The notes below the pieces were generated by a model, which saw only the letters and a list, made by a program, of their open reading frames with translations, ran no database searches and had not been told where the DNA came from. From positions 96,001 to 160,000 of IMG/VR virus record IMGVR_UViG_3300021256_000056: a stretch of DNA of 64,000 nt; one strand, 5' to 3'. Positions 1 through 64,000 of this stretch are shown here, piece by piece (the first letter of the stretch is position 1; each line of letters begins with the position of its first letter). This stretch comes from a virus (lineage: Duplodnaviria; Caudoviricetes). Both the position numbers and the translations under genes were made by a program.

Positions 1-2
1 CT

Positions 3-3000
3 GCTGTCAAGTTTTGGGCTGTCCATCCAAGTAATAACGTGGGTAAGGTCTTGGACCACTCCGCCAGCCTCTTCTCTATAAAACGTTCCCGTTGGGAGGG
101 GGTTGTTGTAGGTTCCGCCAGTTACGAAATAATTGCCATCATCAAGATTGTGTATGTCTTCTTCCTCTCCTTCCTCCTCATCTACTGGCCTTATTTTTTG
201 GATTGCAAATGCATAACTCGTCTTAATTCCGATAAAGGAGTCTATACCAGAAGCAAACATTACTTTTCCATGTGTTTCATCTAAAAAATGTTCGCTGGCA
301 TTCATCATTGCCTTGAGGTTTTCATTTTCATCACGAACACCTATAACTTCCCTAAGTAATACACCTTCCTGGTTGTCTATTTGAGTTTCAGTAAAAGCAC
401 TACGAAGATATTCCAGCCCCTCGACGCTCCCTGGGTCTCCCTTATCACCCTTTACCTTTACAATATTCCAGTCTGCGTCATTGAAGATACCGTTGGTACC
501 ATTGATTGTTGCCATGAATATTGCACCATTAATACAGCTGCTGGCATCATCATACCAACCAGCGGTATTTGCTGATGCCCACCATGCGGCACTATTATCA
601 AAACCAACGGGAATGGGGTTATATGTGCCATCGTTGTTTCCTGATGAATATGCGGCCTCAAAATCAACTGTATCTACCATCCTCGTGGGTGAACTCCAGT
701 TCCCAGTTTCGCTTGGCGTGGTAGAATATCTTCTTGTTACCATCCATATAACCCTGTCTCCGCTGACAGTGCTTGGGGTATCTGTCCAGTTTACTGTGTG
801 AGGCGTTGTCCCCGTTGGTGCAGGATTATTATAATCACCACCGCTTACTGTATCTTGACTAAGGTCGATACTTTCCTTTTGTGAGGTGAAATAAAACGCC
901 GTGTATGAACCGTCAGCCCCATCTTTACCATCCTCTCCGTCTTTTCCGTTCTCAACAAACTTTGATACTACAGACCATTCGCTTGAGGTGATTGTATCGT
1001 TCTCGCCTATTGAAATCGCGGTTGCTCTTGTTGTATAGCAAGGTAAAAGGCCATCAATAGCGGGCATATCTTGGGTCCAACCACTTAAATTTCCAGAAAG
1101 AATACCAGTTGCAAATGTATATAATAAATTGGCTTGCGGAACTGAAGGTATTGTACTGTCGCGTTTATATAGTGTTACGGTCGCCGAATTTAGGCCGTTT
1201 GTGCCATCTGCACCGTCTTTAGAGAGTTCTACTGGCGTAGCCCACTTTGTGTGTTCAATAGTTTGTGTTGTCCCAGTACTATAAACGCTTGCTGCCGTTA
1301 CATAGACAGGTTTATTTGTTTGATAAGCAGGAAAATCCCTGCTCCAGCCATAGGGTACACTATCGAGGGTGTTTGTAGTGAAATCATATGTTATGGCGTT
1401 TGTCCAATCTATCGTCGCTACGGTTTCTGACCTCTTATAAAGGTATATCATTGCGGAGCTATAACCATTTTTGCCTTCATCGCCCCGCTCGCCTTTAACC
1501 TTTATTACCTGCCAATCATTGTCATTAAATACCTTATTACTTCCTTTGATTGTTGCCATATAAACTGCATCGCCAGAAAAGTCGGTTACATCATCATACC
1601 AACCCTGGCTATTGGCTAACGCCCACCATGTGGCACTATCGGGGTCGAAGTTTATTGGAATTACAGGTGCAACGGCATTGGGACTATACATTACTTCAAA
1701 GTTTGCGGTGTCTTCTAGTCTCTGAGGGCGACACCACTGTGTAACCTGGGTTCCAGCCGTTGTGGGGCCTTCGCTTGAGAATATTGAACTTGTCATCCAA
1801 ACAACACCAGCGCCAGAAGGTGCACTACTCCACACAACCGCAGTTCCTGCTGTTGTGCCGCTATCTGGTAATGGATTTACGAAGGTTCCTCCAGTTGGTG
1901 TTCCGTTGCTTATATTAACGCCCTCTGGGAGTGTTGTAAATGCAAAAGAAGTAAATATGGTATAACCATTTTCTCCGTCACTTCCATCTTCACCCTTGCA
2001 TTTGATAACATCCCAGTTTGACCAAACAGATTCCCCTGCAGGCTTATATATTCTATGGGCTTGGACCATCCATCTTGTATTTTCATTTGAAGTGTTAGTC
2101 CATGGTCCATATTGTGTGTTTATCGGGTCATTCTCCCATGCGGTCTCATTAAAACTACCATCAGCGTTGGTGTGCGCACTTGGAGGAACGAGGTTGCTTG
2201 AAGAAAATGAAGGCCCGTCATAGGAGCTATACTCAGCCTCAAATTCAATGGAATCTGATACCTGACTTAGTTGTGCTGCGGGGCTAAAGTAAGACCATGT
2301 TCCGTCGGCAAGTATTGCTCTCTTCGCTACCCAAATAAAATTATACGTTCCAGGTACAATACTCATTGGTGCAGCTTGCCAGCCTTCCGTACTTGGAACC
2401 CATCCTGGCGTAGTGAATGCATTAGCGTCATACACAACATTTAAAATTTCTGCGCCCTCGGGGTAGCCATGTTCTGCACTCGAAGTTGTTGTCGGAACAA
2501 TTCGGCTATCATTATTTGTAAGCGTTCCTAAATATATCGTTTCTTGGCCGATGCTCTTACCGTTTTCAGCATATTGAGTCCAAAGGAATGGCTCTCCAAA
2601 TACCTGCCAGCTCTTTCCGCCGTTACCGTCGTCTGTATATTTTCTTGTTGCACACCATAAGAACGGCCTTTGTGGTGAAACGCTTACGGGGGAATCAACC
2701 CAGCCACCACACCATCCTTTGCTTTCAAAATCGTGGGTCATTTGTCCACCAAGTAGCCATGTTTGCTGATATGCGGCAGACTCCTCATTTTGTATATCGG
2801 AACTAATTTTTTCACGTCCTGGAACGAATTTATTTTCTTGATAATAAGCTAATAAGGTTTGCTTCTGGACTTCCGTTAATTCAATATGCTCATGTTCTTC
2901 ATTATCGTTGTAATATGGACCAAAAATGCCACTTTTACTTGATTCACTAAAGTTCTGAGGGGGCATTTCAGGTGCTACATTGTAGGGGTATGAATATGAG

Positions 3001-4928
3001 ACAACGGAGTAATCTTCTAGATGATAGAATTTATTGTTAACGCTATCATAAATATATTCCTCATCCTCCTCGGGGTCAACTTCTTCATCTGTTGGCACAT
3101 ATGTTACTGAGTGCTCCCTGCATAAATCTTCTTCTTCTGGTGTTGGATTTGTAAGCTCTCTATAGCCATACATTTGTGTTGCGGTCTCAATTGCCGTTTC
3201 GGTTATACGGAAAATATACTCAACACCATCACCATCTATACCATCAGTACCCTTGGCCGCCCAAACGATTGGTGTGCCAAATAACGCCCATTCCAATGCA
3301 CCACCCGAGGCGGTAATTTCCCTTCTTGTAGAACAGGCCTCAATTTCATGCTCCAAATCCACACCTAAGGGACTATCGGTCCAGTGATATTGCCAATCTG
3401 GACTTTCTGGGATAAAGTCACTTTGTGTTCTACTTGTTACTGGATATCCTTCATACTCTGGATGTGATTCCTGATTCCTCATTTCATTGCATTCTGCGGA
3501 CTCGATGTATAACTGGTAATCACTTAATTTGGGGAATCGACAATATATAAACTCTATCCCACTTCCGTCGGCACCATTTATACCATCTTTTCCAGTAATC
3601 CTATTGGGTGTTGACCATGCACCTTTTATTTTCCCGTTTTCTTCATAGCCAAACTCGGCCTGTGACATCCACAATAATTCCCCGTCTGCGAGTGTTGGGG
3701 TTGTCGTCGTCCACGTGGCATATCCACCAAGCTGACTTGTGCTTGAAGTAAAGCTTGAGGGGTTTAATGTGTCATTATTCGTGTCCCAGTTGGCTACTGT
3801 GGATTCTGGGGCGTTGGGCGTCACGCCGCTTGGAATAGCGGTAAATATCATGAACATTCTTCCACCGTTAATACCATCTTTACCACTCTCACCTTTTATC
3901 TTTACAACCTCCCAATCGCTCCAACTCCCATTGTTGAGTGAACAGGTCGCCATATACGTTGTTGACGTGGTTGCATTGTCGCTCCATACACCACAGGTGG
4001 GTTCCATCTCCTGCTCCCATCTTACAATGTCAGTTTCGCCATAATCACTAATATAGCCGTTTAAGTTTGCGAGATATTCTGGGTGATTAAATACGGCATC
4101 TGTTTTATCGTTTGAGTCTGCCCATTCGACTTGGAACGAGGTTGTGTCGCTCATAAGCACGGGGGAAGTCCAATCGCTTATTGGCCCCAAAGTTCCTTCC
4201 TCAAATGTTGCTTTTGTCATCCAGACTGATGCAGTATTATTCGTTGGTATTGATTCGTGCCACACTCCTGTTGGCGTAGTAGGGACAGGATTGTCATAAG
4301 TACCCCCTGCGGGTGTTCCAGGAACGGACATTTGCCTTGCAAAAGCATAGCTCACAAACCTTGCTTTGGCTTCGTTGGGCTGAATATTTGTCCAATTATA
4401 ATCAGTTGCGCTTTCGCCTCTGGTTCCAGCAACAATCTGTAATCCCATCCACTTGTCTCCCTCCTCAAATTCACTGTGTATGGGTGTGCTAGCGTCGGGC
4501 ATTGAACTTGAATTAGCATACGCATAATAAATATGATACGCATTCATATCACACTCGCCGTCATCGCCCTTAATATTATAAAAATTGAAATAAAGGATTT
4601 TCTTATCATCGTCTATTACTAGCGATGTTTGTACATTTGTGGAGCCACCATTTTCTGTTACCGTACACCTTATTTCGTCAATACCAGGAATGCAAGTGCT
4701 GTTAGTATTATAATATGTTTCGTATTCCATGGATGATTCTCCAAGAAGATGAGCAACATTGTTTCGAAAAGCGAGTTTATACTCGTTTTCGTTGCCAATG
4801 TAACTCTGAGCCAAGTTTTGTAAGCCCAAAAGGTCGTTTCCTTCGGGTGCTTTATCGTAAACCTGTCCGTTAAGTCCGATATATTCGGTTTTTCCACCAT
4901 TATCTTTTGTCCATAGATATGTTACCAT
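3..4928 (-). CDS. Large tail fibre / receptor-binding protein (3' end outside window, >1640 aa)
   Basis: ATG at 4928 (MVTYLWTKDNGG...). Frame spot-checked as open at about 4900-4260, 3600, 2880, 1890, 420, 300 and 120. Missing from the ORF track because there is no stop in the window. Has collagen-like GxD/GxN stretches (ITGKDGINGADGSGIEFIY), repeated GG(T/D)(Y/F)xNPxP modules and many Trp/Thr/Pro. Lies at the end of the baseplate operon. Confidence 0.8.
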   Translation of the reverse strand, partial: MVTYLWTKDNGGKTEYIGLNGQVYDKAPEGNDLLGLQNLAQSYIGNENEYKLAFRNNVAHLLGESSMEYETYYNTNSTCIPGIDEIRCTVTENGGSTNVQTSLVIDDDKKILYFNFYNIKGDDGECDMNAYHIYYAYANSSSMPDASTPIHSEFEEGDKWMGLQIVAGTRGESATDYNWTNIQPNEAKARFVSYAFARQMSVPGTPAGGTYDNPVPTTPTGVWHESIPTNNTASVWMTKATFEEGTLGPISDWTSPVLMSDTTSFQVEWADSNDKTDAVFNHPEYLANLNGYISDYGETDIVRWEQEMEPTCGVWSDNATTSTTYMATCSLNNGSWSDWEVVKIKGESGKDGINGGRMFMIFTAIPSGVTPNAPESTVANWDTNNDTLNPSSFTSSTSQLGGYATWTTTTPTLADGELLWMSQAEFGYEENGKIKGAWSTPNRITGKDGINGADGSGIEFIYCRFPKLSDYQLYIESAECNEMRNQESHPEYEGYPVTSRTQSDFIPESPDWQYHWTDSPLGVDLEHEIEACSTRREITASGGALEWALFGTPIVWAAKGTDGIDGDGVEYIFRITETAIETATQMYGYRELTNPTPEEEDLCREHSVTYVPTDEEVDPEEDEEYIYDSVNNKFYHLEDYSVVSYSYPYNVAPEMPPQNFSESSKSGIFGPYYNDNEEHEHIELTEVQKQTLLAYYQENKFVPGREKISSDIQNEESAAYQQTWLLGGQMTHDFESKGWCGGWVDSPVSVSPQRPFLWCATRKYTDDGNGGKSWQVFGEPFLWTQYAENGKSIGQETIYLGTLTNNDSRIVPTTTSSAEHGYPEGAEILNVVYDANAFTTPGWVPSTEGWQAAPMSIVPGTYNFIWVAKRAILADGTWSYFSPAAQLSQVSDSIEFEAEYSSYDGPSFSSSNLVPPSAHTNADGSFNETAWENDPINTQYGPWTNTSNENTRWMVQAHRIYKPAGESVWSNWDVIKCKGEDGSDGENGYTIFTSFAFTTLPEGVNISNGTPTGGTFVNPLPDSGTTAGTAVVWSSAPSGAGVVWMTSSIFSSEGPTTAGTQVTQWCRPQRLEDTANFEVMYSPNAVAPVIPINFDPDSATWWALANSQGWYDDVTDFSGDAVYMATIKGSNKVFNDNDWQVIKVKGERGDEGKNGYSSAMIYLYKRSETVATIDWTNAITYDFTTNTLDSVPYGWSRDFPAYQTNKPVYVTAASVYSTGTTQTIEHTKWATPVELSKDGADGTNGLNSATVTLYKRDSTIPSVPQANLLYTFATGILSGNLSGWTQDMPAIDGLLPCYTTRATAISIGENDTITSSEWSVVSKFVENGKDGEDGKDGADGSYTAFYFTSQKESIDLSQDTVSGGDYNNPAPTGTTPHTVNWTDTPSTVSGDRVIWMVTRRYSTTPSETGNWSSPTRMVDTVDFEAAYSSGNNDGTYNPIPVGFDNSAAWWASANTAGWYDDASSCINGAIFMATINGTNGIFNDADWNIVKVKGDKGDPGSVEGLEYLRSAFTETQIDNQEGVLLREVIGVRDENENLKAMMNASEHFLDETHGKVMFASGIDSFIGIKTSYAFAIQKIRPVDEEEGEEEDIHNLDDGNYFVTGGTYNNPLPTGTFYREEAGGVVQDLTHVITWMDSPKLDS

Positions 4929-4936
4929 ACTGAAAA

Positions 4937-7834
4937 TTAATTACTTCTGTTATTTGTTGATTCTTCTTCAATGCTATACTCAAACAACGTTGTTGCTGGT
5001 ATCAACTGTTTCAGATAAAACAACACTTTATTTGTTATAAAATCTCTATAATTTCTTTTATCAATTTCTCTGGCGCTCGCATCTGTCCTGAAATGACTCG
5101 TTGGTTCAATAAATATAATGGATAACCGCTTTGAATTGATAATTGAATTGGCCGCAGATATATCATTATTTTCACCGCCAGTTTCGGGATTATAAGGCGT
5201 TGCTGAATTATTATCAAACGTAATTGTGACGCCAGTATTTTCTTCCGTTGCAGTAATTGGAATTGTGCCGTAATCATATTTATAATCCGTTGCGGCGCTG
5301 AACATGACCTCTCTCACTTTCTTATCATCAGTCACCGCTTCACCTTCTTCAAGGTCTCTAAGCCTGTCTGTAAAATACCAACACTTTTTGTTATCAACTA
5401 TTTTATCGAGGCGCCCATCCGTATTATCTACGCTACTGGTAAAAGAACAGGCTGTAACTTCTAATAGTTCCTCGTCTGAAAGTGTTGCAAAATTTGCTTT
5501 TTCTATCGCTGGGTTAAACGGGTGGAACATTGTTTGCATGTATTCTCTACCGTCATCATAACGACTATGGCCCATGTGGGGATTATTCCCTTCTGTGTTA
5601 TCCACTATTGACTCGAGGTAATAAACCTTTTTTGCTTCTTTGCTTAGCGTCCCTGCAGTACTTTCAATCTCTGTAAGCGGAACGCATTTCCATCCCATTG
5701 CTGTGGTTGCGCTGCCGTCAACCGTGACATAGCCAAGGGTGCTTGAATATGTATCGTCCTCCAAATAGAAGTAGTGTGATGCATTATCAACCGTTAAGCT
5801 TGTATCTGAGCCAAAAGAATATTTTTCTGCAAGACCGCTTAAGTCGGTTACATAACAAACGTTATCTGTTCTAACGATTGCACGACCTAATTCTAGCATA
5901 TCATCCAAAGTTGCTGCATACTTCAAATCGCTTATTGTTTCATTATATAATTTGAAGTTTGCGTCGGATTCGATATATTCTCTATATTGACTAAAGTCGG
6001 TATTGTTTACTTTCATTTTATCCGTCCTTCCCCAGCCACCATTCATTTGGAAATATAAATCATTGTCATATGTACGCCCATTTTCATACCATGGCACAAC
6101 ATATGAATAATCTTGACCCTCAACCTCATAAAAAATCTTTTTTAAAGGTAAACCGTATAAGGCGTCGTCGCCCGCCATGTCAAAATTGTATTTACGTCTA
6201 TTATATGATGCAACCTTTTCGTATGACGGATATGTCGATGCTGTGCTACCAGGGACTGGCGCGGGGCCAGCGAGGGCGATATACTCGCTTATGATAAAAT
6301 CACCAACATTCTCTGTTGGCTTAAATTCCTTTAACCCAAATAAACCCAATAAAGATACTAACCCCTTCTTGGTTCCTTTCATCGAATGAAGATATGAACT
6401 GTTTACCCTTAGTCTTCTGTAGAATTCACTATTTATTCCGTCCTTATCATATAATATGTTTCCACCATCATATGAAACGGATATTAAATCAAGCATGTTG
6501 TTTACCGAGGTGACCTCCCATCCACTGTTCTTTAACGTGGTGGCCAGCGCGTTATCGGGCACATTATTTTTCTTGTTGTACGTAACATTACCTGATTTAG
6601 ATATTACATCTGCAAACCTCTTTAAGTCATCATATTGTCTTCCATAGACCTTAAGTATTGGTTCTATTTTTGTCGTATCGATGGTTTCGAATTCGATTGT
6701 GTCATCGCCTTTCTCTCTGGTGAAAGTCCAGTCGAGGTTCTTAATTGCCTCGTGCGTCATTGAACGCCAGATATTGTCACTATCAAACTCATCGTGATAT
6801 GACGCTAAGGCGATGAGGCTTTCAAGATAGTTCTCATACGCTGCATTTGAAATGTCTGGGTTCCATCCATATGTTGTTGGCCAAATATAATTCCTCTTGT
6901 ATGTGAAAAATCCCTTTTCGGTTTCATATGGCGTATTAAAAGTCGCCATGTATAGAGGATTGGTATCTCTATTTAGAAGAACTCTCACAAAATCACTTGC
7001 ATTATCAAAGAACTCATCTATGTATGTTTGGTTCGGTCTAATTCTATAACCAACCTTCGTGATATCGCTGTGAAGTAGGGTAATATCATCTCCACGTTGA
7101 TATGCATATATGGTTAATGTTTCCGCAACATTTCCGTTCTCTGTAATAGTAATAACTGCATCGGCAATTATTGTGCCGTTGCTTATCTCCTCACAACTTC
7201 TGTTATAATGATGTATTGTTATTTCAGACGGACAAGATTCATATGCAGCAAAACTGTTACCAGTGTTTGTTATTGGTTCAAATATGACATATTTATTGAG
7301 ACTTTTTGCAAGATAACGCAGTTCGTTTTCTACGGTTTCTTCATCCACATCTTCCGTAATAACGTCAATGCCATAATCATTTGAAACCAAATAATAGACG
7401 CTCGCCGTACCGCCAGTAACCTTCTCGCGGAATTCTTTATCCGTAAAATAAAGTTCTGCAGGGAAATTTAATAGAACTTCTACAACAGACGCTTTTACAA
7501 GATTAACTGCAGAGCCATAATAGGCGAAATCCTTCATTGACTCGTAGTCGGGATTTAACCTTGTGCCAGTTTTCTTTGGCGTAATATTCTGTTCATTCCC
7601 AGCTTCATAATCTGGTATCCACCTACCATTGTTGTGTTTCTTCTGTTCATTAAGTCCAGACCTGACCTGAAACTTAAAGTTATTGATACCATATACCTGC
7701 CTTTCGGAAGGGGACATCGCATCAAACGATGAAACCGTCATAAAATCCCTTTCAAATACGGTTCCACCAGAAGTCTTTTGATGTTGACTTCTGTAAACAT
7801 AATTAGATTTACTTTTTATGTATTTTGATGCCAT
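4937..7834 (-). CDS. Baseplate wedge / tail structural protein (965 aa)
   Basis: Long ORF in the baseplate operon; YLHSMKGTKKGLVSLLGLFG resembles the KGT...L motif of P2 gpI / T4 gp7-like wedge proteins; C-terminal YLKQLIPATT. Confidence 0.6.
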   Translation of the reverse strand: MASKYIKSKSNYVYRSQHQKTSGGTVFERDFMTVSSFDAMSPSERQVYGINNFKFQVRSGLNEQKKHNNGRWIPDYEAGNEQNITPKKTGTRLNPDYESMKDFAYYGSAVNLVKASVVEVLLNFPAELYFTDKEFREKVTGGTASVYYLVSNDYGIDVITEDVDEETVENELRYLAKSLNKYVIFEPITNTGNSFAAYESCPSEITIHHYNRSCEEISNGTIIADAVITITENGNVAETLTIYAYQRGDDITLLHSDITKVGYRIRPNQTYIDEFFDNASDFVRVLLNRDTNPLYMATFNTPYETEKGFFTYKRNYIWPTTYGWNPDISNAAYENYLESLIALASYHDEFDSDNIWRSMTHEAIKNLDWTFTREKGDDTIEFETIDTTKIEPILKVYGRQYDDLKRFADVISKSGNVTYNKKNNVPDNALATTLKNSGWEVTSVNNMLDLISVSYDGGNILYDKDGINSEFYRRLRVNSSYLHSMKGTKKGLVSLLGLFGLKEFKPTENVGDFIISEYIALAGPAPVPGSTASTYPSYEKVASYNRRKYNFDMAGDDALYGLPLKKIFYEVEGQDYSYVVPWYENGRTYDNDLYFQMNGGWGRTDKMKVNNTDFSQYREYIESDANFKLYNETISDLKYAATLDDMLELGRAIVRTDNVCYVTDLSGLAEKYSFGSDTSLTVDNASHYFYLEDDTYSSTLGYVTVDGSATTAMGWKCVPLTEIESTAGTLSKEAKKVYYLESIVDNTEGNNPHMGHSRYDDGREYMQTMFHPFNPAIEKANFATLSDEELLEVTACSFTSSVDNTDGRLDKIVDNKKCWYFTDRLRDLEEGEAVTDDKKVREVMFSAATDYKYDYGTIPITATEENTGVTITFDNNSATPYNPETGGENNDISAANSIINSKRLSIIFIEPTSHFRTDASAREIDKRNYRDFITNKVLFYLKQLIPATTLFEYSIEEESTNNRSN

Positions 7835-7838
7835 CTAG

Positions 7839-8738
7839 TTATTCTTCTACAATGTTATTGTATTCTTGTCCTTCTACGTCAATTTCACCCGCACCCTTCA
7901 AATGTTTAACATCATATAGAGGTTTGCCTGTTGCGGACTTAAGGGTATATATTTCGTGCTGTTTGTAGATTTGCTTATTCGCGTCATATGTGGTAAGTAA
8001 ACCGTGGTCGAGGTCTCTAATCTGGTCTCCTTCGAGCATTGTGCTGATTGTATCCGCGTCATGGTCTACCATTTCAATCTCAATCATAACAGGGTTGAAC
8101 TTGGTGTTTATGATGTGTATTTTTTGCCCCACAGTTCCAATTGAAGGTGATACGTTAGGCTTATAACTACTTGATGTTGACGGTGTAAGTGTGCAGAATA
8201 TGAGTTTATCCTCGCTTGCATTGGTTAATTTATACCTAGTTGACCTTGCATATGAATCACCAACCGTAACTTTAACTGGCACGCAGTTATTTGATGATGT
8301 GATAAGTCTAATCATGCCATCTACGAGTTCGTCATTATCATAATATTCCACGCGATACCCTTCGAGGTTGCTATTGTTGTCTACATCGTCTGAATTAATG
8401 ACAATACCCTCCACTACGGGGTTGCTGTAATTTTCTAATATACTAACATCAACGATATTCAATTCTATCTCTCTTGGTTTTATGTATATAGTATAGAACC
8501 CTTTTGAATTGAAGATATCAAGAGGAAGCTTTAGGGAATACAAGCCCCCAATGTTTATAAGTCCCGCATTGCTATCCATAGTAGTAGCGGGAACTAGGCA
8601 GTTGCTGTCTAGTTTCTTAAAACCATCGCTAAAGTTTTCATCTATAGTTCCCCTTGTTGGGCAATAATAGTAGAATATATCTATGTCGGTCTGTGGGTTC
8701 ACAGTTGCAGGCCTAATTGTTCCGTATACTCCTGGCAT
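7839..8738 (-). CDS. Putative virion structural protein (299 aa)
   Basis: Tightly packed ORF in the structural operon; beta-rich composition; no catalytic motif recognised. Confidence 0.55.
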   Translation of the reverse strand: MPGVYGTIRPATVNPQTDIDIFYYYCPTRGTIDENFSDGFKKLDSNCLVPATTMDSNAGLINIGGLYSLKLPLDIFNSKGFYTIYIKPREIELNIVDVSILENYSNPVVEGIVINSDDVDNNSNLEGYRVEYYDNDELVDGMIRLITSSNNCVPVKVTVGDSYARSTRYKLTNASEDKLIFCTLTPSTSSSYKPNVSPSIGTVGQKIHIINTKFNPVMIEIEMVDHDADTISTMLEGDQIRDLDHGLLTTYDANKQIYKQHEIYTLKSATGKPLYDVKHLKGAGEIDVEGQEYNNIVEE

Positions 8739-8765
8739 TTTATAAAGTTTTTAGTTCTTTATTGG

Positions 8766-10346
8766 TTAGAGATTGAAGATGTTATTATGATATGACCTTA
8801 GGTCTTCATATGTGTTGCATTCGCTTAATCTAAAATGATTTTCAAATGCGCTGGCACCACCTCTTTCAATCTCAATGTTAACATTAATCTTGGGCTCTTC
8901 AGAAATGTGATTGAGGTATTCTTTTTTGAATACTGGGGCATTGCTGGCCACGCCGCCCCTCCAAACATCACCCGTTGTCAATCCGACAATATGTGATAAA
9001 TTAGTATCTCTGGCGAGTTCAAAATCTTTATTATAAATAGTAAAGATTTTATTATTAAAATCAATTTCTTCGTATGTTAGAGTGGCGTTTCCGAACTCAA
9101 TTTCTTTCTCTGTGTAATCATATTTTTCCCTATATTCTATACCGCCGTTCGTGCCAGGGTCCCCAAAAATAAAACGCCCGTTTTGTAATCGGATATCCGC
9201 ACCAAAAGCATAAGTAAATTCAATCATTCCATTATTTCTTTCTATGCTTTCGATATAATCCCCCGTGAAATAATCTGCACCCTTCTGGGGGTTGGGGGCT
9301 GGGTTAAAAACTTCGCCAACAACATATGGCACCGTTGTTGCGGTTTTCTGACTATTTGTCCATATGAATGGCATGAGGTCGCCATTATCACTATAAACCT
9401 TATCTCTTGACCTTAATTCCTGCAGTCTTGATTCTGTTGTGAAGCCTACTTCGTACGTCTGTGCGCTTGGTCTTAATCCCCTTATTTCTTCAGTGTAATT
9501 GAACTGAGGGTCATCCTCTTCATAAACACTCATGACTCCATTATCCTCATATGTCTGGGTTAGAAGTATTGGTATCTCTATTGAGGGCACCCTTAGCGCT
9601 TGCTGTATTTGTAATCTTTCCCATTTTTGTAATTCTCTTTCATATAAATTGCTATTTTGAACTAAAAAATGATACATTGCGTCGCCCCCTCTTTCGTCCC
9701 ACTCTTTTTCTATACAACAATCTTTGGGCTCATTTTTTACTCTGGCTCTATTATCTTCAAACCACTTTAACCAAACTGGTATCTGTGAAACATAAAACTG
9801 TCCTGGAACTCTTGGACCTGATATGTTGCTTGGAATCGTTATCAACCCAAATAGACCAACTTCAACTTTCTTTATTAAACTATCACCCCCGAGATTAAAA
9901 TATGTATCTCTATCTTCTTTGGAGACAAGACGAATATATTTGAAATTAATAGTGTTCTCGCCGTTTTTTTCTTGGAAAACCCCTTTCCCTAAGTCAATGA
10001 AAAGGTTTTCATCACATGGTATAAAATCTTTTTTCCTAATGTCTTCATCAAGGTCACTAGTATAATATGTTACATTGTTTTTCTTGAATCTCTTGAGACA
10101 TAACCCCTTATTCAATATGGCTCGAACAGTATAATATTTGCGCAAAACGGTTTCCGTATTTTGACCATACGAATCAAACTCTGAGCAATCACAAATTATT
10201 CCACCCCAGTTTCCGTTAACGCCGCTTGCTGGAATAAACGGGATAATTTTACTGCCATTGTATTCATTAACAGGAATATATGGAGCCAACCCAAATGAAT
10301 GACTCCTTAATAATTCTAAGTTTATTTTTTTTCTAATAATTTCCAT
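8766..10346 (-). CDS. Putative virion structural protein (526 aa)
   Basis: Long ORF, 1 nt from the upstream stop, in the structural operon. Confidence 0.55.
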   Translation of the reverse strand: MEIIRKKINLELLRSHSFGLAPYIPVNEYNGSKIIPFIPASGVNGNWGGIICDCSEFDSYGQNTETVLRKYYTVRAILNKGLCLKRFKKNNVTYYTSDLDEDIRKKDFIPCDENLFIDLGKGVFQEKNGENTINFKYIRLVSKEDRDTYFNLGGDSLIKKVEVGLFGLITIPSNISGPRVPGQFYVSQIPVWLKWFEDNRARVKNEPKDCCIEKEWDERGGDAMYHFLVQNSNLYERELQKWERLQIQQALRVPSIEIPILLTQTYEDNGVMSVYEEDDPQFNYTEEIRGLRPSAQTYEVGFTTESRLQELRSRDKVYSDNGDLMPFIWTNSQKTATTVPYVVGEVFNPAPNPQKGADYFTGDYIESIERNNGMIEFTYAFGADIRLQNGRFIFGDPGTNGGIEYREKYDYTEKEIEFGNATLTYEEIDFNNKIFTIYNKDFELARDTNLSHIVGLTTGDVWRGGVASNAPVFKKEYLNHISEEPKINVNIEIERGGASAFENHFRLSECNTYEDLRSYHNNIFNL

Positions 10347-10347
10347 A

Positions 10348-12354
10348 TTAAAAAATTAATGGTTCAAAAAGGGTTATTATTGTTTTCCTGTTATCTTTAT
10401 CAAGCCTTACACCATAAAAATCACTATTTGTCGTATCGAACTCATAAATGTAATGCGGTTCTGTGTTCGCAACGTATTTAATTTTTATCTTAACGTATAA
10501 ATAATCATAGTATTCGTTAAAAGGTATACGACTAATTTGTGTATCATTGAATTTGGGCCTGGTAAACGGAATCGTCCTTCCGTTGCCCGCATGGTTAAAC
10601 TCAACTTTCATATAAATTTCTTTTTCGGGTTCATCGGGGCCTACTTCATTCTTAAAGAGATAAATATAAAAGCCTTCACTGGATTTATTGGTGTTGAACT
10701 TATCTCTAATAATTAATTTCGTGTCTATATCGTTATGCTCGTCATAAATAGTGAAGCCCTTACCCTTGGCTTTAAGATTCATATATTTTCCATATAATTC
10801 ACCCGAATCCAAAAAAACGGTGGAATAACCAAGTAGCTGCTGCTCTAATGGGTTTGGGTTATCATAGAATGATAATCTTATAAAACTATTTTTAACTTTT
10901 TGCTTTTGATATCTTATATCGTCTTCATCAAAATTCATGTATGCCACAAGGTCTGATTTTTCAAAAGCGTCGCGTTTCGTGATTGTGGTGCCAACGGGAA
11001 TCAAGTTCCACCCGTAGTTTCCGTCTATGTGCCATCCGTTGCTATATTGCCTTCTGTAATACGTCGTTCCAGTTGTTTCTGCGAGGGCCAATATTATTGG
11101 CTCTGACTGGTCCTGTGTCGCTCCGCGCTTGAAGGGTACACATTCTGCTGGAAGAATTGACGGGATTGAAGGAAGGGCTATAGCGGTTTCGTATATGCTT
11201 GGCGTTATCTCTTCGATTTCCTTATATTCAACTTCTCTGTACCTAAAATGGAAATTAAAGTCGATTTGCTCCATTTGTATTGTGTTTCCCGAATTATCTT
11301 TAAATGTTGGTTCAAACATAACTTTCTCCATGTCCAATATCTCGGGTATGACCTTCTCTTTGATTTCGCTTGAGAATAGGTTTTCAACAGTGCTTTGTTG
11401 AAAGAGGTTATTTTCATCGGTTTTAGTTAAGCCTAAGTCTACTTTATAATACTCATGCTTTCTTATGAGTTCCGTGCTTGCAAAAAGCGGCGCTGGTGCC
11501 CCCTCGCTATAATTCATTGTCATTTTTAAGTATGGGTTATAATTCATAAAAAGAGAGCAGGCGCCTATCTTTTCATAATCAAAAGCATCTCCAGCAATTT
11601 GTTTTTGATAAAAGGTTCTGGTTGCTTCTTTTAACCAATTACAAGTCTCAATAAAAATTTTCTCTGGATATGTTTCGTCAATTTCATCATTTTGGGGTAG
11701 TGTATCGTATTTTACAGCGACAAGCACTTCCTCATATTCATCTGTTGGTGTATATACGTTATATGTGTATTTTAACACCGTTGGTAATCTTAATATTGTA
11801 TTTTCATTAACCGAAATATTACTCGTGTTTATTGAGCTCCTATCATACATGTTATTGAAATTGTGCCTGGTTTCACTATTATGCCTAAAAACAGGACAAA
11901 CATCCTCTAAAATAATTGGTTGCTCTTGTGTCGTTAAATTTTCTAGTGTCCCCATTACGGTTCCATTCTCTTGCCATATTTCCAAATAATCCTCAGGTAA
12001 AAGCGCGTAATTATTCTCAAGAGTAATCGTTTTTGTATCTTTATCGACACCTATTATTGTGTATGTTACGTGTTCTTCGGGTATTGAAACGACCAGAATT
12101 TTATCGCTAACAATGGACATGACTTTCACTTCGCATTCTCCAAATGTTTCCCAGGAGGTGGTATCTCCAGTACCACTCCTTTTTCTGAAATATAGGGTAT
12201 CACCAACTTGAGCCCTATGTTCTTTCGGTAACAAAAGTACAATGCCTAGTTCCTGGTTAACGGAAACAATTGCTCCGTTGTGGCTTTCACCTGCAGGTAA
12301 TAGGACTTCCTCTTCCCTTATTGGGGTGTTTATATTTAAAGTCATCCTTTCCAT
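10348..12354 (-). CDS. Putative virion structural protein (about 668 aa)
   Basis: Long ORF; start more likely ATG 12354 (TAATG overlap with the upstream stop) than 12363. Confidence 0.55.
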   Translation of the reverse strand: MERMTLNINTPIREEEVLLPAGESHNGAIVSVNQELGIVLLLPKEHRAQVGDTLYFRKRSGTGDTTSWETFGECEVKVMSIVSDKILVVSIPEEHVTYTIIGVDKDTKTITLENNYALLPEDYLEIWQENGTVMGTLENLTTQEQPIILEDVCPVFRHNSETRHNFNNMYDRSSINTSNISVNENTILRLPTVLKYTYNVYTPTDEYEEVLVAVKYDTLPQNDEIDETYPEKIFIETCNWLKEATRTFYQKQIAGDAFDYEKIGACSLFMNYNPYLKMTMNYSEGAPAPLFASTELIRKHEYYKVDLGLTKTDENNLFQQSTVENLFSSEIKEKVIPEILDMEKVMFEPTFKDNSGNTIQMEQIDFNFHFRYREVEYKEIEEITPSIYETAIALPSIPSILPAECVPFKRGATQDQSEPIILALAETTGTTYYRRQYSNGWHIDGNYGWNLIPVGTTITKRDAFEKSDLVAYMNFDEDDIRYQKQKVKNSFIRLSFYDNPNPLEQQLLGYSTVFLDSGELYGKYMNLKAKGKGFTIYDEHNDIDTKLIIRDKFNTNKSSEGFYIYLFKNEVGPDEPEKEIYMKVEFNHAGNGRTIPFTRPKFNDTQISRIPFNEYYDYLYVKIKIKYVANTEPHYIYEFDTTNSDFYGVRLDKDNRKTIITLFEPLIF

Positions 12355-15300
12355 TATATACAACTATTTTCAGCCTCTATTGGCAAATAGAGTAATTGTG
12401 ATAAATCCACCCTCATACCCCTTTTCTTGAAACTTCTGAGAGGGTTTGCATCTCTTGTTGCTGTTTTTCCACCAACATTTTTATATTTTTTAGGCATCTG
12501 TAAACCATATTCACCAAACGGGTCTTGCCTTCTAAGTTCGAAAGTAATATTCTGTTGTCTATATATAGCACCATTTGTAAATGTAACATCACCAATTTCT
12601 GAATTTTCGTTGGTTTGTGAATAAGGTAAAACCTCTCTCCAAACAAATGACTCTTCTTTCTTATTATATGATGCATATTGCGGCGCTCCATCTTCGCAGA
12701 GTATTATTTGGTCTATCGAATTTTCGTCTCCAGGCAAAAGTTTTTTATTGTTGTCCGCGGGTTCCAAAGTCAGCACGTTATTACCCTTAGAGTATAAATT
12801 ATACCATAATAGCGTACCATCCGTCTTTGTGACGCCAAATAAATCATTTATAACATATTTGTGTTCATCTGCGCCTTCAATAACCAATCTATATGTATAT
12901 TGTTGTGTTTGACCCGCGGGAACAACAACATATAGTGGCTGCTCCTCGATTTTTATATTATTGTAACTCAAAACAAAACCAACGCTATTGGTTATGGCAC
13001 TTGATATTTCCCTAATTGGAACTCTGGTATGAGGCGAATAATAGTAACCCTCTAACTGGATATTTCCAGGGAACGGGTGGCCTTCCTCGCTATAATTTAA
13101 TATTTCACTTTCAATGGCGAAGCCGCTAGAGTGGCTTGACATTGTCCCTTTTTGGGCGATAACAGTTTTATATGTTATATTACCAATCTTAATCTTGATA
13201 TCTCCAGTTCTACTCGCTATGTTCCTATTCACAGCGACATTTACATATACGACGGCCCCCCCACTTGACTGATAACCTACTGGAAGATTTATTTCGCGCC
13301 CGTCTAGTGTAGACGTAATGCTTACCCAATCTGGAATTTCTTTTATTTCCCATGTTGTTGCACGAATGGTCATACTTTTACTTAAAGTAGAATCGTCCCC
13401 CTTGCTTTCAAAAACTATTTTTGAATATTGAAGTCCTGTCTTATCTCTACCTATAATAGTATTTTTTGTCGTTTGTCCAATATCTTCTCCTTCACCAAAC
13501 ACGACAAACTTTTCATAATCGTCGCTTACCAAATTATCATAATGAATATCGTAATAATATGGGTTTAATATTTCTCTTTGTGCGGTATTCACCCTGTGAT
13601 ATACTTTCTCCAAAACAGTTTCTGAATTTGTGGTTGGGTCGAATTCGACAATATCACCATAAAACTCACTAAAACTGCTTAATTTTATGTTATCTTCAAG
13701 CACACTGGGTGGAAGTATATCTTCTCCAAATACATCGCTAAACCCCATTTCATAACGAACGTCAGTTATTTCTTGTGGCCTGACATTATGGAGCTTCCTT
13801 ATGTTGTAGTTTTCTAATTCGTTCCCCATGTCGACCCCCGAAGTAACCTTCCCAAAAGCATGTGAACGTTCTATTGTCGTGGCGGTATAGTTGTTGCGTT
13901 TGTACCATTCCTCATACCCCCTATTAGTTTTAATAATTGTCAGATAGAGCTCTGTTAATGGCCTGCCAAGATTATCCTTTAATCCCCTTGTATCAATATC
14001 ATCGGTGTATAATAATTGTGCTGTTCTATCTCCGTAAATGTTTTCGCCGTAGGCTAACTTGCTTAAGGAGCTATCTGGAAGCTTTCCATCCTCTTTAGTA
14101 TATTTCTTGAATTTTCTAAAATAGTACCTACATTCATTTGCGCCTGCGAGCCTTTTCATGTAACAAAAATGTATTTCGTTACATAGCCACATAAATAACT
14201 CTTCTTTCCTGAAAGTATTCTTGTATATTCTAAAACAATGGTCTGCGTTTAGATTGTTTTCATCACCAACCCCCTGTACTTGTATGTTCTCTGTTATTTC
14301 TACGCCAGCAAATGGAACATAAAATTTAACAACATCCCCATACTGTAGGTTATGCTTGATTGCTGTTTTAAATATATATATGTCTTGACCATTTCCACCC
14401 TTGGCAAGCCTAATAGAAGTCCTTATTCCTTCATGATTGTCTATAAGTTGTGACCTGGAGTCGCTGTCTCCTCCAGAATCTATGGTGCCATCGGGATTGA
14501 TTGTATCATTAGTGTTTATTTCACCCCCTTTGCCCATAACGGTATTAAATTTGTTAACATCGGATTTATATGGGTAAGTTATACACCAATCCCAATTATA
14601 TTCCAATCTTTTTCTCTCTTTATTAACATATGGAATGAAGGAAAACAGAGTTCTGTCGGGGTAGAGGTCGATAAACTCGCACTCTTTTCTATTGTTTAGT
14701 AATCTATCAATAATAATATTTTCATTTTTTGTATTATTATGAAGTTTTAACAATGAGGGGTTAGCGAAACCAAACCACCCATCACTTTCTTTAACGTGAA
14801 AAGTGAAGGCTTCTTCCATTGACATTATATTATCAATGCGATAAATATGTAAATTAGTTAACGTGGTACCAGTACCCGCTTGTTCTTGTGTACCCAATTC
14901 TTCTTGTATTGGATTGCAATTACTATCATAAAGCTGAGCCTCAATAGTATTATATGTCGTGCTTGATACTCCCCAAATTGGGTTAAATCCTCTTCCTCTT
15001 AGAAGATGATTATTAAAGATATCTACACCACATTTGTAATTGAAATTTCCTACTTCTGGATGAGAATACTCCGTGTTTCTTATGACGCTTTTATGTGTGA
15101 TTTGGGATGTATTCATCGCATACTGTGTAAACGCCGTATATCCTGTTGAAAAATTTTCATGTATAAGTTGACAGGTGTTACTGTCCTCATGCCAAATAAC
15201 TTCACTCTTCATATTATAAAGCACGTTACTGCATAGGGCGTTGATGGTGAAAATTAATCTATATTTAGTACATGCATCCCTTTCGTCATTATACAGCTGA

Positions 15301-15434
15301 TAGAGGTTGAGGGTATCCGAAACGTCGTTAAATGGTATTAGCCTGGTTTTTTGCTCCAGGCTTATATCAATGTTATTCGTCTTGCTGATAGACTTAACGT
15401 TTCTATTTTTCTCTAAAAATATCTTTTCTTCCAT
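12354..15434 (-). CDS. Virion structural protein with internal BACON-like Ig domain (1026 aa)
   Basis: WEIKEIPDWVSIT...VYVNVAVNRNIASRTGDIKIKIGNITYKTVIAQKG (about 13145-13380) matches the BACON pattern W..pdW....N....RtG.I......v.Q.G. TAATG overlaps on both sides. Confidence 0.65.
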   Translation of the reverse strand: MEEKIFLEKNRNVKSISKTNNIDISLEQKTRLIPFNDVSDTLNLYQLYNDERDACTKYRLIFTINALCSNVLYNMKSEVIWHEDSNTCQLIHENFSTGYTAFTQYAMNTSQITHKSVIRNTEYSHPEVGNFNYKCGVDIFNNHLLRGRGFNPIWGVSSTTYNTIEAQLYDSNCNPIQEELGTQEQAGTGTTLTNLHIYRIDNIMSMEEAFTFHVKESDGWFGFANPSLLKLHNNTKNENIIIDRLLNNRKECEFIDLYPDRTLFSFIPYVNKERKRLEYNWDWCITYPYKSDVNKFNTVMGKGGEINTNDTINPDGTIDSGGDSDSRSQLIDNHEGIRTSIRLAKGGNGQDIYIFKTAIKHNLQYGDVVKFYVPFAGVEITENIQVQGVGDENNLNADHCFRIYKNTFRKEELFMWLCNEIHFCYMKRLAGANECRYYFRKFKKYTKEDGKLPDSSLSKLAYGENIYGDRTAQLLYTDDIDTRGLKDNLGRPLTELYLTIIKTNRGYEEWYKRNNYTATTIERSHAFGKVTSGVDMGNELENYNIRKLHNVRPQEITDVRYEMGFSDVFGEDILPPSVLEDNIKLSSFSEFYGDIVEFDPTTNSETVLEKVYHRVNTAQREILNPYYYDIHYDNLVSDDYEKFVVFGEGEDIGQTTKNTIIGRDKTGLQYSKIVFESKGDDSTLSKSMTIRATTWEIKEIPDWVSITSTLDGREINLPVGYQSSGGAVVYVNVAVNRNIASRTGDIKIKIGNITYKTVIAQKGTMSSHSSGFAIESEILNYSEEGHPFPGNIQLEGYYYSPHTRVPIREISSAITNSVGFVLSYNNIKIEEQPLYVVVPAGQTQQYTYRLVIEGADEHKYVINDLFGVTKTDGTLLWYNLYSKGNNVLTLEPADNNKKLLPGDENSIDQIILCEDGAPQYASYNKKEESFVWREVLPYSQTNENSEIGDVTFTNGAIYRQQNITFELRRQDPFGEYGLQMPKKYKNVGGKTATRDANPLRSFKKRGMRVDLSQLLYLPIEAENSCI

Positions 15435-18400
15435 TATATGTTAAAATGTATCTCGAATGGTTCATAATTTAATTCAATGCTTGAATCAATTGGGTAAGGG
15501 TTTATTTGAAGTACTCCCGAAGCACTCTCTGGTATGCCGCCACCACTTGTGGGCCCATGAAATGTAATTTTTATATCTCCGTTTTGCGGGCCTTCTATGT
15601 TCCAATAAACGTAGTGGTTGGGTGTTTTAAATATACTTATTAATTGTTTTGCAATATCAGGTCTACTAATATCAAATATGTTACCTTTATCACAATGTGC
15701 TATGAGAATGATATCAAGATAATCACCAGTTTTAACACTAACTGGTGTTTCCAATGACCATGTTATATTACATTTCTCCACCCCTTGGCTGTCTGCTTCC
15801 AATTTGTAATATGTATTGCCGACTTTAATATATATGGGATATTGACTCGTTGGATTTTCTGGAATACTAGCATAAACAAGCACGGTTTCGCCCGATATTT
15901 CTGCACTATCAATTTGTTTGTAATAATATCCACTTTCATCAATATCACTCTTTTTTTCGCAGCTAGAGAAATATTGTTTATTAAACTCGTCAAGCGCGGT
16001 TGCCCCAGGGTGCAATCCAAAATAAAAATAGAAAGAGTTTTCATATAAAGGAAAGCGCCATGAACCTGATTTTTTTTCAGCAAATTTTGTTTTCAATAAT
16101 GATAAATTATCTATTCCAAATCTAAAACGATAGTAATCTTGGCTCGGTGTATCAAGTGTTTGTGTTTGTGTATTTTCGACAATATCTTTATCATAATCTA
16201 AACCTGGTGCTACTATGCCTACTTCATTTTTCATTTCCCCTCTAACCTTCGTACCATTGTACCAAGTCTTTGCATCCGATTCTTGTACATCAATCACTTT
16301 CTTCTTTAAAAGCCCGTCAAAAGCGTTGGGGTTTAAAAATTTAAACTCATATGTAGGATAGCCAGTCTTTTCCGCGGTTCCAGTTGCGATTAATCTTCTA
16401 TGATTTAATGTTGCGAACGACATTCTAAAGTCGTCATCCAATATGTCTTTATTATTAATTATGCCTGTTGGGACATAGTAGTTAAAGACAAAAGTGCTGC
16501 CCGTTGTGGGGCTATAGTTCACTCCTTTAACGGTTTCCTTTCTAGGGTTTAATGCAACACCGATTTCACAAGCCCTCGCAAGATTTACACAGGACTTTAT
16601 ATTTGTTTGTGAATTAAAACAACTTATGCCAAGAAAAAGTCCTCCTGGTTGATACAAGGATGTTCCAGTAAAAAAACTTTTACCTTGTTCGGGCCCACTG
16701 TAGTTCCACGCTATACCTGGCGCTTCTGTCAATGTAATATAATCATCTAAATCGGTATATTCAATAACTGCTGTATTTGTGTCTCCTGAAAAGAATTTTC
16801 TTACATTTTCATATGTTTGTTTTTCCATAACAGATACCCCTGTATCGGTGTAACCAGTTCCCTTTGGTTCGCTACAGATGGTAACTGTACCATCACTGGT
16901 TGAGATGCCATAAAGATAACCCTCACTATCAAGGTTTGTTTGTGCAAGGTTCGTGGGCATTTTATAACTAGTAGAAACCAGGTGATTAAACGCTTGGGGA
17001 AGTCCGTTCTTATCACAATCATTCAAGGACCCCAATAATATTAAATCTGTTGCAAAAAAATTTGCTTTATACCTAACTCTATCTGACCCTTCTTCTCTAG
17101 TATGCCATTCGCATGGTTTTGCATAATAAACATATTGTTCCTTGGATGTTAATTTCTCTTGTATAACACCACCATTGCTACCGAATACTTTAAAATATTT
17201 AAAGCCAGGGGCGCCATGACATTTTTGAAAAGTCTTCGTATTTTCATCATAAGGTTTATTGGGTTTGCATCCTATGTCGGTTGTAGTATTTATTGAATAT
17301 GTGGCACCGCTATTTGTTATGGAATACCCAAGGGAACATTGCTGCGTGTATTTTCTTGTTCGTCCAAAAGAGACGGAGCCGTTACCGCTATGGCTCGAGC
17401 TTAAACAGCCCTTAATTTTTAGCGGTACTTTAATCAAGCCCCAAAGATAGTTTCTTTTCTTTCTTACGAACTTATTCCATCGAGGAATATATATTGTCCC
17501 ATTAATCCAATCATTATAAAAATCAAAATTAATAACACGATATTCTTGTGCCAAATTCATCTCAACACAAGATAGAAGATAATCAATTTCACGTGTTAAA
17601 CAGATTGGCTCTTCCTTCCCATTGGGGACATAATTTGAGTTTTGCGAATCAATACTTGTTTTGTCAACAAAAGCGGCATTATATCCAGGCGAGGCGTCTT
17701 CATCTTCGTCTTCCTGTGTATTGTCAGTATTTTTTTTAACCAAAGCATTATAAGTTTGTTTCCATAAATCATATCCTGGTCTAACATTGCCGATTTCTTC
17801 ATACCATAAATAAAAATACGATAGGCCAACGGGGGCAAAATACCAACCTTCCAAGTCGGGGCATAAATCACCCTCGAGAACAATTAATGTCCATTGCTTG
17901 AGTTTTTGCCTTATTTTTTTACCAGGTCCTGAGGGCAAAAGTTTGTTATCAATGAGCGTATGTGCTAATTTAGCGAGCCCAAGGGCTATGGCGCCAATAA
18001 CATTATTTACAAACCCAACAACTGAAATATATATTTTGATTATAGCACACATTATAATAAACATCAAAGGTAATCTAATGCGAATATTGTTATATGGCAT
18101 TGGATTATTGTTACTATAATTATTAGTGTGTTTTAAGCCAGTAAATCTTTCACTACGAATCCATCCTGATTGCTGAAACCTAGGTATAAATGATTTAATT
18201 GAGTATACATTGTTCCAGAACATATCTCTAAAAGATGTGTCCTTTGTTTGTGTCCCAAAATTGAAGTCTTTTTCAGTTTCGTCCTTAGGATTATTGGGGA
18301 CTAGTACTTTTGAAAGGAAATAATTATGTGTGTTTTGTTCGTTATCATGAAGCGATATCCTAAATCTCACGCTAGTTCTGGTGGGTATGCCCTTTTCGGG

Positions 18401-19432
18401 GTTGTCAGTTGCAACAGTATTACCATACTCATCTGTTGTAATGTAGTCCAAATTCATTGGAATTTGGTAACACCAAATTCCGTCAGAATTAATAAGTTCT
18501 GTTCCTTTTATTGCAAACTCCTCGATTGTGTTACTAGGTGTCTTGCGTATCATTTCAATGGTACCCTCACCAGTAATAAGTTCATCCATTGCTCCCATGG
18601 TATTGGTTGCGATGCATTTTTTACTAATACCGTTCGACGAATTGTCGGTAAAGACTGAGCCCAAGAAAACGCAGGTTGGTTCAAATTTATAATTTACGTT
18701 AATATCACACCTTGAAATTCCAACTTGGTCACCCTGTCCCGTATTACCCCAGAAAGGAATGACCTCCACGGTTTGGTCTTGGCTGAAAATTTGGCTTAAC
18801 GTGTCGAGTTCGTCATCTGACTTAAACACATTTGGATTCTCGAACTGTTCAACAGTATAACCTTTATAGTAAAAATCCCTCGGTCTTTGTGAAAGCATTC
18901 CACAATCAGAAAGGTCCAAATCCATATGTACGGTGTAATCCCCAGTGGGGACGCCACAAATCATATAGTCTCCAGCGTTATTTGTTTTGGTAGTATATTT
19001 GTAATATTCTTCAAAAATTTCAATAACATCATCGTTATCGAGAACGAAAGTCTTTGAAGGGAACGTACCGACAGCCCTGTGGCAATCACTAAGGTCCTGG
19101 TCGGGTAATAGGTTATAACGTATTCCTTTATCACCTCTGTCCTGTGTGCTTTGGTATGGATATAGTTGTGCTTTAAGTACGTCCATCCTCGTCTCCGTTG
19201 TTGCGCTGATGAACACACTTATTTTTGCGTTTGGAATACCGAAGCCACCATTGGCGAGCACTCTACCAACTATAACACCGTAGTCCGCAGACTGTAATCT
19301 ATACGCATCCTCCTGAGTAAGCTTTAATGACAGGATTTCAAATGTGTTGTAATCCTGGTCAAGATTAACGTTAATATTAACATTGTTACCAACTTCGGTT
19401 CTAATCCTATATGACCTGTTTGTATCGTTCAT
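15434..19432 (-). CDS. Large virion/baseplate protein with N-terminal carboxypeptidase-regulatory-like (prealbumin/SdrD-B type) domain and internal hydrophobic segment (1332 aa)
   Basis: GVIVGRVLANGGFGIPNAKISVF...YTTKTNNAGDYMICGVPTGDYTVH; hydrophobic LPLMFIIMCAIIKIYISVVGFVNNVIGAIALGL; downstream of the gp6-like gene. Confidence 0.6.
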   Translation of the reverse strand: MNDTNRSYRIRTEVGNNVNINVNLDQDYNTFEILSLKLTQEDAYRLQSADYGVIVGRVLANGGFGIPNAKISVFISATTETRMDVLKAQLYPYQSTQDRGDKGIRYNLLPDQDLSDCHRAVGTFPSKTFVLDNDDVIEIFEEYYKYTTKTNNAGDYMICGVPTGDYTVHMDLDLSDCGMLSQRPRDFYYKGYTVEQFENPNVFKSDDELDTLSQIFSQDQTVEVIPFWGNTGQGDQVGISRCDINVNYKFEPTCVFLGSVFTDNSSNGISKKCIATNTMGAMDELITGEGTIEMIRKTPSNTIEEFAIKGTELINSDGIWCYQIPMNLDYITTDEYGNTVATDNPEKGIPTRTSVRFRISLHDNEQNTHNYFLSKVLVPNNPKDETEKDFNFGTQTKDTSFRDMFWNNVYSIKSFIPRFQQSGWIRSERFTGLKHTNNYSNNNPMPYNNIRIRLPLMFIIMCAIIKIYISVVGFVNNVIGAIALGLAKLAHTLIDNKLLPSGPGKKIRQKLKQWTLIVLEGDLCPDLEGWYFAPVGLSYFYLWYEEIGNVRPGYDLWKQTYNALVKKNTDNTQEDEDEDASPGYNAAFVDKTSIDSQNSNYVPNGKEEPICLTREIDYLLSCVEMNLAQEYRVINFDFYNDWINGTIYIPRWNKFVRKKRNYLWGLIKVPLKIKGCLSSSHSGNGSVSFGRTRKYTQQCSLGYSITNSGATYSINTTTDIGCKPNKPYDENTKTFQKCHGAPGFKYFKVFGSNGGVIQEKLTSKEQYVYYAKPCEWHTREEGSDRVRYKANFFATDLILLGSLNDCDKNGLPQAFNHLVSTSYKMPTNLAQTNLDSEGYLYGISTSDGTVTICSEPKGTGYTDTGVSVMEKQTYENVRKFFSGDTNTAVIEYTDLDDYITLTEAPGIAWNYSGPEQGKSFFTGTSLYQPGGLFLGISCFNSQTNIKSCVNLARACEIGVALNPRKETVKGVNYSPTTGSTFVFNYYVPTGIINNKDILDDDFRMSFATLNHRRLIATGTAEKTGYPTYEFKFLNPNAFDGLLKKKVIDVQESDAKTWYNGTKVRGEMKNEVGIVAPGLDYDKDIVENTQTQTLDTPSQDYYRFRFGIDNLSLLKTKFAEKKSGSWRFPLYENSFYFYFGLHPGATALDEFNKQYFSSCEKKSDIDESGYYYKQIDSAEISGETVLVYASIPENPTSQYPIYIKVGNTYYKLEADSQGVEKCNITWSLETPVSVKTGDYLDIILIAHCDKGNIFDISRPDIAKQLISIFKTPNHYVYWNIEGPQNGDIKITFHGPTSGGGIPESASGVLQINPYPIDSSIELNYEPFEIHFNI

Positions 19433-19658
19433 TCTTTATTTTAAAAACTTTATCTATGTTTATTGGTTTGGTATGCCTTACTAAAATTGAAACCAATGCT
19501 ATTGGTAAAAACATTATGACAAGGCACCATCCTAAAATTTTCTTTAGGAGTTTCTTGACTGAACCCCTGATGTTAGACTTCTTGCTTGTTGGTATATTAT
19601 TCCCATACTTTTTTTGCAAATAAGTCATTTGTGCGTCCACTTTACATGCACAAGCCAT
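19407..19658 (-). CDS. Small single-pass membrane protein (83 aa)
   Basis: TAATG-coupled to the gp6-like gene; MACAC N-terminus, basic stretch, TM segment ILGWCLVIMFLPIALVSILV. Confidence 0.65.
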   Translation of the reverse strand: MACACKVDAQMTYLQKKYGNNIPTSKKSNIRGSVKKLLKKILGWCLVIMFLPIALVSILVRHTKPINIDKVFKIKNERYKQVI

Positions 19659-21619
19659 TATCTTTCCTTAAATTGTACTGTTATATCTATTGTTGGGTTC
19701 TTAATTTCGAGCATTGCGTTACCTTCGCTGTATATGATACCGTCAGATGCTTCAAGGTCTATCTCTACCCTGTTACTCTCTACAACATCACTTCCTTCGC
19801 AAGAGGAAAGTTCCACTGTTGCTTGGGTGGTAACATCGGGCGAATAACCTTCGCCAAAATTGTTGTAAACCCTCATTTTAATGAAATTCACAACGCCGTC
19901 AACTTTGGATATTTCCTTCGCTATATCACCAACATAAACATCGTCACCCATTTGGTGCTTATTAATATCCATGTAAGATTTAATAACATTCTTAATGTTG
20001 GTAATTACATCGGACGCGTTATATTCCTTATCAATGATAACGTATGGCTCAAACTGCAGATTAATGATTCGTCCTGACTTAATCTCAACAAAATCATTTA
20101 TCATTCTGTAATTTGAAAGGTAGTCCTGAATATTCTCAATTAATGTTACTGGTAATGAAGAATCGAGGTTGCCATAGCAGTTTATGCCAAGAAGGTAGAG
20201 CATTACTTTGTTATTTTCTTCCGCAGCACCAGACCTGAACGGTGTACCATATTTTGCGGGCATTTGTGCTAGTCTACTTAAATAGTCTTTTACTGTAACA
20301 CACCTTTCTTGTGCTGCAACGCTATATTTCATAAGGAATTTTAGCTCATCAACCGTTGGCATATCTTTACCTGATACTGATTCCATTGTGCTTTCTACAC
20401 TAATCGAAGAGCGTACTCTTGATGCTATCGTGGCGGCGTTCTCATTGTTAGTATTAGGAGTTATTTCAACATTAAGATATGATATGCTATTAATCGCACC
20501 CTTTGCAACATTACTGGTTTTCCCGCCTCCAGACCTATAAAGAACAAACATGGTGCTATCCTCTGGTGGAAGATAACCGAGTGTCTCGTTCCTTAACATT
20601 TGCTGAATTTGATACTGCGCATATGGCATGGTTGCGGTACCGAAAGCATCTACCTCGCTCTCTATGCCTGGTCCAAATGTTATTTTTAAGTATCCGCGGT
20701 CAGTAAATTCAGTAATAAACTTATGCTTAACCTGTTTCCATTCCCCTTTGGTTACTGAATATGTTGGGATTACTGTGTCTTGGTTATAAATGTAGCCAAA
20801 TTGATGTACTTCTGGGGCGTCGTTCTCCACTACCTCACCCCATCTTTGCTGCTGTGACAAGGAATCAACCTCAAAAAATCGTGTAACGCCAGTATGTGTT
20901 GAAGATGTCTCCTCTGGAATATAAAACTCACTCATTTTGGGATTTGACTGGAAACCGCTACCTGGTTTTACAATAATAGACTCAATGTTCATTACGTTTT
21001 CTATTGGCAGGAGTACTTCCATAAATGGGGTAATGTCTCTGGCGGAAAGATATTTCTTAAAGATATTGGTTTCGCCAGCGATTACAACTGCAATCTTTGT
21101 TATGGTGTAAGATAGGGGTCTCCTATTTGAATCTCTATTAAGTTGAATAAACCTATCACTTACCCCGTTTGTGTTAAATTGCTTTTTAAAATCAAGGTCT
21201 TCCATTAATTCGAAAGCCTGGGAGCCTGATGATACCTTCGTACCCTTTTTGATTAATGGGGCATACTGCCAATCTGGCTCATTTGTGGTTGTATCGTTAC
21301 TGGTTAAAGGTAAAATGCACTTGAATGCAACTTCGCACATGGCTCCCTTGGGGCCTGGTACTTTATATCCAAGATTTCTAGCAATGGTGAAAACGGAACT
21401 TGCTTTCTTTGCACTATCGATATTAGTTTCTTGATATACGCGGTCAATATGGTAGCTGAGTTCATCAGCAACCGCGGCGTTTAAATCTATAAACCAAGAA
21501 CCAACTGATGCGTCCTCGTAGTTAAAGGACATATCTGGATAATAGGTTTTAGATAGTTCTACAAGGGCGTTTCTATAGTCGTCGTAATTTCTATTTAAAT
21601 ATGATATTTTCTTCTCCAT
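19658..21619 (-). CDS. Baseplate wedge subunit (T4 gp6 / baseplate J-like)
   Basis: ISYLNRNYDDYRNALVELSKTYYP...DASVGSWFIDLNAAVADELSYHID...SVFTIARNLGYK; ITFGPG; YRSGGG..SNV; AQERCVTVKDY. Confidence 0.9.
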   Translation of the reverse strand: MEKKISYLNRNYDDYRNALVELSKTYYPDMSFNYEDASVGSWFIDLNAAVADELSYHIDRVYQETNIDSAKKASSVFTIARNLGYKVPGPKGAMCEVAFKCILPLTSNDTTTNEPDWQYAPLIKKGTKVSSGSQAFELMEDLDFKKQFNTNGVSDRFIQLNRDSNRRPLSYTITKIAVVIAGETNIFKKYLSARDITPFMEVLLPIENVMNIESIIVKPGSGFQSNPKMSEFYIPEETSSTHTGVTRFFEVDSLSQQQRWGEVVENDAPEVHQFGYIYNQDTVIPTYSVTKGEWKQVKHKFITEFTDRGYLKITFGPGIESEVDAFGTATMPYAQYQIQQMLRNETLGYLPPEDSTMFVLYRSGGGKTSNVAKGAINSISYLNVEITPNTNNENAATIASRVRSSISVESTMESVSGKDMPTVDELKFLMKYSVAAQERCVTVKDYLSRLAQMPAKYGTPFRSGAAEENNKVMLYLLGINCYGNLDSSLPVTLIENIQDYLSNYRMINDFVEIKSGRIINLQFEPYVIIDKEYNASDVITNIKNVIKSYMDINKHQMGDDVYVGDIAKEISKVDGVVNFIKMRVYNNFGEGYSPDVTTQATVELSSCEGSDVVESNRVEIDLEASDGIIYSEGNAMLEIKNPTIDITVQFKER

Positions 21620-21627
21620 GCTGATTC

Positions 21628-22014
21628 TTATAGTTTTATTGCAACATTATTCTGTATTTCGCTTAGGCCTTTCTTTACGGTATAGAGCACACTCACTATT
21701 TTAGAGTGACTATCTTCATCTTCTAATATTTGAATGTCATCTAAATTAACGTTTGGAATTCTTGATTTAATGCTAGTTCTAATCTCTGTTTTAATGCCCT
21801 CAAAGGTTTGACTATCGCTAGGATTAAATATGAATCGTACTAAATCGCTGCCGAACTCAGGGTCGCGAATGCGCTGTTTTTTGGGTGTGAAAATAATATG
21901 AAGGATTTGTGATTGTATGGAATCCTCGTAAGTCTCATTGAGGTCCACATAAACCAAATCCTCATTATCATAAGTAAAGGGGTATTTTATACCGTAATTT
22001 TGTGTCTTGGCCAT
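21628..22014 (-). CDS. Baseplate wedge subunit (T4 gp25 / GPW-like)
   Basis: GIKYPF...IQSQILHIIFTPKKQRIRDPEFGSDLVRFIFNP, typical of the gp25 family; directly precedes the gp6-like gene. Confidence 0.9.
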   Translation of the reverse strand: MAKTQNYGIKYPFTYDNEDLVYVDLNETYEDSIQSQILHIIFTPKKQRIRDPEFGSDLVRFIFNPSDSQTFEGIKTEIRTSIKSRIPNVNLDDIQILEDEDSHSKIVSVLYTVKKGLSEIQNNVAIKL

Positions 22015-22032
22015 AATTTCATTTAATTACCA

Positions 22033-22040
22033 ATAAATAG
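22033..22040 (-). promoter_or_regulatory. Putative late promoter CTATTTAT (baseplate operon)
   Basis: About 18 nt upstream of the gp25-like ATG; motif recurs before structural genes. Confidence 0.6.
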
Positions 22041-22054
22041 TTTCCTGTGTATTT

Positions 22055-22942
22055 TTAAAAATGCTTTCCAACCCAATACATTTTATTATCAATGGAATCC
22101 TTGGAAACTTTAATACCCGTCATTTCTTCAATAAGTTTTAGCTTTTCAGGCGTTTTTTTATTATATCTGAAATAGCGCTCCGCCATATCTTTTTTTTCTT
22201 CAGCGTTCCTTGGGGTGTAATCGGGGAATCCCCTTTGAATTTTCTCGCAGTATTCTTCGGTGCTTTTTGTCGTATAGTGTTTTAGGTATGCCATTGAGAA
22301 GTCATATTTCGCAAACGGAGACACACTATTGGGAAGCTCTCTACCAATACTATCGCAACAGGCTAAGATTGTGGAAGGTGTATGTGAGTTTTTGGTCCAC
22401 TTTATCTCAATATCATCAATATAACCCCTTATGACGCTTTTAATATGGTTATTTTCGCCGAAACTAAACTTAACAATAAAATTGTAGGGCGTGACGGGCT
22501 TCTTGAATCTTTCTTGAACGGGCTTATCCTCATACCTAAGGCAATCCCCGTCACCATAACACATCCAATTGATGTGCACCATATCATAATCTTCGAACCT
22601 CGCGTCCGAGAAATATGTGGGGATGTCCATCCTTTTATTCCTAAACTCTAGAAATTCATCGCAATCAAAGAATGCAATCCAGTCATATTGGTCCTTATAG
22701 GTATTATAACACTCTTCATACGATTCCCACTGGCAATATCTTTTACCTCGATAATTTTTTAATATGACAAACCCTTCATCAATGTAATCTCCGATAACAT
22801 CCTCAAAGTGCTCTCCGTCAATATCATTATTATCAAAAAGACAGATATTGGCCGCGTTAAGCTTCTTATAATGCTCAACATATTCCCTTATATAGCGATT
22901 TTCGTTTTTGCCGATACAGCATATTAAAACTTTGGTGTCCAT
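22055..22942 (-). CDS. Glycosyltransferase (GT-A fold, GT92 / Glyco_tranf_2_4-like)
   Basis: CCIGKNENRYIREYVEHY...LFDNND...DWIAFFDCDEF (DxD)...KSVIR...LKHYTTKSTEEY. Confidence 0.85.
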   Translation of the reverse strand: MDTKVLICCIGKNENRYIREYVEHYKKLNAANICLFDNNDIDGEHFEDVIGDYIDEGFVILKNYRGKRYCQWESYEECYNTYKDQYDWIAFFDCDEFLEFRNKRMDIPTYFSDARFEDYDMVHINWMCYGDGDCLRYEDKPVQERFKKPVTPYNFIVKFSFGENNHIKSVIRGYIDDIEIKWTKNSHTPSTILACCDSIGRELPNSVSPFAKYDFSMAYLKHYTTKSTEEYCEKIQRGFPDYTPRNAEEKKDMAERYFRYNKKTPEKLKLIEEMTGIKVSKDSIDNKMYWVGKHF

Positions 22943-22991
22943 AATGATAGTACTTTTTAAAAAAGTACCCTGATAGTACTTAAAAGTAAAT

Positions 22992-23019
22992 AAAAAGCCA
23001 AGGCTTCTCTTCCTTGGCT
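22992..23019 (-). terminator. Intrinsic terminator after the GT2-DUF616 gene
   Basis: AGCCAAGG-N8-CCTTGGCT hairpin followed by a U-tract on the minus strand. Confidence 0.7.
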
Positions 23020-24508
23020 ACATCATTATTCCATTCCAACGTTTTATTTTAGCGCGGCTACTTGTAATATTTCTAATTATTGGCTTGTCTTGTGCTATGG
23101 GCTTTTTTTCTTTCTTAACTATTGGCGCTTTGTGGCCTGCGGACCAATAAAAAGTTTCACATTTGAATATGCTGGAACTTAAGAAATTAACCTTTGCGTT
23201 TGGTATTTTCCAAAGAACATAATTGAATGATATCTGGTCCCTGTGGCTCTTTACTTCAATCTCTCTCCACCACATTTCGTCTATTTTTTTACATTCGGGG
23301 TCATTATGGTATCTCAAAAGAATACCTGTTTGTACCATTCCGTTATGTTCTGGATATCCTTCTGCTTTATAACCTTCTACTTGTGGGCCCATTATTTCTT
23401 TTGTATCTTTTTTATAGCGTAAGCATGCCTCAAATTCGTCATAAACACAGTCTCTTTGTGGGTGGAGCCCTACCGAGAATACGCCTCTTTCCTTTGGACA
23501 ATTCTCTTCCACATAAAATTCGACGCTTCCCCTTAGTTCAACATTGGCATCAACCCATACTGAAAATTCGTAATCAGGTAAATATAAATGGGGATTAACC
23601 TTTATTTTCCGTTGTTTCTTGACTTGGCTAAGTCCTTCTGTATCTTTAGGTAATGGTCTTATCTCCCAGAAATTACTTGTTATATCCTGGTCGGTAAAAC
23701 AAATGTAGTCAAATTCTGGGTCTACAAACTTTGGTTCTTTTAGTGTGTCGTAATTACCACTGATACATGTATAAATAACCTTTTTCTTGGGGCTATCCCA
23801 TGCCCTTCTAAATTGTGTAAGCCATGCGTCTTCATTTTTATAAGCCCCAAATTTCCTATTTGCTAAATCATTCCAACTACCACCCTTAAAATGTGTGATA
23901 TAATCCTTACACCTTATTCTTTTGTATTTGTATTTAGATGCGTTAATAAAGAACGCGGCGCCAGTATCATATTCGTCACATTTTGGGTTTTTTGCAGTAT
24001 TTCTCAGACCGTGCATATATGCATCGTCGAAATAATGGATACCCTTCTCTTTACAGAGCTTGCTGTTAATGTAGCATATAAAAGGTAAAACTCGCTCATG
24101 TCTTGCTGGATATGCTTGCATTTCCACTTCCCCAACAAACACACAGCTTTCATCTACAATGTCACTAAAATCTTTAAGCACTAAAATATCACTGTCCATC
24201 AAAATAAATCCATTAGGAAAAAGCTCCATGCATTTTTCAATGGTATAACAATGTTTTGCACTTCCCCATGCATTTACCTTTGCACTAGACTTTAAACTGT
24301 TGGGATATTTTTTGAGCCATTCATCGAAATTGATTATCTGCCCCTTTGTGTTATCGATAATTTTTACATTTTTAAAATTACTCTTAAACGGCTCCTTGTC
24401 GCTGTTGTCAAAAACATAAATATCACACCCAGGAGTATGCTTGTTTATACTCCTTATGGCATAATCAGTTAATTTTTGCGTATTATAATTTACTATACAA
24501 ATATCCAT
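23018..24508 (-). CDS. Two-domain glycosyltransferase: GT2-like + DUF616-like
   Basis: N-terminal DICIVNYNT..VFDNSD..ILMDSD; C-terminal KKVIYTCISGNYDTL..DYICFTD..SVWVDAN..HPQRDCVYDE..RDQISFNY. ATG at 24508 (track start TTG 24511). Confidence 0.85.
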   Translation of the reverse strand: MDICIVNYNTQKLTDYAIRSINKHTPGCDIYVFDNSDKEPFKSNFKNVKIIDNTKGQIINFDEWLKKYPNSLKSSAKVNAWGSAKHCYTIEKCMELFPNGFILMDSDILVLKDFSDIVDESCVFVGEVEMQAYPARHERVLPFICYINSKLCKEKGIHYFDDAYMHGLRNTAKNPKCDEYDTGAAFFINASKYKYKRIRCKDYITHFKGGSWNDLANRKFGAYKNEDAWLTQFRRAWDSPKKKVIYTCISGNYDTLKEPKFVDPEFDYICFTDQDITSNFWEIRPLPKDTEGLSQVKKQRKIKVNPHLYLPDYEFSVWVDANVELRGSVEFYVEENCPKERGVFSVGLHPQRDCVYDEFEACLRYKKDTKEIMGPQVEGYKAEGYPEHNGMVQTGILLRYHNDPECKKIDEMWWREIEVKSHRDQISFNYVLWKIPNAKVNFLSSSIFKCETFYWSAGHKAPIVKKEKKPIAQDKPIIRNITSSRAKIKRWNGIMM

Positions 24509-24513
24509 CAAAA

Positions 24514-24521
24514 ATAAATAG
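24514..24521 (-). promoter_or_regulatory. Putative late promoter CTATTTAT (glycosyltransferase)
   Basis: 5 nt upstream of ATG 24508, just after the nrdG terminator. Confidence 0.55.
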
Positions 24522-24531
24522 TTTGGGTAAT

Positions 24532-24555
24532 AAAAAAGGTGGTATTAACCACCTT
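24532..24555 (-). terminator. Intrinsic terminator after nrdG
   Basis: AAGGTGGT-N4-ACCACCTT plus U-tract. Confidence 0.75.
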
Positions 24556-24559
24556 AGAA

Positions 24560-25078
24560 CTACATTTTAGATTTTTTCCAAAAACTGGAAGTTATATCCG
24601 TCCAGGTCTTCCTTAATTTTCCGTCTACAACTATTGCCCAAGAATAGTACTTTCCGCCCATGTATAGCCTCTGGTTCGTTGTTTCTTTGTTTAACGGACC
24701 AAACTCTGACCTGTATGGCCCAATCTTTAGATAATTTAAGTTGTCCCAGAAGAAATCGTCGTCAATGTGCTCTCTTCCCGAATATAGGCCAATTTTTATT
24801 TGTGGGTACTTCTCGGAGATGTATTTTATCCTGTTTTTCAATGTTTCCTCGTCATTTCCTTCGCCCATAAAGCAAAAACAAGTAATCCCTTCATTTTTTG
24901 CTATAAGCTCGTCTATGGCCTTTTCTGTGAGTTCTTCGCCAATATTTTGTTTGAGGTAAGCAGAGTGGCAACCAACACAATTATTCTGGCAGTTACTTAT
25001 ATTTACTGCCAGAGTAATTTCGTTGGGTATTTCTTCAAAGACAATAGACGTATCCTTGGGTATATACTTTAACGCCAT
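24560..25078 (-). CDS. nrdG: Anaerobic ribonucleotide reductase activase (radical SAM)
   Basis: CQNNCVGC CxxxCxxC motif, FMGEG, KIGPY...TTNQRLY; TAATG-coupled to nrdD. Confidence 0.95.
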   Translation of the reverse strand: MALKYIPKDTSIVFEEIPNEITLAVNISNCQNNCVGCHSAYLKQNIGEELTEKAIDELIAKNEGITCFCFMGEGNDEETLKNRIKYISEKYPQIKIGLYSGREHIDDDFFWDNLNYLKIGPYRSEFGPLNKETTNQRLYMGGKYYSWAIVVDGKLRKTWTDITSSFWKKSKM

Positions 25079-27258
25079 TAAATATTCTCTTTTGTATAAT
25101 ATCTCATGTGCTCTTCTTCCTGCCTTGGTTCGCTAAATGACGAGACCTTTTTAAGGTACCCAATAATACGTGTCAAGTAAGAAAGGTTTTTGCTGCCACA
25201 CCTTGGGCACGTGTCGAGAGTATGTTTGCTAATATAGCCACAATCTTCACAGCAAGTATTCTTTACATTGAAGGTAAAATAATTTGTTCCAAGCTTCGCG
25301 GCCATCTTAAGGATTTGGCGGTATTGTTCCTTAGATAAATGTTCATTTAAATTCATATGTAGAGCTGAACCTCCATCAAGATATTTAACAAACTCTTTTC
25401 CGTGAAGTTTAAACTTATCAATGATTGATAGGCTGTCGTCTTCTGGATTATAGAAATATGAGCTATACATTATATGCTTAGGTGAAACGTAATAGCCGTC
25501 TTTCTTGTCCCAGTTGTGGTGCTTTACTGCCAAATTTTCTGCGGGCACAAACTCGGTATTGAACATGCATTCCCTTGTCTTGTCTTTCTTGTTGCAAATA
25601 TTGATTGTTTCAAGAACGACATTCACAAAGTCTTCGTATTCACTATTCGGCGTGGCTTCCATCCCTAAGAACTCAGCGGCATCGGTGATTCCGTTTACTC
25701 CTACTGTGAGATACTGTTTCTTCATGTCAATAAAACCAGCGGAGTAAACCGTTAACATATTGGCATTGTAAAAGTCCTTTATAATTGCGTTGAAAGATGT
25801 AAGATATTTATGTACACGCTCGGTAACTTCGGTAAGATACTCCTTTATGTATGCATATACCTCTTCTTTTTTGACATTCTTCTTGAGTTTTTCTCCTCTC
25901 TTATATTCAATACCCTTATCCTCGTAGAATTTAAAGGTTGCGTCTTGAATTGCCCTGTTGAGGTCGATGGTCATGACACATTTTGAACCTGTTGCAACAG
26001 ATGCGGTTCCCATTGAGAACTGGTGTGTTGTGTGATTGTGTTCCTCGTCGGCGGAATCCTTGAGGGAATTACGTAAACGGCAGCAACTTGAAAGGCTATC
26101 AGGGCTGTCAGATAAGTAGCAGAAGAAACTATGCCCTTCGGCCCACATCTCAGCGGTAAAATCTGCGTAATCCTTATCAACAAAGTCGTCGTTACCATCG
26201 GTAAGCATTGCCATAGTTTCGACAGGGAAGGTGAGAACGTATCTTTCCCTTTCTTTGTTAAACCACTTCATGAATTTCTTTTGAAGCCATGAAAGTGTTT
26301 CCCATACGGGTTTTGTCCCATCTGGGAATACGAAATCTCCAAAAACCCCTTCGAAATACGGTTTATCAAAATAAGAAATATTCCAAAAGACTGTTTGGTA
26401 TCCGCGGTTACCAGCAGGCATATTCATTGAATGTACTACCTGCTGAAAACTATTTTCTATTACCTGTTCGAGTGTTCTGCCCTTTCTGTTCAATTCCACC
26501 TTTTGACTTAGTTTTGTCAGATAGTCATCGCCGTAATCCTTACGAATAAAATAATCCATGTACATGAGAAATTCGGGCGTTGCGACGGCTCCCATAAATT
26601 GGGATGAAACAGAATAGACCAAGTTGATGAATTCTCCACAGAATGACTTTAGGTCGGTCGGGGCAACGGAAATCCCTCCTAATTTCTGAAGGCCATCCGT
26701 TAAGAAGGGGTACATCGTTATAGCCACACAGTATGGATAGCCTGGAGTACCACTTTCGTCGTGACGATAAATAATGTGGTGTTCGAGGTCATATATATAC
26801 TGGTCAGCAAGTTTCTTACTATAAAGCTTCTTAATTTTATTGTGCATTATATAGCGATTCTGCTGAATGTTTTCACCCTTGTGAATTTCCTGGCCTAAGG
26901 TGACAATGTTTTTATTAGAAACATTGGCATTGGCATCATATTTAGAACCAGTGGCAGCATTCGATGCATCTATATAATTCTGAACAAAGTCATTATTCTT
27001 TTTAAGAAAATTCTGGTCGTTTGCTTTGTCGAGATATTTTCTGGCGACCTTTTTGTTGATTGACATTAGGGCTTCTGAAACCTGTCTCTCTATCTCGGAT
27101 GTCGATATGTTGTCATATATATACAACCCATCCGCTATTGCGTTTAAAATGGTTTCATTGCATTCACAGTCCGCAGACTTGTATGCTTCGCAAATACTAT
27201 TTTTAACTTTTTCCTTATCAAACTCCTCGTAGGAGCCGCTACTTTTCTTTACAATCAT
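25078..27258 (-). CDS. nrdD: Class III anaerobic ribonucleoside-triphosphate reductase
   Basis: N-terminal ATP-cone (MIVKKSSGSYEEFDKEKV), YPYCVA, LTFPVET, LSSCCRL, EFVPAE, Zn ribbon CEDC/CPRC, glycyl-radical loop TRIIGYL. Confidence 0.95.
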   Translation of the reverse strand: MIVKKSSGSYEEFDKEKVKNSICEAYKSADCECNETILNAIADGLYIYDNISTSEIERQVSEALMSINKKVARKYLDKANDQNFLKKNNDFVQNYIDASNAATGSKYDANANVSNKNIVTLGQEIHKGENIQQNRYIMHNKIKKLYSKKLADQYIYDLEHHIIYRHDESGTPGYPYCVAITMYPFLTDGLQKLGGISVAPTDLKSFCGEFINLVYSVSSQFMGAVATPEFLMYMDYFIRKDYGDDYLTKLSQKVELNRKGRTLEQVIENSFQQVVHSMNMPAGNRGYQTVFWNISYFDKPYFEGVFGDFVFPDGTKPVWETLSWLQKKFMKWFNKERERYVLTFPVETMAMLTDGNDDFVDKDYADFTAEMWAEGHSFFCYLSDSPDSLSSCCRLRNSLKDSADEEHNHTTHQFSMGTASVATGSKCVMTIDLNRAIQDATFKFYEDKGIEYKRGEKLKKNVKKEEVYAYIKEYLTEVTERVHKYLTSFNAIIKDFYNANMLTVYSAGFIDMKKQYLTVGVNGITDAAEFLGMEATPNSEYEDFVNVVLETINICNKKDKTRECMFNTEFVPAENLAVKHHNWDKKDGYYVSPKHIMYSSYFYNPEDDSLSIIDKFKLHGKEFVKYLDGGSALHMNLNEHLSKEQYRQILKMAAKLGTNYFTFNVKNTCCEDCGYISKHTLDTCPRCGSKNLSYLTRIIGYLKKVSSFSEPRQEEEHMRYYTKENI

Positions 27259-27319
27259 CGGTTTCTTTTTTCTTATTTAAAACTGGAAATCCCCCCCCTA
27301 TACTCAACCCTAATTTATA

Positions 27320-27383
27320 TTGGGAAAATTTTCTTATTTTATAGTAATAATAAATACCCTTGACAATAAGAAAATCTTCCCAA
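27320..27383. repeat. 19-bp inverted repeat (1 mismatch) upstream of nrdD
   Basis: TTGGGAAAATTTTCTTATT ...26 nt... AATAAGAAAATCTTCCCAA; the loop contains GTATTTAT on the minus strand. Confidence 0.8.
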
Positions 27384-27400
27384 AATTCTAATAATTTTCC

Positions 27401-29125
27401 TTATGACATACCTAAGCTAATAAACTCGTCTTCTTGTATGCAAAGGTCCTGATTAAGTGTTTCAATTTCTTCAATTGGACTAGTAACTACCTGTGGCTTA
27501 GTCATTTCCAACTTAAACGTTGGCTCTGTTACTAGTTTTCTAATAACAACTGGTTCGGGTTTAGGGGTCTCTTCTGGAACACTCTCTTCGGACTTAACAG
27601 TCTCTTTTTCAAACTCTTTGTTTACAACAGGATTTTCTACTATTTTTTCTTCTTTGGGCGCCTCTTCCGTGGCAATATTTTCTGCCTTGCTTGCTCGTTT
27701 CTCGTCCCTTAGTTGCTTGGCATAACTATTCACGGTTGATTCATGTTCTTTTTGTACTGCGTCCTCATAAAGAAGTGCGTTGTTGAATACTTCAACTTCA
27801 TCGCAAGAAATTGTACACGTTCCGTTATTAAACTTAATATCCTTGAAAATATTTCCTGAGCCGCCCTGGCGATTCTTAAGCAGAGCAATTGTTGCTATAT
27901 TATTCTCTTGGTCTTCAATATCCCTTGCAATGGAAAGTATTACGTGGCCAATTTGAACCTTTGAGATGGAGCCACTAGACTGGTCGAGGGTGACGATTTC
28001 GCTACCCAAGCTTCCGCGTCCGCCTTGTGTCATAACCCAGAGTGCAATATTGAACTCCTCGGCAAGCACTTCAAGTTGGCGCATGGTATTTTCCTGGAGG
28101 TCCCATTTTGTTTCAGACCTATCCTTGCGAATCAACTTAAGACACTCAAAGTAATCAAGTATAACCATATCAGGGCGAAACCCTTTGTTGATAAGGCGCT
28201 TAATGTAAGATTTTATGTCTTCTACACATGCAGTATTGGTTTTGAACTTTTTAACAATAAGGTTTTCCTTAAAAAGTTCCTTCCCAGAAAATTCATCAAG
28301 TAATTGGCGAGCCTCTTCGATGTTGTCGGCCTTGTTAATATCCTTGGCATCAATTTGTGTGATTCTCGAAAAGTGTTTTTTTGCTAATGCTCGGGCATCG
28401 TCCTCAAAGCAAATCTGTACAACCTTCCAACCTTTATGTTCATTAAGGTCATTCGCACAGGTGGAAGCGTAACTTGCGACAGCAGTTGAATATGTGGTCT
28501 TACCGAATCCAGTAGGGCCAATAATTACACCTACGTGTCCCTTGTAGAGACCGCCATTAAGCTTATCATCAATATGCGAAATACCCGTGGCAATAGGAAT
28601 ATCTGAGTTTGGATGAAGTACCTCTTCCTCCAAATCATATGGGTTGAATCCAAGGTCATTTTCTTTCCCTACGTTTAAAGCGTCTTCCATCATTTTTTGA
28701 CACTCTTCGTAGTGGTCGAAATCTCCGTCTTGAGTCTTTTTGAGTATGTCATTCGCAACTTTAATCATGTTTTGCTGCATGAAAAATTTTGTTGCGGTCT
28801 CCTCTATTACGGTTGAACCCTCGGGGGATAACTCCTTTAGGTTTTTAACCAGCTCGTCCCATTCCTCTGCCTCGTTTTCAGTCCTTGCCTTCTGTTTAAG
28901 AAGTACAAGCATTGTTTCGTACGAGGGGATAATACTTGTCGAATAGTAATAGTCTTTAAGAACTCCCACAAATTGTTTTAGTAGGAGTTCTGTAAAAGTA
29001 TTTTGTTCAACAACTGAATATATGCTCTGGAAAAACTCGGGCTCTTCCATGAACTGCTTCACAAGCTTATATTGGAAATTTGGCCCAAGAAATCCGAGGT
29101 TTGTTTTATCGAGTGGTCTGTTCAT
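27401..29125 (-). CDS. Replicative DNA helicase (DnaB / T4 gp41-like)
   Basis: IATGISHIDDKLNGGL, Walker A GPTGFGKT, Walker B ILDY, TQG, KNRQG; acidic low-complexity C-terminal extension. Confidence 0.9.
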   Translation of the reverse strand: MNRPLDKTNLGFLGPNFQYKLVKQFMEEPEFFQSIYSVVEQNTFTELLLKQFVGVLKDYYYSTSIIPSYETMLVLLKQKARTENEAEEWDELVKNLKELSPEGSTVIEETATKFFMQQNMIKVANDILKKTQDGDFDHYEECQKMMEDALNVGKENDLGFNPYDLEEEVLHPNSDIPIATGISHIDDKLNGGLYKGHVGVIIGPTGFGKTTYSTAVASYASTCANDLNEHKGWKVVQICFEDDARALAKKHFSRITQIDAKDINKADNIEEARQLLDEFSGKELFKENLIVKKFKTNTACVEDIKSYIKRLINKGFRPDMVILDYFECLKLIRKDRSETKWDLQENTMRQLEVLAEEFNIALWVMTQGGRGSLGSEIVTLDQSSGSISKVQIGHVILSIARDIEDQENNIATIALLKNRQGGSGNIFKDIKFNNGTCTISCDEVEVFNNALLYEDAVQKEHESTVNSYAKQLRDEKRASKAENIATEEAPKEEKIVENPVVNKEFEKETVKSEESVPEETPKPEPVVIRKLVTEPTFKLEMTKPQVVTSPIEEIETLNQDLCIQEDEFISLGMS

Positions 29126-29930
29126 TGAGATATGCCTCTAAACGTTTGTACTCCTTCCTTAATTCACGCTGCAACTCTGTGTTGTCGTATTCAGTTTTCT
29201 TGCCATCGTTTAGAAACTCAAAACCCGTAGTATAGCTCGAGTTGTCTTCGCTGCTACAGACATAACAGATATCCTTAATTATTTTATATACGATATCTCC
29301 TTTACCCTCGACCAGCTTATAGAGGATGTAAGCGTCTGTGCTGAGACGTGCTGGGTCTTCGTCTGGGGATATTTTGCCCCTCTTGTTTGATAGGTCAATG
29401 GAATTCCTAACATATTTTGGGTAAGTTCCCTCCCATACTGTAGAGCAAACCTCGCGCCCGTTGTCGCAGAAGGCGAACTTATACATTGCGGTATCTTCCT
29501 CGGTAAGCGGGTTGACTAACTCTCTTGTAGTATCAAACTTTTCTGATAGAGCGACGGGCTCGTTATTCTTTCCCCATACATAGTTGGGGGCGTTTTCGGG
29601 TTCTCTGAGAACGATACCCTCCCCAAGATGCATTCGTGCCCTATTTTTTTCAACGGAAAAATATTTACGCATTTCCTCTTCGTTCTTAAAAACCTGAGGG
29701 GCGACCAATTTTAGATATTTCTCCGTTTTATCTTTAAGGTCGCTATCGATTAAACTTGCACACCATCGAATAGTATGTGCGAGCTCTTCTGATGCTAAGC
29801 ATAACGGGTTAAACTTGTTGATTCTGAAATAACGTTGGCAAATAATATTGTTTCCCACGGTAAATCTGAACTCAAATCTCTCCTTGTAATCCCTGGACTC
29901 GCCAGACTGCTTTCTTGCTGTTTCTGCCAT
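29106..29930 (-). CDS. Hypothetical protein (274 aa), overlapping the helicase start
   Basis: ORF with its own Bacteroidota-type promoter; 20-nt overlap with the helicase. Confidence 0.75.
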   Translation of the reverse strand: MAETARKQSGESRDYKERFEFRFTVGNNIICQRYFRINKFNPLCLASEELAHTIRWCASLIDSDLKDKTEKYLKLVAPQVFKNEEEMRKYFSVEKNRARMHLGEGIVLREPENAPNYVWGKNNEPVALSEKFDTTRELVNPLTEEDTAMYKFAFCDNGREVCSTVWEGTYPKYVRNSIDLSNKRGKISPDEDPARLSTDAYILYKLVEGKGDIVYKIIKDICYVCSSEDNSSYTTGFEFLNDGKKTEYDNTELQRELRKEYKRLEAYLNEQTTR

Positions 29931-29968
29931 TTTTATATTATTTAAATTGTTGTTATCAAATCTTTATC

Positions 29969-29999
29969 CAAAAATACAAACTTTAAAAATAAAAACAAA
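29969..29999 (-). promoter_or_regulatory. Bacteroidota primary-sigma promoter (TTTG-N19-TATTTTTG)
   Basis: Exact -33 TTTG / -7 TAnnTTTG consensus upstream of 29930. Confidence 0.75.
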
Positions 30000-30002
30000 A
30001 TC

Positions 30003-31187
30003 CTATTTCTTATATTGTTTGTTATATCTTGCTATTTCCTTATTAGCCAATTCTTTAAATGGAGTAAAAAAACTTGCAAAAGAAGAATCTTTCATTAACT
30101 CATATATTCCGTTATCCTGTATATACCTATAAAGATTGCTAAATGAACGGTCTGTCGGGTCTTGTGCGTTATACATCATCTCCTTTAATTCTTCCTTGGC
30201 ATCTTCAGTTAGGAGTGGTGTATCTAAATTTATTAGTCTATTGTTAATATCATAAAAATCGCCATTATATTCTTTATTTGCGACTCCCTTAACAATATTC
30301 TCTTGCCATTGAAGTGGTTTCTTTTTCTCTTTAATGCGTTCCTCACACAGTACCTGGGCCCTTTCTCTAACCTCATCTATTGTTACGGGCCTCTGAGCTA
30401 TCTCGGGCATTAACTCCATCAGCCTTGTTTCGCTTACGCCGCGAATGTTTCCTATGTTATCTGATGTGTCGCCTAATATAATCTTCTTTAATACCACGTT
30501 TTCATGCGGGAATCCCTTCTCTTGTTTGAAATTTTTTTCAGAGTACGCTTTTTTCTGTACGGGATTATAAATGCAAACTTTTTCACTTATCAACTGTGTT
30601 AAATCTTCGTCTGTTGACATAATGAAAATCAATTCTTCTGGCTTTTTATTGTGTACATAAAATGAAATTAAGTCATCTCCCTCAGTTACTTCATCCATTT
30701 GCCATCGTATAAAAAGCTCATTGAAACATGCACATAATACACTTCTTTCCCTTTCAAAATTTTCTTTAACAAGTTTTTCGGAATCGGTTAGCGGTTTTTC
30801 CTTTTTGGGTTTTTTGTTTGCAAAATAATTTTGCATTTGTTTAATTTTAGCATCAACGGCCTTCATATAATCGGAAACACCATCGTGCTCTGCATAGTTT
30901 TTATCTCGATTTGCTTTATACTCATTGTATATTCGATATCGTAGTATGCCGCTATCTTCATCATCAAAGAAAACATATACATAATCAAAAGGGCGCTTCT
31001 CCATTATCTTCCTTAATTGATTGAGAAATTGGTAAATTGCTCCATAATGAACACCATTATTATTTACTTTGGTATCCGCAAAACTAATTTTTAGTAAATT
31101 TGTTCCGTCAACAAGCAAAGTATAGAATGGTTGCGCCGTCAATTCTGGGTGTGTTTCCTTAACTATTTTTCTAACTGGTTGTGCCAT
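30003..31187 (-). CDS. 5'-3' exonuclease / flap endonuclease (T4 RNase H-like)
   Basis: LLVDGTNL, VFFD, RYRIYNEYKANR, EGDDLI, STDEDLTQL, ILGDTSDNIGNIRGV (H3TH). Confidence 0.92.
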   Translation of the reverse strand: MAQPVRKIVKETHPELTAQPFYTLLVDGTNLLKISFADTKVNNNGVHYGAIYQFLNQLRKIMEKRPFDYVYVFFDDEDSGILRYRIYNEYKANRDKNYAEHDGVSDYMKAVDAKIKQMQNYFANKKPKKEKPLTDSEKLVKENFERERSVLCACFNELFIRWQMDEVTEGDDLISFYVHNKKPEELIFIMSTDEDLTQLISEKVCIYNPVQKKAYSEKNFKQEKGFPHENVVLKKIILGDTSDNIGNIRGVSETRLMELMPEIAQRPVTIDEVRERAQVLCEERIKEKKKPLQWQENIVKGVANKEYNGDFYDINNRLINLDTPLLTEDAKEELKEMMYNAQDPTDRSFSNLYRYIQDNGIYELMKDSSFASFFTPFKELANKEIARYNKQYKK

Positions 31188-31204
31188 TTACATAGAATTT
31201 TACG

Positions 31205-31236
31205 CAAAAATACAAAAAAAGAAGGAAAAGAACAAA
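31205..31236 (-). promoter_or_regulatory. Bacteroidota primary-sigma promoter (TTTG-N20-TATTTTTG)
   Basis: Upstream of the 5'-3' exonuclease. Confidence 0.75.
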
Positions 31237-31241
31237 TTGGT

Positions 31242-32000
31242 CTAGGTAACATTGTGGTTTTTGATATAATCAATTAGTGTACTTATATCCGTAAAAACTT
31301 TGTTCCCGCTTACTTCATATTTCTGATACTTTTGTTCCATGAAATAAATTAATTCGATACCATTTTCTTTGCAAAGTTCCCTCTTGCGTGCATCCCGCTC
31401 TTTGCGAATTTCCAATGTTTCTCTTTTATCAAATAATTCTTTTCTTAAATAATGTTGTGACCCCTGACATTCAATAGCGCACTTTATACCTGGTATATAA
31501 AAGTCCAAACTGAGTGGTGATAACCATTCGAACTTTTTTTGAGTGACATATTCTATTTTGGCTTCTGCTGCTTCTTTTTCAAAAATACGCTCTAATTTTG
31601 GTTCTTGACACTTTGGACAACCGTGGCCTCTTAAGAAATCATGTGGAAGTGTTTCAAAATCTCCGTGTTCTTGACATGTGACAACAACTTTATCCCTTGC
31701 GTGTGTATAATGTGTTTTCTCAAAAGTATACTTTCCTTCTGGGTACACAGCCATTGCTTCTGCAACCCATTGTTCTGTTGTTTTTTTTCTCCCGTTACAC
31801 CGCGGACATCTAAACCCCTGTAGGTGTGAATATGGCATCTGCCAAAAAATACCATGCTCATTACCTAATACATCTTTTTCATGGCAAACAATCGCAACCT
31901 TTGTTTGAGAGTCAACGTAATCTACTTGAGAATAATCATACTTATCCCCATGTCTTTTACGCGCTTTTTCTATAAATTCGTCCCTCGTGTACTTACTCAT
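31242..32000 (-). CDS. Free-standing homing-endonuclease-like protein (DUF723-type Zn repeats + PD-(D/E)xK/Vsr-like nuclease)
   Basis: EFIEKARKRHGDKYDYSQVDY..C..HG.F...P..HL.G..CPRC occurs twice, then LDFYIP..AIECQGSQHY..D..K..LC.ENGI.LI. Confidence 0.85.
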   Translation of the reverse strand: MSKYTRDEFIEKARKRHGDKYDYSQVDYVDSQTKVAIVCHEKDVLGNEHGIFWQMPYSHLQGFRCPRCNGRKKTTEQWVAEAMAVYPEGKYTFEKTHYTHARDKVVVTCQEHGDFETLPHDFLRGHGCPKCQEPKLERIFEKEAAEAKIEYVTQKKFEWLSPLSLDFYIPGIKCAIECQGSQHYLRKELFDKRETLEIRKERDARKRELCKENGIELIYFMEQKYQKYEVSGNKVFTDISTLIDYIKNHNVT

Positions 32001-32146
32001 AAATCAAACTTGGGTATGCCTTCCCAGTATTTTTTCATTGACTCTGACATTTTTTTTCGCGTTTCTTCGCTTTTCTTCTTACCCCTCATAGCGTCTGAAA
32101 TTTTACGCTTAGTCTCCTCACTAAGCCTTCTACTTACTCTTTTCAT
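31997..32146 (-). CDS. Stand-alone NUMOD3 mini-protein (49 aa, below the ORF-track cut-off)
   Basis: Manual translation MKRVSRRLSEETKRKISDAMRGKKKSEETRKKMSESMKKYWEGIPKFDL*; two SEETKxK(I/M)S repeats; ATGA overlap with the endonuclease start. Confidence 0.8.
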   Translation of the reverse strand: MKRVSRRLSEETKRKISDAMRGKKKSEETRKKMSESMKKYWEGIPKFDL

Positions 32147-32189
32147 ACTAATTAAACTTACTATTCTAATTATAAATATGTGATAAAAT

Positions 32190-32217
32190 AAAAAAACCCG
32201 CTTTTGCGGGTTTTTTT
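32190..32217. terminator. Intrinsic terminator after recA (symmetric)
   Basis: AAAAAAACCCGC-TTTT-GCGGGTTTTTTT. Confidence 0.85.
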
Positions 32218-33361
32218 ATTCTGTCGGAACCATCTCGTCTGAAAGTTTGCCAACCTCGGAGAATGTTATATCGTCCGCGGCAATCGATTCCCCAGTTTTA
32301 CTGTATGCGGCAAGAATTTTTGGCAATTCGGACTTCTTGTAGTCATTAATGTCATCTTCGGTGATAATTCCGTTGTGTACGCAACACATCGTACCGCTGT
32401 ATGTTACGTTATACGGCGTTGGCAATTGGTTTTTGTATACGGTGATTTTTGTTACCGTTCCGTATTCAGTTTCGTTGCCCTTTACGGTGGCTTTGAGTTT
32501 CTTAGTACCAGCAGTTGCTACACCGCCAACGTGTATACCGAGACGGCAACCATACTTAAAGGCCTCGCCTCCGCTGTTCGCGATAGCGGTTGCGCCACCC
32601 ATGCTGTTCTGACTATCCTTCCATATTTTATTAACAGCAATCATGCCATTTGTATATGGTGTGCCTACCTCCTTTGACGAGGCTATTCGTGCAAAAATTG
32701 GTTTGAAGGTAGCATTGATTGATGCCGCATCAAACATGGGGTTTCCAACCTTACTTTGAAGACTCTTCCATGATTGGATACTTCCGATTGAGTCCCACAC
32801 AAAGAGGATTGGCATGGGGATGTTGCCTTCATTCTGTTCGTCGAGGAATGTATTAATAATGTACCCAATGTCTTCGATGACAGCCACATTTCTCTTGGTT
32901 TTTACTTTTTCTCCCTTGGAGTAGTCCATATCACCACAGAACTCACACATTTTCGATGTTGTGAAGAGTACGTAATCACCTTCCCAGTCAATAATTCCCT
33001 CCTCGCCAGTCTCGGGGTCAACCCCATAAACGGGTGTTATATCCATTCCACAATCCTTCGCGTACTGGAAATCAAAATTGCCTTCAGTCTCAAATATTAC
33101 GGGGAGCATTCCCTGGCGCATTGCGGAAGCAATTGCGAGGTTTTTGAGAGTTGATTTGCCTGTGTTGGTCCAGCCACGTATTACGCTGGTTCTTCCAAGC
33201 GGAAAGCCTGGAAGTTTTGTTGCCTCCTGGAACGCCTTGGGCATAACAACCCACTCTAATTCCTTATCTGCAACCTTTCCGACCTTTTCGCCGAGAAAGC
33301 TCTTTTTAAAATCTTTTACATTGAAGTTTTTAACTTCTTTCTTTTTTAAAGGTTGTGCCAT
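32216..33361 (-). CDS. RecA/UvsX-like recombinase
   Basis: GFPLGR, Walker A GWTNTGKST, FETEG, VWDSIGS, GGEAFKY, KNQL. Confidence 0.9.
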   Translation of the reverse strand: MAQPLKKKEVKNFNVKDFKKSFLGEKVGKVADKELEWVVMPKAFQEATKLPGFPLGRTSVIRGWTNTGKSTLKNLAIASAMRQGMLPVIFETEGNFDFQYAKDCGMDITPVYGVDPETGEEGIIDWEGDYVLFTTSKMCEFCGDMDYSKGEKVKTKRNVAVIEDIGYIINTFLDEQNEGNIPMPILFVWDSIGSIQSWKSLQSKVGNPMFDAASINATFKPIFARIASSKEVGTPYTNGMIAVNKIWKDSQNSMGGATAIANSGGEAFKYGCRLGIHVGGVATAGTKKLKATVKGNETEYGTVTKITVYKNQLPTPYNVTYSGTMCCVHNGIITEDDINDYKKSELPKILAAYSKTGESIAADDITFSEVGKLSDEMVPTE

Positions 33362-33364
33362 ATT

Positions 33365-34048
33365 CTAAAAATTTTCTTCTTCAAAATTATTATTATCTTC
33401 ATCATAAAACTCCTCTTGCTCTTCCTCAACTTGAACATAAAGAGGGTTGTTTGTTTTTTGGAAATAGCATTTCCTGCAGAGAGCGATATACTTTTCTTCG
33501 CCACCCACCTCAATTTGACTACCTTGCGTTACAAGATTTCCATTTTCATCTACTCTGGCGTTGAAGATTGTTTTACTGTTGCATGAACAGCTAGATTTTA
33601 TTTCTTCCAAGCTGTCAGCAATTTCAAAGAGTCTTTTCGAGCCTGGGAAAAGATTTGTTTGGAAATCAGTTCTTAATCCGTAACAAATAACATTAATATT
33701 CATATTATCTGCAATTGCGGCAAGCTCGTCTACTTGTTTTGGCGTAAGGAACTGACACTCGTCTACCAAAAGCCATTTTATCTGTTTACCCCTAACCCCA
33801 AAGTTTAATGAGGTTATTGATTTAATCAATTCAAATATATCATCCTCTGGGGAAACGCTTACACACTCTCTATCACCGAGTGCTCTTGAGTGAATAACGT
33901 CCGCACCATCACGGGTATCTATGGTACTTTTCAGCACCATAAATAAGATACCCCTTTCGTGAAAATTATGGGCAGTGGCTAGAAGTTGTAATGATTTTCC
34001 TGAATTCATTGTTCCATAACGGAACAATAGTTTTCCATGCTCACACAT
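33365..34048 (-). CDS. tdk: Thymidine kinase (type II)
   Basis: YGTMNSGKS, IDTRDG, VDECQFL, YGLRTDF, lasso Zn ligands CSC / CRKC. Confidence 0.95.
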   Translation of the reverse strand: MCEHGKLLFRYGTMNSGKSLQLLATAHNFHERGILFMVLKSTIDTRDGADVIHSRALGDRECVSVSPEDDIFELIKSITSLNFGVRGKQIKWLLVDECQFLTPKQVDELAAIADNMNINVICYGLRTDFQTNLFPGSKRLFEIADSLEEIKSSCSCNSKTIFNARVDENGNLVTQGSQIEVGGEEKYIALCRKCYFQKTNNPLYVQVEEEQEEFYDEDNNNFEEENF

Positions 34049-34056
34049 AACTCAGA

Positions 34057-35103
34057 TTAAAATGGTATATCATTTTCATCGTCATCGTTGGAGGGTACGT
34101 CCTCTATCACCTGAGTCGCTTCTGTCGCAATTGATGAAGTTGTGTTCAGTTTCTGCTTTGCTTCATCAATCTTTTTATCTGCATCGGCCTCCTGCTGGCT
34201 CTGTGCGATACCGTGGCGGGCATTATAGTCATCCCTATCTACCCATTTATTAAGTTCTCTGTCGAACCAGGGATATTTCCCTTCCAGAATAAGTTCAAGA
34301 TAATCATAGGGCTTAGCAGTAAATACATCTTGCCATTTCTTGGAATCATTGAGCCATTTCTTGAGAAGCTCGGGGTCTTTGGTAACAGGGGTATTCACGC
34401 CGCTTTCGATAATCTCGATAGAAGTCTGGTTATCAGTATTACCCTTTTTGATTGTGAGATTAAGGTCTCTTCCGTTATAAAGGTCTAGAATGTTTATTTC
34501 CTGGCCTACGGCCTTTCCCTCGTCTGCCCTCGTTTTTGCGATACTGAGGATTTTATGATAGGGGTCTGTGTTGTCGAACTTTATATTGAACTTCCAGAAC
34601 TTTACTCCCTCATCTTCTTTTCCTCTCTCAATACAGCGCACAATAATAGCCTCCTTTGTCTTATATGCCAAAGAGGTGTCCTGCCACTTTTTCTTTTCAA
34701 CAGCGCTAATGCCCTGAGTTAGGGATTTCTGATAGGCGTCCCAATTTGTCTCACAGAATGGGCACTTATCGCCAAACACTTCGTGGTTAATGCCTGGATT
34801 CTTCTTGGAATTAAGGCATACAAAAGACTTGTAAGGCTTTTGACCTTGCTTTACCAAATCTTTATGAACTTCTACGTTGTGAAAATGAACGTGGACGAAT
34901 GGTGAGCCACCATTAGGGTCCATGGGGAGTAATCTTATCGTGAGTTTCTTTTCTTTTTCCCCATCACCGAGACGAACGTCTAGGTAGTTTTTTGCATTAA
35001 ATGTGCTTTCTTTTCCTTGTGGATTGTTTTCGGCTGAAGCCTCTTTCCACTCTTCTTGCAAATCATCAATTGAGATGTTTGCTGGTAAATCGTTGTTTGC
35101 CAT
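34057..35103 (-). CDS. Single-stranded DNA-binding protein (T4 gp32-like)
   Basis: IRLLP....SPF..VHFH...C......CPFCE, GVKFWKF, GRDL; acidic C-terminus DDDENDIPF; upstream of tdk/recA. Confidence 0.85.
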   Translation of the reverse strand: MANNDLPANISIDDLQEEWKEASAENNPQGKESTFNAKNYLDVRLGDGEKEKKLTIRLLPMDPNGGSPFVHVHFHNVEVHKDLVKQGQKPYKSFVCLNSKKNPGINHEVFGDKCPFCETNWDAYQKSLTQGISAVEKKKWQDTSLAYKTKEAIIVRCIERGKEDEGVKFWKFNIKFDNTDPYHKILSIAKTRADEGKAVGQEINILDLYNGRDLNLTIKKGNTDNQTSIEIIESGVNTPVTKDPELLKKWLNDSKKWQDVFTAKPYDYLELILEGKYPWFDRELNKWVDRDDYNARHGIAQSQQEADADKKIDEAKQKLNTTSSIATEATQVIEDVPSNDDDENDIPF

Positions 35104-35159
35104 TTTAAATTTTAAATTAATCTTTTATTTTTAAATTTTTATATCAAAAATGTGATATT

Positions 35160-35191
35160 CAAATATACAAAAAAACAATAAAAAAAACAAC
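35160..35191 (-). promoter_or_regulatory. Bacteroidota primary-sigma promoter (GTTG-N20-TATATTTG)
   Basis: Upstream of SSB-tdk-recA. Confidence 0.7.
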
Positions 35192-35218
35192 AAGGGTGCC
35201 AACACGATGTGGCACCCT
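35181..35218 (-). terminator. Intrinsic terminator after the 35223-36038 ORF
   Basis: AGGGTGCCA-N8-TGGCACCCT plus U-rich tract. Confidence 0.75.
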
Positions 35219-35222
35219 GTTA

Positions 35223-36038
35223 TTAGAAGTTAAGTATGTCTTTCAGGTTTTGATGGAAAGAACCCTTATCAATTGACTTGTAAATTGAGTTCCAATCAGT
35301 GATATTATCTACATCATTCTTCGTTATTTCGTAACGCTTATCACCTACGCCATCATTATCACTTTCAGGGCTATAATTTCCCTCGGCTTCTTTTTGTGCC
35401 CAGAAATCCTTCGGTGTCTGATTAAATGGTTCACCAAGGTCTGACCTTAATGTCATTTTTTCAACCTGTGTAGGATTTCTTTTTTCGATTTCCTGTTTCA
35501 ATTCATCGATATGGGCATTGTTCTTATCAATATCTGTTTCGAACTTTCCAATAAGCTTAATCAATGCATCAATTTTACCGTCAAGGTTATTGATTTTTGC
35601 CTGTGCCTCATCTTGGCTATCTACAAGTTCGTCAACGTCAATAACCTCCTCGTCTTCGTCGCTATTTTCTTCTGGGCTTGAAGTAAGAGGTTCGGGGGCG
35701 GCGCCTTGTGGATTAAATTCTTCAACACCATTTTGCGCGTTGGCGGCATTGGGGTCATCACCCATTGCGGGGTCTCCGCCTGGTGCGGGAGCGGCACCGT
35801 TAGGGTCTCCGCCCATCATGGGGTCACCACCTGGTGCTGGGGCGCCAGCATTAGGGTCGCCGCCCATTGCGGGGGCATTACCTGGTGCAGGAGCGCCGCC
35901 ATCCATTGCTGGGTCGGGTGCGTTCGGTGCATCAGCCTCTAACATATCACTGCCACCTCTTTGGATATATTCTAATATTGACTGAAACCTTTTCTGCTTC
36001 TCAGTTAGATTATGTTCTTCCAAAAAATTCTTGTCCAT
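35223..36038 (-). CDS. Acidic, Pro/Gly/Ala-repeat coiled-coil protein (possible head core/scaffold-associated)
   Basis: N-terminal LEE/LTE/LEY/MLE motifs, 17-aa tandem repeats, coiled-coil segment; in a CTATTTAT-preceded operon. Confidence 0.6.
   Translation of the reverse strand: MDKNFLEEHNLTEKQKRFQSILEYIQRGGSDMLEADAPNAPDPAMDGGAPAPGNAPAMGGDPNAGAPAPGGDPMMGGDPNGAAPAPGGDPAMGDDPNAANAQNGVEEFNPQGAAPEPLTSSPEENSDEDEEVIDVDELVDSQDEAQAKINNLDGKIDALIKLIGKFETDIDKNNAHIDELKQEIEKRNPTQVEKMTLRSDLGEPFNQTPKDFWAQKEAEGNYSPESDNDGVGDKRYEITKNDVDNITDWNSIYKSIDKGSFHQNLKDILNF
35745..35915 (-). repeat. Degenerate 51-bp (17-aa) coding tandem repeat, about 3 copies
   Basis: PAMGGDPNAGAPAPGGD / PMMGGDPNGAAPAPGGD / PAMGDDPNAA; locally GC-rich. 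Confidence 0.85.
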
Positions 36039-36054
36039 CGCCCTTTGGTGTACA

Positions 36055-36336
36055 TTAGTCTGTGAGGAGTTGTTTGTTATCCTCAGTTATCATTATTTTT
36101 GAAGATTCGGTCCTTTCTATGAGGCCCTTGTCTTTCTTAATTCTCTTTGTTGTCTGGTCTGGAGTAAGTTCGCTTGCCAGGGCTTCAATTTGGTCAATAT
36201 CCATTTTTTCTTGTGTTTTAGATTTCTTATTATTAACGCCAGTCGTAGATTTCTTTATTTCCACAACCTTTGTTTGGGGTGTACTAACCACATAGTTTTC
36301 TACCCGCTTATTTTTATTCAAAAATTTTACTTTCAT
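36055..36336 (-). CDS. Hypothetical protein (93 aa)
   Basis: ORF about 15 nt downstream of CTATTTAT; C-terminus KKDKGLIERTESSKIMITEDNKQLLTD. Confidence 0.7.
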   Translation of the reverse strand: MKVKFLNKNKRVENYVVSTPQTKVVEIKKSTTGVNNKKSKTQEKMDIDQIEALASELTPDQTTKRIKKDKGLIERTESSKIMITEDNKQLLTD

Positions 36337-36350
36337 CGTCTATTTTACAT

Positions 36351-36358
36351 ATAAATAG
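36351..36358 (-). promoter_or_regulatory. Putative late promoter CTATTTAT
   Basis: About 14 nt upstream of 36336. Confidence 0.6.
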
Positions 36359-36384
36359 TTTATTAAAAGAAAAAAGCCCCACTT

Positions 36385-36984
36385 TCATCCGTTGAGGCTT
36401 GATAAGTAGGGAATTATATATTTTTTATTCTTTATAAGCTCTCGAGTGTCATATGAAATATAGTCACGCTCTCGAATAATCTTTATTGACGGCGTTTTTT
36501 TAATAATGTTCAACATTTTTTCCCTATCTCCGCCCACATAATCAATATCGTTTAATGATATACCTATCGTTGTTTTGTCGTCGGGAAAATAAACATATAT
36601 GAAATTTTCGTTTATGAGTGCAAATTTTCGTCTACCATCTGAAAGAAAAATCTTTAATCTCATTTTTTCTTCTTTGGTCGCAGTCAAAACATTGAAAAAC
36701 CAATAATCCACTGATTTAATGGCATGTTCAATCACTAGTTTTTTGAAAGCTTTTGCATCGGTTTCATTTTTATCCCTACGCACACGTTTTCCGTATGTCC
36801 AATAAGTGTTCTCATCTATCTTCCATTTCAATATGGATGCCTCTGGGTGTAATTCCTTTGCTCTTTCCCATCCCACAATTAGAGTGAGCGTATCGGGCTG
36901 TAAATTTTTCACCTCGCCCGTTACGTTATAAAATGGGTTATCTTCAAACCCTTCGTTTGTGAGAACGTTGGCTAAATAGTTCAT
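36385..36984 (-). CDS. Hypothetical protein (199 aa)
   Basis: ORF preceded by a CTTG-N20-TATCTTTG promoter. Confidence 0.75.
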   Translation of the reverse strand: MNYLANVLTNEGFEDNPFYNVTGEVKNLQPDTLTLIVGWERAKELHPEASILKWKIDENTYWTYGKRVRRDKNETDAKAFKKLVIEHAIKSVDYWFFNVLTATKEEKMRLKIFLSDGRRKFALINENFIYVYFPDDKTTIGISLNDIDYVGGDREKMLNIIKKTPSIKIIRERDYISYDTRELIKNKKYIIPYLSSLNG

Positions 36985-37006
36985 AAAATTTTGACTAAAG
37001 TTTTTG

Positions 37007-37038
37007 CAAAGATATGTTTAATTTAAGAAAAAAACAAG
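37007..37038 (-). promoter_or_regulatory. Bacteroidota primary-sigma promoter (CTTG-N20-TATCTTTG)
   Basis: Upstream of 36984. Confidence 0.7.
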
Positions 37039-37039
37039 T

Positions 37040-40000
37040 TTAGAGGTGAATGTATTTGCTGTTCCTCATTAACATTTTTGTACATGGGAGGCTATTATCG
37101 CCCTTCTTGTAACTAAAGTGTACCCATTTACCTGACGCCTTTTCGTTAATAATTTGACCCCATTTTTTATTTCTACTTTCATAATACTTAATAATGAAAT
37201 CGAAGAGCATGTCGATTGAAGTGTCACCCCAACCTCCTCCTGGTGTTCGCAATTTAATATCAGCTGCCGTTCCGTATGTGTGGTCTGAATTTTTTGCTCC
37301 ACCAACGACGCTATTAGGGCTGTCTTCCTCAGTACTATTCGTTTTGGCGGAACGGAATGCGCTTGTAATGTAAAACTCGGTATATTTTGCCCAGTTTTTA
37401 CCACTATTTTGCTTACAAAATTGCCTCCAAGCATCTTGTAGTTCATTAAGAGCTTTGGATAATTCTGTAATATTTGTTTCTACTTGGGCGCTATTTGCCA
37501 CGTGCGCAGGGTCGTTATCTAGCTTGTCGTTAGGGTGGTCTTTATTGTATTTTGCAAAGCTGCCACCAGTTTGAATCATTCTCTCCCGTGTAAAAATAGG
37601 CGTTACATTGTCTGCGTGATATTCTGACATGAAACTATCAAAATCCCTGGTGTCTATTGCTTGTGTATACCTAACATAAACATCCCTTTCACCATTAACA
37701 ACAATTGCATTAGTGGATATAAACGGTGTATCATACTTAGACATTCTTACACCAGTAAATCTTGTTACCATGTCGCCAGCGCGAATGCTGTGTTCTATCT
37801 TTATGATGAGATAAACACCCCTGAATAAAGGAATATTATTAAGTTGAAAATATGTTAACGGCATTATTTGAGCATTGCCCATCATTTCAACAACGCAAGT
37901 ATAGGAATAGTTAGCATAAATCCTATATAAATCCTGGCCGTAAAGTGCAGTTTGATTTACCCCCTCGGATGCCTTTGATGCAATTAACTGTGTGGTTGCA
38001 ATACTGGCTTCCGTTACTTGTGGGTTCTGCATATTAACATTTATCTTCTTGAATACGCTTTGATTCTGTTTTGCATACGTTACTCCAAAAGAAGGTATAT
38101 AATAATCCCCATCCCTATATTCAGAAATTTGTGGAATTTGAAATTTGCTTTCTAGTATATTACCCGTTGCGTTTGCAATGTTAAATCCGTCGGAAGCATA
38201 CATATAAGATGGATTATTCCAATCGGTATCCAGGAATTGTGAAGCTCTATTTGTGTATATACAAACATAACACGACGTATCTCTTTCGTCCATCTTTGAA
38301 TAAGGGATAACATCGAACATATCCGCAATGCCCTGTGGATTCGTAAATTCATTTTCCATAGGTAGGGTAAGGAATAGCATTTCATTTTTTTGACATATAT
38401 TTGCCAAAAATTCATAGAAACTTTGGTTTACGTATTTCATGTTAACCGCGGTATTGTCTATGTTCGATGAGGCCATCATCTGAGACGCTGTTTCCACAAT
38501 ACTCTCTGTATTTACGACCATCTGGTCTTCGATATTGTGGTAAAATGAATCAATAAACTTAAAGTGGCTGAACTCACTTTTTTGAATATCCTCTCTTTTC
38601 TTAGCCTCTTCTGGGCTTACTCTTGTAGGTGATAGTGTCCATCTATATTTATTCCTATTGCCACATAGCCACCTATCATAAAGATTTTTAAGCGTTAAAT
38701 ATGTCGCCAATTTAATGTTATTATCAATAACGGCGTCATTCTCATTTTGATTTCTCAAAACAGGTTCGTTGTTGTCATCTTCTAGTTGGTTTTTATACCT
38801 TTCCGTTATTTGCTTATAGAATCCTCTAAGAATATTTTTGAGTGAATCCAAAGGTATATTGTTACCAACTTTATTGGTGTTGATATATATGTATTGTTTC
38901 GCAAAGAGTTCATGTATTAAATAACCTTGCCAGTAACTTTCTTTCTTTACTGGTAATTCAACACTAATTCCCCTATTGGGTATGATGAGCCCTTCCTTAT
39001 CATAAAATTCCGCGCTGGTATGATTACCCGAAAGGTTGCATATATTACCAAATTTATATTGTGCTTTATCTTTTTGATATATATTAAATGCGTCCTTGGC
39101 CAATTTCTTGATTTGGGATGCGGACATATCCAACTCCAGCTTATTGTTTATATCAGGAAAAACTTTAAGCGCCCAATTTTCAAAAAGAGTCATGAGTAGT
39201 CTCTGTTCCGCGTGTGTTCTGGGAGTTGTTAATAAATCTCCCATCTTAAGATACTCCCGACTAGAAGTAGAACTAATGAATGTACACACTGCGGGTTCTT
39301 TTTGAAGATGTAATTTATTATCTTTATCTGTGAGTGTTTTTACTAGATATACTTCATTTTCCCCAGCAAGTTTATATTTACCGTCACCAAAATTCAATAA
39401 TTGTATATCGAAATTATTTTGCCTACGATAATTGTATTCGAAATATAGTGCACCCTCCCATAGCGCTTCCGCTGCACACATTAAATATTGATTACTCTCA
39501 TCGACTGTTGCTATGGGAATGCCCATACAAAGTAGGAATGCCTTTGCTAATTTTTTGTCTCTATCGTCTTCGGTATTATTTTGTTCGTAAAAAAAAGGAT
39601 GACCATATAGCTGATGGCGCGTTACGCCTTCTTCGGCTATATCGATATAAGCTGGGGTCTTTATGTAATAACTGCTACTATTTGCTTGTATTGCATGGTA
39701 ATAATTGGGTATTTTTCCGTATTCGGACCCATACGCCTTTTTACCCCCCTCTAATGTGCCAAAACAATACTTATTTGCTGCGGCAAAATCATGTAATACA
39801 AATTTGTACTGGTCTTTTGTATCATTGTCTAGTTTTTCTTTTTTTTCTATTAAATCTTTTAGACTCTTTGTTAATTCAGTTTCGTTGTTCTCGTCAATTA
39901 CAAAAGTTTCTACTAGACCAGCAGTATTATCCCCTTCACTTCCAATGATAGCCCATTTTTCGTCGTCTTTAAAGTTTACCTTTGCGGGGTTGCCGTTACC

Positions 40001-42511
40001 GATGAAAAACAATTTTTTATTTTCATTATTTTCATTTTTCTTTATCCAATCATAAGACATTTCTTTGGTAAAAACAGTCTTATTGACACTAACGCTGCCC
40101 TCTGCTGGTATATCAAAGGCCTTTCTGTCGTTGACTCTACTTTCTGTTGTAAAATAATCAATAACAAAACTAATGAACTTATCTGCGTTATCACAAGATT
40201 TTAACCCCTCTTTAAACGTTGGTGATAGTCTGGGGGATGCTTTGAAAAGGTTTTCAGCCTCTATCCTACCAGCCGCTTCTGTGGTGAGTGTACTAGTATA
40301 TGCGCTAGTTGCGCAATAGTACCAGTTATATGCTCTTAGTATTAAAGTTAATAGGGCTGATGGCCACTCTAGATTACCCTGTTTAAGTGTTGAGAGATAA
40401 TCGTATGGATTTGCCCCGCCATGAAGAATATCATAGTTGGTTAAAGGAAGGAACTCAATTGAGCCGTCACTGCTTACGTCTTCATCCTGTGGCAAATCTT
40501 CTCTTATTTTCTCACTATAGCTTTTTGCTGCATCAATAAGTTTATTTACAAAATCTATCTCAAGTAAACCGCTTGAATCTCCAGGTAATTCTCCTGGCCA
40601 TATCGGAACCTTTTTTCTACCCTTAAGTGTGGTACTGTTTTCACTACCACCGCCCTCCTCTACTTCTTTATAAAACATTGTGAATGGCGGTACGGCGTTT
40701 GACTCGCTAAAACTGGGTGGTAAATCAGTGTTTTCTTTCGTGAATCCCAGGACTTTTAGGCTTCTTTTTTCTGGGTCATGTTGTTTTATATCATTAATAT
40801 CACTAAGATAACGATGGAAAACCGCCATGAAAGTATCAAGGTGGGCAAATGCCATTCTGAAAGCATTACCAATTGTTGGGTTAAACCCGAGATTTGTGGA
40901 AACTTTAACACTTAATGTTTTTTGTCTTTCATTTTCAAGTTGTAGCTTCTCTTCCCTTAGTTTATTTATTCTATCCCCTAAATTAATAATCCACTCAGGT
41001 ATTGTGTAACCAAATTCATTTTCAGTTAAAGGTGAATATTGTAAGTATAAATAATAGGTCCCACCTTTACCCTTTATGAAATTATCGTATATGTATTTTG
41101 TTATGTCTTTCTTGTATTCGTTTGTTATGCCTACAATGTTAATCTTTCCCTCATATAGTCCGCTTGCTCTATATAGTCTATTTTTCACTGCGCCGTCAAT
41201 AGCTGCAATTACTACGTCTTCTGATTCGGTAAGCTTATAATCGATTTTAGCTGGCCCCTTTGCTTGTTGCCATCCGTTTACATTCCAACCAAAACAATTT
41301 AACTGTTCGCTGAGGCTTTCCTGAAATTCTTTGTTATAATTACTTATATTTTCCAATAATGTTCTGTAACTGGTAGCGTCTTTCGGAGTTTTGTCGCCAA
41401 AAACCTTATCAAACCAATCTATAAGTTTACCAAATATATCGAAAGCGCTTCTATTCTTAACATCTAACTTTTCGGTTATTATTATGTTGCCGATGGTAGA
41501 AACCCCGCAAACATAATACGTTTTTGCATTGCCTCTTGTTAATTCGATAAAGAAATAACCGCAATTAAAAGCTTCTTCAAGGCAGGCGTTGAGACTGGTC
41601 TGAATTTTCTCGAGTGCACTAATCTTCCTAGATAATTTTGATATTTCCTCGCTCCAAATATCGTTTGTGCTCTCAGCATTTTTCGTCGTAGCGCTTGCTT
41701 CGGCCATCAATTTCCTCAATTCTGGGTACGTTTTAATTGTGCTGACATTGTCAAGATACTTAAATCCTCGTTGTGCCCAATATTCTCTACCCTTACCCTC
41801 AATATATGGCGCAATCATAACTAAATTCATCGGAACATCGGTATATACGCCAAACATATATCCAATAAATTTAGCATCAATTTCGAAGTGACCCGTTTCT
41901 GCGTTAAAGTTTGCTTTAAAATCTTCTACCGATAGATTGTAGGTGACCTCCTTCCCGTAAAACCCCTTTACTTTTAACTTAAACATTGGGTATGGGAAAC
42001 TAAAAAGTGCTTTGAAGAAGCTCCCTCCGTTAATTGAGGTGTCAACACTTGCTCCATTTAACTGCTCGTTTTTGACCGTGTTTAGGTAACCTTGTTCATG
42101 GGGAGACATTAGAGATGCACCTCGAACATCCACAAATTTTATGTTAACCTGTGGGATGTACCAGGAGCTATATGTTATATCAATAGATTCAATACCCAGG
42201 CATTCGTTAGTGTTTCTATCTGGCCTTGTACTCTCTATGTCTGTAAAATTGGTTGTTAAGAACCCATTGGTTCCACCAATGAAATTAATCGTTCCTTTAT
42301 CAGAAGAAAAATGAAGGTCATTATCTGATGAATTACCATTTCCGTATCCAATATATCCACAAGAATCCCTGTTACCAAACTCTACGGTAAAGTCAACAGA
42401 AATGCAATAATCTTCATAGGGATGTGGTATTCCGTTGGGAAGATTATTATATACATTATTGGGTTCTACATATAAAAGTCTGCCTTGGCTTTGTATGTTA
42501 CTGTTCTTCAT
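37040..42511 (-). CDS. Baseplate hub / central tail protein with C-terminal peptidase M15 (1823 aa)
   Basis: Hub-like termini (LGIESIDI..PQVNIKFVDVRG; YTCVVEMMGNAQIMPLTYFQL..GVYLIIKIEHSI); C-terminal ITSAFRS..VGGAKNSDHTYGTAADI..WVHFSY is the M15 SxHxxGxAxD...H zinc motif. Confidence 0.8.
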   Translation of the reverse strand: MKNSNIQSQGRLLYVEPNNVYNNLPNGIPHPYEDYCISVDFTVEFGNRDSCGYIGYGNGNSSDNDLHFSSDKGTINFIGGTNGFLTTNFTDIESTRPDRNTNECLGIESIDITYSSWYIPQVNIKFVDVRGASLMSPHEQGYLNTVKNEQLNGASVDTSINGGSFFKALFSFPYPMFKLKVKGFYGKEVTYNLSVEDFKANFNAETGHFEIDAKFIGYMFGVYTDVPMNLVMIAPYIEGKGREYWAQRGFKYLDNVSTIKTYPELRKLMAEASATTKNAESTNDIWSEEISKLSRKISALEKIQTSLNACLEEAFNCGYFFIELTRGNAKTYYVCGVSTIGNIIITEKLDVKNRSAFDIFGKLIDWFDKVFGDKTPKDATSYRTLLENISNYNKEFQESLSEQLNCFGWNVNGWQQAKGPAKIDYKLTESEDVVIAAIDGAVKNRLYRASGLYEGKINIVGITNEYKKDITKYIYDNFIKGKGGTYYLYLQYSPLTENEFGYTIPEWIINLGDRINKLREEKLQLENERQKTLSVKVSTNLGFNPTIGNAFRMAFAHLDTFMAVFHRYLSDINDIKQHDPEKRSLKVLGFTKENTDLPPSFSESNAVPPFTMFYKEVEEGGGSENSTTLKGRKKVPIWPGELPGDSSGLLEIDFVNKLIDAAKSYSEKIREDLPQDEDVSSDGSIEFLPLTNYDILHGGANPYDYLSTLKQGNLEWPSALLTLILRAYNWYYCATSAYTSTLTTEAAGRIEAENLFKASPRLSPTFKEGLKSCDNADKFISFVIDYFTTESRVNDRKAFDIPAEGSVSVNKTVFTKEMSYDWIKKNENNENKKLFFIGNGNPAKVNFKDDEKWAIIGSEGDNTAGLVETFVIDENNETELTKSLKDLIEKKEKLDNDTKDQYKFVLHDFAAANKYCFGTLEGGKKAYGSEYGKIPNYYHAIQANSSSYYIKTPAYIDIAEEGVTRHQLYGHPFFYEQNNTEDDRDKKLAKAFLLCMGIPIATVDESNQYLMCAAEALWEGALYFEYNYRRQNNFDIQLLNFGDGKYKLAGENEVYLVKTLTDKDNKLHLQKEPAVCTFISSTSSREYLKMGDLLTTPRTHAEQRLLMTLFENWALKVFPDINNKLELDMSASQIKKLAKDAFNIYQKDKAQYKFGNICNLSGNHTSAEFYDKEGLIIPNRGISVELPVKKESYWQGYLIHELFAKQYIYINTNKVGNNIPLDSLKNILRGFYKQITERYKNQLEDDNNEPVLRNQNENDAVIDNNIKLATYLTLKNLYDRWLCGNRNKYRWTLSPTRVSPEEAKKREDIQKSEFSHFKFIDSFYHNIEDQMVVNTESIVETASQMMASSNIDNTAVNMKYVNQSFYEFLANICQKNEMLFLTLPMENEFTNPQGIADMFDVIPYSKMDERDTSCYVCIYTNRASQFLDTDWNNPSYMYASDGFNIANATGNILESKFQIPQISEYRDGDYYIPSFGVTYAKQNQSVFKKINVNMQNPQVTEASIATTQLIASKASEGVNQTALYGQDLYRIYANYSYTCVVEMMGNAQIMPLTYFQLNNIPLFRGVYLIIKIEHSIRAGDMVTRFTGVRMSKYDTPFISTNAIVVNGERDVYVRYTQAIDTRDFDSFMSEYHADNVTPIFTRERMIQTGGSFAKYNKDHPNDKLDNDPAHVANSAQVETNITELSKALNELQDAWRQFCKQNSGKNWAKYTEFYITSAFRSAKTNSTEEDSPNSVVGGAKNSDHTYGTAADIKLRTPGGGWGDTSIDMLFDFIIKYYESRNKKWGQIINEKASGKWVHFSYKKGDNSLPCTKMLMRNSKYIHL

Positions 42512-42827
42512 TACCGTAAAGTTTATAATATTCGTCTATTGAATCTCTGTAATCTTGTAGCGATACCGAAAGTGGGTATGGTATTCTAAGTGTTGTCCCG
42601 TCTTCAATTTCATATTCCATTGAACCAGCTTCGGGATTGGCTTGAAGTATTAACCAACCATAGTTCGGGTTCTTGTAGTAGGTATAAGAAATTAAATCCA
42701 GGCGGCTCTTATTCTTCGCATATACCTCGAAAAAATCCGTGTCTTTTGGTTTTACTCTTCCAAATGGCACTAGTTCTATTTTACCATCGCCTCTAAATTG
42801 TTCGTATCTATCATATGATGCTACCAT
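42498..42827 (-). CDS. Baseplate wedge gp53 / LysM-like small protein
   Basis: RLDLISYTYYKNPNYGWLILQANP...GTTLRIP. Confidence 0.8.
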   Translation of the reverse strand: MVASYDRYEQFRGDGKIELVPFGRVKPKDTDFFEVYAKNKSRLDLISYTYYKNPNYGWLILQANPEAGSMEYEIEDGTTLRIPYPLSVSLQDYRDSIDEYYKLYGNEEQ

Positions 42828-42846
42828 AATAACTTCTTTTACTTAC

Positions 42847-45800
42847 TTATTTTTTTTCATCTCTATTTTTAAGCATTGCTTCATATACCTGAACGTCCCC
42901 ATCTGGACTTTCCCTATGGTCGGCTCTCCTGTCGTATATTGAAGCGTTGCTGTAATAGTTATATGATACGGCATTCTGTAATCTCTCGATTGGACCACTG
43001 ATATCGCTTCCGCCAATAAATTTAAATCTTAGTGTAATATCTGCCATCATTGGTTGTACACCTATGCCTTCTGGATTGAGGTCCCACTGTACCCCGCCAG
43101 CATTATCATATGAAATTTGAATGCTCTCTATCAATATTTTTGTGTTATAGAAATCTCCAATTCTTAAAACACAGTATGGTGCCCTGCCAAACGCAAGATT
43201 TCCAACTCCTGTATCTTTAGGAGTACCGTTTGCATCGGATGCGGATACCGTTGGCCCTTGCCTTGTACACTGATGAAGGAAAGTTAATCTTGCGTTAAAA
43301 CCTTCAGGTGTAATACTGTGATATGCAGGGTCAAAGAACTGTATTTTTTGAATAATACGATTCTTAATGAACGATTCTGATTCCTTAATGTCCCTAAAAT
43401 AAGTGTATTCATTATCGTAAGGTTCGTCAGTCTGTTTCTTTCCGCTAACGCTCCTGTAAATATTCCTCGTCTTTGTTACAGTCTCCCGCGCCGCTTTCTT
43501 CTGCTTCTTTTCTTTATTTATATCATAGTAAATTTCTATTACCGCAGAGCGATTTACTTTTGCTTCTAGACTTGAAACATCAAAATTGCCCTTTGAAACG
43601 TTTATTGGTTTTGATTCTCCTGGGTAAATTTTATTTCCATCAACAAAGTATTTCATCCGCCCCTTTAGCCATTCAGACACAGAATATGCTCTATCTTTAG
43701 AGAGCATATCGTTTTTGTTCTCATCGCCGTGACTGGAAGCGTGTCCATAAACCGAAATGTGGTCTATTTTTTCCGCATTATTCAATAATGCTGCAAGGAC
43801 AGGATTTACGTTTTCCTGTGTATTGTATGAACCAAAATTTTTAAGGGCGTAATATAAGTCTCCAAAAGAAAATAATGTTTTACCGTAATCAATTGTCTCA
43901 TCTATTAGCCCAGAGGTCTTCATTTGCCCTTCTATAAATTTGAAAGAGTCTGCATCAAAATTGTTTAATGTAAAGCCCGTTATGTCGCCATTATTGGGTA
44001 GACCTTCACTTGCGGGTAACTCAACAATTTTTCCCTTTTCTCTCTTATAATATTTATCCCAATTATTGCCTGATTTCGTGGCATAATATACCAAGGCTTG
44101 GTTTTTATATTTATTATCTACTCTATAATACCATGTTTGTCCCACACCCACAATAGGGTTATCTATCTCATGTCCCTCGTTTTCTACCTCATAGCCATTG
44201 GATGCATATCTTCCACCATTCATAAGATAATCGGCAAAATCATCAGGTTTATCGTCTATACCAGAATAATTGTTCGGGAAAAATACAAAAATTTTAATGG
44301 TCTCTAGCTTTGGACTTTCAACTGGTGTTACAGTCCTTTCCACTACATCATCATATGTTTCAGTCTCCACCTCATCCTGGCCAGCTGTTGTATCTCCTAG
44401 GTCATCACAACCCGCAAAGAAACGAAGAATTTTCTGTTCGTTTTCAAAGCTATCAGAAGGATTCTTCCCTCTCCATTTGTTTATGATTGAAGGGTGGTCA
44501 ATCAATAGAGTAAATGAAAGACTACCACCTCTTTCCGTATTCACATATGAATATATTTTCTCGCCTCTCCCTATAAATGTATTGTCGCTCCATTGTGTCG
44601 TTATATCCTCTGAGAATTTTAAGTTATATGGAGGAAACCACATAATACGTCCGCCATTGGGGCCTCTTTGCTCCTCAGTAAGTGTTGGCCCTATGTTATA
44701 ATTTGTCCTGTCGTTCTGCTTGTTTTGATAGGGTGGTTTTAATTTAAACGTTGTATTTTGTATTTCAACATCCTTCCACGCAAGATTCTCTATTGAAAAC
44801 ATGCATTTCTTTATACTCTCTTTATCAAGTTCTCCACTTTGTGTTTTATGTGGTGCAATATTAACAAAACCATTAGGTTTTAATACACTCATGTCAGAAA
44901 GGCGTTTTGCTCCATTATATGGACGTAAGCCTTCACCATAATTTCCTTGTATTTCTGCTAGTGTAGCAAAACTTTCCGCACCACCTTCATCTTTTATTCT
45001 CGGACGAATTAAATCGGTCATCTTACTGTACTGATGATTTACGGTCCATACCCTACAATATGGGTTATCATAACCACCCCCGAGATTTGTTGCGCCCTCT
45101 TTGTATAAATTTCTGCCTCTTGAAAGAAATCTTTTCTTGTCTGTAAAATTATCTTTTTCCTCCGCATAAAAACGGTCGATTATTGAATTGATTTGACCGT
45201 GTGCGAATAATTGATTTGTTTTATGTAGGAGCCAACCTTTCGAATTTGCCTCGTAATTTGCAAAATTATCAATTTCGGTTGTAAATAAATGCTCGTCATA
45301 TGAACGGTCTACGTTGCTGGGCCTCTCAAGCCCCTCGTTATACGTAAACAACATTTCATTATCGTTGGAGTTTACTAATATCGTTGGAGTGTTAACCTTG
45401 GTTTCAGTATATTCCCCCTCCCAATTGCGCTTGGTGGGCATTGTAATCTTTTTGGGGTCATTGTCTGTACTCCAGCCCGCAGACAATATAGAATCATCTA
45501 TAATGTATCTGTTTTCAGCACGAAGATGTTTGTTTAATTCCGCAAGAGAATCCCCTAAAACTTTTTCGCCGCCCCTTAAGATTGGGCTTTCAGAATTAGT
45601 AACATATATGTCTTTTTTATTACCGTTGTATTCAACCTTTCTAAAACGGTTCACGGCATCACCGTATATGACCGAGCTTATGTTTATCCCATTAAGGTTT
45701 ATATCATCGGTAACTCCATTATTGTAACCAACAAGTCCATTTATACCACCAATATCACTTGGTCTATTAAGCAAGCGCTCATAAACATTATATGCCATAC

Positions 45801-45963
45801 CAACCTCTGGATACATAGGCTGGTTGTACATTGAATACTTTCCAATGTTACGCATTAACGCAATGTTTCTTATTAAAAGGTTCTTGTTTAAAAGGTTGCC
45901 TATTTGATAATCATCTAAAAACGTATTTGTTGCGTTTGATATTTTTAATATTGTGGTATCCAT
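42847..45963 (-). CDS. Tail tube initiator / baseplate protein containing an OmpA-like peptidoglycan-binding domain (1038 aa)
   Basis: IMWFPPY..FSE..W....FIGRGE.IYSY.NTER and APYCVLRIGDFYNTKI flank ISVYGHASSHG..NDMLSKDRAYSV..GES..NRSAVIEI (OmpA C-like); follows the tape measure gene. Confidence 0.7.
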   Translation of the reverse strand: MDTTILKISNATNTFLDDYQIGNLLNKNLLIRNIALMRNIGKYSMYNQPMYPEVGMAYNVYERLLNRPSDIGGINGLVGYNNGVTDDINLNGINISSVIYGDAVNRFRKVEYNGNKKDIYVTNSESPILRGGEKVLGDSLAELNKHLRAENRYIIDDSILSAGWSTDNDPKKITMPTKRNWEGEYTETKVNTPTILVNSNDNEMLFTYNEGLERPSNVDRSYDEHLFTTEIDNFANYEANSKGWLLHKTNQLFAHGQINSIIDRFYAEEKDNFTDKKRFLSRGRNLYKEGATNLGGGYDNPYCRVWTVNHQYSKMTDLIRPRIKDEGGAESFATLAEIQGNYGEGLRPYNGAKRLSDMSVLKPNGFVNIAPHKTQSGELDKESIKKCMFSIENLAWKDVEIQNTTFKLKPPYQNKQNDRTNYNIGPTLTEEQRGPNGGRIMWFPPYNLKFSEDITTQWSDNTFIGRGEKIYSYVNTERGGSLSFTLLIDHPSIINKWRGKNPSDSFENEQKILRFFAGCDDLGDTTAGQDEVETETYDDVVERTVTPVESPKLETIKIFVFFPNNYSGIDDKPDDFADYLMNGGRYASNGYEVENEGHEIDNPIVGVGQTWYYRVDNKYKNQALVYYATKSGNNWDKYYKREKGKIVELPASEGLPNNGDITGFTLNNFDADSFKFIEGQMKTSGLIDETIDYGKTLFSFGDLYYALKNFGSYNTQENVNPVLAALLNNAEKIDHISVYGHASSHGDENKNDMLSKDRAYSVSEWLKGRMKYFVDGNKIYPGESKPINVSKGNFDVSSLEAKVNRSAVIEIYYDINKEKKQKKAARETVTKTRNIYRSVSGKKQTDEPYDNEYTYFRDIKESESFIKNRIIQKIQFFDPAYHSITPEGFNARLTFLHQCTRQGPTVSASDANGTPKDTGVGNLAFGRAPYCVLRIGDFYNTKILIESIQISYDNAGGVQWDLNPEGIGVQPMMADITLRFKFIGGSDISGPIERLQNAVSYNYYSNASIYDRRADHRESPDGDVQVYEAMLKNRDEKK

Positions 45964-45998
45964 TTTCTAAAATATAATTTTTACTATTTTAAAATCAA

Positions 45999-48980
45999 TT
46001 AAACCCCGAATTCATAGCCTCTTTGAGGTACTGTTCTTCCTCCGTGGTTGAGACTATCCATGACTTTTGCAATAATACTTGGCGTTAACGCGTCGGCAAT
46101 CTGCGCTTGAAGTTGTTTAGAAAGTGTCTTGTCGACGCCTTCAGTTCCTTTAATATTGATATCATCGCCTCTGAAGTTGAAGTCTATGCTACCAAATTCA
46201 ATCCTTATGGGCTTTTCTGGTGCGGGTACTGATGGTGTAACATTTATTTTTGTATCTGGTCTTGGCACTATTGGGGTAATCGCTCCGTTCGCACTATTAT
46301 TAATAGCGTTAAATAAGGCTTTTTGCTGGCCCATGTTCAATACCATTTCACCCGCATTTGTCATCACTGGTATTCTATCACCAGTCCTAGAATTGCCCTC
46401 GACGATGCCACCGCCAGCTTTTTTCTGTGCTTTAACAACCTGTACCTTAACAACTTCATTCTTGAAGAAGGATTCTATTTCATTAACAGTTTCTGCGTCA
46501 CCGTTTTCCTTCATTTTGGCCATAAGCTTGCCACTTAAGAACTCGTTACCTTCTATTGCTGCATTGATTTTCTTAAGTTCGCTTAAACTATAATCACCAT
46601 TAAGATGAAGTCCCTTCTCCTGTATCTTTGATTTCTGATTTGCTTTATCGCGTGCCTTTGTTCCAAAGATGCCTGAGGCTAATCCCCCAATTCCGCCAAT
46701 CGCAGCACCAATTGCGGTTCCAATACCTGGTGCAATTGCGCTTCCAATGCTTGCACCCAGGGCACCCATACTGAGCGCTCGACTTCCTGCATGTCCCACA
46801 TAATCACCAGCACTACCTGTTTTCATTGCCCCACTAGCCAGGGCGGCATCCAATAATAGTTCTCCGCCTAATCCGACCCAGCCAGCAATGTTTGCACCTT
46901 TTGCAAATTTTCCTAGTTTTGCGGCGGCGTTTAACGGCTTTCCTTTTGAGAATACTCTTGCAGCATCTTTAGTGTATTTCGGTTTTACGCCAGGCCTAGA
47001 CTGATTAACGGCCTTCCAGGTATTATTCGATGTTTTTTCGGCAACATATTGTTCTCCCTTGTATTCGTAAAGCCCTCCTTTTACTATGTTTTTTGGCATG
47101 CCGCCTTTGGTGCCCTTTAGACCTCCACTGAAAATATTTCTTGCGCCAGGAAGTAAATGGCTTCCGCCCCTAACCATATTAAATGCTCCACCGACGGCTC
47201 CTGCCACTCCGCTAATTACTCTTCCCCCTGCTATGGCATAAAGAATCATCCTCATTTCGCCTACGGTATTAACAAGACTTTGTATTCCCTTGCCAATTCC
47301 CATAGATTCCACCATATTCGCGTGGGTGGCTTCCTTTTGTGCCTTAAAGCCTTGTATTGAGTCATCCCAACCCCTTAATCTCTGTGCGATGTCCTTTACA
47401 TCCTCACTTTCTGTCCTAGCAACCTCTCTAAGATATTTTACATCTGCGCTGGTGATGTTCTTTGCCGACTTAAATTTTCCATTGATAACTGCGCCAGCGG
47501 TTCCATTCTGAATTATACCAACATTTTTGAGTAACTCTGCAGTATCTTTATCAATATTGGTATTACCAGAAATTTGCCGTGCTATTTCGTTTCTCCTGGC
47601 ATTTGAGTTTATTGATTCAAAAAGATTATTGGCGTCAAGCCCCATAGATTGGGCGGCAGCTTTAATCCTTTGACGGTTAAATGATGATATCTCGACCTCT
47701 CCTGTTCTTCTATTGAAACTTCCCAAGTTTCCGAACATCTGTATCATTCGGTCCTGAAGTCCCTCCATATCATTCAACCCCTCATATAGCATTCCAAGAG
47801 GGTCTGCCATCTGAGCAAATGGCCCACCCAATACCTGTAATTGTGCACCAGTTGTAATAGCCCCTTCTACTGTACTCACCTTATCGGCAAATGCTGCGGC
47901 TTGAGACATGTTAAGGTTGATTTGAGAGGCTTTTTCTGCCATACTGGCAAGCCCCTGCAAACCATTCTTAAAAGTGTATCTTTGTGCTAATGAAATATTA
48001 TCAAGAAATGCCTTGGACAAATTTTCCCAGACTAATCCCTTCTTTGAGGCGCTAGCGAACATTTTACCAGCACGTTTTCCTGCTTCCTCCATTGAGAGGC
48101 CGAAATTCTCCAGCCTTCCCATGAACTGTCCAGTATTATCCCCTAGAATCTTGCTGGTGGCAGCCATGCTTTCCATACCAGCATTGGTTGCCATAACTTG
48201 TCGGCCTGTATTCTTAACGAAACTCTCCTGGAGTTTCATTAGTTGTTCAACACCAACGTTATATTTTATACCAAAACCACCCTTGTCAACAAGTGAAATT
48301 GACCTCTTTCTGAAGTCATCCATTGCTTTGCCAGACAAACCAATTTGTTTTGCATAATTGGCTGCTGCCTGGCTCATCTTGCCCCACGGGCCTAATGCTT
48401 TGGTAACAGATTCGCCTATTTGTTTGGCTCCTTCACCAATTTCTTTGAAACTTTGTTTTAGGAGCTTGAATCTATTTTCAGTATTTTTAGAAAAGCGGTC
48501 TAAAGAATTATAACCAGTTTTTTCAACTTCAATCTTTTTCTTGGTAAGATTGGTAAGCTCTTCTTCATACTTCTTTTCTAATTGTTTGTCTTTAAGTAAT
48601 AACTTTTGAGTTTTGAGTTGGTCCGACCTGGCCCCGTCAATTTCTTTTGATATTTTTCTTCTTTCAGATTGAATTTTTTTTAATTTTTCTTCTGAATCTC
48701 TTATATCATCTAAAATATCTTTTTCCTTGGTCCCATATTTTATCAATAACTCCCTCTCTCTCTTGGTATCCTTAATTGCATCATTAATAGAATCTATAGA
48801 ATCTTTTATGCCTTCAACTTTTTTCTTTAATTCAGCAGCTTTTTTAACTTCATCAGCAGTTTTCCTTGAGGCGGCACTAGTATTCTCCCTGATATCTCTC
48901 ATAATACCAGTAATCGACTCTAAGACTTGTTTTAAGTCTTGAGAGTTTTGGAGTGTTGTGCCTGTTGTATTATTACCCAT
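45999..48980 (-). CDS. Tail tape measure protein (993 aa)
   Basis: Helical Ala/Gly/Lys-rich sequence, glycine zipper GALGASIGSAIAPGIGTAIGAAIGG, C-terminal AGGGIV..GDRIPV..NAGEMVLN; follows the chaperone pair. Confidence 0.85.
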   Translation of the reverse strand: MGNNTTGTTLQNSQDLKQVLESITGIMRDIRENTSAASRKTADEVKKAAELKKKVEGIKDSIDSINDAIKDTKRERELLIKYGTKEKDILDDIRDSEEKLKKIQSERRKISKEIDGARSDQLKTQKLLLKDKQLEKKYEEELTNLTKKKIEVEKTGYNSLDRFSKNTENRFKLLKQSFKEIGEGAKQIGESVTKALGPWGKMSQAAANYAKQIGLSGKAMDDFRKRSISLVDKGGFGIKYNVGVEQLMKLQESFVKNTGRQVMATNAGMESMAATSKILGDNTGQFMGRLENFGLSMEEAGKRAGKMFASASKKGLVWENLSKAFLDNISLAQRYTFKNGLQGLASMAEKASQINLNMSQAAAFADKVSTVEGAITTGAQLQVLGGPFAQMADPLGMLYEGLNDMEGLQDRMIQMFGNLGSFNRRTGEVEISSFNRQRIKAAAQSMGLDANNLFESINSNARRNEIARQISGNTNIDKDTAELLKNVGIIQNGTAGAVINGKFKSAKNITSADVKYLREVARTESEDVKDIAQRLRGWDDSIQGFKAQKEATHANMVESMGIGKGIQSLVNTVGEMRMILYAIAGGRVISGVAGAVGGAFNMVRGGSHLLPGARNIFSGGLKGTKGGMPKNIVKGGLYEYKGEQYVAEKTSNNTWKAVNQSRPGVKPKYTKDAARVFSKGKPLNAAAKLGKFAKGANIAGWVGLGGELLLDAALASGAMKTGSAGDYVGHAGSRALSMGALGASIGSAIAPGIGTAIGAAIGGIGGLASGIFGTKARDKANQKSKIQEKGLHLNGDYSLSELKKINAAIEGNEFLSGKLMAKMKENGDAETVNEIESFFKNEVVKVQVVKAQKKAGGGIVEGNSRTGDRIPVMTNAGEMVLNMGQQKALFNAINNSANGAITPIVPRPDTKINVTPSVPAPEKPIRIEFGSIDFNFRGDDINIKGTEGVDKTLSKQLQAQIADALTPSIIAKVMDSLNHGGRTVPQRGYEFGV

Positions 48981-49004
48981 AAAAACTTTCTAATATATTT
49001 TCTA

Positions 49005-49012
49005 ATAAATAG
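49005..49012 (-). promoter_or_regulatory. Putative late promoter CTATTTAT (tape measure)
   Basis: About 24 nt upstream of the tape measure ATG. Confidence 0.6.
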
Positions 49013-49035
49013 GTTATTGTGATTTTTCTTAAAAG

Positions 49036-49064
49036 AAAAAACCCACTTCAAAAGAAATGGGTTT
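49036..49064 (-). terminator. Intrinsic terminator after the chaperone pair
   Basis: AAACCCACTTC / GAAATGGGTTT imperfect hairpin plus U-tract. Confidence 0.6.
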
Positions 49065-49068
49065 ATTT

Positions 49069-49371
49069 TTAAAGATTTTGTCTTTTTTGTTGCTCCATTT
49101 TCGCATAGGCATTGAGAGCCACACCATTAACAGTACTTGAATTTCCTCCGTTAGCCTTGTTTTCATTCTTCTTTCTTTCAGCTTCGGCTCCCTCCTGTTC
49201 CATATTATGTTTCATAATAATGAACTTTCTTTGCTGTATTGGCATTTGCCAAAGTGTTTCATAAGGAAGTCCAATATATCTGAAACAGCCCCAGAGTTCT
49301 TCTTGTAGTGCTGCCTCGTAATTATCAGGCAATGTTGAGAAAAATAAATTGGTCAGTCTGAAGAAACACAC
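49069..49371 (-). CDS. Tail assembly chaperone extension (gpT-like; probably reached by frameshift)
   Basis: Overlaps the upstream ORF by 47 nt in the +1 frame; ELWGCFRYIGLPYETLWQMPIQQRKF resembles gpGT C-terminal domains; directly before the tape measure gene. Confidence 0.65.
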   Translation of the reverse strand: MCFFRLTNLFFSTLPDNYEAALQEELWGCFRYIGLPYETLWQMPIQQRKFIIMKHNMEQEGAEAERKKNENKANGGNSSTVNGVALNAYAKMEQQKRQNL

Positions 49372-50644
49372 TCATAGAGCCACCTCCGAGACTCTCGGGT
49401 TTCTCAATTGTTAGATTATAATCAAGTCCTGGCTCATTTTCGTTAATATATTTTCTAAGTGCTGATGAATCTTTGACATTCATTTTTCTTACATAATCCC
49501 TAATATAACCTCTATCGGTTACACCATTTACGGACATGATAGACATTTCGAGTCTATTGGTAACAGAATGAGTATAAAGAAGCTCTTCTTCATCGATGCT
49601 GTCAGACCAATTTTCAAGCGTCCTTACAGCCTCTCTTGCTTTAGCCTTTGCTGCGCGGTCGAGTGTCTTATCACTTTCTATAAATTCATCAATTTCCCCA
49701 GCGAAATATGAAAGTCTTGCCTTCTTAAGAACTTCATTTTCCATTTCTTCAAATTTCTGCAAATCAAGATTGTTTTGATGGCTGAGGAATCTAAACTTAA
49801 TTTGGTCTTTTGAGAGTGGTAGTTCATAATCAAAGTATCCATTTGCGTCACCTTTGAGATTAAAGGGCTTAAACTGAATTTGAGAAAGGTCTACTGTTGT
49901 GTCAAATTGCTCACCCGTAACATCGTCCGTTGCAGTAATTGGATATTCATTGCCATAGCCACTTGCCCTTAAGAAAAGAATAATTGCGTCCCTATCGCCT
50001 TCGAGGAGGTCTCCTGTTGCAACTTCATCACTCATAACCTTCTGCTCAAGAATAGTGTCGATAATGAGGTTGTCTCTATAAAGGTTTGGAGCGATAATCA
50101 TATTTTCATCGTATGCTGTTAAATATGAGACGGGAACTTTGCTAGTTTTGGTTTTATAACATTCTCCCTTTGAGGGAAGTGGAATCATATCAAAACTTTC
50201 GTGGTTCTCGAAACTATTTTTCTTTGGTATAAAACTTAAATCCCTATTAAATGTTTCTTCGGCCTTAAAAACATTCTTCTCTTCTTTTTTTGGTGATGGA
50301 GCATTATTTACGCTTTCACTAATTGAAGCTGCAATAGAGTCGGTAATGTTTGACTTCGTTTTTCTAACCCTCTTCTTTTTCTTTAACTCTTCTGGGTCCC
50401 CACCACGAGCTATATAGTCATCGTATATATCTTCCTGGCTCCTCTTGAGGAGGTCTACCTGTTCCTGGATTTTATCATCAGGAAAAATGCGATTGCCATC
50501 CTTATCAATCTTTTCTTTCATGTTTTTGACCGTTTCGGCAATAGTTTTTTCATACATTTCATATGATGCCCTGTCAATTGCGAGCATTTTTTCGTTTTCA
50601 GCATTTTGATTCTGATTAACGGCTTTTTCTTCTATATTATCCAT
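49325..50644 (-). CDS. Tail/baseplate assembly chaperone (T4 gp26-like)
   Basis: IPLPSKGECY..V.YLTAYDENMI..DLLEGDRDAIILFLRASGYGNEY..VDLS..LPLSK..IKFRFL..DSSALRKYI..EPGLD. Confidence 0.75.
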   Translation of the reverse strand: MDNIEEKAVNQNQNAENEKMLAIDRASYEMYEKTIAETVKNMKEKIDKDGNRIFPDDKIQEQVDLLKRSQEDIYDDYIARGGDPEELKKKKRVRKTKSNITDSIAASISESVNNAPSPKKEEKNVFKAEETFNRDLSFIPKKNSFENHESFDMIPLPSKGECYKTKTSKVPVSYLTAYDENMIIAPNLYRDNLIIDTILEQKVMSDEVATGDLLEGDRDAIILFLRASGYGNEYPITATDDVTGEQFDTTVDLSQIQFKPFNLKGDANGYFDYELPLSKDQIKFRFLSHQNNLDLQKFEEMENEVLKKARLSYFAGEIDEFIESDKTLDRAAKAKAREAVRTLENWSDSIDEEELLYTHSVTNRLEMSIMSVNGVTDRGYIRDYVRKMNVKDSSALRKYINENEPGLDYNLTIEKPESLGGGSMSVFLQTDQFIFLNIA

Positions 50645-50696
50645 ATTATAACGTTTTTTCTTAATAATTCATGTTTATTAGGCTTTTTCTTAATAA

Positions 50697-51218
50697 TTAA
50701 TGCCTTTGCTTTTTTTTCTGCTCTTTTTCGTATTTTTCTCGATATTCAGTAAGTTTTTCGGTTAATACCTTTCTTACGTAATTCGGGTTATTGTTTATGT
50801 CGTGTTCCCAAATTCGTATAACGGGGATTCCGTGTGCCGCGGCCCATAAATCTTTTTCTTTATCTACCCACTCTGTATGCTTCTGCATTTTATTCTTTTC
50901 CTCATGAATAAGACCGTGTCCATGAAAATAATCACCATCCACTTCAATAATAACATTATCTTGAGGGAGATAAAAATCAAAATATCGCCCAATCTCCACT
51001 GCTTTAAACTGATAGACATATTTCACCCCCATCCTGTCTAAAAAATCTTTAGCAAAGCGTTGTTCTAACTTTGAAGTGCCATATTCTGGATGCGGCCTTT
51101 TACTTCTTGGTAAAGGACTTTTCTTAGGGGGCTTGGGTAGCCTTGGGTCTTTTGGTTTAACCGATTTTACCTTAGTATGTTTTATTTTGGGCATTCCTCT
51201 TTTAATCGGTTGTGTCAT
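50697..51218 (-). CDS. Vsr/DUF559-like PD-(D/E)xK endonuclease
   Basis: TSKLE...FDFYLP..IIEVDGDYFHG...D.EKD..A..HGIPVIRIWE; basic Pro/Lys N-terminus. Confidence 0.85.
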   Translation of the reverse strand: MTQPIKRGMPKIKHTKVKSVKPKDPRLPKPPKKSPLPRSKRPHPEYGTSKLEQRFAKDFLDRMGVKYVYQFKAVEIGRYFDFYLPQDNVIIEVDGDYFHGHGLIHEEKNKMQKHTEWVDKEKDLWAAAHGIPVIRIWEHDINNNPNYVRKVLTEKLTEYREKYEKEQKKKQRH

Positions 51219-51540
51219 TCTCGTATGTCTTTTTGAAAAAATAATTGTCTTTCATTGCGTCAAAAATACCCTCAATTTTCTCGCAATTGTCTTTAAATTT
51301 TATTACATCTTCTGAATCCAATTCAAACCACTCTCCTTTAACTCTTTTTCCCGCATACCATTGATGCAACATATTTTCCATTAAAAATGGATGCTTTGTC
51401 TCAAACTTATTCACTAAATATATTTCACCTGAGTTACCAGTCTGGAGTTTCTTAATTCTCTTCTCTACACTTCCTCTTGTAACCCCAATTTTATAGTAAC
51501 CCTCTTTTTCCCAATCTCCTAATATATACACATAGCCCAT
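51202..51540 (-). CDS. GIY-YIG nuclease (T5orf172/MUG113-like)
   Basis: GYVYIL..YKIGVT..VEKRIKKLQTGN..E.MLH..RVKGEWF. Confidence 0.9.
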   Translation of the reverse strand: MGYVYILGDWEKEGYYKIGVTRGSVEKRIKKLQTGNSGEIYLVNKFETKHPFLMENMLHQWYAGKRVKGEWFELDSEDVIKFKDNCEKIEGIFDAMKDNYFFKKTYENDTTD

Positions 51541-51559
51541 ATGATACTCTTTTACATAG

Positions 51560-51590
51560 AAAAAATATGTCTTTCTCTTTATTAGTCAAG
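51560..51590 (-). promoter_or_regulatory. Variant Bacteroidota promoter (CTTG-N19-TATTTTTT)
   Basis: Upstream of the GIY-YIG gene; last G of the -7 element is missing. Confidence 0.45.
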
Positions 51591-51608
51591 AAAAAACGTT
51601 TTTTCAGA

Positions 51609-51616
51609 CTATTTAT
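51609..51616 (+). promoter_or_regulatory. Putative late promoter CTATTTAT
   Basis: About 31 nt upstream of 51648; orientation follows the plus-strand gene. Confidence 0.6.
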
Positions 51617-51647
51617 GTAAAAATCATAGGACATAATTTTTAATATT

Positions 51648-52142
51648 ATGAAAACAACGAAACAAAATATCAATGAAATAAAAAGAATCGCTAAATCTAT
51701 GCCTAAATCCATAAACGAGGCTGTTTATGAAGAATTTAGTGATGCAAATAGTGATTTGCAACCAGAAGATGATATGAGGAAAAAGATGGCAGTTCCTGCC
51801 GCTCAGGGTCCTGTTGTTGACGGTCCACAGGGTGAAGATGAACCTTCTGCACCTGCAGTAGATAATGGCGCTGTTGAAGCCCCTGTTACTGATGCTGGGG
51901 CTGCTGATATGGGTGCCGCCGCTGATATGGGGGAGGAAAAAGAAGGAGAAGATTCTTTAAACGTTGAGCAATTTGTTGATGATATCCGTAAGAAATCACT
52001 TAGGGGAATGGCACAACTTGCCGAAAACCCTGATGATGAAAGATATCAGCTTTTGAAAAAGATATGGCAGATTTGTGATAAAAAGCCTGAACAGCAAACT
52101 GCATTTAGTAATCCCAATCAAGTTCCTCAAAAGAAAATATAA
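51648..52142 (+). CDS. Acidic low-complexity protein (164 aa), possibly head-associated
   Basis: CTATTTAT about 30 nt upstream; two INE motifs in the N-terminus; Ala/Pro/Asp-rich middle; helical C-terminus. Confidence 0.7.
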   Translation: MKTTKQNINEIKRIAKSMPKSINEAVYEEFSDANSDLQPEDDMRKKMAVPAAQGPVVDGPQGEDEPSAPAVDNGAVEAPVTDAGAADMGAAADMGEEKEGEDSLNVEQFVDDIRKKSLRGMAQLAENPDDERYQLLKKIWQICDKKPEQQTAFSNPNQVPQKKI

Positions 52143-52157
52143 AAAACATTTTACCTA

Positions 52158-52165
52158 CTATTTAT
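52158..52165 (+). promoter_or_regulatory. Putative late promoter CTATTTAT (tail tube)
   Basis: About 41 nt upstream of the tube ATG. Confidence 0.6.
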
Positions 52166-52206
52166 AAACAAATCAAAGAATAAACAAAAGAAAACATATA
52201 TTAGTC

Positions 52207-52695
52207 ATGTCAGATATTCTTTTAAAAATGCCATTGGTTTACGAGCCATTGAAGAAGAATAGATTTGTCCTCCGCTTCCCTGCAGACCTTGGTATACAGG
52301 AGTGGACGTTGGTTTCTGCAAAGAGGCCTTCAATAAACCAGAATGCGGTTGAGATTCAGTTTTTAAATACATCTACCTGGGTTCTTGGTCGTTATGTTTG
52401 GGAAGATATCACAGTAACTTTCCGTGACCCTATTGGACCTTCAACTTCACAGGCCGCAATGGAGTGGATTAGGCTTGGTTCTGAATCACTTACTGGACGT
52501 CAGGGCTATGCTGCTGGCTACAAGCGCGATATTGAACTTGACATGCTCGACCCAAACGGCGTAGTTGCTCAACGTTGGATATTAAAGAACGCATTTGTAA
52601 CAGTAGCAGACTTTGGAGAACTTTCTATGAGTGATGATAGCCTCGCCGAGGTAACTGTTACGCTTAAGATGGACTATGCAATTCTTGCTTACTAA
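52207..52695 (+). CDS. Tail tube protein (T4 gp19-like)
   Basis: YEPLKKNRFVLRF..RPSI..WEDITVTFRDPI..MEW..GYAAGYKRDI..LDPNG..W.L.NAF..DFGELS..VTLKMDYA. Confidence 0.9.
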   Translation: MSDILLKMPLVYEPLKKNRFVLRFPADLGIQEWTLVSAKRPSINQNAVEIQFLNTSTWVLGRYVWEDITVTFRDPIGPSTSQAAMEWIRLGSESLTGRQGYAAGYKRDIELDMLDPNGVVAQRWILKNAFVTVADFGELSMSDDSLAEVTVTLKMDYAILAY

Positions 52696-52720
52696 TTGAT
52701 TGTAATCATTTATATTATAA

Positions 52721-52752
52721 AAGAGCAGCCTTCCAGGTTGTTCTTTTTTTTT
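52721..52752 (+). terminator. Intrinsic terminator after the tail tube gene
   Basis: AAGAGCAGCC-TTCCA-GGTTGTTCTT (with G-U pairs) plus a long T-tract. Confidence 0.7.
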
Positions 52753-52799
52753 ATTAAATATGTTCGGAATTATCCCTGTGTATTGCAAAGATTGATAGC

Positions 52800-53900
52800 T
52801 TACTTGAACAGGTCTTCCACATCACCAAATTCACCGTTGTTTTCAAAAGGGGATTTTAATTGTTTTGTGGAGAATACTATATATGTTTCACTCATACTGG
52901 CCTCTCCATAGAAGCCCTCCCTGATATTATGAAAAACAACACCATCATAACCAAGTTCCTGAGCTAAACAAGCTATTGATTCATTATCTAATGAAAACCA
53001 GCTACCACGCGCATATCTATTGCGGTTTAAGCCGTGCTCACAATATTTGTCAAACAAATCATTATATGCGTTACAGTTCTGCGGGGTTATTGATATATCA
53101 TTCCATGGTCTACCTTCACAATCAATGTGCAATGGATTTAAAACCCTTGCACATAACGGATAAGTACCGCCATGTCCGAGGTATCCGTCTTCTTCAAACA
53201 TTTTAGCAGTAAGTTCATCCCTTATCTGTTTTGTCGTTGGAAACACCCTTCTAATCCACGCATCCAAAAATCTTCTGTCATTTGGGCTATCATCGCATGA
53301 TGGTGTAAGTATTGGCATACCATTGCGCCCACCAACATAACATAAACGGCCAACATTTTTATTATAATACTTTTCAAAAACCCCCTTGCATATAACGAGC
53401 CATTTACGCGAGTTTTCAATATTCAAACCATATTTTCTATAACTCTCGATTTTTTCTGGTTCGTATGTTTTTTTTAATTCATCATCATATTCGAGTTTAA
53501 TTGTCTCAAACGCATCATCATCAATTAAATAAACTTTATTGGAATCATCACCATGAGTAAAATACTTGTTATACAAATCCAATACATCTTCGTCAGATAA
53601 TTTGTTAAGAGTCTCTTTATTTATGAACATGCGCATATTGCCGCCGCTGAAAAAACTAGCGTCGTTAATACTTGAAAGATGTATAAACGGTGTGTTGAAC
53701 CTGTTAAAACCGAAAGTCCTCGTAGCATGGCCCAATAATAGTGGCCTGCCATTCTTGTCAACCATCTTCGAACCCGCGAACCAACGCTTGAAGTTGTCAC
53801 TCATATATATGTTATCAAGATAATTTTCCCTTAGTATTATCTTTACACATGAGGAAACCATCTCAAATAAATCACTCTCATTTAACATTACTCTATTCAT
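52800..53900 (-). CDS. ART-PolyVal-like ADP-ribosyltransferase with N-terminal LxESDL...ILxE leader
   Basis: NFKRWFAGSKMVDKNGRPLLLGHAT..F..F; YPL.ARVLNPL.ID; ELGYDGVVF; YIVFSTKQLKSPFENNGEF are hallmark ART-PolyVal segments. Confidence 0.75.
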   Translation of the reverse strand: MNRVMLNESDLFEMVSSCVKIILRENYLDNIYMSDNFKRWFAGSKMVDKNGRPLLLGHATRTFGFNRFNTPFIHLSSINDASFFSGGNMRMFINKETLNKLSDEDVLDLYNKYFTHGDDSNKVYLIDDDAFETIKLEYDDELKKTYEPEKIESYRKYGLNIENSRKWLVICKGVFEKYYNKNVGRLCYVGGRNGMPILTPSCDDSPNDRRFLDAWIRRVFPTTKQIRDELTAKMFEEDGYLGHGGTYPLCARVLNPLHIDCEGRPWNDISITPQNCNAYNDLFDKYCEHGLNRNRYARGSWFSLDNESIACLAQELGYDGVVFHNIREGFYGEASMSETYIVFSTKQLKSPFENNGEFGDVEDLFK

Positions 53901-53918
53901 AAAAACAGGCCGTTTTTA

Positions 53919-53926
53919 ATAAATAG
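53919..53926 (-). promoter_or_regulatory. Putative late promoter CTATTTAT (ART gene)
   Basis: 18 nt upstream of ATG 53900. Confidence 0.6.
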
Positions 53927-53934
53927 TTATATAA

Positions 53935-54054
53935 TCAGTAAGGTACTGATAATTTCACAAGACTTGCGAATCCGTCCTCAACCTTGCGGTGATTCATACG
54001 GAAGCAGAATTCATCCATATGGGTTTACATATGCTTTACCGACATATGTTTATA
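53935..54054 (-). pseudogene. IS1595-family (ISXO2-like DDE) transposase C-terminal relic
   Basis: Manual translation YKHMSVKHM*THMDEFCFRMNHRKVEDGFASLVKLSVPY* matches the IS1595 C-terminal pattern YHxxSxKHLQxYxDEFCFRxNxR; in-frame TAA at the Gln position. Confidence 0.7.
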
Positions 54055-54055
54055 T

Positions 54056-54093
54056 AAAAAAAATAAGTAGAGTATTATACTCTACTTATTTTT
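54056..54093 (-). terminator. Intrinsic terminator after the sheath gene
   Basis: Perfect AAAAATAAGTAGAGTA-TTA-TACTCTACTTATTTTT hairpin. Confidence 0.8.
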
Positions 54094-54109
54094 CATTATG
54101 TTAGTATTT

Positions 54110-56752
54110 TTACTGGTCAAATGAGACGCTTTCTGGATAAATTGTAAATGTGAGGTCGATGTATTCAAGAGTAGGTGTTGGCTTAATCTTGATTGTGCAA
54201 GGGAGAGTGTGTGCATCTCTTGCTTCGACTGAATCATCTACAATAATTTGGTAGTCGTAAATACCTCTATTTGCTTTCACATTAGCAAGGATAGGGTCAA
54301 CGATGCTCATGAATTGATTCTTCAAAGTATCATCATACTGGTCGAAGATGAGTTGTTTAGCGCTTGAGCTAATAAGTTTCTTAACTCTAATCATGAGACG
54401 ACGTACATTGACACGATTGAGAGGGCTATCTACATTATACATGGTCTTGTTACCCCAAATCTTAACACCGTCAACTGCAAATGTCTTTACGGGGTTAATA
54501 CCTGCAGCATATACAGTATCTTCGTCATCAAGTTTGGTCTTAAGGCAAGCACGTACGCAATTAACATTACCGCGGTTAATACCTGCAGGTGCAAACCAAG
54601 GATATGCGGTGTTATCTGTGTAGGCAAGATTTCTAACAACGTCTTTTGTTACAGGGAGGTCGATGTAGATATTCTCACTTGCATCGAAGAATTTAATCCA
54701 AGGCCAATATGTTGAAGCGTATGATGAGTTGATTGAAGTATTTTCAAGCTTATCAACAACTTCGTCGGCAGTTTCAGAGTTAGGTGCAGTGGGTATATAG
54801 AGTGCATCACCACCGCGTCCGTCATCACTATCTTCAATCATATCGAGAGCGTCTTCAACAAGGAGCTCGTTGCGGTCCCAATCAATACCAGGGGTTGCAA
54901 AAATGTTAATATCGTAACCCTCAGGATTTGCGAACTGACGATAGGCACCAAGGAATGCATAGTAATCGCTATTGATTGCATTGATAGGCAGGTCAAGATT
55001 TGCCTCGATATCCCCTTCAATTTGTGTATATGCTGTTCCAGTATACTTGTTAGCTTTAAACTCATCAGTATTGGTTCTTTCTTTCCTGCGAACATCCCAA
55101 CCATCAAATCCACCGTAGAAACATACAGTAAACTTACGGATGTTAGTATCAGCATAAAGTGTATCCTTCATGTATTCCTCTGAAAGAATTCTAGGAATCT
55201 TGTTGGTTTTATCAGCGATGCCCGTTGTTCCATCTACTGCGGTAAATACACATGTACTAATGCCGCTAACACCTAATACGGTAGCGGTTTTTCCGCCGCA
55301 AAGATTCATAATTGAATCAAGATGGAAACCGTTAGACATTTCGGTCCCTGCTACGTCACCCTTAAATTTGAGGACGTCAACATCAACACCGACTCTGCTT
55401 GAGAAACCGAAATATTGTCTCTTTGCTTTGACATTGTAATCAAATGTTGTGTTATAGCATACTGGGAAATTCTTAGTTCCATCTGTGAACTTATGGAGAG
55501 GATATCCAAGGAATCCACAAGGTACTGAATCCGCGATAAGAGCTTCATCTTCATTCATTTCAAGAGCAATGTACTTAGACTTAAGCTCGTATGCTCCGTC
55601 GATAGTACCAATGCGAAGAGCAACATAATTCTTGCTTCCCTTTACGAGATTACATCCAGAGAATTTCTCAAGAATGACGGGTGAACTATCGCTGTCGCCC
55701 ATTGGCCTTACAACAAGGTCGAAAGTCTTCTCGTTTGGTTTAATATTCTGAATGGAGATTTTAACTTCGGAATTAGCATTGTCACCATCAGAGAGCGTGT
55801 ATGCACGGAAGAGTGCGAGTACGCTGGCAGTACTACTTGTGGTTCCCGTTACTTTGGAATCAGCTTGTGAGACAAGCCAAGGTGTAACGGCGCATTTATA
55901 AGCAGATTTATAGTCATTCAATTTGGCTTCAGCTGTTAATTTCTCAACTTTAATTGTGAAACTTGCTCCACTATCAAGCTTTTCAATCATATCCCTGATT
56001 GCATAGTCGTAAACCTCCTCAACATAGAGAAGACCGTTACCACCTAGAGGGTCACCACCAAGTACATTATAGATATAATCCTTGTCGCCATAATTCAATG
56101 AAACGCTATACTCACTAGTAGCGGTACTAGCGCTCACACTCACTTTAAGAGTGAATTTACCTAAATTTTCGGATGTTATGGTTGTACCACTTGTTTCTGC
56201 GGTGGTTGCCTTAATTACATTACAATTGCCGTCATAAATAACTTCCTTATATTCAGAAACTTCAACACCAGCAACATACTCATTGTATGCATCACCACTA
56301 GGGGTTGCGCACCCGCCACCCTGGCTTTTACCGAATTTGCCTTTTGAGCGTAATACGGCTACTGCATAAGTACCGTTGAGTGCTGTATTGCTAGTATTAT
56401 TAGAAACCGTAGCCCTTACAACCCATGCTTTTCCTGCTTCGTAGCCAGAAAGACCAAGTACGCGGCAAACATAGAGTTGTTTCGACTCTTTTAGGTATTC
56501 TTTTGCAATATATGGCAATTCATATTTAGGTAGGCCATTACCCTTATACTTCTCTGCAGAAGTAGGGCCAAAATAGTCTTCATATTCAGACCATTTTTCT
56601 ACTTTAATAGGTTCGAACGCGGGTCCCTTTACTGTTTCACCAGCAAGACCAAGGCTGGTTATACCCAGGCTTTTAACTGAATAAGTAACATCCTGTTCCT
56701 TACTGTAAATACCTGGAGAAACATGGTTCCCTCTTGCATTGTTTATAATCAT
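54110..56752 (-). CDS. Tail sheath protein (T4 gp18-like)
   Basis: VSPGIYSKEQD..GETVKGPAFEP; FYGGFDG; YASTYWPW; PWFAPAGINRG; INPV..GVKIWGNKT..LNRVNVRRL; IKPTPTLEYI. Confidence 0.95.
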   Translation of the reverse strand: MIINNARGNHVSPGIYSKEQDVTYSVKSLGITSLGLAGETVKGPAFEPIKVEKWSEYEDYFGPTSAEKYKGNGLPKYELPYIAKEYLKESKQLYVCRVLGLSGYEAGKAWVVRATVSNNTSNTALNGTYAVAVLRSKGKFGKSQGGGCATPSGDAYNEYVAGVEVSEYKEVIYDGNCNVIKATTAETSGTTITSENLGKFTLKVSVSASTATSEYSVSLNYGDKDYIYNVLGGDPLGGNGLLYVEEVYDYAIRDMIEKLDSGASFTIKVEKLTAEAKLNDYKSAYKCAVTPWLVSQADSKVTGTTSSTASVLALFRAYTLSDGDNANSEVKISIQNIKPNEKTFDLVVRPMGDSDSSPVILEKFSGCNLVKGSKNYVALRIGTIDGAYELKSKYIALEMNEDEALIADSVPCGFLGYPLHKFTDGTKNFPVCYNTTFDYNVKAKRQYFGFSSRVGVDVDVLKFKGDVAGTEMSNGFHLDSIMNLCGGKTATVLGVSGISTCVFTAVDGTTGIADKTNKIPRILSEEYMKDTLYADTNIRKFTVCFYGGFDGWDVRRKERTNTDEFKANKYTGTAYTQIEGDIEANLDLPINAINSDYYAFLGAYRQFANPEGYDINIFATPGIDWDRNELLVEDALDMIEDSDDGRGGDALYIPTAPNSETADEVVDKLENTSINSSYASTYWPWIKFFDASENIYIDLPVTKDVVRNLAYTDNTAYPWFAPAGINRGNVNCVRACLKTKLDDEDTVYAAGINPVKTFAVDGVKIWGNKTMYNVDSPLNRVNVRRLMIRVKKLISSSAKQLIFDQYDDTLKNQFMSIVDPILANVKANRGIYDYQIIVDDSVEARDAHTLPCTIKIKPTPTLEYIDLTFTIYPESVSFDQ

Positions 56753-56789
56753 CTTTTTAAGCCTTTATAATTGTCTTATTATTTTCTTA

Positions 56790-56797
56790 ATAAATAG
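56790..56797 (-). promoter_or_regulatory. Putative late promoter CTATTTAT (sheath)
   Basis: About 37 nt upstream of the sheath ATG. Confidence 0.6.
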
Positions 56798-56845
56798 CGT
56801 TAAATATCCAAAAAATCTAAATAGTACATGTGAAAAACATTAATT

Positions 56846-58048
56846 TTAAAGTAATTCGCATTTTACATCTTTCTCTTCAACTATAGTTTCGTCATCTTTT
56901 GTTTCAACGTTAATGTCTTTACATAGTTGTTTTCTATCTAGTTCGCTTTCTACATCATCTTCTCTTTGGTCAAATACCACATCTGGATTATATCCTCGTA
57001 TGATTATACTACCCTCGGAATCTTTCTTAGTTTTGGATAATCCATAAAATCTCAGACTATCACCTTCCTTGAACTCCATTCCTGGTATGAATTCTGCCAT
57101 CGCGCCATTGATTCTGATTTTAAAGTCGGTAATATTATCTAATACTACATCCTCAACCTTAAAATGTGTATTCATGGTAAATGTCACCTCATTTTCACAG
57201 GGTTTAAAATACATATTCAGTTTCAGTGGTTGGAAATAATATGGTGTTTCTTGGGTACCACAAGGGTCTATTTCCTCTATTTCAACATATGCACTATTTT
57301 TAATATTTTCTGGTCCTCCAAAGCGCATTTTTAATACTGGAACCTCTTCGGTTATCATATCTTCCTCGTTAATTATATACGCCATTACCCTGATTTCATA
57401 TGATTGAGAGAAGTATTGTCTGTCGTCCATACTATACTCTGACTCATCGGATATGTTTTCAAGTTTCATTGGAATAAAGTGCCCATTTGGGCGTATATAA
57501 CACTGTATGGCTTTAAATTTATCATTAACCAGTAAGTTAAAGTCATTAAGGAGTTCATATTTGTTAGTTACAAGACTTACAGTATATATCAAATCAACGC
57601 AATAAGGCTGCCTCATCCTATAATCCAAGAAATAGGGGCGTCCATTTTTATCCTGCATTAATGCTCTCTTCATCAAATATGTTCTATTCCCTGGTATGTT
57701 CATGTTTTTATCATGAAGCGTACCTTGTTGGGGGTTGTTTTCCCTTGTAAGAACTTTAAAATTCATCAGCATATTTTTCTGGTCGTCATTGTTCTCCCAA
57801 GTTTCCATGTATTCAGAAAATCGCTGAGCGGAAAAGAGCGCAACGGTAGGTATATCTTTATCTTCAAAAGTAATAGCTAAATCTTTTTCAACCCATTCCT
57901 TAAATGCAATATCAATGTCTTTATATACTAGCGTATTAGGGAGAGGCGTGGAATCTTTGAGGACCTCCTTTACAAGGTTCTCTCTTCCCTCGATTGGGTC
58001 GGGAGTTCTCTTTAATTTGATTATATTTTTATATTTTCTCTGTCCCAT
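56846..58048 (-). CDS. Tail terminator / neck protein (T4 gp15-like, tentative)
   Basis: Between the neck and sheath genes; DIDIAF..QP..VDLIYTV..LNDF pattern. Confidence 0.55.
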   Translation of the reverse strand: MGQRKYKNIIKLKRTPDPIEGRENLVKEVLKDSTPLPNTLVYKDIDIAFKEWVEKDLAITFEDKDIPTVALFSAQRFSEYMETWENNDDQKNMLMNFKVLTRENNPQQGTLHDKNMNIPGNRTYLMKRALMQDKNGRPYFLDYRMRQPYCVDLIYTVSLVTNKYELLNDFNLLVNDKFKAIQCYIRPNGHFIPMKLENISDESEYSMDDRQYFSQSYEIRVMAYIINEEDMITEEVPVLKMRFGGPENIKNSAYVEIEEIDPCGTQETPYYFQPLKLNMYFKPCENEVTFTMNTHFKVEDVVLDNITDFKIRINGAMAEFIPGMEFKEGDSLRFYGLSKTKKDSEGSIIIRGYNPDVVFDQREDDVESELDRKQLCKDINVETKDDETIVEEKDVKCELL

Positions 58049-58594
58049 TTATCCATTAAACTCATTAGCATCTACGGGTGCGCAACTTATATCTCGGTAT
58101 AGTGGTCGCGTACCGTACAACGTATTCTTATTGGCATATGAATCAACTCTTCCATCATCCGTTACAGTCCAGAATTCAATATGTTCAGGAGTAACTTGAA
58201 CTCCGACATAATCACCTCTCTTAATATCACAGCCATATTCTTCAAGGGTTGATATAAATACCCCAAACGTAAGTTTTCCGATTTTAGCATACCTTCCCCT
58301 TACTTGTTTTGAGTCGTACGCCTTCATTTCAGCTTCATCGACTGTGAAAACGACTGGCAATTCTATCGGCTCCTTGAATCGTATCGCATTTTTCTGGGCC
58401 TCCTGGTAAATATCACTGACTTTAGTCTTATCCATATCTACTTGATAAAGTATAATAGTCTGATTCATATCCTCTTCTATATACTCTTTACCAAAGTCAA
58501 CCTCCAAGTCAAACTCTTCCTTGCAAAAGAATTTGTTGTTACGTTTAATAGGATTACGCCTACGCATAGAGGTATTATTAAATTGTACACCCAT
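58049..58594 (-). CDS. Head closure / neck protein (T4 gp14-like, tentative)
   Basis: IILYQVD..DIYQEA..F..P.E; DIKRGDY; upstream of the terminator and sheath genes; preceded by CTATTTAT. Confidence 0.55.
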   Translation of the reverse strand: MGVQFNNTSMRRRNPIKRNNKFFCKEEFDLEVDFGKEYIEEDMNQTIILYQVDMDKTKVSDIYQEAQKNAIRFKEPIELPVVFTVDEAEMKAYDSKQVRGRYAKIGKLTFGVFISTLEEYGCDIKRGDYVGVQVTPEHIEFWTVTDDGRVDSYANKNTLYGTRPLYRDISCAPVDANEFNG

Positions 58595-58614
58595 AATCTT
58601 CAGAGTCTTTCTTG

Positions 58615-58622
58615 ATAAATAG
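58615..58622 (-). promoter_or_regulatory. Putative late promoter CTATTTAT (neck operon)
   Basis: About 20 nt upstream of 58594. Confidence 0.6.
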
Positions 58623-58749
58623 TTTGGAAAATGTAATTAGCGGATTTATGGGTCCCTGTTCATATGGTTAGAAGAGGTCATTCCTATTCATAATTTACTA
58701 GTAGATGATTTATATAGTAATACTGTTCTTTCTTTTTTTTTCTTTTTTA

Positions 58750-58796
58750 ATTTAATAATATATTATTAAATAATATTAATTAACCGCGTGCACGCG
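58750..58796. repeat. Adjacent AT-only 22-bp and GC-rich 12-bp perfect palindromes at the divergence point
   Basis: ATTTAATAATATATTATTAAAT (58750-58771) and CGCGTGCACGCG (58785-58796). Confidence 0.85.
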
Positions 58797-58824
58797 TGTA
58801 ATGCCTTTAAAGTCCTATCCTTTT

Positions 58825-58856
58825 CTTGTTTTTTTAAAGTAAAATTTGTATTTTTT
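58825..58856 (+). promoter_or_regulatory. Variant Bacteroidota promoter (CTTG-N20-TATTTTTT)
   Basis: Upstream of the SNF2 ATG at 58873. Confidence 0.5.
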
Positions 58857-58872
58857 AGCATATTGTATAGAA

Positions 58873-60897
58873 ATGGCAACAGTAAAAGCGACGAATAGCG
58901 CCTTAGAGCATTTAAAAACATATGAGGGTAATAATCCGTACCTCCACATGCTTAAACGTGATATTTTTGTAAAAAATATATCTAGTGCTCTAACGGATAA
59001 TACTATTGAATACATCAACTCGAATTATGATAAAGAGCCAATACCAATAAATCGAATCACAAAAGTCGCCGATTGGTTTGCTAAGACATGTCAGGAGAAG
59101 TGGGATTGCGATATTCTTCCAAACAAATTAAAAATCATCAGTTTAATCGGAGAAACAAAAGAGGCATATCATTGCTATGTTCAATATCGTAAAAGTGTTG
59201 AACCTCAAATGCTATTCATACCCAAAAAGGCTGTCTTGCGCAACTTTTTAGTAGATGATTACACGAAACTTGTTGTCAATTTTGAAAGATATGACCGTCT
59301 TTCCGCTTCTAGAAATCCAGAAGCACCAAGAAATCTTATGGAACACCAAAAAGAAGCAATCAAATTTCTTCTATCAAGGAAGAAATGCGTCTTGGCTGAT
59401 GATATGGGATTAGGAAAAAGCACGGAGGCTACCGTCGCGGCGATAGAAGGAAATTTCGACGCAGTTCTCATTATATGTCCCGCTGGATTAAAATCAAATT
59501 GGTTGAAAGAACTAAGTGTGTATATCCCCGAACGTGAAATTACAATTATTGGCGGGTGCGCAGACATGAAGAAACCAGAAATTGAGAAATATCTCGGATA
59601 TGGTGTTGGGCGCTCAGGAAAAAACCTACCTGAGTTACTTGCAGAGGCAAAAGAAAGGGGAAAATGGAACGATAATCGTTTTGTAATCATCAATTACGAT
59701 ATTTTAGGGGATGTCTATTCAATTCCCGAGACGCGGAGTAAGGAAAATATTGAAAAAGCGCTCAATGAAAGCCCAATGCTTCAGTATGTAAAGGGTAAAA
59801 AAACGCTAATCATAATCGACGAGGCACATAAGTTATCAAATTTAAAGGCAGGACGCTATAAAATCGTAAACGACTTGATTAAAAGGTGTAATCCAGATAG
59901 TTTATATTTACTTACGGGAACGCCAATCACGAACGACCCTGAAAATTTCTTCAATTTGTTATATCTTTTGGGTGACTCAATAACAGATAATTGGCAATAT
60001 TACATGGAGCGTTATTGTGATGCCATAAAAGTACCGAAAGATGAGTTTGAAAAAGCTAAAAGAGATAGAATAACACGAGAATACTTAACAAAGAAAGGCA
60101 AAAATTCTTGGCACGATTTGTCTGGAGACGAAAAGAAGGTACTTTCCGATAAAATAGCACGTGAATGTAAAATGAGGACCATACCGAAAGGCGCCTCGAA
60201 TTTAGAGGAGTTAAAGGATAGAACATCACATCTCTACCTAAGGCGCACCAAGGAAGATTTAAATACTCTACCCCCAATTTTTACCCACGAAAGATTCTTT
60301 AATCTAACAAGTGAACAGCAGGCAGAATATGATAGGCTATGGGAAGAATATGAGATTGCAAAGAAAGAAGAAGGAATAAACGGCGACCTTAACAAAGAAC
60401 TTCTCGAAGGTGGACTTTATCGTAAATATCTATCCAATCAAATGGTCCCGCATACGATTAGTCTGGTAAATAAATGTCTTGAACGCGGAGAGAAGGTTGT
60501 GATTGCATGTTGCTATGATGAAGAACTCTATACTTTACGGGACTATTATAAAGAGCAGTGCGTAATATATAACGGAAAAATTTCTCTTAAAGAAAAGGAT
60601 GAGGCAGTACAAAAATTTAATAATGACCCCAATGTAAATGTGTTTATTGGAAACATAAACGCTGCTGGCGTTGGAATTACGCTAATCGGCGGGCGTGTGC
60701 TAGTATTTAACAATATCTCATTTGTCCCAGGCGATAATGACCAGATGCGTGATAGAATCTACAGGATTGGCCAAAAGCGGGATGTCCATATTTTCTATCA
60801 AATTTTTAGAAATACTCAATACGAAAAAATGTGGAATATAGTGCTCAGAAAAGCTTTAATAATAAATGAAGTTATTAAAAAAGAAAGTGAAAAATGA
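58873..60897 (+). CDS. SNF2/HARP-like (SMARCAL1-type) DEAH helicase
   Basis: LMEHQKEAI, LADDMGLGKS, IICPA..NW, IINYD, IIDEAH, LTGTPI.N, LRRTK, GVGITL, QMRDRIYRIGQ. ATG 58873 preferred because the track's TTG start overlaps the promoter. Confidence 0.92.
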   Translation: MATVKATNSALEHLKTYEGNNPYLHMLKRDIFVKNISSALTDNTIEYINSNYDKEPIPINRITKVADWFAKTCQEKWDCDILPNKLKIISLIGETKEAYHCYVQYRKSVEPQMLFIPKKAVLRNFLVDDYTKLVVNFERYDRLSASRNPEAPRNLMEHQKEAIKFLLSRKKCVLADDMGLGKSTEATVAAIEGNFDAVLIICPAGLKSNWLKELSVYIPEREITIIGGCADMKKPEIEKYLGYGVGRSGKNLPELLAEAKERGKWNDNRFVIINYDILGDVYSIPETRSKENIEKALNESPMLQYVKGKKTLIIIDEAHKLSNLKAGRYKIVNDLIKRCNPDSLYLLTGTPITNDPENFFNLLYLLGDSITDNWQYYMERYCDAIKVPKDEFEKAKRDRITREYLTKKGKNSWHDLSGDEKKVLSDKIARECKMRTIPKGASNLEELKDRTSHLYLRRTKEDLNTLPPIFTHERFFNLTSEQQAEYDRLWEEYEIAKKEEGINGDLNKELLEGGLYRKYLSNQMVPHTISLVNKCLERGEKVVIACCYDEELYTLRDYYKEQCVIYNGKISLKEKDEAVQKFNNDPNVNVFIGNINAAGVGITLIGGRVLVFNNISFVPGDNDQMRDRIYRIGQKRDVHIFYQIFRNTQYEKMWNIVLRKALIINEVIKKESEK

Positions 60898-61376
60898 AAA
60901 CAAAAGTTAAGTGGAACAAACTTAAATGGGTAACAGAACTTATTGATAGTGAAAATGTTAAGGTAGAGAGGCCCAATATGGTAGAAGAAACCATATATAA
61001 TTTTGACGATATGGTTGATGCTTGGACTCTTTTTATGCATAACATTGAATTAGAAAAATATACCGCCTATTGGGATGTATCGGAAACCCCTGATGTGCTA
61101 GGTGTAACAATTTATGATGAAGACGGTGGCATTATGACAACCATAATGAAGTGGAATACTTGGGATGAAGATGTAATTTCTACGTATGGTATTCATTATC
61201 TGTATCCAAATAGCAATGTAGAGATATACCATAACAGACAAGAATGGGTGGATAGAATTAATGAATTAGACCCCGAATTCTCCTGGGAGCCAGCAGAAAA
61301 CAATATGATGGTTTATATTGGCTCAAAATTCATTGTTACGGTAGATTATCAACTTAAAAAGAAAGAAAATGATTGA
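60894..61376 (+). CDS. Hypothetical protein (160 aa)
   Basis: ATGA overlap with the SNF2 stop; acidic and Trp-rich. Confidence 0.7.
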   Translation: MKTKVKWNKLKWVTELIDSENVKVERPNMVEETIYNFDDMVDAWTLFMHNIELEKYTAYWDVSETPDVLGVTIYDEDGGIMTTIMKWNTWDEDVISTYGIHYLYPNSNVEIYHNRQEWVDRINELDPEFSWEPAENNMMVYIGSKFIVTVDYQLKKKEND

Positions 61377-61848
61377 GGACCAGCAATATTTAGCATTCGC
61401 AGACTTCATTGGTACCACAATTGATGGACAATACCGCTATCGTCTAGATTTTTCACAAGCACCCGAAGTTGTATGGGGTGAGGACTGGAACAGTACACCA
61501 GCGGGAATAATTCCGAATATTGCCCCCGATGCAAATACACTTTCAATTACAGGGGAAATTGTATCAGAAAAACGTTTCCTTTTAGCCAAAGAGAATACAT
61601 GTTTTTCAATGCAGGACTGTATTGATGGAATAATCCCTCTTTTATTCACAGATATAAATGACAATGACATGATAGTGTTACCTTTTGGGATGAAAAAAGA
61701 GGATGTCGAGGAAGTGCTTTCTCAAAACAATATAGTCTTAGAAAACATCAAACGGGTAAACGAGGAAAAAGATAATGCAGTTATAAACAGCCTTATAAAC
61801 ACCCTCGAACAACAAAATGATGAAGGAGGAGAAGATAATGAACAATAA
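61369..61848 (+). CDS. Hypothetical protein, paralog A (159 aa)
   Basis: Overlapping operon gene; aligns by eye with the next ORF. Confidence 0.75.
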   Translation: MIEDQQYLAFADFIGTTIDGQYRYRLDFSQAPEVVWGEDWNSTPAGIIPNIAPDANTLSITGEIVSEKRFLLAKENTCFSMQDCIDGIIPLLFTDINDNDMIVLPFGMKKEDVEEVLSQNNIVLENIKRVNEEKDNAVINSLINTLEQQNDEGGEDNEQ

Positions 61849-62236
61849 AAATGCGCAATTAATTTTCATTAAGCCCAAGGGAACCGTTTTGGGGCAATAT
61901 GAATATGATTTTCTTTTTAGCGAAACACCCGAAATTGTCTACGGACCCGACTGGGACTACCCCAACCCCTCCATATGCAGCAATGTAAACCCAGACCCAA
62001 CAACATACGACATTATTAAAAGTGTTAGGACAACCCTTCCGTTAAAAACCATACAAGAAACATCCTGTTATTCCATGGAATATGCCATGAATGGTATTAT
62101 CGCCTTAGGGTGGATTGATATAGAAGGCCTTGAAGAATATCCAGAAAATGGACGCATGGTTTTTCATTATGGTGATGATATGGAAAAAGTTATAAGTCTA
62201 TTAGACTTATATGACTATCATTTTGACGAAGAATAA
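61838..62236 (+). CDS. Hypothetical protein, paralog B (about 132 aa)
   Basis: Likely start ATG 61838 (MNNKNAQL); aligns with the preceding ORF. Confidence 0.75.
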   Translation: MNNKNAQLIFIKPKGTVLGQYEYDFLFSETPEIVYGPDWDYPNPSICSNVNPDPTTYDIIKSVRTTLPLKTIQETSCYSMEYAMNGIIALGWIDIEGLEEYPENGRMVFHYGDDMEKVISLLDLYDYHFDEE

Positions 62237-62243
62237 TTGTTTA

Positions 62244-62275
62244 TTTGTTTTTATCTTTTTTTCTTTATACTTTTG
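62244..62275 (+). promoter_or_regulatory. Bacteroidota primary-sigma promoter (TTTG-N20-TACTTTTG)
   Basis: Upstream of the DNA polymerase. Confidence 0.75.
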
Positions 62276-62326
62276 TTGTGGGAAACTCGAGAGATTCGGG
62301 TTATTGTTTAATTTAAAGAAAAATTT

Positions 62327-64000
62327 ATGGCACTTAAACAGCCTGTAACACAGGAAGAAATCTACTCTTTTTTGGAGGGACGAGACCCTCAGGAAAGAAT
62401 TGTAAATCTTGATTATAGTTATAAAAATGACTACATTACGGTAATCTATCGTAATGAAAATGATGAGAAATGCAAGCATCAAGCACCGTTCCACCCCTTC
62501 TTATGGGCAACCAGGAATGCATGTAATAAACTCATAGGTGAAAATAGGGAAAGAGAGGCAAACCTTAGATTTCTCTTACGCAAATACGGAATAAAATGCG
62601 AAGCACTTGACATTGAAAATGTCGAGGGTGTTCCTTGCGAAAAAATGAAAGATGGTTACACCTTCCTTTTCAGGGCTAAAAGTGCCATGAGTTACAGCCG
62701 ATTCCTTAATTTCTTCAAAGAGGCAGGATATCCCGTATTCTCAGATAAAAAAGATGGTGATACTACTACAAGAGAATCGAATAAAAATGATTATCTTACA
62801 GTAACACCACAAGAACAATTCCTTATTTCAACTGGCAAACGTTTCTTCAAGGGGTATGATGATTACAATGACATACTCCGAATGATTTTCGACTTGGAAA
62901 CCGAAGGTCTTGACCCCTCAAAGCATCGCATTGAATGGTACGGTATTCGTTTTAATCGTCCTATTACTTTCAATGGAACTTCAAGGGAATTTGAAACCGA
63001 GATGCAAATAAAGGGGGTGACCAAGGAGGAAAAAGATGCTAGTGAGTTAAAGTTGATAGATACCGCTCTTCGTATAATATATACTTTTAGGCCAGATGTC
63101 ATTACCGCCCATAATGGAGAGCAATTCGACTGGAACTTTATAATTGAAAGATGTAAGCAACTAGGGACGTCCATTGAAGAGATGTCCTCCAAATACTTTA
63201 ATGGCCGTTCAATTTGTAAGAACCAGAGAGAAAGTGTACTTAAACTCGGAGGGGAGGTAGAACACTTCTATCAAACTATTGTGCCAGGCATTACTGTTAC
63301 AGATTCCCTCCATGCAGTAAGACGTGCCCAAGCAACAGATAGTAACTTCAAGAAAGGTGATTTGAAATATGCGACAAAATACCTTAAAATGGTTAAACCC
63401 AATCGTGTATACATCCCTGGAGACAAAATTAGTCAGCTAACAAATGACTATGAAGAACACTATGCTTTTAATAATAAAAATGGTAAATGGTATCTCATTG
63501 ATGAAAAGCATCCATTATTGGCCGACGGAAATTATAAAGCCGTAAGCGGGCATTATATTGTTGAGAGATATCTGGGCGATGACCTTTGGGAGTGTGATAA
63601 AGTCGAATATGCGCTCAATAGTACAGATTTTATGCTTTGTAAAATTGTCCCAGTACCATTTAGCAAGTGCGTCACGATGGGTACCGCTGGACAGTGGAAA
63701 GCAATTATGCTTGCTTGGAGCTACGAAAGAGGACTAGCAATACCAAAGCCTGAGAATACAGGTGCATTTACAGGAGGACTATCCCGACTCCTACGCGTTG
63801 GGTATGTTGATAAAGTAATTAAACTTGACTATAACTCACTTTACCCTTCGATTATTCTTACCTGGGCAATCAGCGATGACACTGACCTCATGGGAGCCAT
63901 GTTGGATATGCTTGAATATGTCCTAACAACACGTGAAACCCATAAGGGCCTCAAAAAGAAGGCAGGTAAGATTGTGGATAAGTATGAAGAGGAAATGAAT
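62327..64000 (+). CDS. Family B DNA polymerase (3' end outside window)
   Basis: ATG 62327 (MALKQPVTQEEIYSFLEGRDPQE); ExoI FDLETEGL, ExoII AHNGEQFDW, ExoIII YLGDDLWE, motif A LDYNSLYPSII. Missing from the ORF track because there is no stop in the window. Confidence 0.95.
   Translation, partial: MALKQPVTQEEIYSFLEGRDPQERIVNLDYSYKNDYITVIYRNENDEKCKHQAPFHPFLWATRNACNKLIGENREREANLRFLLRKYGIKCEALDIENVEGVPCEKMKDGYTFLFRAKSAMSYSRFLNFFKEAGYPVFSDKKDGDTTTRESNKNDYLTVTPQEQFLISTGKRFFKGYDDYNDILRMIFDLETEGLDPSKHRIEWYGIRFNRPITFNGTSREFETEMQIKGVTKEEKDASELKLIDTALRIIYTFRPDVITAHNGEQFDWNFIIERCKQLGTSIEEMSSKYFNGRSICKNQRESVLKLGGEVEHFYQTIVPGITVTDSLHAVRRAQATDSNFKKGDLKYATKYLKMVKPNRVYIPGDKISQLTNDYEEHYAFNNKNGKWYLIDEKHPLLADGNYKAVSGHYIVERYLGDDLWECDKVEYALNSTDFMLCKIVPVPFSKCVTMGTAGQWKAIMLAWSYERGLAIPKPENTGAFTGGLSRLLRVGYVDKVIKLDYNSLYPSIILTWAISDDTDLMGAMLDMLEYVLTTRETHKGLKKKAGKIVDKYEEEMN

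Follow-up and report, generated by a model that had tools for sequence, protein, structure and literature searches.

Between the tail sheath gene (54110..56752, minus strand) and the convergent tail tube gene (52207..52695, plus strand) of a giant gut or rumen phage, the sequence-only reading had placed a gene for an ADP-ribosyltransferase (ART), and this position is correct. Whether the enzyme acts in the cell in which it is made or travels with the virion into the next host is addressed here in a 64,000-nucleotide stretch of DNA, referred to as the window, together with the genome to which it belongs and a set of related viral records. The features of the locus are collected in Table 1.

Table 1. 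Features of the ART locus, in window coordinates.
Feature	Position	Strand	Basis or remark
Leader-tagged ART-PolyVal gene, 366 aa	52800..53900	-	ORF list and translation; stop codon included
Leader MNRVMLNESDLFEMVSSCVKIILRE, codons 1-25	53826..53900	-	Conservation and leader-model alignments
ART N-terminal half, residues ~31-87	53640..53810	-	HMM alignments to canonical ART-PolyVal domains
Insert of ~150 aa, residues ~88-240, mostly helical	53181..53639	-	Missing from minimal and polyvalent ART-PolyVal domains
ART C-terminal half, residues ~241-358	52827..53180	-	Pfam match, invariant columns, canonical-domain alignment
CTATTTAT, candidate late-promoter core	53919..53926	-	19 nt 5' of the ATG; enrichment and orientation
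Terminator-like palindromic hairpin	54059..54093	.	Follows the sheath gene; lies 5' of the ART promoter motif
Terminator-like hairpin	52719..52747	.	Separates the tube and ART genes, which converge

The ART domain and its insert

[quoted passage not shown] The alignment spans residues 242–358 of the protein and positions 49–140 of the profile; in a six-frame scan of the whole genome, the C-terminal half alone scores 28.5 bits. Precomputed annotation places the same family on all 26 full-length homologues, which share 49–90% identity and are 342–493 aa in length. In addition, PHROG 21376 matches residues 25–73, and a megablast search of positions 52000–57000 against the phage collection returned no match. 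The AlphaFold2 (AF2) model of the protein has a pLDDT of 82.6. When the core of the model (residues 39–353) is compared with 48,161 PDB chains by VIA-align, ARTs dominate the top matches with Z-scores of 5.2–6.1. The best neighbour, with a Z-score of 6.1, is AcrIF11 (6kyf). A pre-ejectosome domain of cyanophage A4 (9k3a_B) reaches 5.9, and PARP2, ParT, tankyrase, MbcT, and NatT are further neighbours. Viral ART-PolyVal models in a viral library match by Foldseek at E-values from 4.5e-10 to 1e-3. The whole model gives no Foldseek match to the PDB at E ≤ 0.001, the ART fold being seen only through VIA-align and the viral library. The sequence-only reading had described a stand-alone ART-PolyVal-like domain, interrupted by an unrecognised insert, and both the family match and the predicted fold agree with it.

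The two halves of the domain carry the motifs of the NAD pocket, which align with those of canonical ART-PolyVal domains. The N-terminal half contains F..WF.GSK.VD..G.P.LLGHAT, including H58, a strand FIHLS, and a helix NDASFFSGG. The C-terminal half contains GGTYPLCARVLNPL, DNESIA, GYDGVVFHNIREG with D319 and E328, and TYIVFSTKQLKSPFENNGxFG. No variation is seen among 23 homologues at H58, I73, H74, F84, D319 (in GYDG), or E328, and GYDG and STKQLKSPFENNG stay unchanged as motifs in homologues down to 49% identity. H58, the strand-1 His of H-Y-D, situated in GHAT, aligns with the HGT or HGS of the canonical domains, and HGT itself occurs in three of the 23 homologues. D319 falls in the [YF]DG present in all canonical domains aligned, with a hydrophobic strand next to it, and would be the catalytic strand-5 Asp of the H-Y-D triad; E328 aligns with the D of NIRDG/NIKDS. 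The ART-PolyVal clade is characterized by H-Y-D rather than H-Y-E (PMC5512222). HAT in place of HGT, and SETY as the catalytic strand, had been taken as hints of inactivity; this is not supported, as the clade is H-Y-D, SETY is not the catalytic strand, and H58, D319, and E328 do not vary. The protein is a well-conserved phage ART and probably an active one.

It is highly improbable that the protein has an ART fold without catalysis and works by binding, as a decoy or an inhibitor, packaged or not. In strand 2, the canonical G-[IT]-[YW]-F-T corresponds to F72-I73-H74-L75-S76 with a register that is ambiguous by one residue, position 72 is F, Y, or L among the 23 homologues, and the Tyr of H-Y-D is not clearly conserved (F72/I73/H74); moreover, the function could reside in the large insert. 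Against this stand the invariance of H58, F84, D319, and E328, the two motifs maintained to 49% identity, and the alignment of the NAD-pocket motifs with the canonical domains.

The insert is defined by comparison with a minimal ART of 157 aa (L014), which corresponds to positions 30–75, 235–267, and 315–348 of the family profile. Since this mapping skips the intervening part, the insert begins at approximately residues 76–88, ends at approximately residues 235–240, and is approximately 150–160 aa in length; its presence and its lack of a recognised family were stated correctly before, and the size of roughly 170 aa was an overestimate. The insert is modelled confidently, with a pLDDT of approximately 90 over residues 120–200. 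Comparison with PDB structures yields generic helical matches only, a sequence-profile search of solved structures yields just chance-level helical matches, all to the insert, and residues 86–240 have no usable feature match in the ESM Atlas, with structural TM values below 0.4.

The leader and the prohead protease

The ART domain is preceded by a leader of approximately 25 aa, MNRVMLNESDLFEMVSSCVKIILRE, exactly as the sequence-only reading had printed it, and a leader model built independently from unrelated small non-ART proteins aligns to residues 3–25 of the ART and ends at E25. Three [LI]xE sites are located in the leader, namely LNE8, LFE13, and LRE25. In the 23 homologues, E25 is invariant and L23 is conserved in at least 90%. 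In the AF2 model, the leader is a predicted amphipathic helix (residues 8–29, pLDDT 45–63) that is not packed against the domain. Because the conservation of the leader class ends at LRE25, and E25 and L23 vary little or not at all, the favoured predicted cut is after LRE25; LNE8 is a possible second cleavage site, by analogy with ITE-6 of T4 Alt.

The leader is also found on proteins other than the ART, which had been anticipated, together with its [LI]-x-E ending. A model derived from the ART homologues alone matches a 112-aa ORF in the same genome (E 1.2e-7) and finds at least eight N-terminal leaders in the relative G002. The 27-aa leader of the 112-aa protein recurs with 83–93% identity on unrelated proteins, which diverge just past the final E. 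On a larger scale, the leader profile matches 5,221 protein clusters at E ≤ 1e-3, either at the N-terminus or joining modules. In the top 147 clusters, 248 of approximately 273 copies end in [LIV]xE, and the leader is also seen linking modules within a chain. The consensus of the class is ..h-[TN]-E-S-[DQ]-L-R-x-I-V-x-E-S-V-K-K-V-L-x-E. Leader proteins contain 19 [LI]xE sites in their mature parts where 25.8 are expected, a depletion that is not significant. Among the tagged proteins, a second leader-bearing ART-PolyVal protein is encoded between an adaptor-like and a portal gene, and G002 encodes a SAM lyase with the leader, under the late-type motif. The classical role of a SAM lyase is an early one, against restriction. 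In G005, a 269-aa protein resembling an ART by eye has no Pfam match. A few literature searches left the core strings of the leader unmatched and found no account of an expanded CTS-like family.

The ending of the leader matches the cutting motif of T4-type prohead proteases, and the distribution of the leader follows that of such a protease. Among 12 leader-bearing viral records and 31 control records with ART-PolyVal, the T4 gp21-type S77 prohead protease is present in 9 of the former, including all three complete ones, and in 3 of the latter (Fisher p 7e-5). In the nearest relatives, G001 and G002, the genes beside the portal gene include one for a Peptidase_S77 (E 1.6e-26) and one for a gp23-type capsid protein (E 1e-61), and a T4-type prohead protease is thereby present in the lineage, as had been supposed. 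Furthermore, leader genes lie among the portal, protease, scaffold, and MCP genes in G005 and G012, and in the MCP of G002, four [LI]xE sites fall within residues 1–60 and a single one in the remaining 584. The S77 protease and the gp23-type capsid gene were not found in the window's own record; that record is just 53% complete, and the result is therefore not taken as a negative. Candidate head genes near the portal gene of this genome, encoding proteins of 310, 519, and 503 aa and others, match no protease or capsid family in Pfam or PHROG.

Such a leader might instead be a tag for another shared machinery, such as a RiPP-like modifying enzyme, a chaperone, or a translocase, with no part in head targeting or cleavage. 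A radical-SAM protein is encoded in the window's genome, and part of PF25734, named a putative antitoxin, weakly resembles the leader. However, the radical-SAM protein has no counterpart in the leader-rich 279-kb relative and is encoded away from leader genes, the PF25734 matches fall below the cut-off of that family, and both the co-occurrence and the proximity of the leader are with the S77 protease, making this explanation improbable. As a partner for the leader, the radical-SAM protein was rejected, no such enzyme being conserved between the window's genome (G000) and G002; as an identity for the leader, PF25734 ('RelB_like_antitoxin') was likewise rejected, matching leader-like helices only.

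The gene neighbourhood and the proposed route of the enzyme

The motif CTATTTAT, situated at 53919–53926 upstream of the ART gene, occurs 12 times in the window compared with 5.9 expected, a count reached in none of 100 shuffles. Nine of the 12 copies lie upstream of a gene in the same orientation, the sheath and tube genes among them. Genome-wide, the motif is found within 80 nt upstream of 30 of 203 genes, including those of the sheath, tube, portal, terL, and an adaptor-like protein, in agreement with the earlier claim that the ART gene shares its upstream motif with virion genes. The counterpart of this motif in G002, ATATTTAT, lies upstream of the genes of the MCP, scaffold, protease, portal, terL, sheath, tube, and ART, and it is present at 7 of 10 leader genes versus 30 of 321 genes in total (p 3e-6). 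Late timing of the ART gene is suggested by the shared motif. In contigs of bovine-gut metatranscriptomes (two runs, identical results), the tube and sheath genes are matched at 90–99% identity and the ART gene is not, evidence that consists of assembled contigs only and allows no conclusion on expression.

In relatives at approximately 50% identity, the ART gene is located between the tube and the baseplate-hub genes, and it belongs to the tail module, not the head module, both in these relatives and in the window's genome. The zone around it is plastic and rich in homing-endonuclease-like genes. A 29-aa IS1595-like relic has no Pfam match.

This placement would suit a cargo carried by the tail, in the lumen of the tube or on the baseplate or spike, which is recruited through an N-terminal signal and delivered on contraction. 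Contraction drives the delivery of cargo in extracellular contractile injection systems and in type VI secretion. Nevertheless, the leader class is mostly encoded beside portal, protease, scaffold, and capsid genes, the leader ends in a head-protease motif, and the position of the ART gene differs between relatives; a weaker objection is that one DNA contig may lack the whole cassette. Even T4 alt reportedly lies near baseplate genes, yet its product is a head protein (PMC5512222). A tail-borne ART is the least probable of the readings considered here.

Purely cytoplasmic action late in infection, with no packaging, is unlikely, although the least so of the rivals; the ART would then modify host or phage proteins or nucleic acid in the same infection, and the helix would serve oligomerisation, regulation, or partner binding. 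T4 ModA and ModB are non-packaged ARTs (PMC5512222), and the gene here is a self-contained unit in its plastic zone. In contrast, the leader class tracks phages with the S77 protease and modules of head genes, the protease motif sits exactly where the conservation of the leader ends, and a purely cytoplasmic role leaves one tag on thousands of unrelated proteins unexplained.

The explanation preferred here, with a probability of roughly 0.55, is an Alt-like ART that is packaged in the head, trimmed by the protease, and injected, and that derives from an ART clade different from that of Alt. The enzyme is probably loaded into the head, because the last residues of the shared leader are the motif at which T4-type head proteases cut. 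Transcription of the gene, alongside the virion genes, would start at its own promoter of the CTATTTAT type; in a T4-type prohead, the 25-residue amphipathic leader would dock the ART to the scaffolding core. The gp21-type (S77) protease would then cut the leader off after LRE25, perhaps also after LNE8, leaving a trimmed enzyme of approximately 340 aa inside the DNA-filled head. With the DNA, the ART would enter the next host cell and ADP-ribosylate, in an NAD+-dependent manner, a macromolecule that is most likely a protein, such as a component of defence or transcription. The helical insert of approximately 150 aa may act as the target-recognition module.

A wider proposal is more tentative and falls somewhat short of an even chance. 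The ART may be one member of a very large cargo system of T4-type megaphages from gut and rumen that has apparently not been described before; the leader would be both the prohead address and the protease-cut joint of (leader–cargo)n chains, and the insert a new target-recognition module. If the leader is such a joint, one late gene could deliver several separate effectors to the next host, and the internal copies suggest a polyprotein-style delivery. The candidate cargos seen so far are two ART-PolyVal enzymes, the SAM lyase, and thousands of orphan modules.

If correct, the preferred reading implies that uncultured megaphages of the animal gut have reinvented T4's strategy of packing an ART in the head, using an enzyme of another ART clade. 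The leader would then be a sequence handle for listing the injected proteins of such phages, and the tagged proteins, most without a known domain, would be candidate first-minute effectors or anti-defence factors. The insert-bearing ART-PolyVal family, with at least 26 homologues, could reveal a new target of ADP-ribosylation in Bacteroidota-type or rumen hosts. Should the reading be wrong, a conserved and probably active phage ART of ordinary interest is left.

Comparison with T4 Alt and other known proteins

In T4, Alt is a late, head-packaged, and injected ART trimmed at ITE-6 (PMC5694885). The 366-aa protein resembles it as a phage ART encoded among late virion genes, the lateness here being taken from the motif, and in having, among its first six to nine residues, an [LI]-[TN]-E site (ITE-6 in T4, PMC5694885; LNE8 here). 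The lineage also has a gp21-type S77 prohead protease, and the proposed logic of loading, clipping, and injection is the same. However, Alt is an R-S-E enzyme of the Alt/VIP2 group and the 366-aa protein is an H-Y-D ART-PolyVal (PMC5512222), with no sequence relationship outside the fold. Compared with Alt, it has the 150-aa insert and a longer leader of 25 aa with a second, invariant LxE, and it lacks a C-terminal LxE propeptide. The protein would be Alt-like in its working at most, not a member of the Alt/VIP2 clade.

The only common part of the T4 internal proteins is a targeting propeptide (CTS) of 10–19 aa, removed by gp21 from diverse cargos, some of them anti-defence proteins (PMC9026906, PMC3012670). 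Like the CTS of IPI, IPII, and IPIII, the leader is a short N-terminal stretch that ends in [LI]-x-E and is carried by unrelated proteins. It differs in its length of 25–27 aa, in the lack of evident sequence likeness, and in forming a class with its own consensus that is found in thousands of clusters and also occurs as an internal joint.

ART-PolyVal domains are predicted to enter with invading DNA and to modify host proteins (Iyer et al. 2017). The ART described here belongs to the same domain family by Pfam and by fold. Polyvalent proteins, however, are multidomain chains of 1,000–5,000 aa, and this protein has 366 aa with a leader and a single catalytic domain split by the insert; the phages with leader-bearing ARTs are T4-type myophages, and only 3 of the 31 other ART-PolyVal records contain S77. 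In the case of AcrIF11 (6kyf), the likeness extends over 112 residues of the ART core with an rmsd of 3.3 and the Z-score of 6.1, which lies in the fold-only range at 14% identity. AcrIF11 has neither a leader nor an insert, and the target of the ART is not inferable from it; both are nonetheless phage ARTs by fold, and AcrIF11 is a small one that disables a defence protein.

Gene neighbourhood and late-type motif

The leader-tagged enzyme P0001 is encoded in an IMG/VR virus record of 195,095 bp with a completeness of 53% (CheckV), the bases 96001-160000 of which form the window. Its gene lies between a sheath gene upstream and a convergent tube gene downstream, as the sequence-only reading had placed it. 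Because hairpins stand on both sides and the gene has its own CTATTTAT motif, it forms a self-contained unit.

Features of the P0001 gene and its immediate surroundings
Feature	Window position	Strand	Basis or remark
P0001 gene	52800..53900	-	ORF list and translation, 366 aa
Tail sheath gene, upstream, same strand as ART	54110..56752	-	PHROG 23, E 1.8e-57
Tail tube gene, downstream, convergent with ART	52207..52695	+	PHROG 4542, E 7e-26
Terminator-like palindromic hairpin after sheath gene	54059-54093		
CTATTTAT motif	53919-53926		19 nt ahead of ART ATG
Second hairpin, dividing ART gene from tube	52719-52747		

The intergenic stretch at window positions 53938-54024 (-), flanked by the terminator-like hairpin of the sheath gene and by the ART promoter motif, translates to a 29-aa piece, THMDEFCFRMNHRKVEDGFASLVKLSVPY, which resembles the C-terminal end of IS1595-family transposases and has no match in Pfam. 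A DNA contig from another gut metagenome (run X2) fuses position 52763 to 54056 with 7 other letters between, and is thus devoid of the ART gene, the promoter motif and the THMDEFCFRMNHRKVEDGFASLVKLSVPY relic; with a flank of 24 nt only on one side, it is a weak hint that the whole cassette can be absent.

In the loci L001-L003 (from the relatives G001 and G002 and a near-identical record), the ART orthologues are 51-59% identical, and one strand carries, in order, the tube gene, a DUF723/zinc-finger endonuclease-like gene, the ART, a DUF559-like gene and a baseplate-hub-like gene. In the window, the ART comes immediately after the sheath gene, and the orientation of the tube pair is opposite to that in these relatives. 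The orthologue is frameshifted after about residue 113 in two loci (L002:9989-11058 and L003:9989-11058), giving ORFs of 125 and 193 aa; its intact version, P0024, represents 967 member sequences. The zone from sheath to baseplate hub is dense with homing-endonuclease-like genes. T5orf172/MUG113 and DUF559/Vsr-like genes lie at window 50697-51540 (-), and the relatives contain several DUF723/treble-clef paralogues (L001:3372-9928) related to window 31242..32000.

The motif CTATTTAT occurs in 46 copies in this genome and within 80 nt upstream of 30 of its 203 genes, including sheath, tube, portal, terL, an adaptor-like gene, the ART and two other leader genes, which bears out the earlier remark that a virion-gene motif precedes the ART. 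Its counterpart in G002, ATATTTAT, is located upstream of the major capsid protein, scaffold, protease, portal, terL, sheath and tube genes and the ART orthologue, and stands ahead of 7 of the 10 leader genes versus 30 of 321 genes overall (p 3e-6). Since the motif is common to virion and leader genes, late timing of ART expression can reasonably be inferred.

Domain, insert and active site

P0001 matches the Pfam family ART-PolyVal (PF18760) with 34.6 bits (E 3.9e-8), exceeding the curated cut-off of 31.2 bits, residues 242-358 corresponding to profile positions 49-140. The N-terminal remainder of the profile is found at residues ~31-75 (F..WF.GSK.VD..G.P.LLGHAT), which align to dozens of canonical ART-PolyVal domains of polyvalent proteins and also to PHROG 21376. 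A minimal 157-aa ART (L014) covers family-profile positions 30-75, 235-267 and 315-348. P0001 has ~210 residues where the domains of polyvalent proteins have ~70; the domain is therefore split by an insert of ~150-160 aa (residues ~88-240), near the size estimated for the unrecognised insert from the sequence alone. In the AlphaFold model of P0001 (23 homologues, mean pLDDT 82.6), the insert is helical and modelled with confidence, and structure searches with it matched only generic helical hairpins. Among 48,161 PDB representatives, the top matches to the modelled core (residues 39-353) are ARTs, modest but consistent at Z 5-6, including AcrIF11 (6kyf, Z 6.1), a pre-ejectosome domain of cyanophage A4 (9k3a_B, Z 5.9), PARP2, ParT, tankyrases, MbcT and NatT. 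Furthermore, Foldseek against viral models returns many named ART-PolyVal proteins (best E 4.5e-10).

The ART-PolyVal clade utilizes an H-Y-D triad and not H-Y-E; strand 1 supplies the His, strand 2 the Tyr and strand 5 the Asp (Iyer et al., PMC5512222). All 23 homologues (49-90% identity) keep H58, H74, F84, D319 (GYDG), E328 (NIREG) and the STKQLKSPFENNG motif of the C-terminal part, and HGT replaces HAT in three. Since [YF]DG and the hydrophobic strand after it are kept in every canonical domain aligned, D319 is likely the strand-5 acid. The sequence-only reading had assigned the catalytic Glu to SETY, but E338 of this motif varies (E/T/A/K) among the homologues, and the clade does not use H-Y-E. 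The strand-2 Tyr is the sole doubtful element of the predicted active site: the canonical G-I-[YW]-F-T corresponds to F72-I73-H74-L75-S76 in a register ambiguous by one residue. Because no decay is seen in the conservation of the active site, P0001 is likely to be catalytically active, and the suggestion of inactivity drawn from HAT and SETY finds no support in the invariant catalytic-type residues.

The leader and its class

Before residue 29, the ART family is strongly conserved only at L23 (>=90%) and E25 (invariant). A leader model built independently, from small proteins unrelated to the ARTs, matches over its full length the ART N-termini (P0013, E 3.7e-8; P0004, E 4.8e-7) and, at E 0.004 in a set of 23, that of P0001, where its last position is E25; the proposed leader of ~25 aa is thus confirmed to the residue. 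Cleavage had been predicted at LNE or LRE. Conservation marks LRE25 as the boundary, E8 being kept only in most family members. In the AF2 model, the leader is a lone helix (residues 8-29) of low confidence, unpacked against the domain.

A model made from the N-termini of ART homologues alone matches a second ORF of this genome, of 112 aa (52985..53323 (-), MKKNTINLNESQLRKIVKESVKKVLNE..., E 1.2e-7), and a third one (80947..81729, MAKIQITESDIKKMVAKTIKMLAE..., E 0.044); more leader-type N-termini lie at 82851, 184442 and 188931. A simple leader pattern is observed at seven N-termini in this genome, with 1.3 expected. In G002 (279 kb), at least eight further ORFs match the ART-derived model, each match beginning 2-11 residues past the start Met. 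Used as a database query, the 112-aa protein brings up seven proteins of 85-134 aa, 83-93% identical over the first 27 residues, and the likeness ends immediately after the final E of the leader. With a profile of these, a search of 1.84 billion proteins yields 5,221 matching cluster representatives at E<=1e-3, 260 of them at E<=1e-10.

Among the best 147 hits, the leader is at the protein start in 116, and 117 hold two or three leaders spaced ~122 residues apart; [LIV]-x-E ends 248 of ~273 copies. As 108 of the 157 internal copies lack a Met, these multi-leader proteins are true chains. Public metagenome proteins (P0038-P0045, P0066, P0094 and P0119) contain 2-4 modules ~120 aa apart, with the same leader of ~27 aa, which ends in LxE, ahead of every module, and the stand-alone cargo P0033 reappears as the second module of the two-module P0039. 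Such an arrangement suggests protease-jointed polyproteins.

Other proteins with enzyme-type domains bear the leader. A second ART-PolyVal protein of 663 aa, outside the window (genome 188931..190922 (-), L039:8931-10922), has the leader MKKKLIITEGQIKAIRAALLKE, matches PF18760 under the cut-off (E 2.4e-6) and has the adaptor-like gene and the portal gene as neighbours on its two sides. Over residues 140-262 it is similar to a G002 protein of 277 aa that bears the leader but contains no ART. For a 540-aa protein elsewhere in the genome (L037:2729-4348 (+), genome 76729..78351), Pfam at E<=0.1 gives no match to any ART family. In G002, a leader-tagged 256-aa protein (L060:18609-19376 (+)) contains an S-adenosylmethionine lyase domain (PF23780, E 8e-13) and stands under the late-type ATATTTAT. 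Such a lyase is of use at the first minute of infection, yet it has a late-type motif and the tag; carriage in the particle makes most sense, and the protein is a candidate packaged anti-restriction enzyme.

Association with the T4-type head protease

T4 gp21 cleaves after [LI]-x-E (PMC9026906, PMC3012670, PMC5694885); the sole common part of the T4 internal proteins is a targeting propeptide of 10-19 aa (PMC9026906, PMC3012670), and Alt is shortened by six residues through cleavage at ITE-6 (PMC5694885). Neither Peptidase_S77 (the gp21 type) nor a gp23-type capsid gene was found in the record of the window, which is half a genome. The nearest relatives with an ART orthologue, G001 (237 kb) and G002, have a portal 54% identical and the gene order terL, portal, Peptidase_S77 (E 1.6e-26, 90 bits), scaffold-like protein and gp23-type capsid protein (E 1e-61). 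In the capsid protein of G002, four [LI]xE sites fall within residues 1-60 and a single one in the 584 residues that follow. The scaffold-like protein of G002 (L059:5173-6504 (-)) has four such sites within its first 50 residues, and segments near its N-terminus, among them ITESTIKSLLEDE and …KGITESTIKSLLEDEV…, look like the leader, a hint that leaders mimic scaffold segments.

Peptidase_S77 is present in 9 of 12 viral records found via the generic leader versus 3 of 31 controls found via other ART-PolyVal domains (Fisher p 7e-5), namely in all three complete leader-bearing genomes (339-393 kb) and in six of nine fragments rated 2-25% complete; the difference persists in fragments alone (Fisher p 1e-3). 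In two fragments (G005 and G012), the genes with the leader are interspersed with those for portal, protease, scaffold and capsid. The three control records that have S77 are L023, L026 and L027 (G034, G037 and G038; 376-608 kb), and it is in these that the ART stands at the start of its protein, preceded only by a short helix with a final E (MRLFDLFE.., ..MRLCED..).

P0001 is best read, with a probability of about 0.55, as an Alt-like, leader-tagged head cargo enzyme; what was originally observed is confirmed, and the original interpretation is supported in part overall. A late ART that is never packaged seems rather improbable. Carriage in the tail lumen would fit the gene position but is at odds with the associations of the leader. 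A tag for some other machinery is not supported, since a radical-SAM check lends it nothing and the PF25734 matches fall under the cut-off of that family.

A limited literature search found no paper on the leader class. T4, with Alt and its capsid targeting sequence, utilizes the same principle; compared with it, the ART clade, the insert, the size of the leader class and the chain-forming habit are new here.
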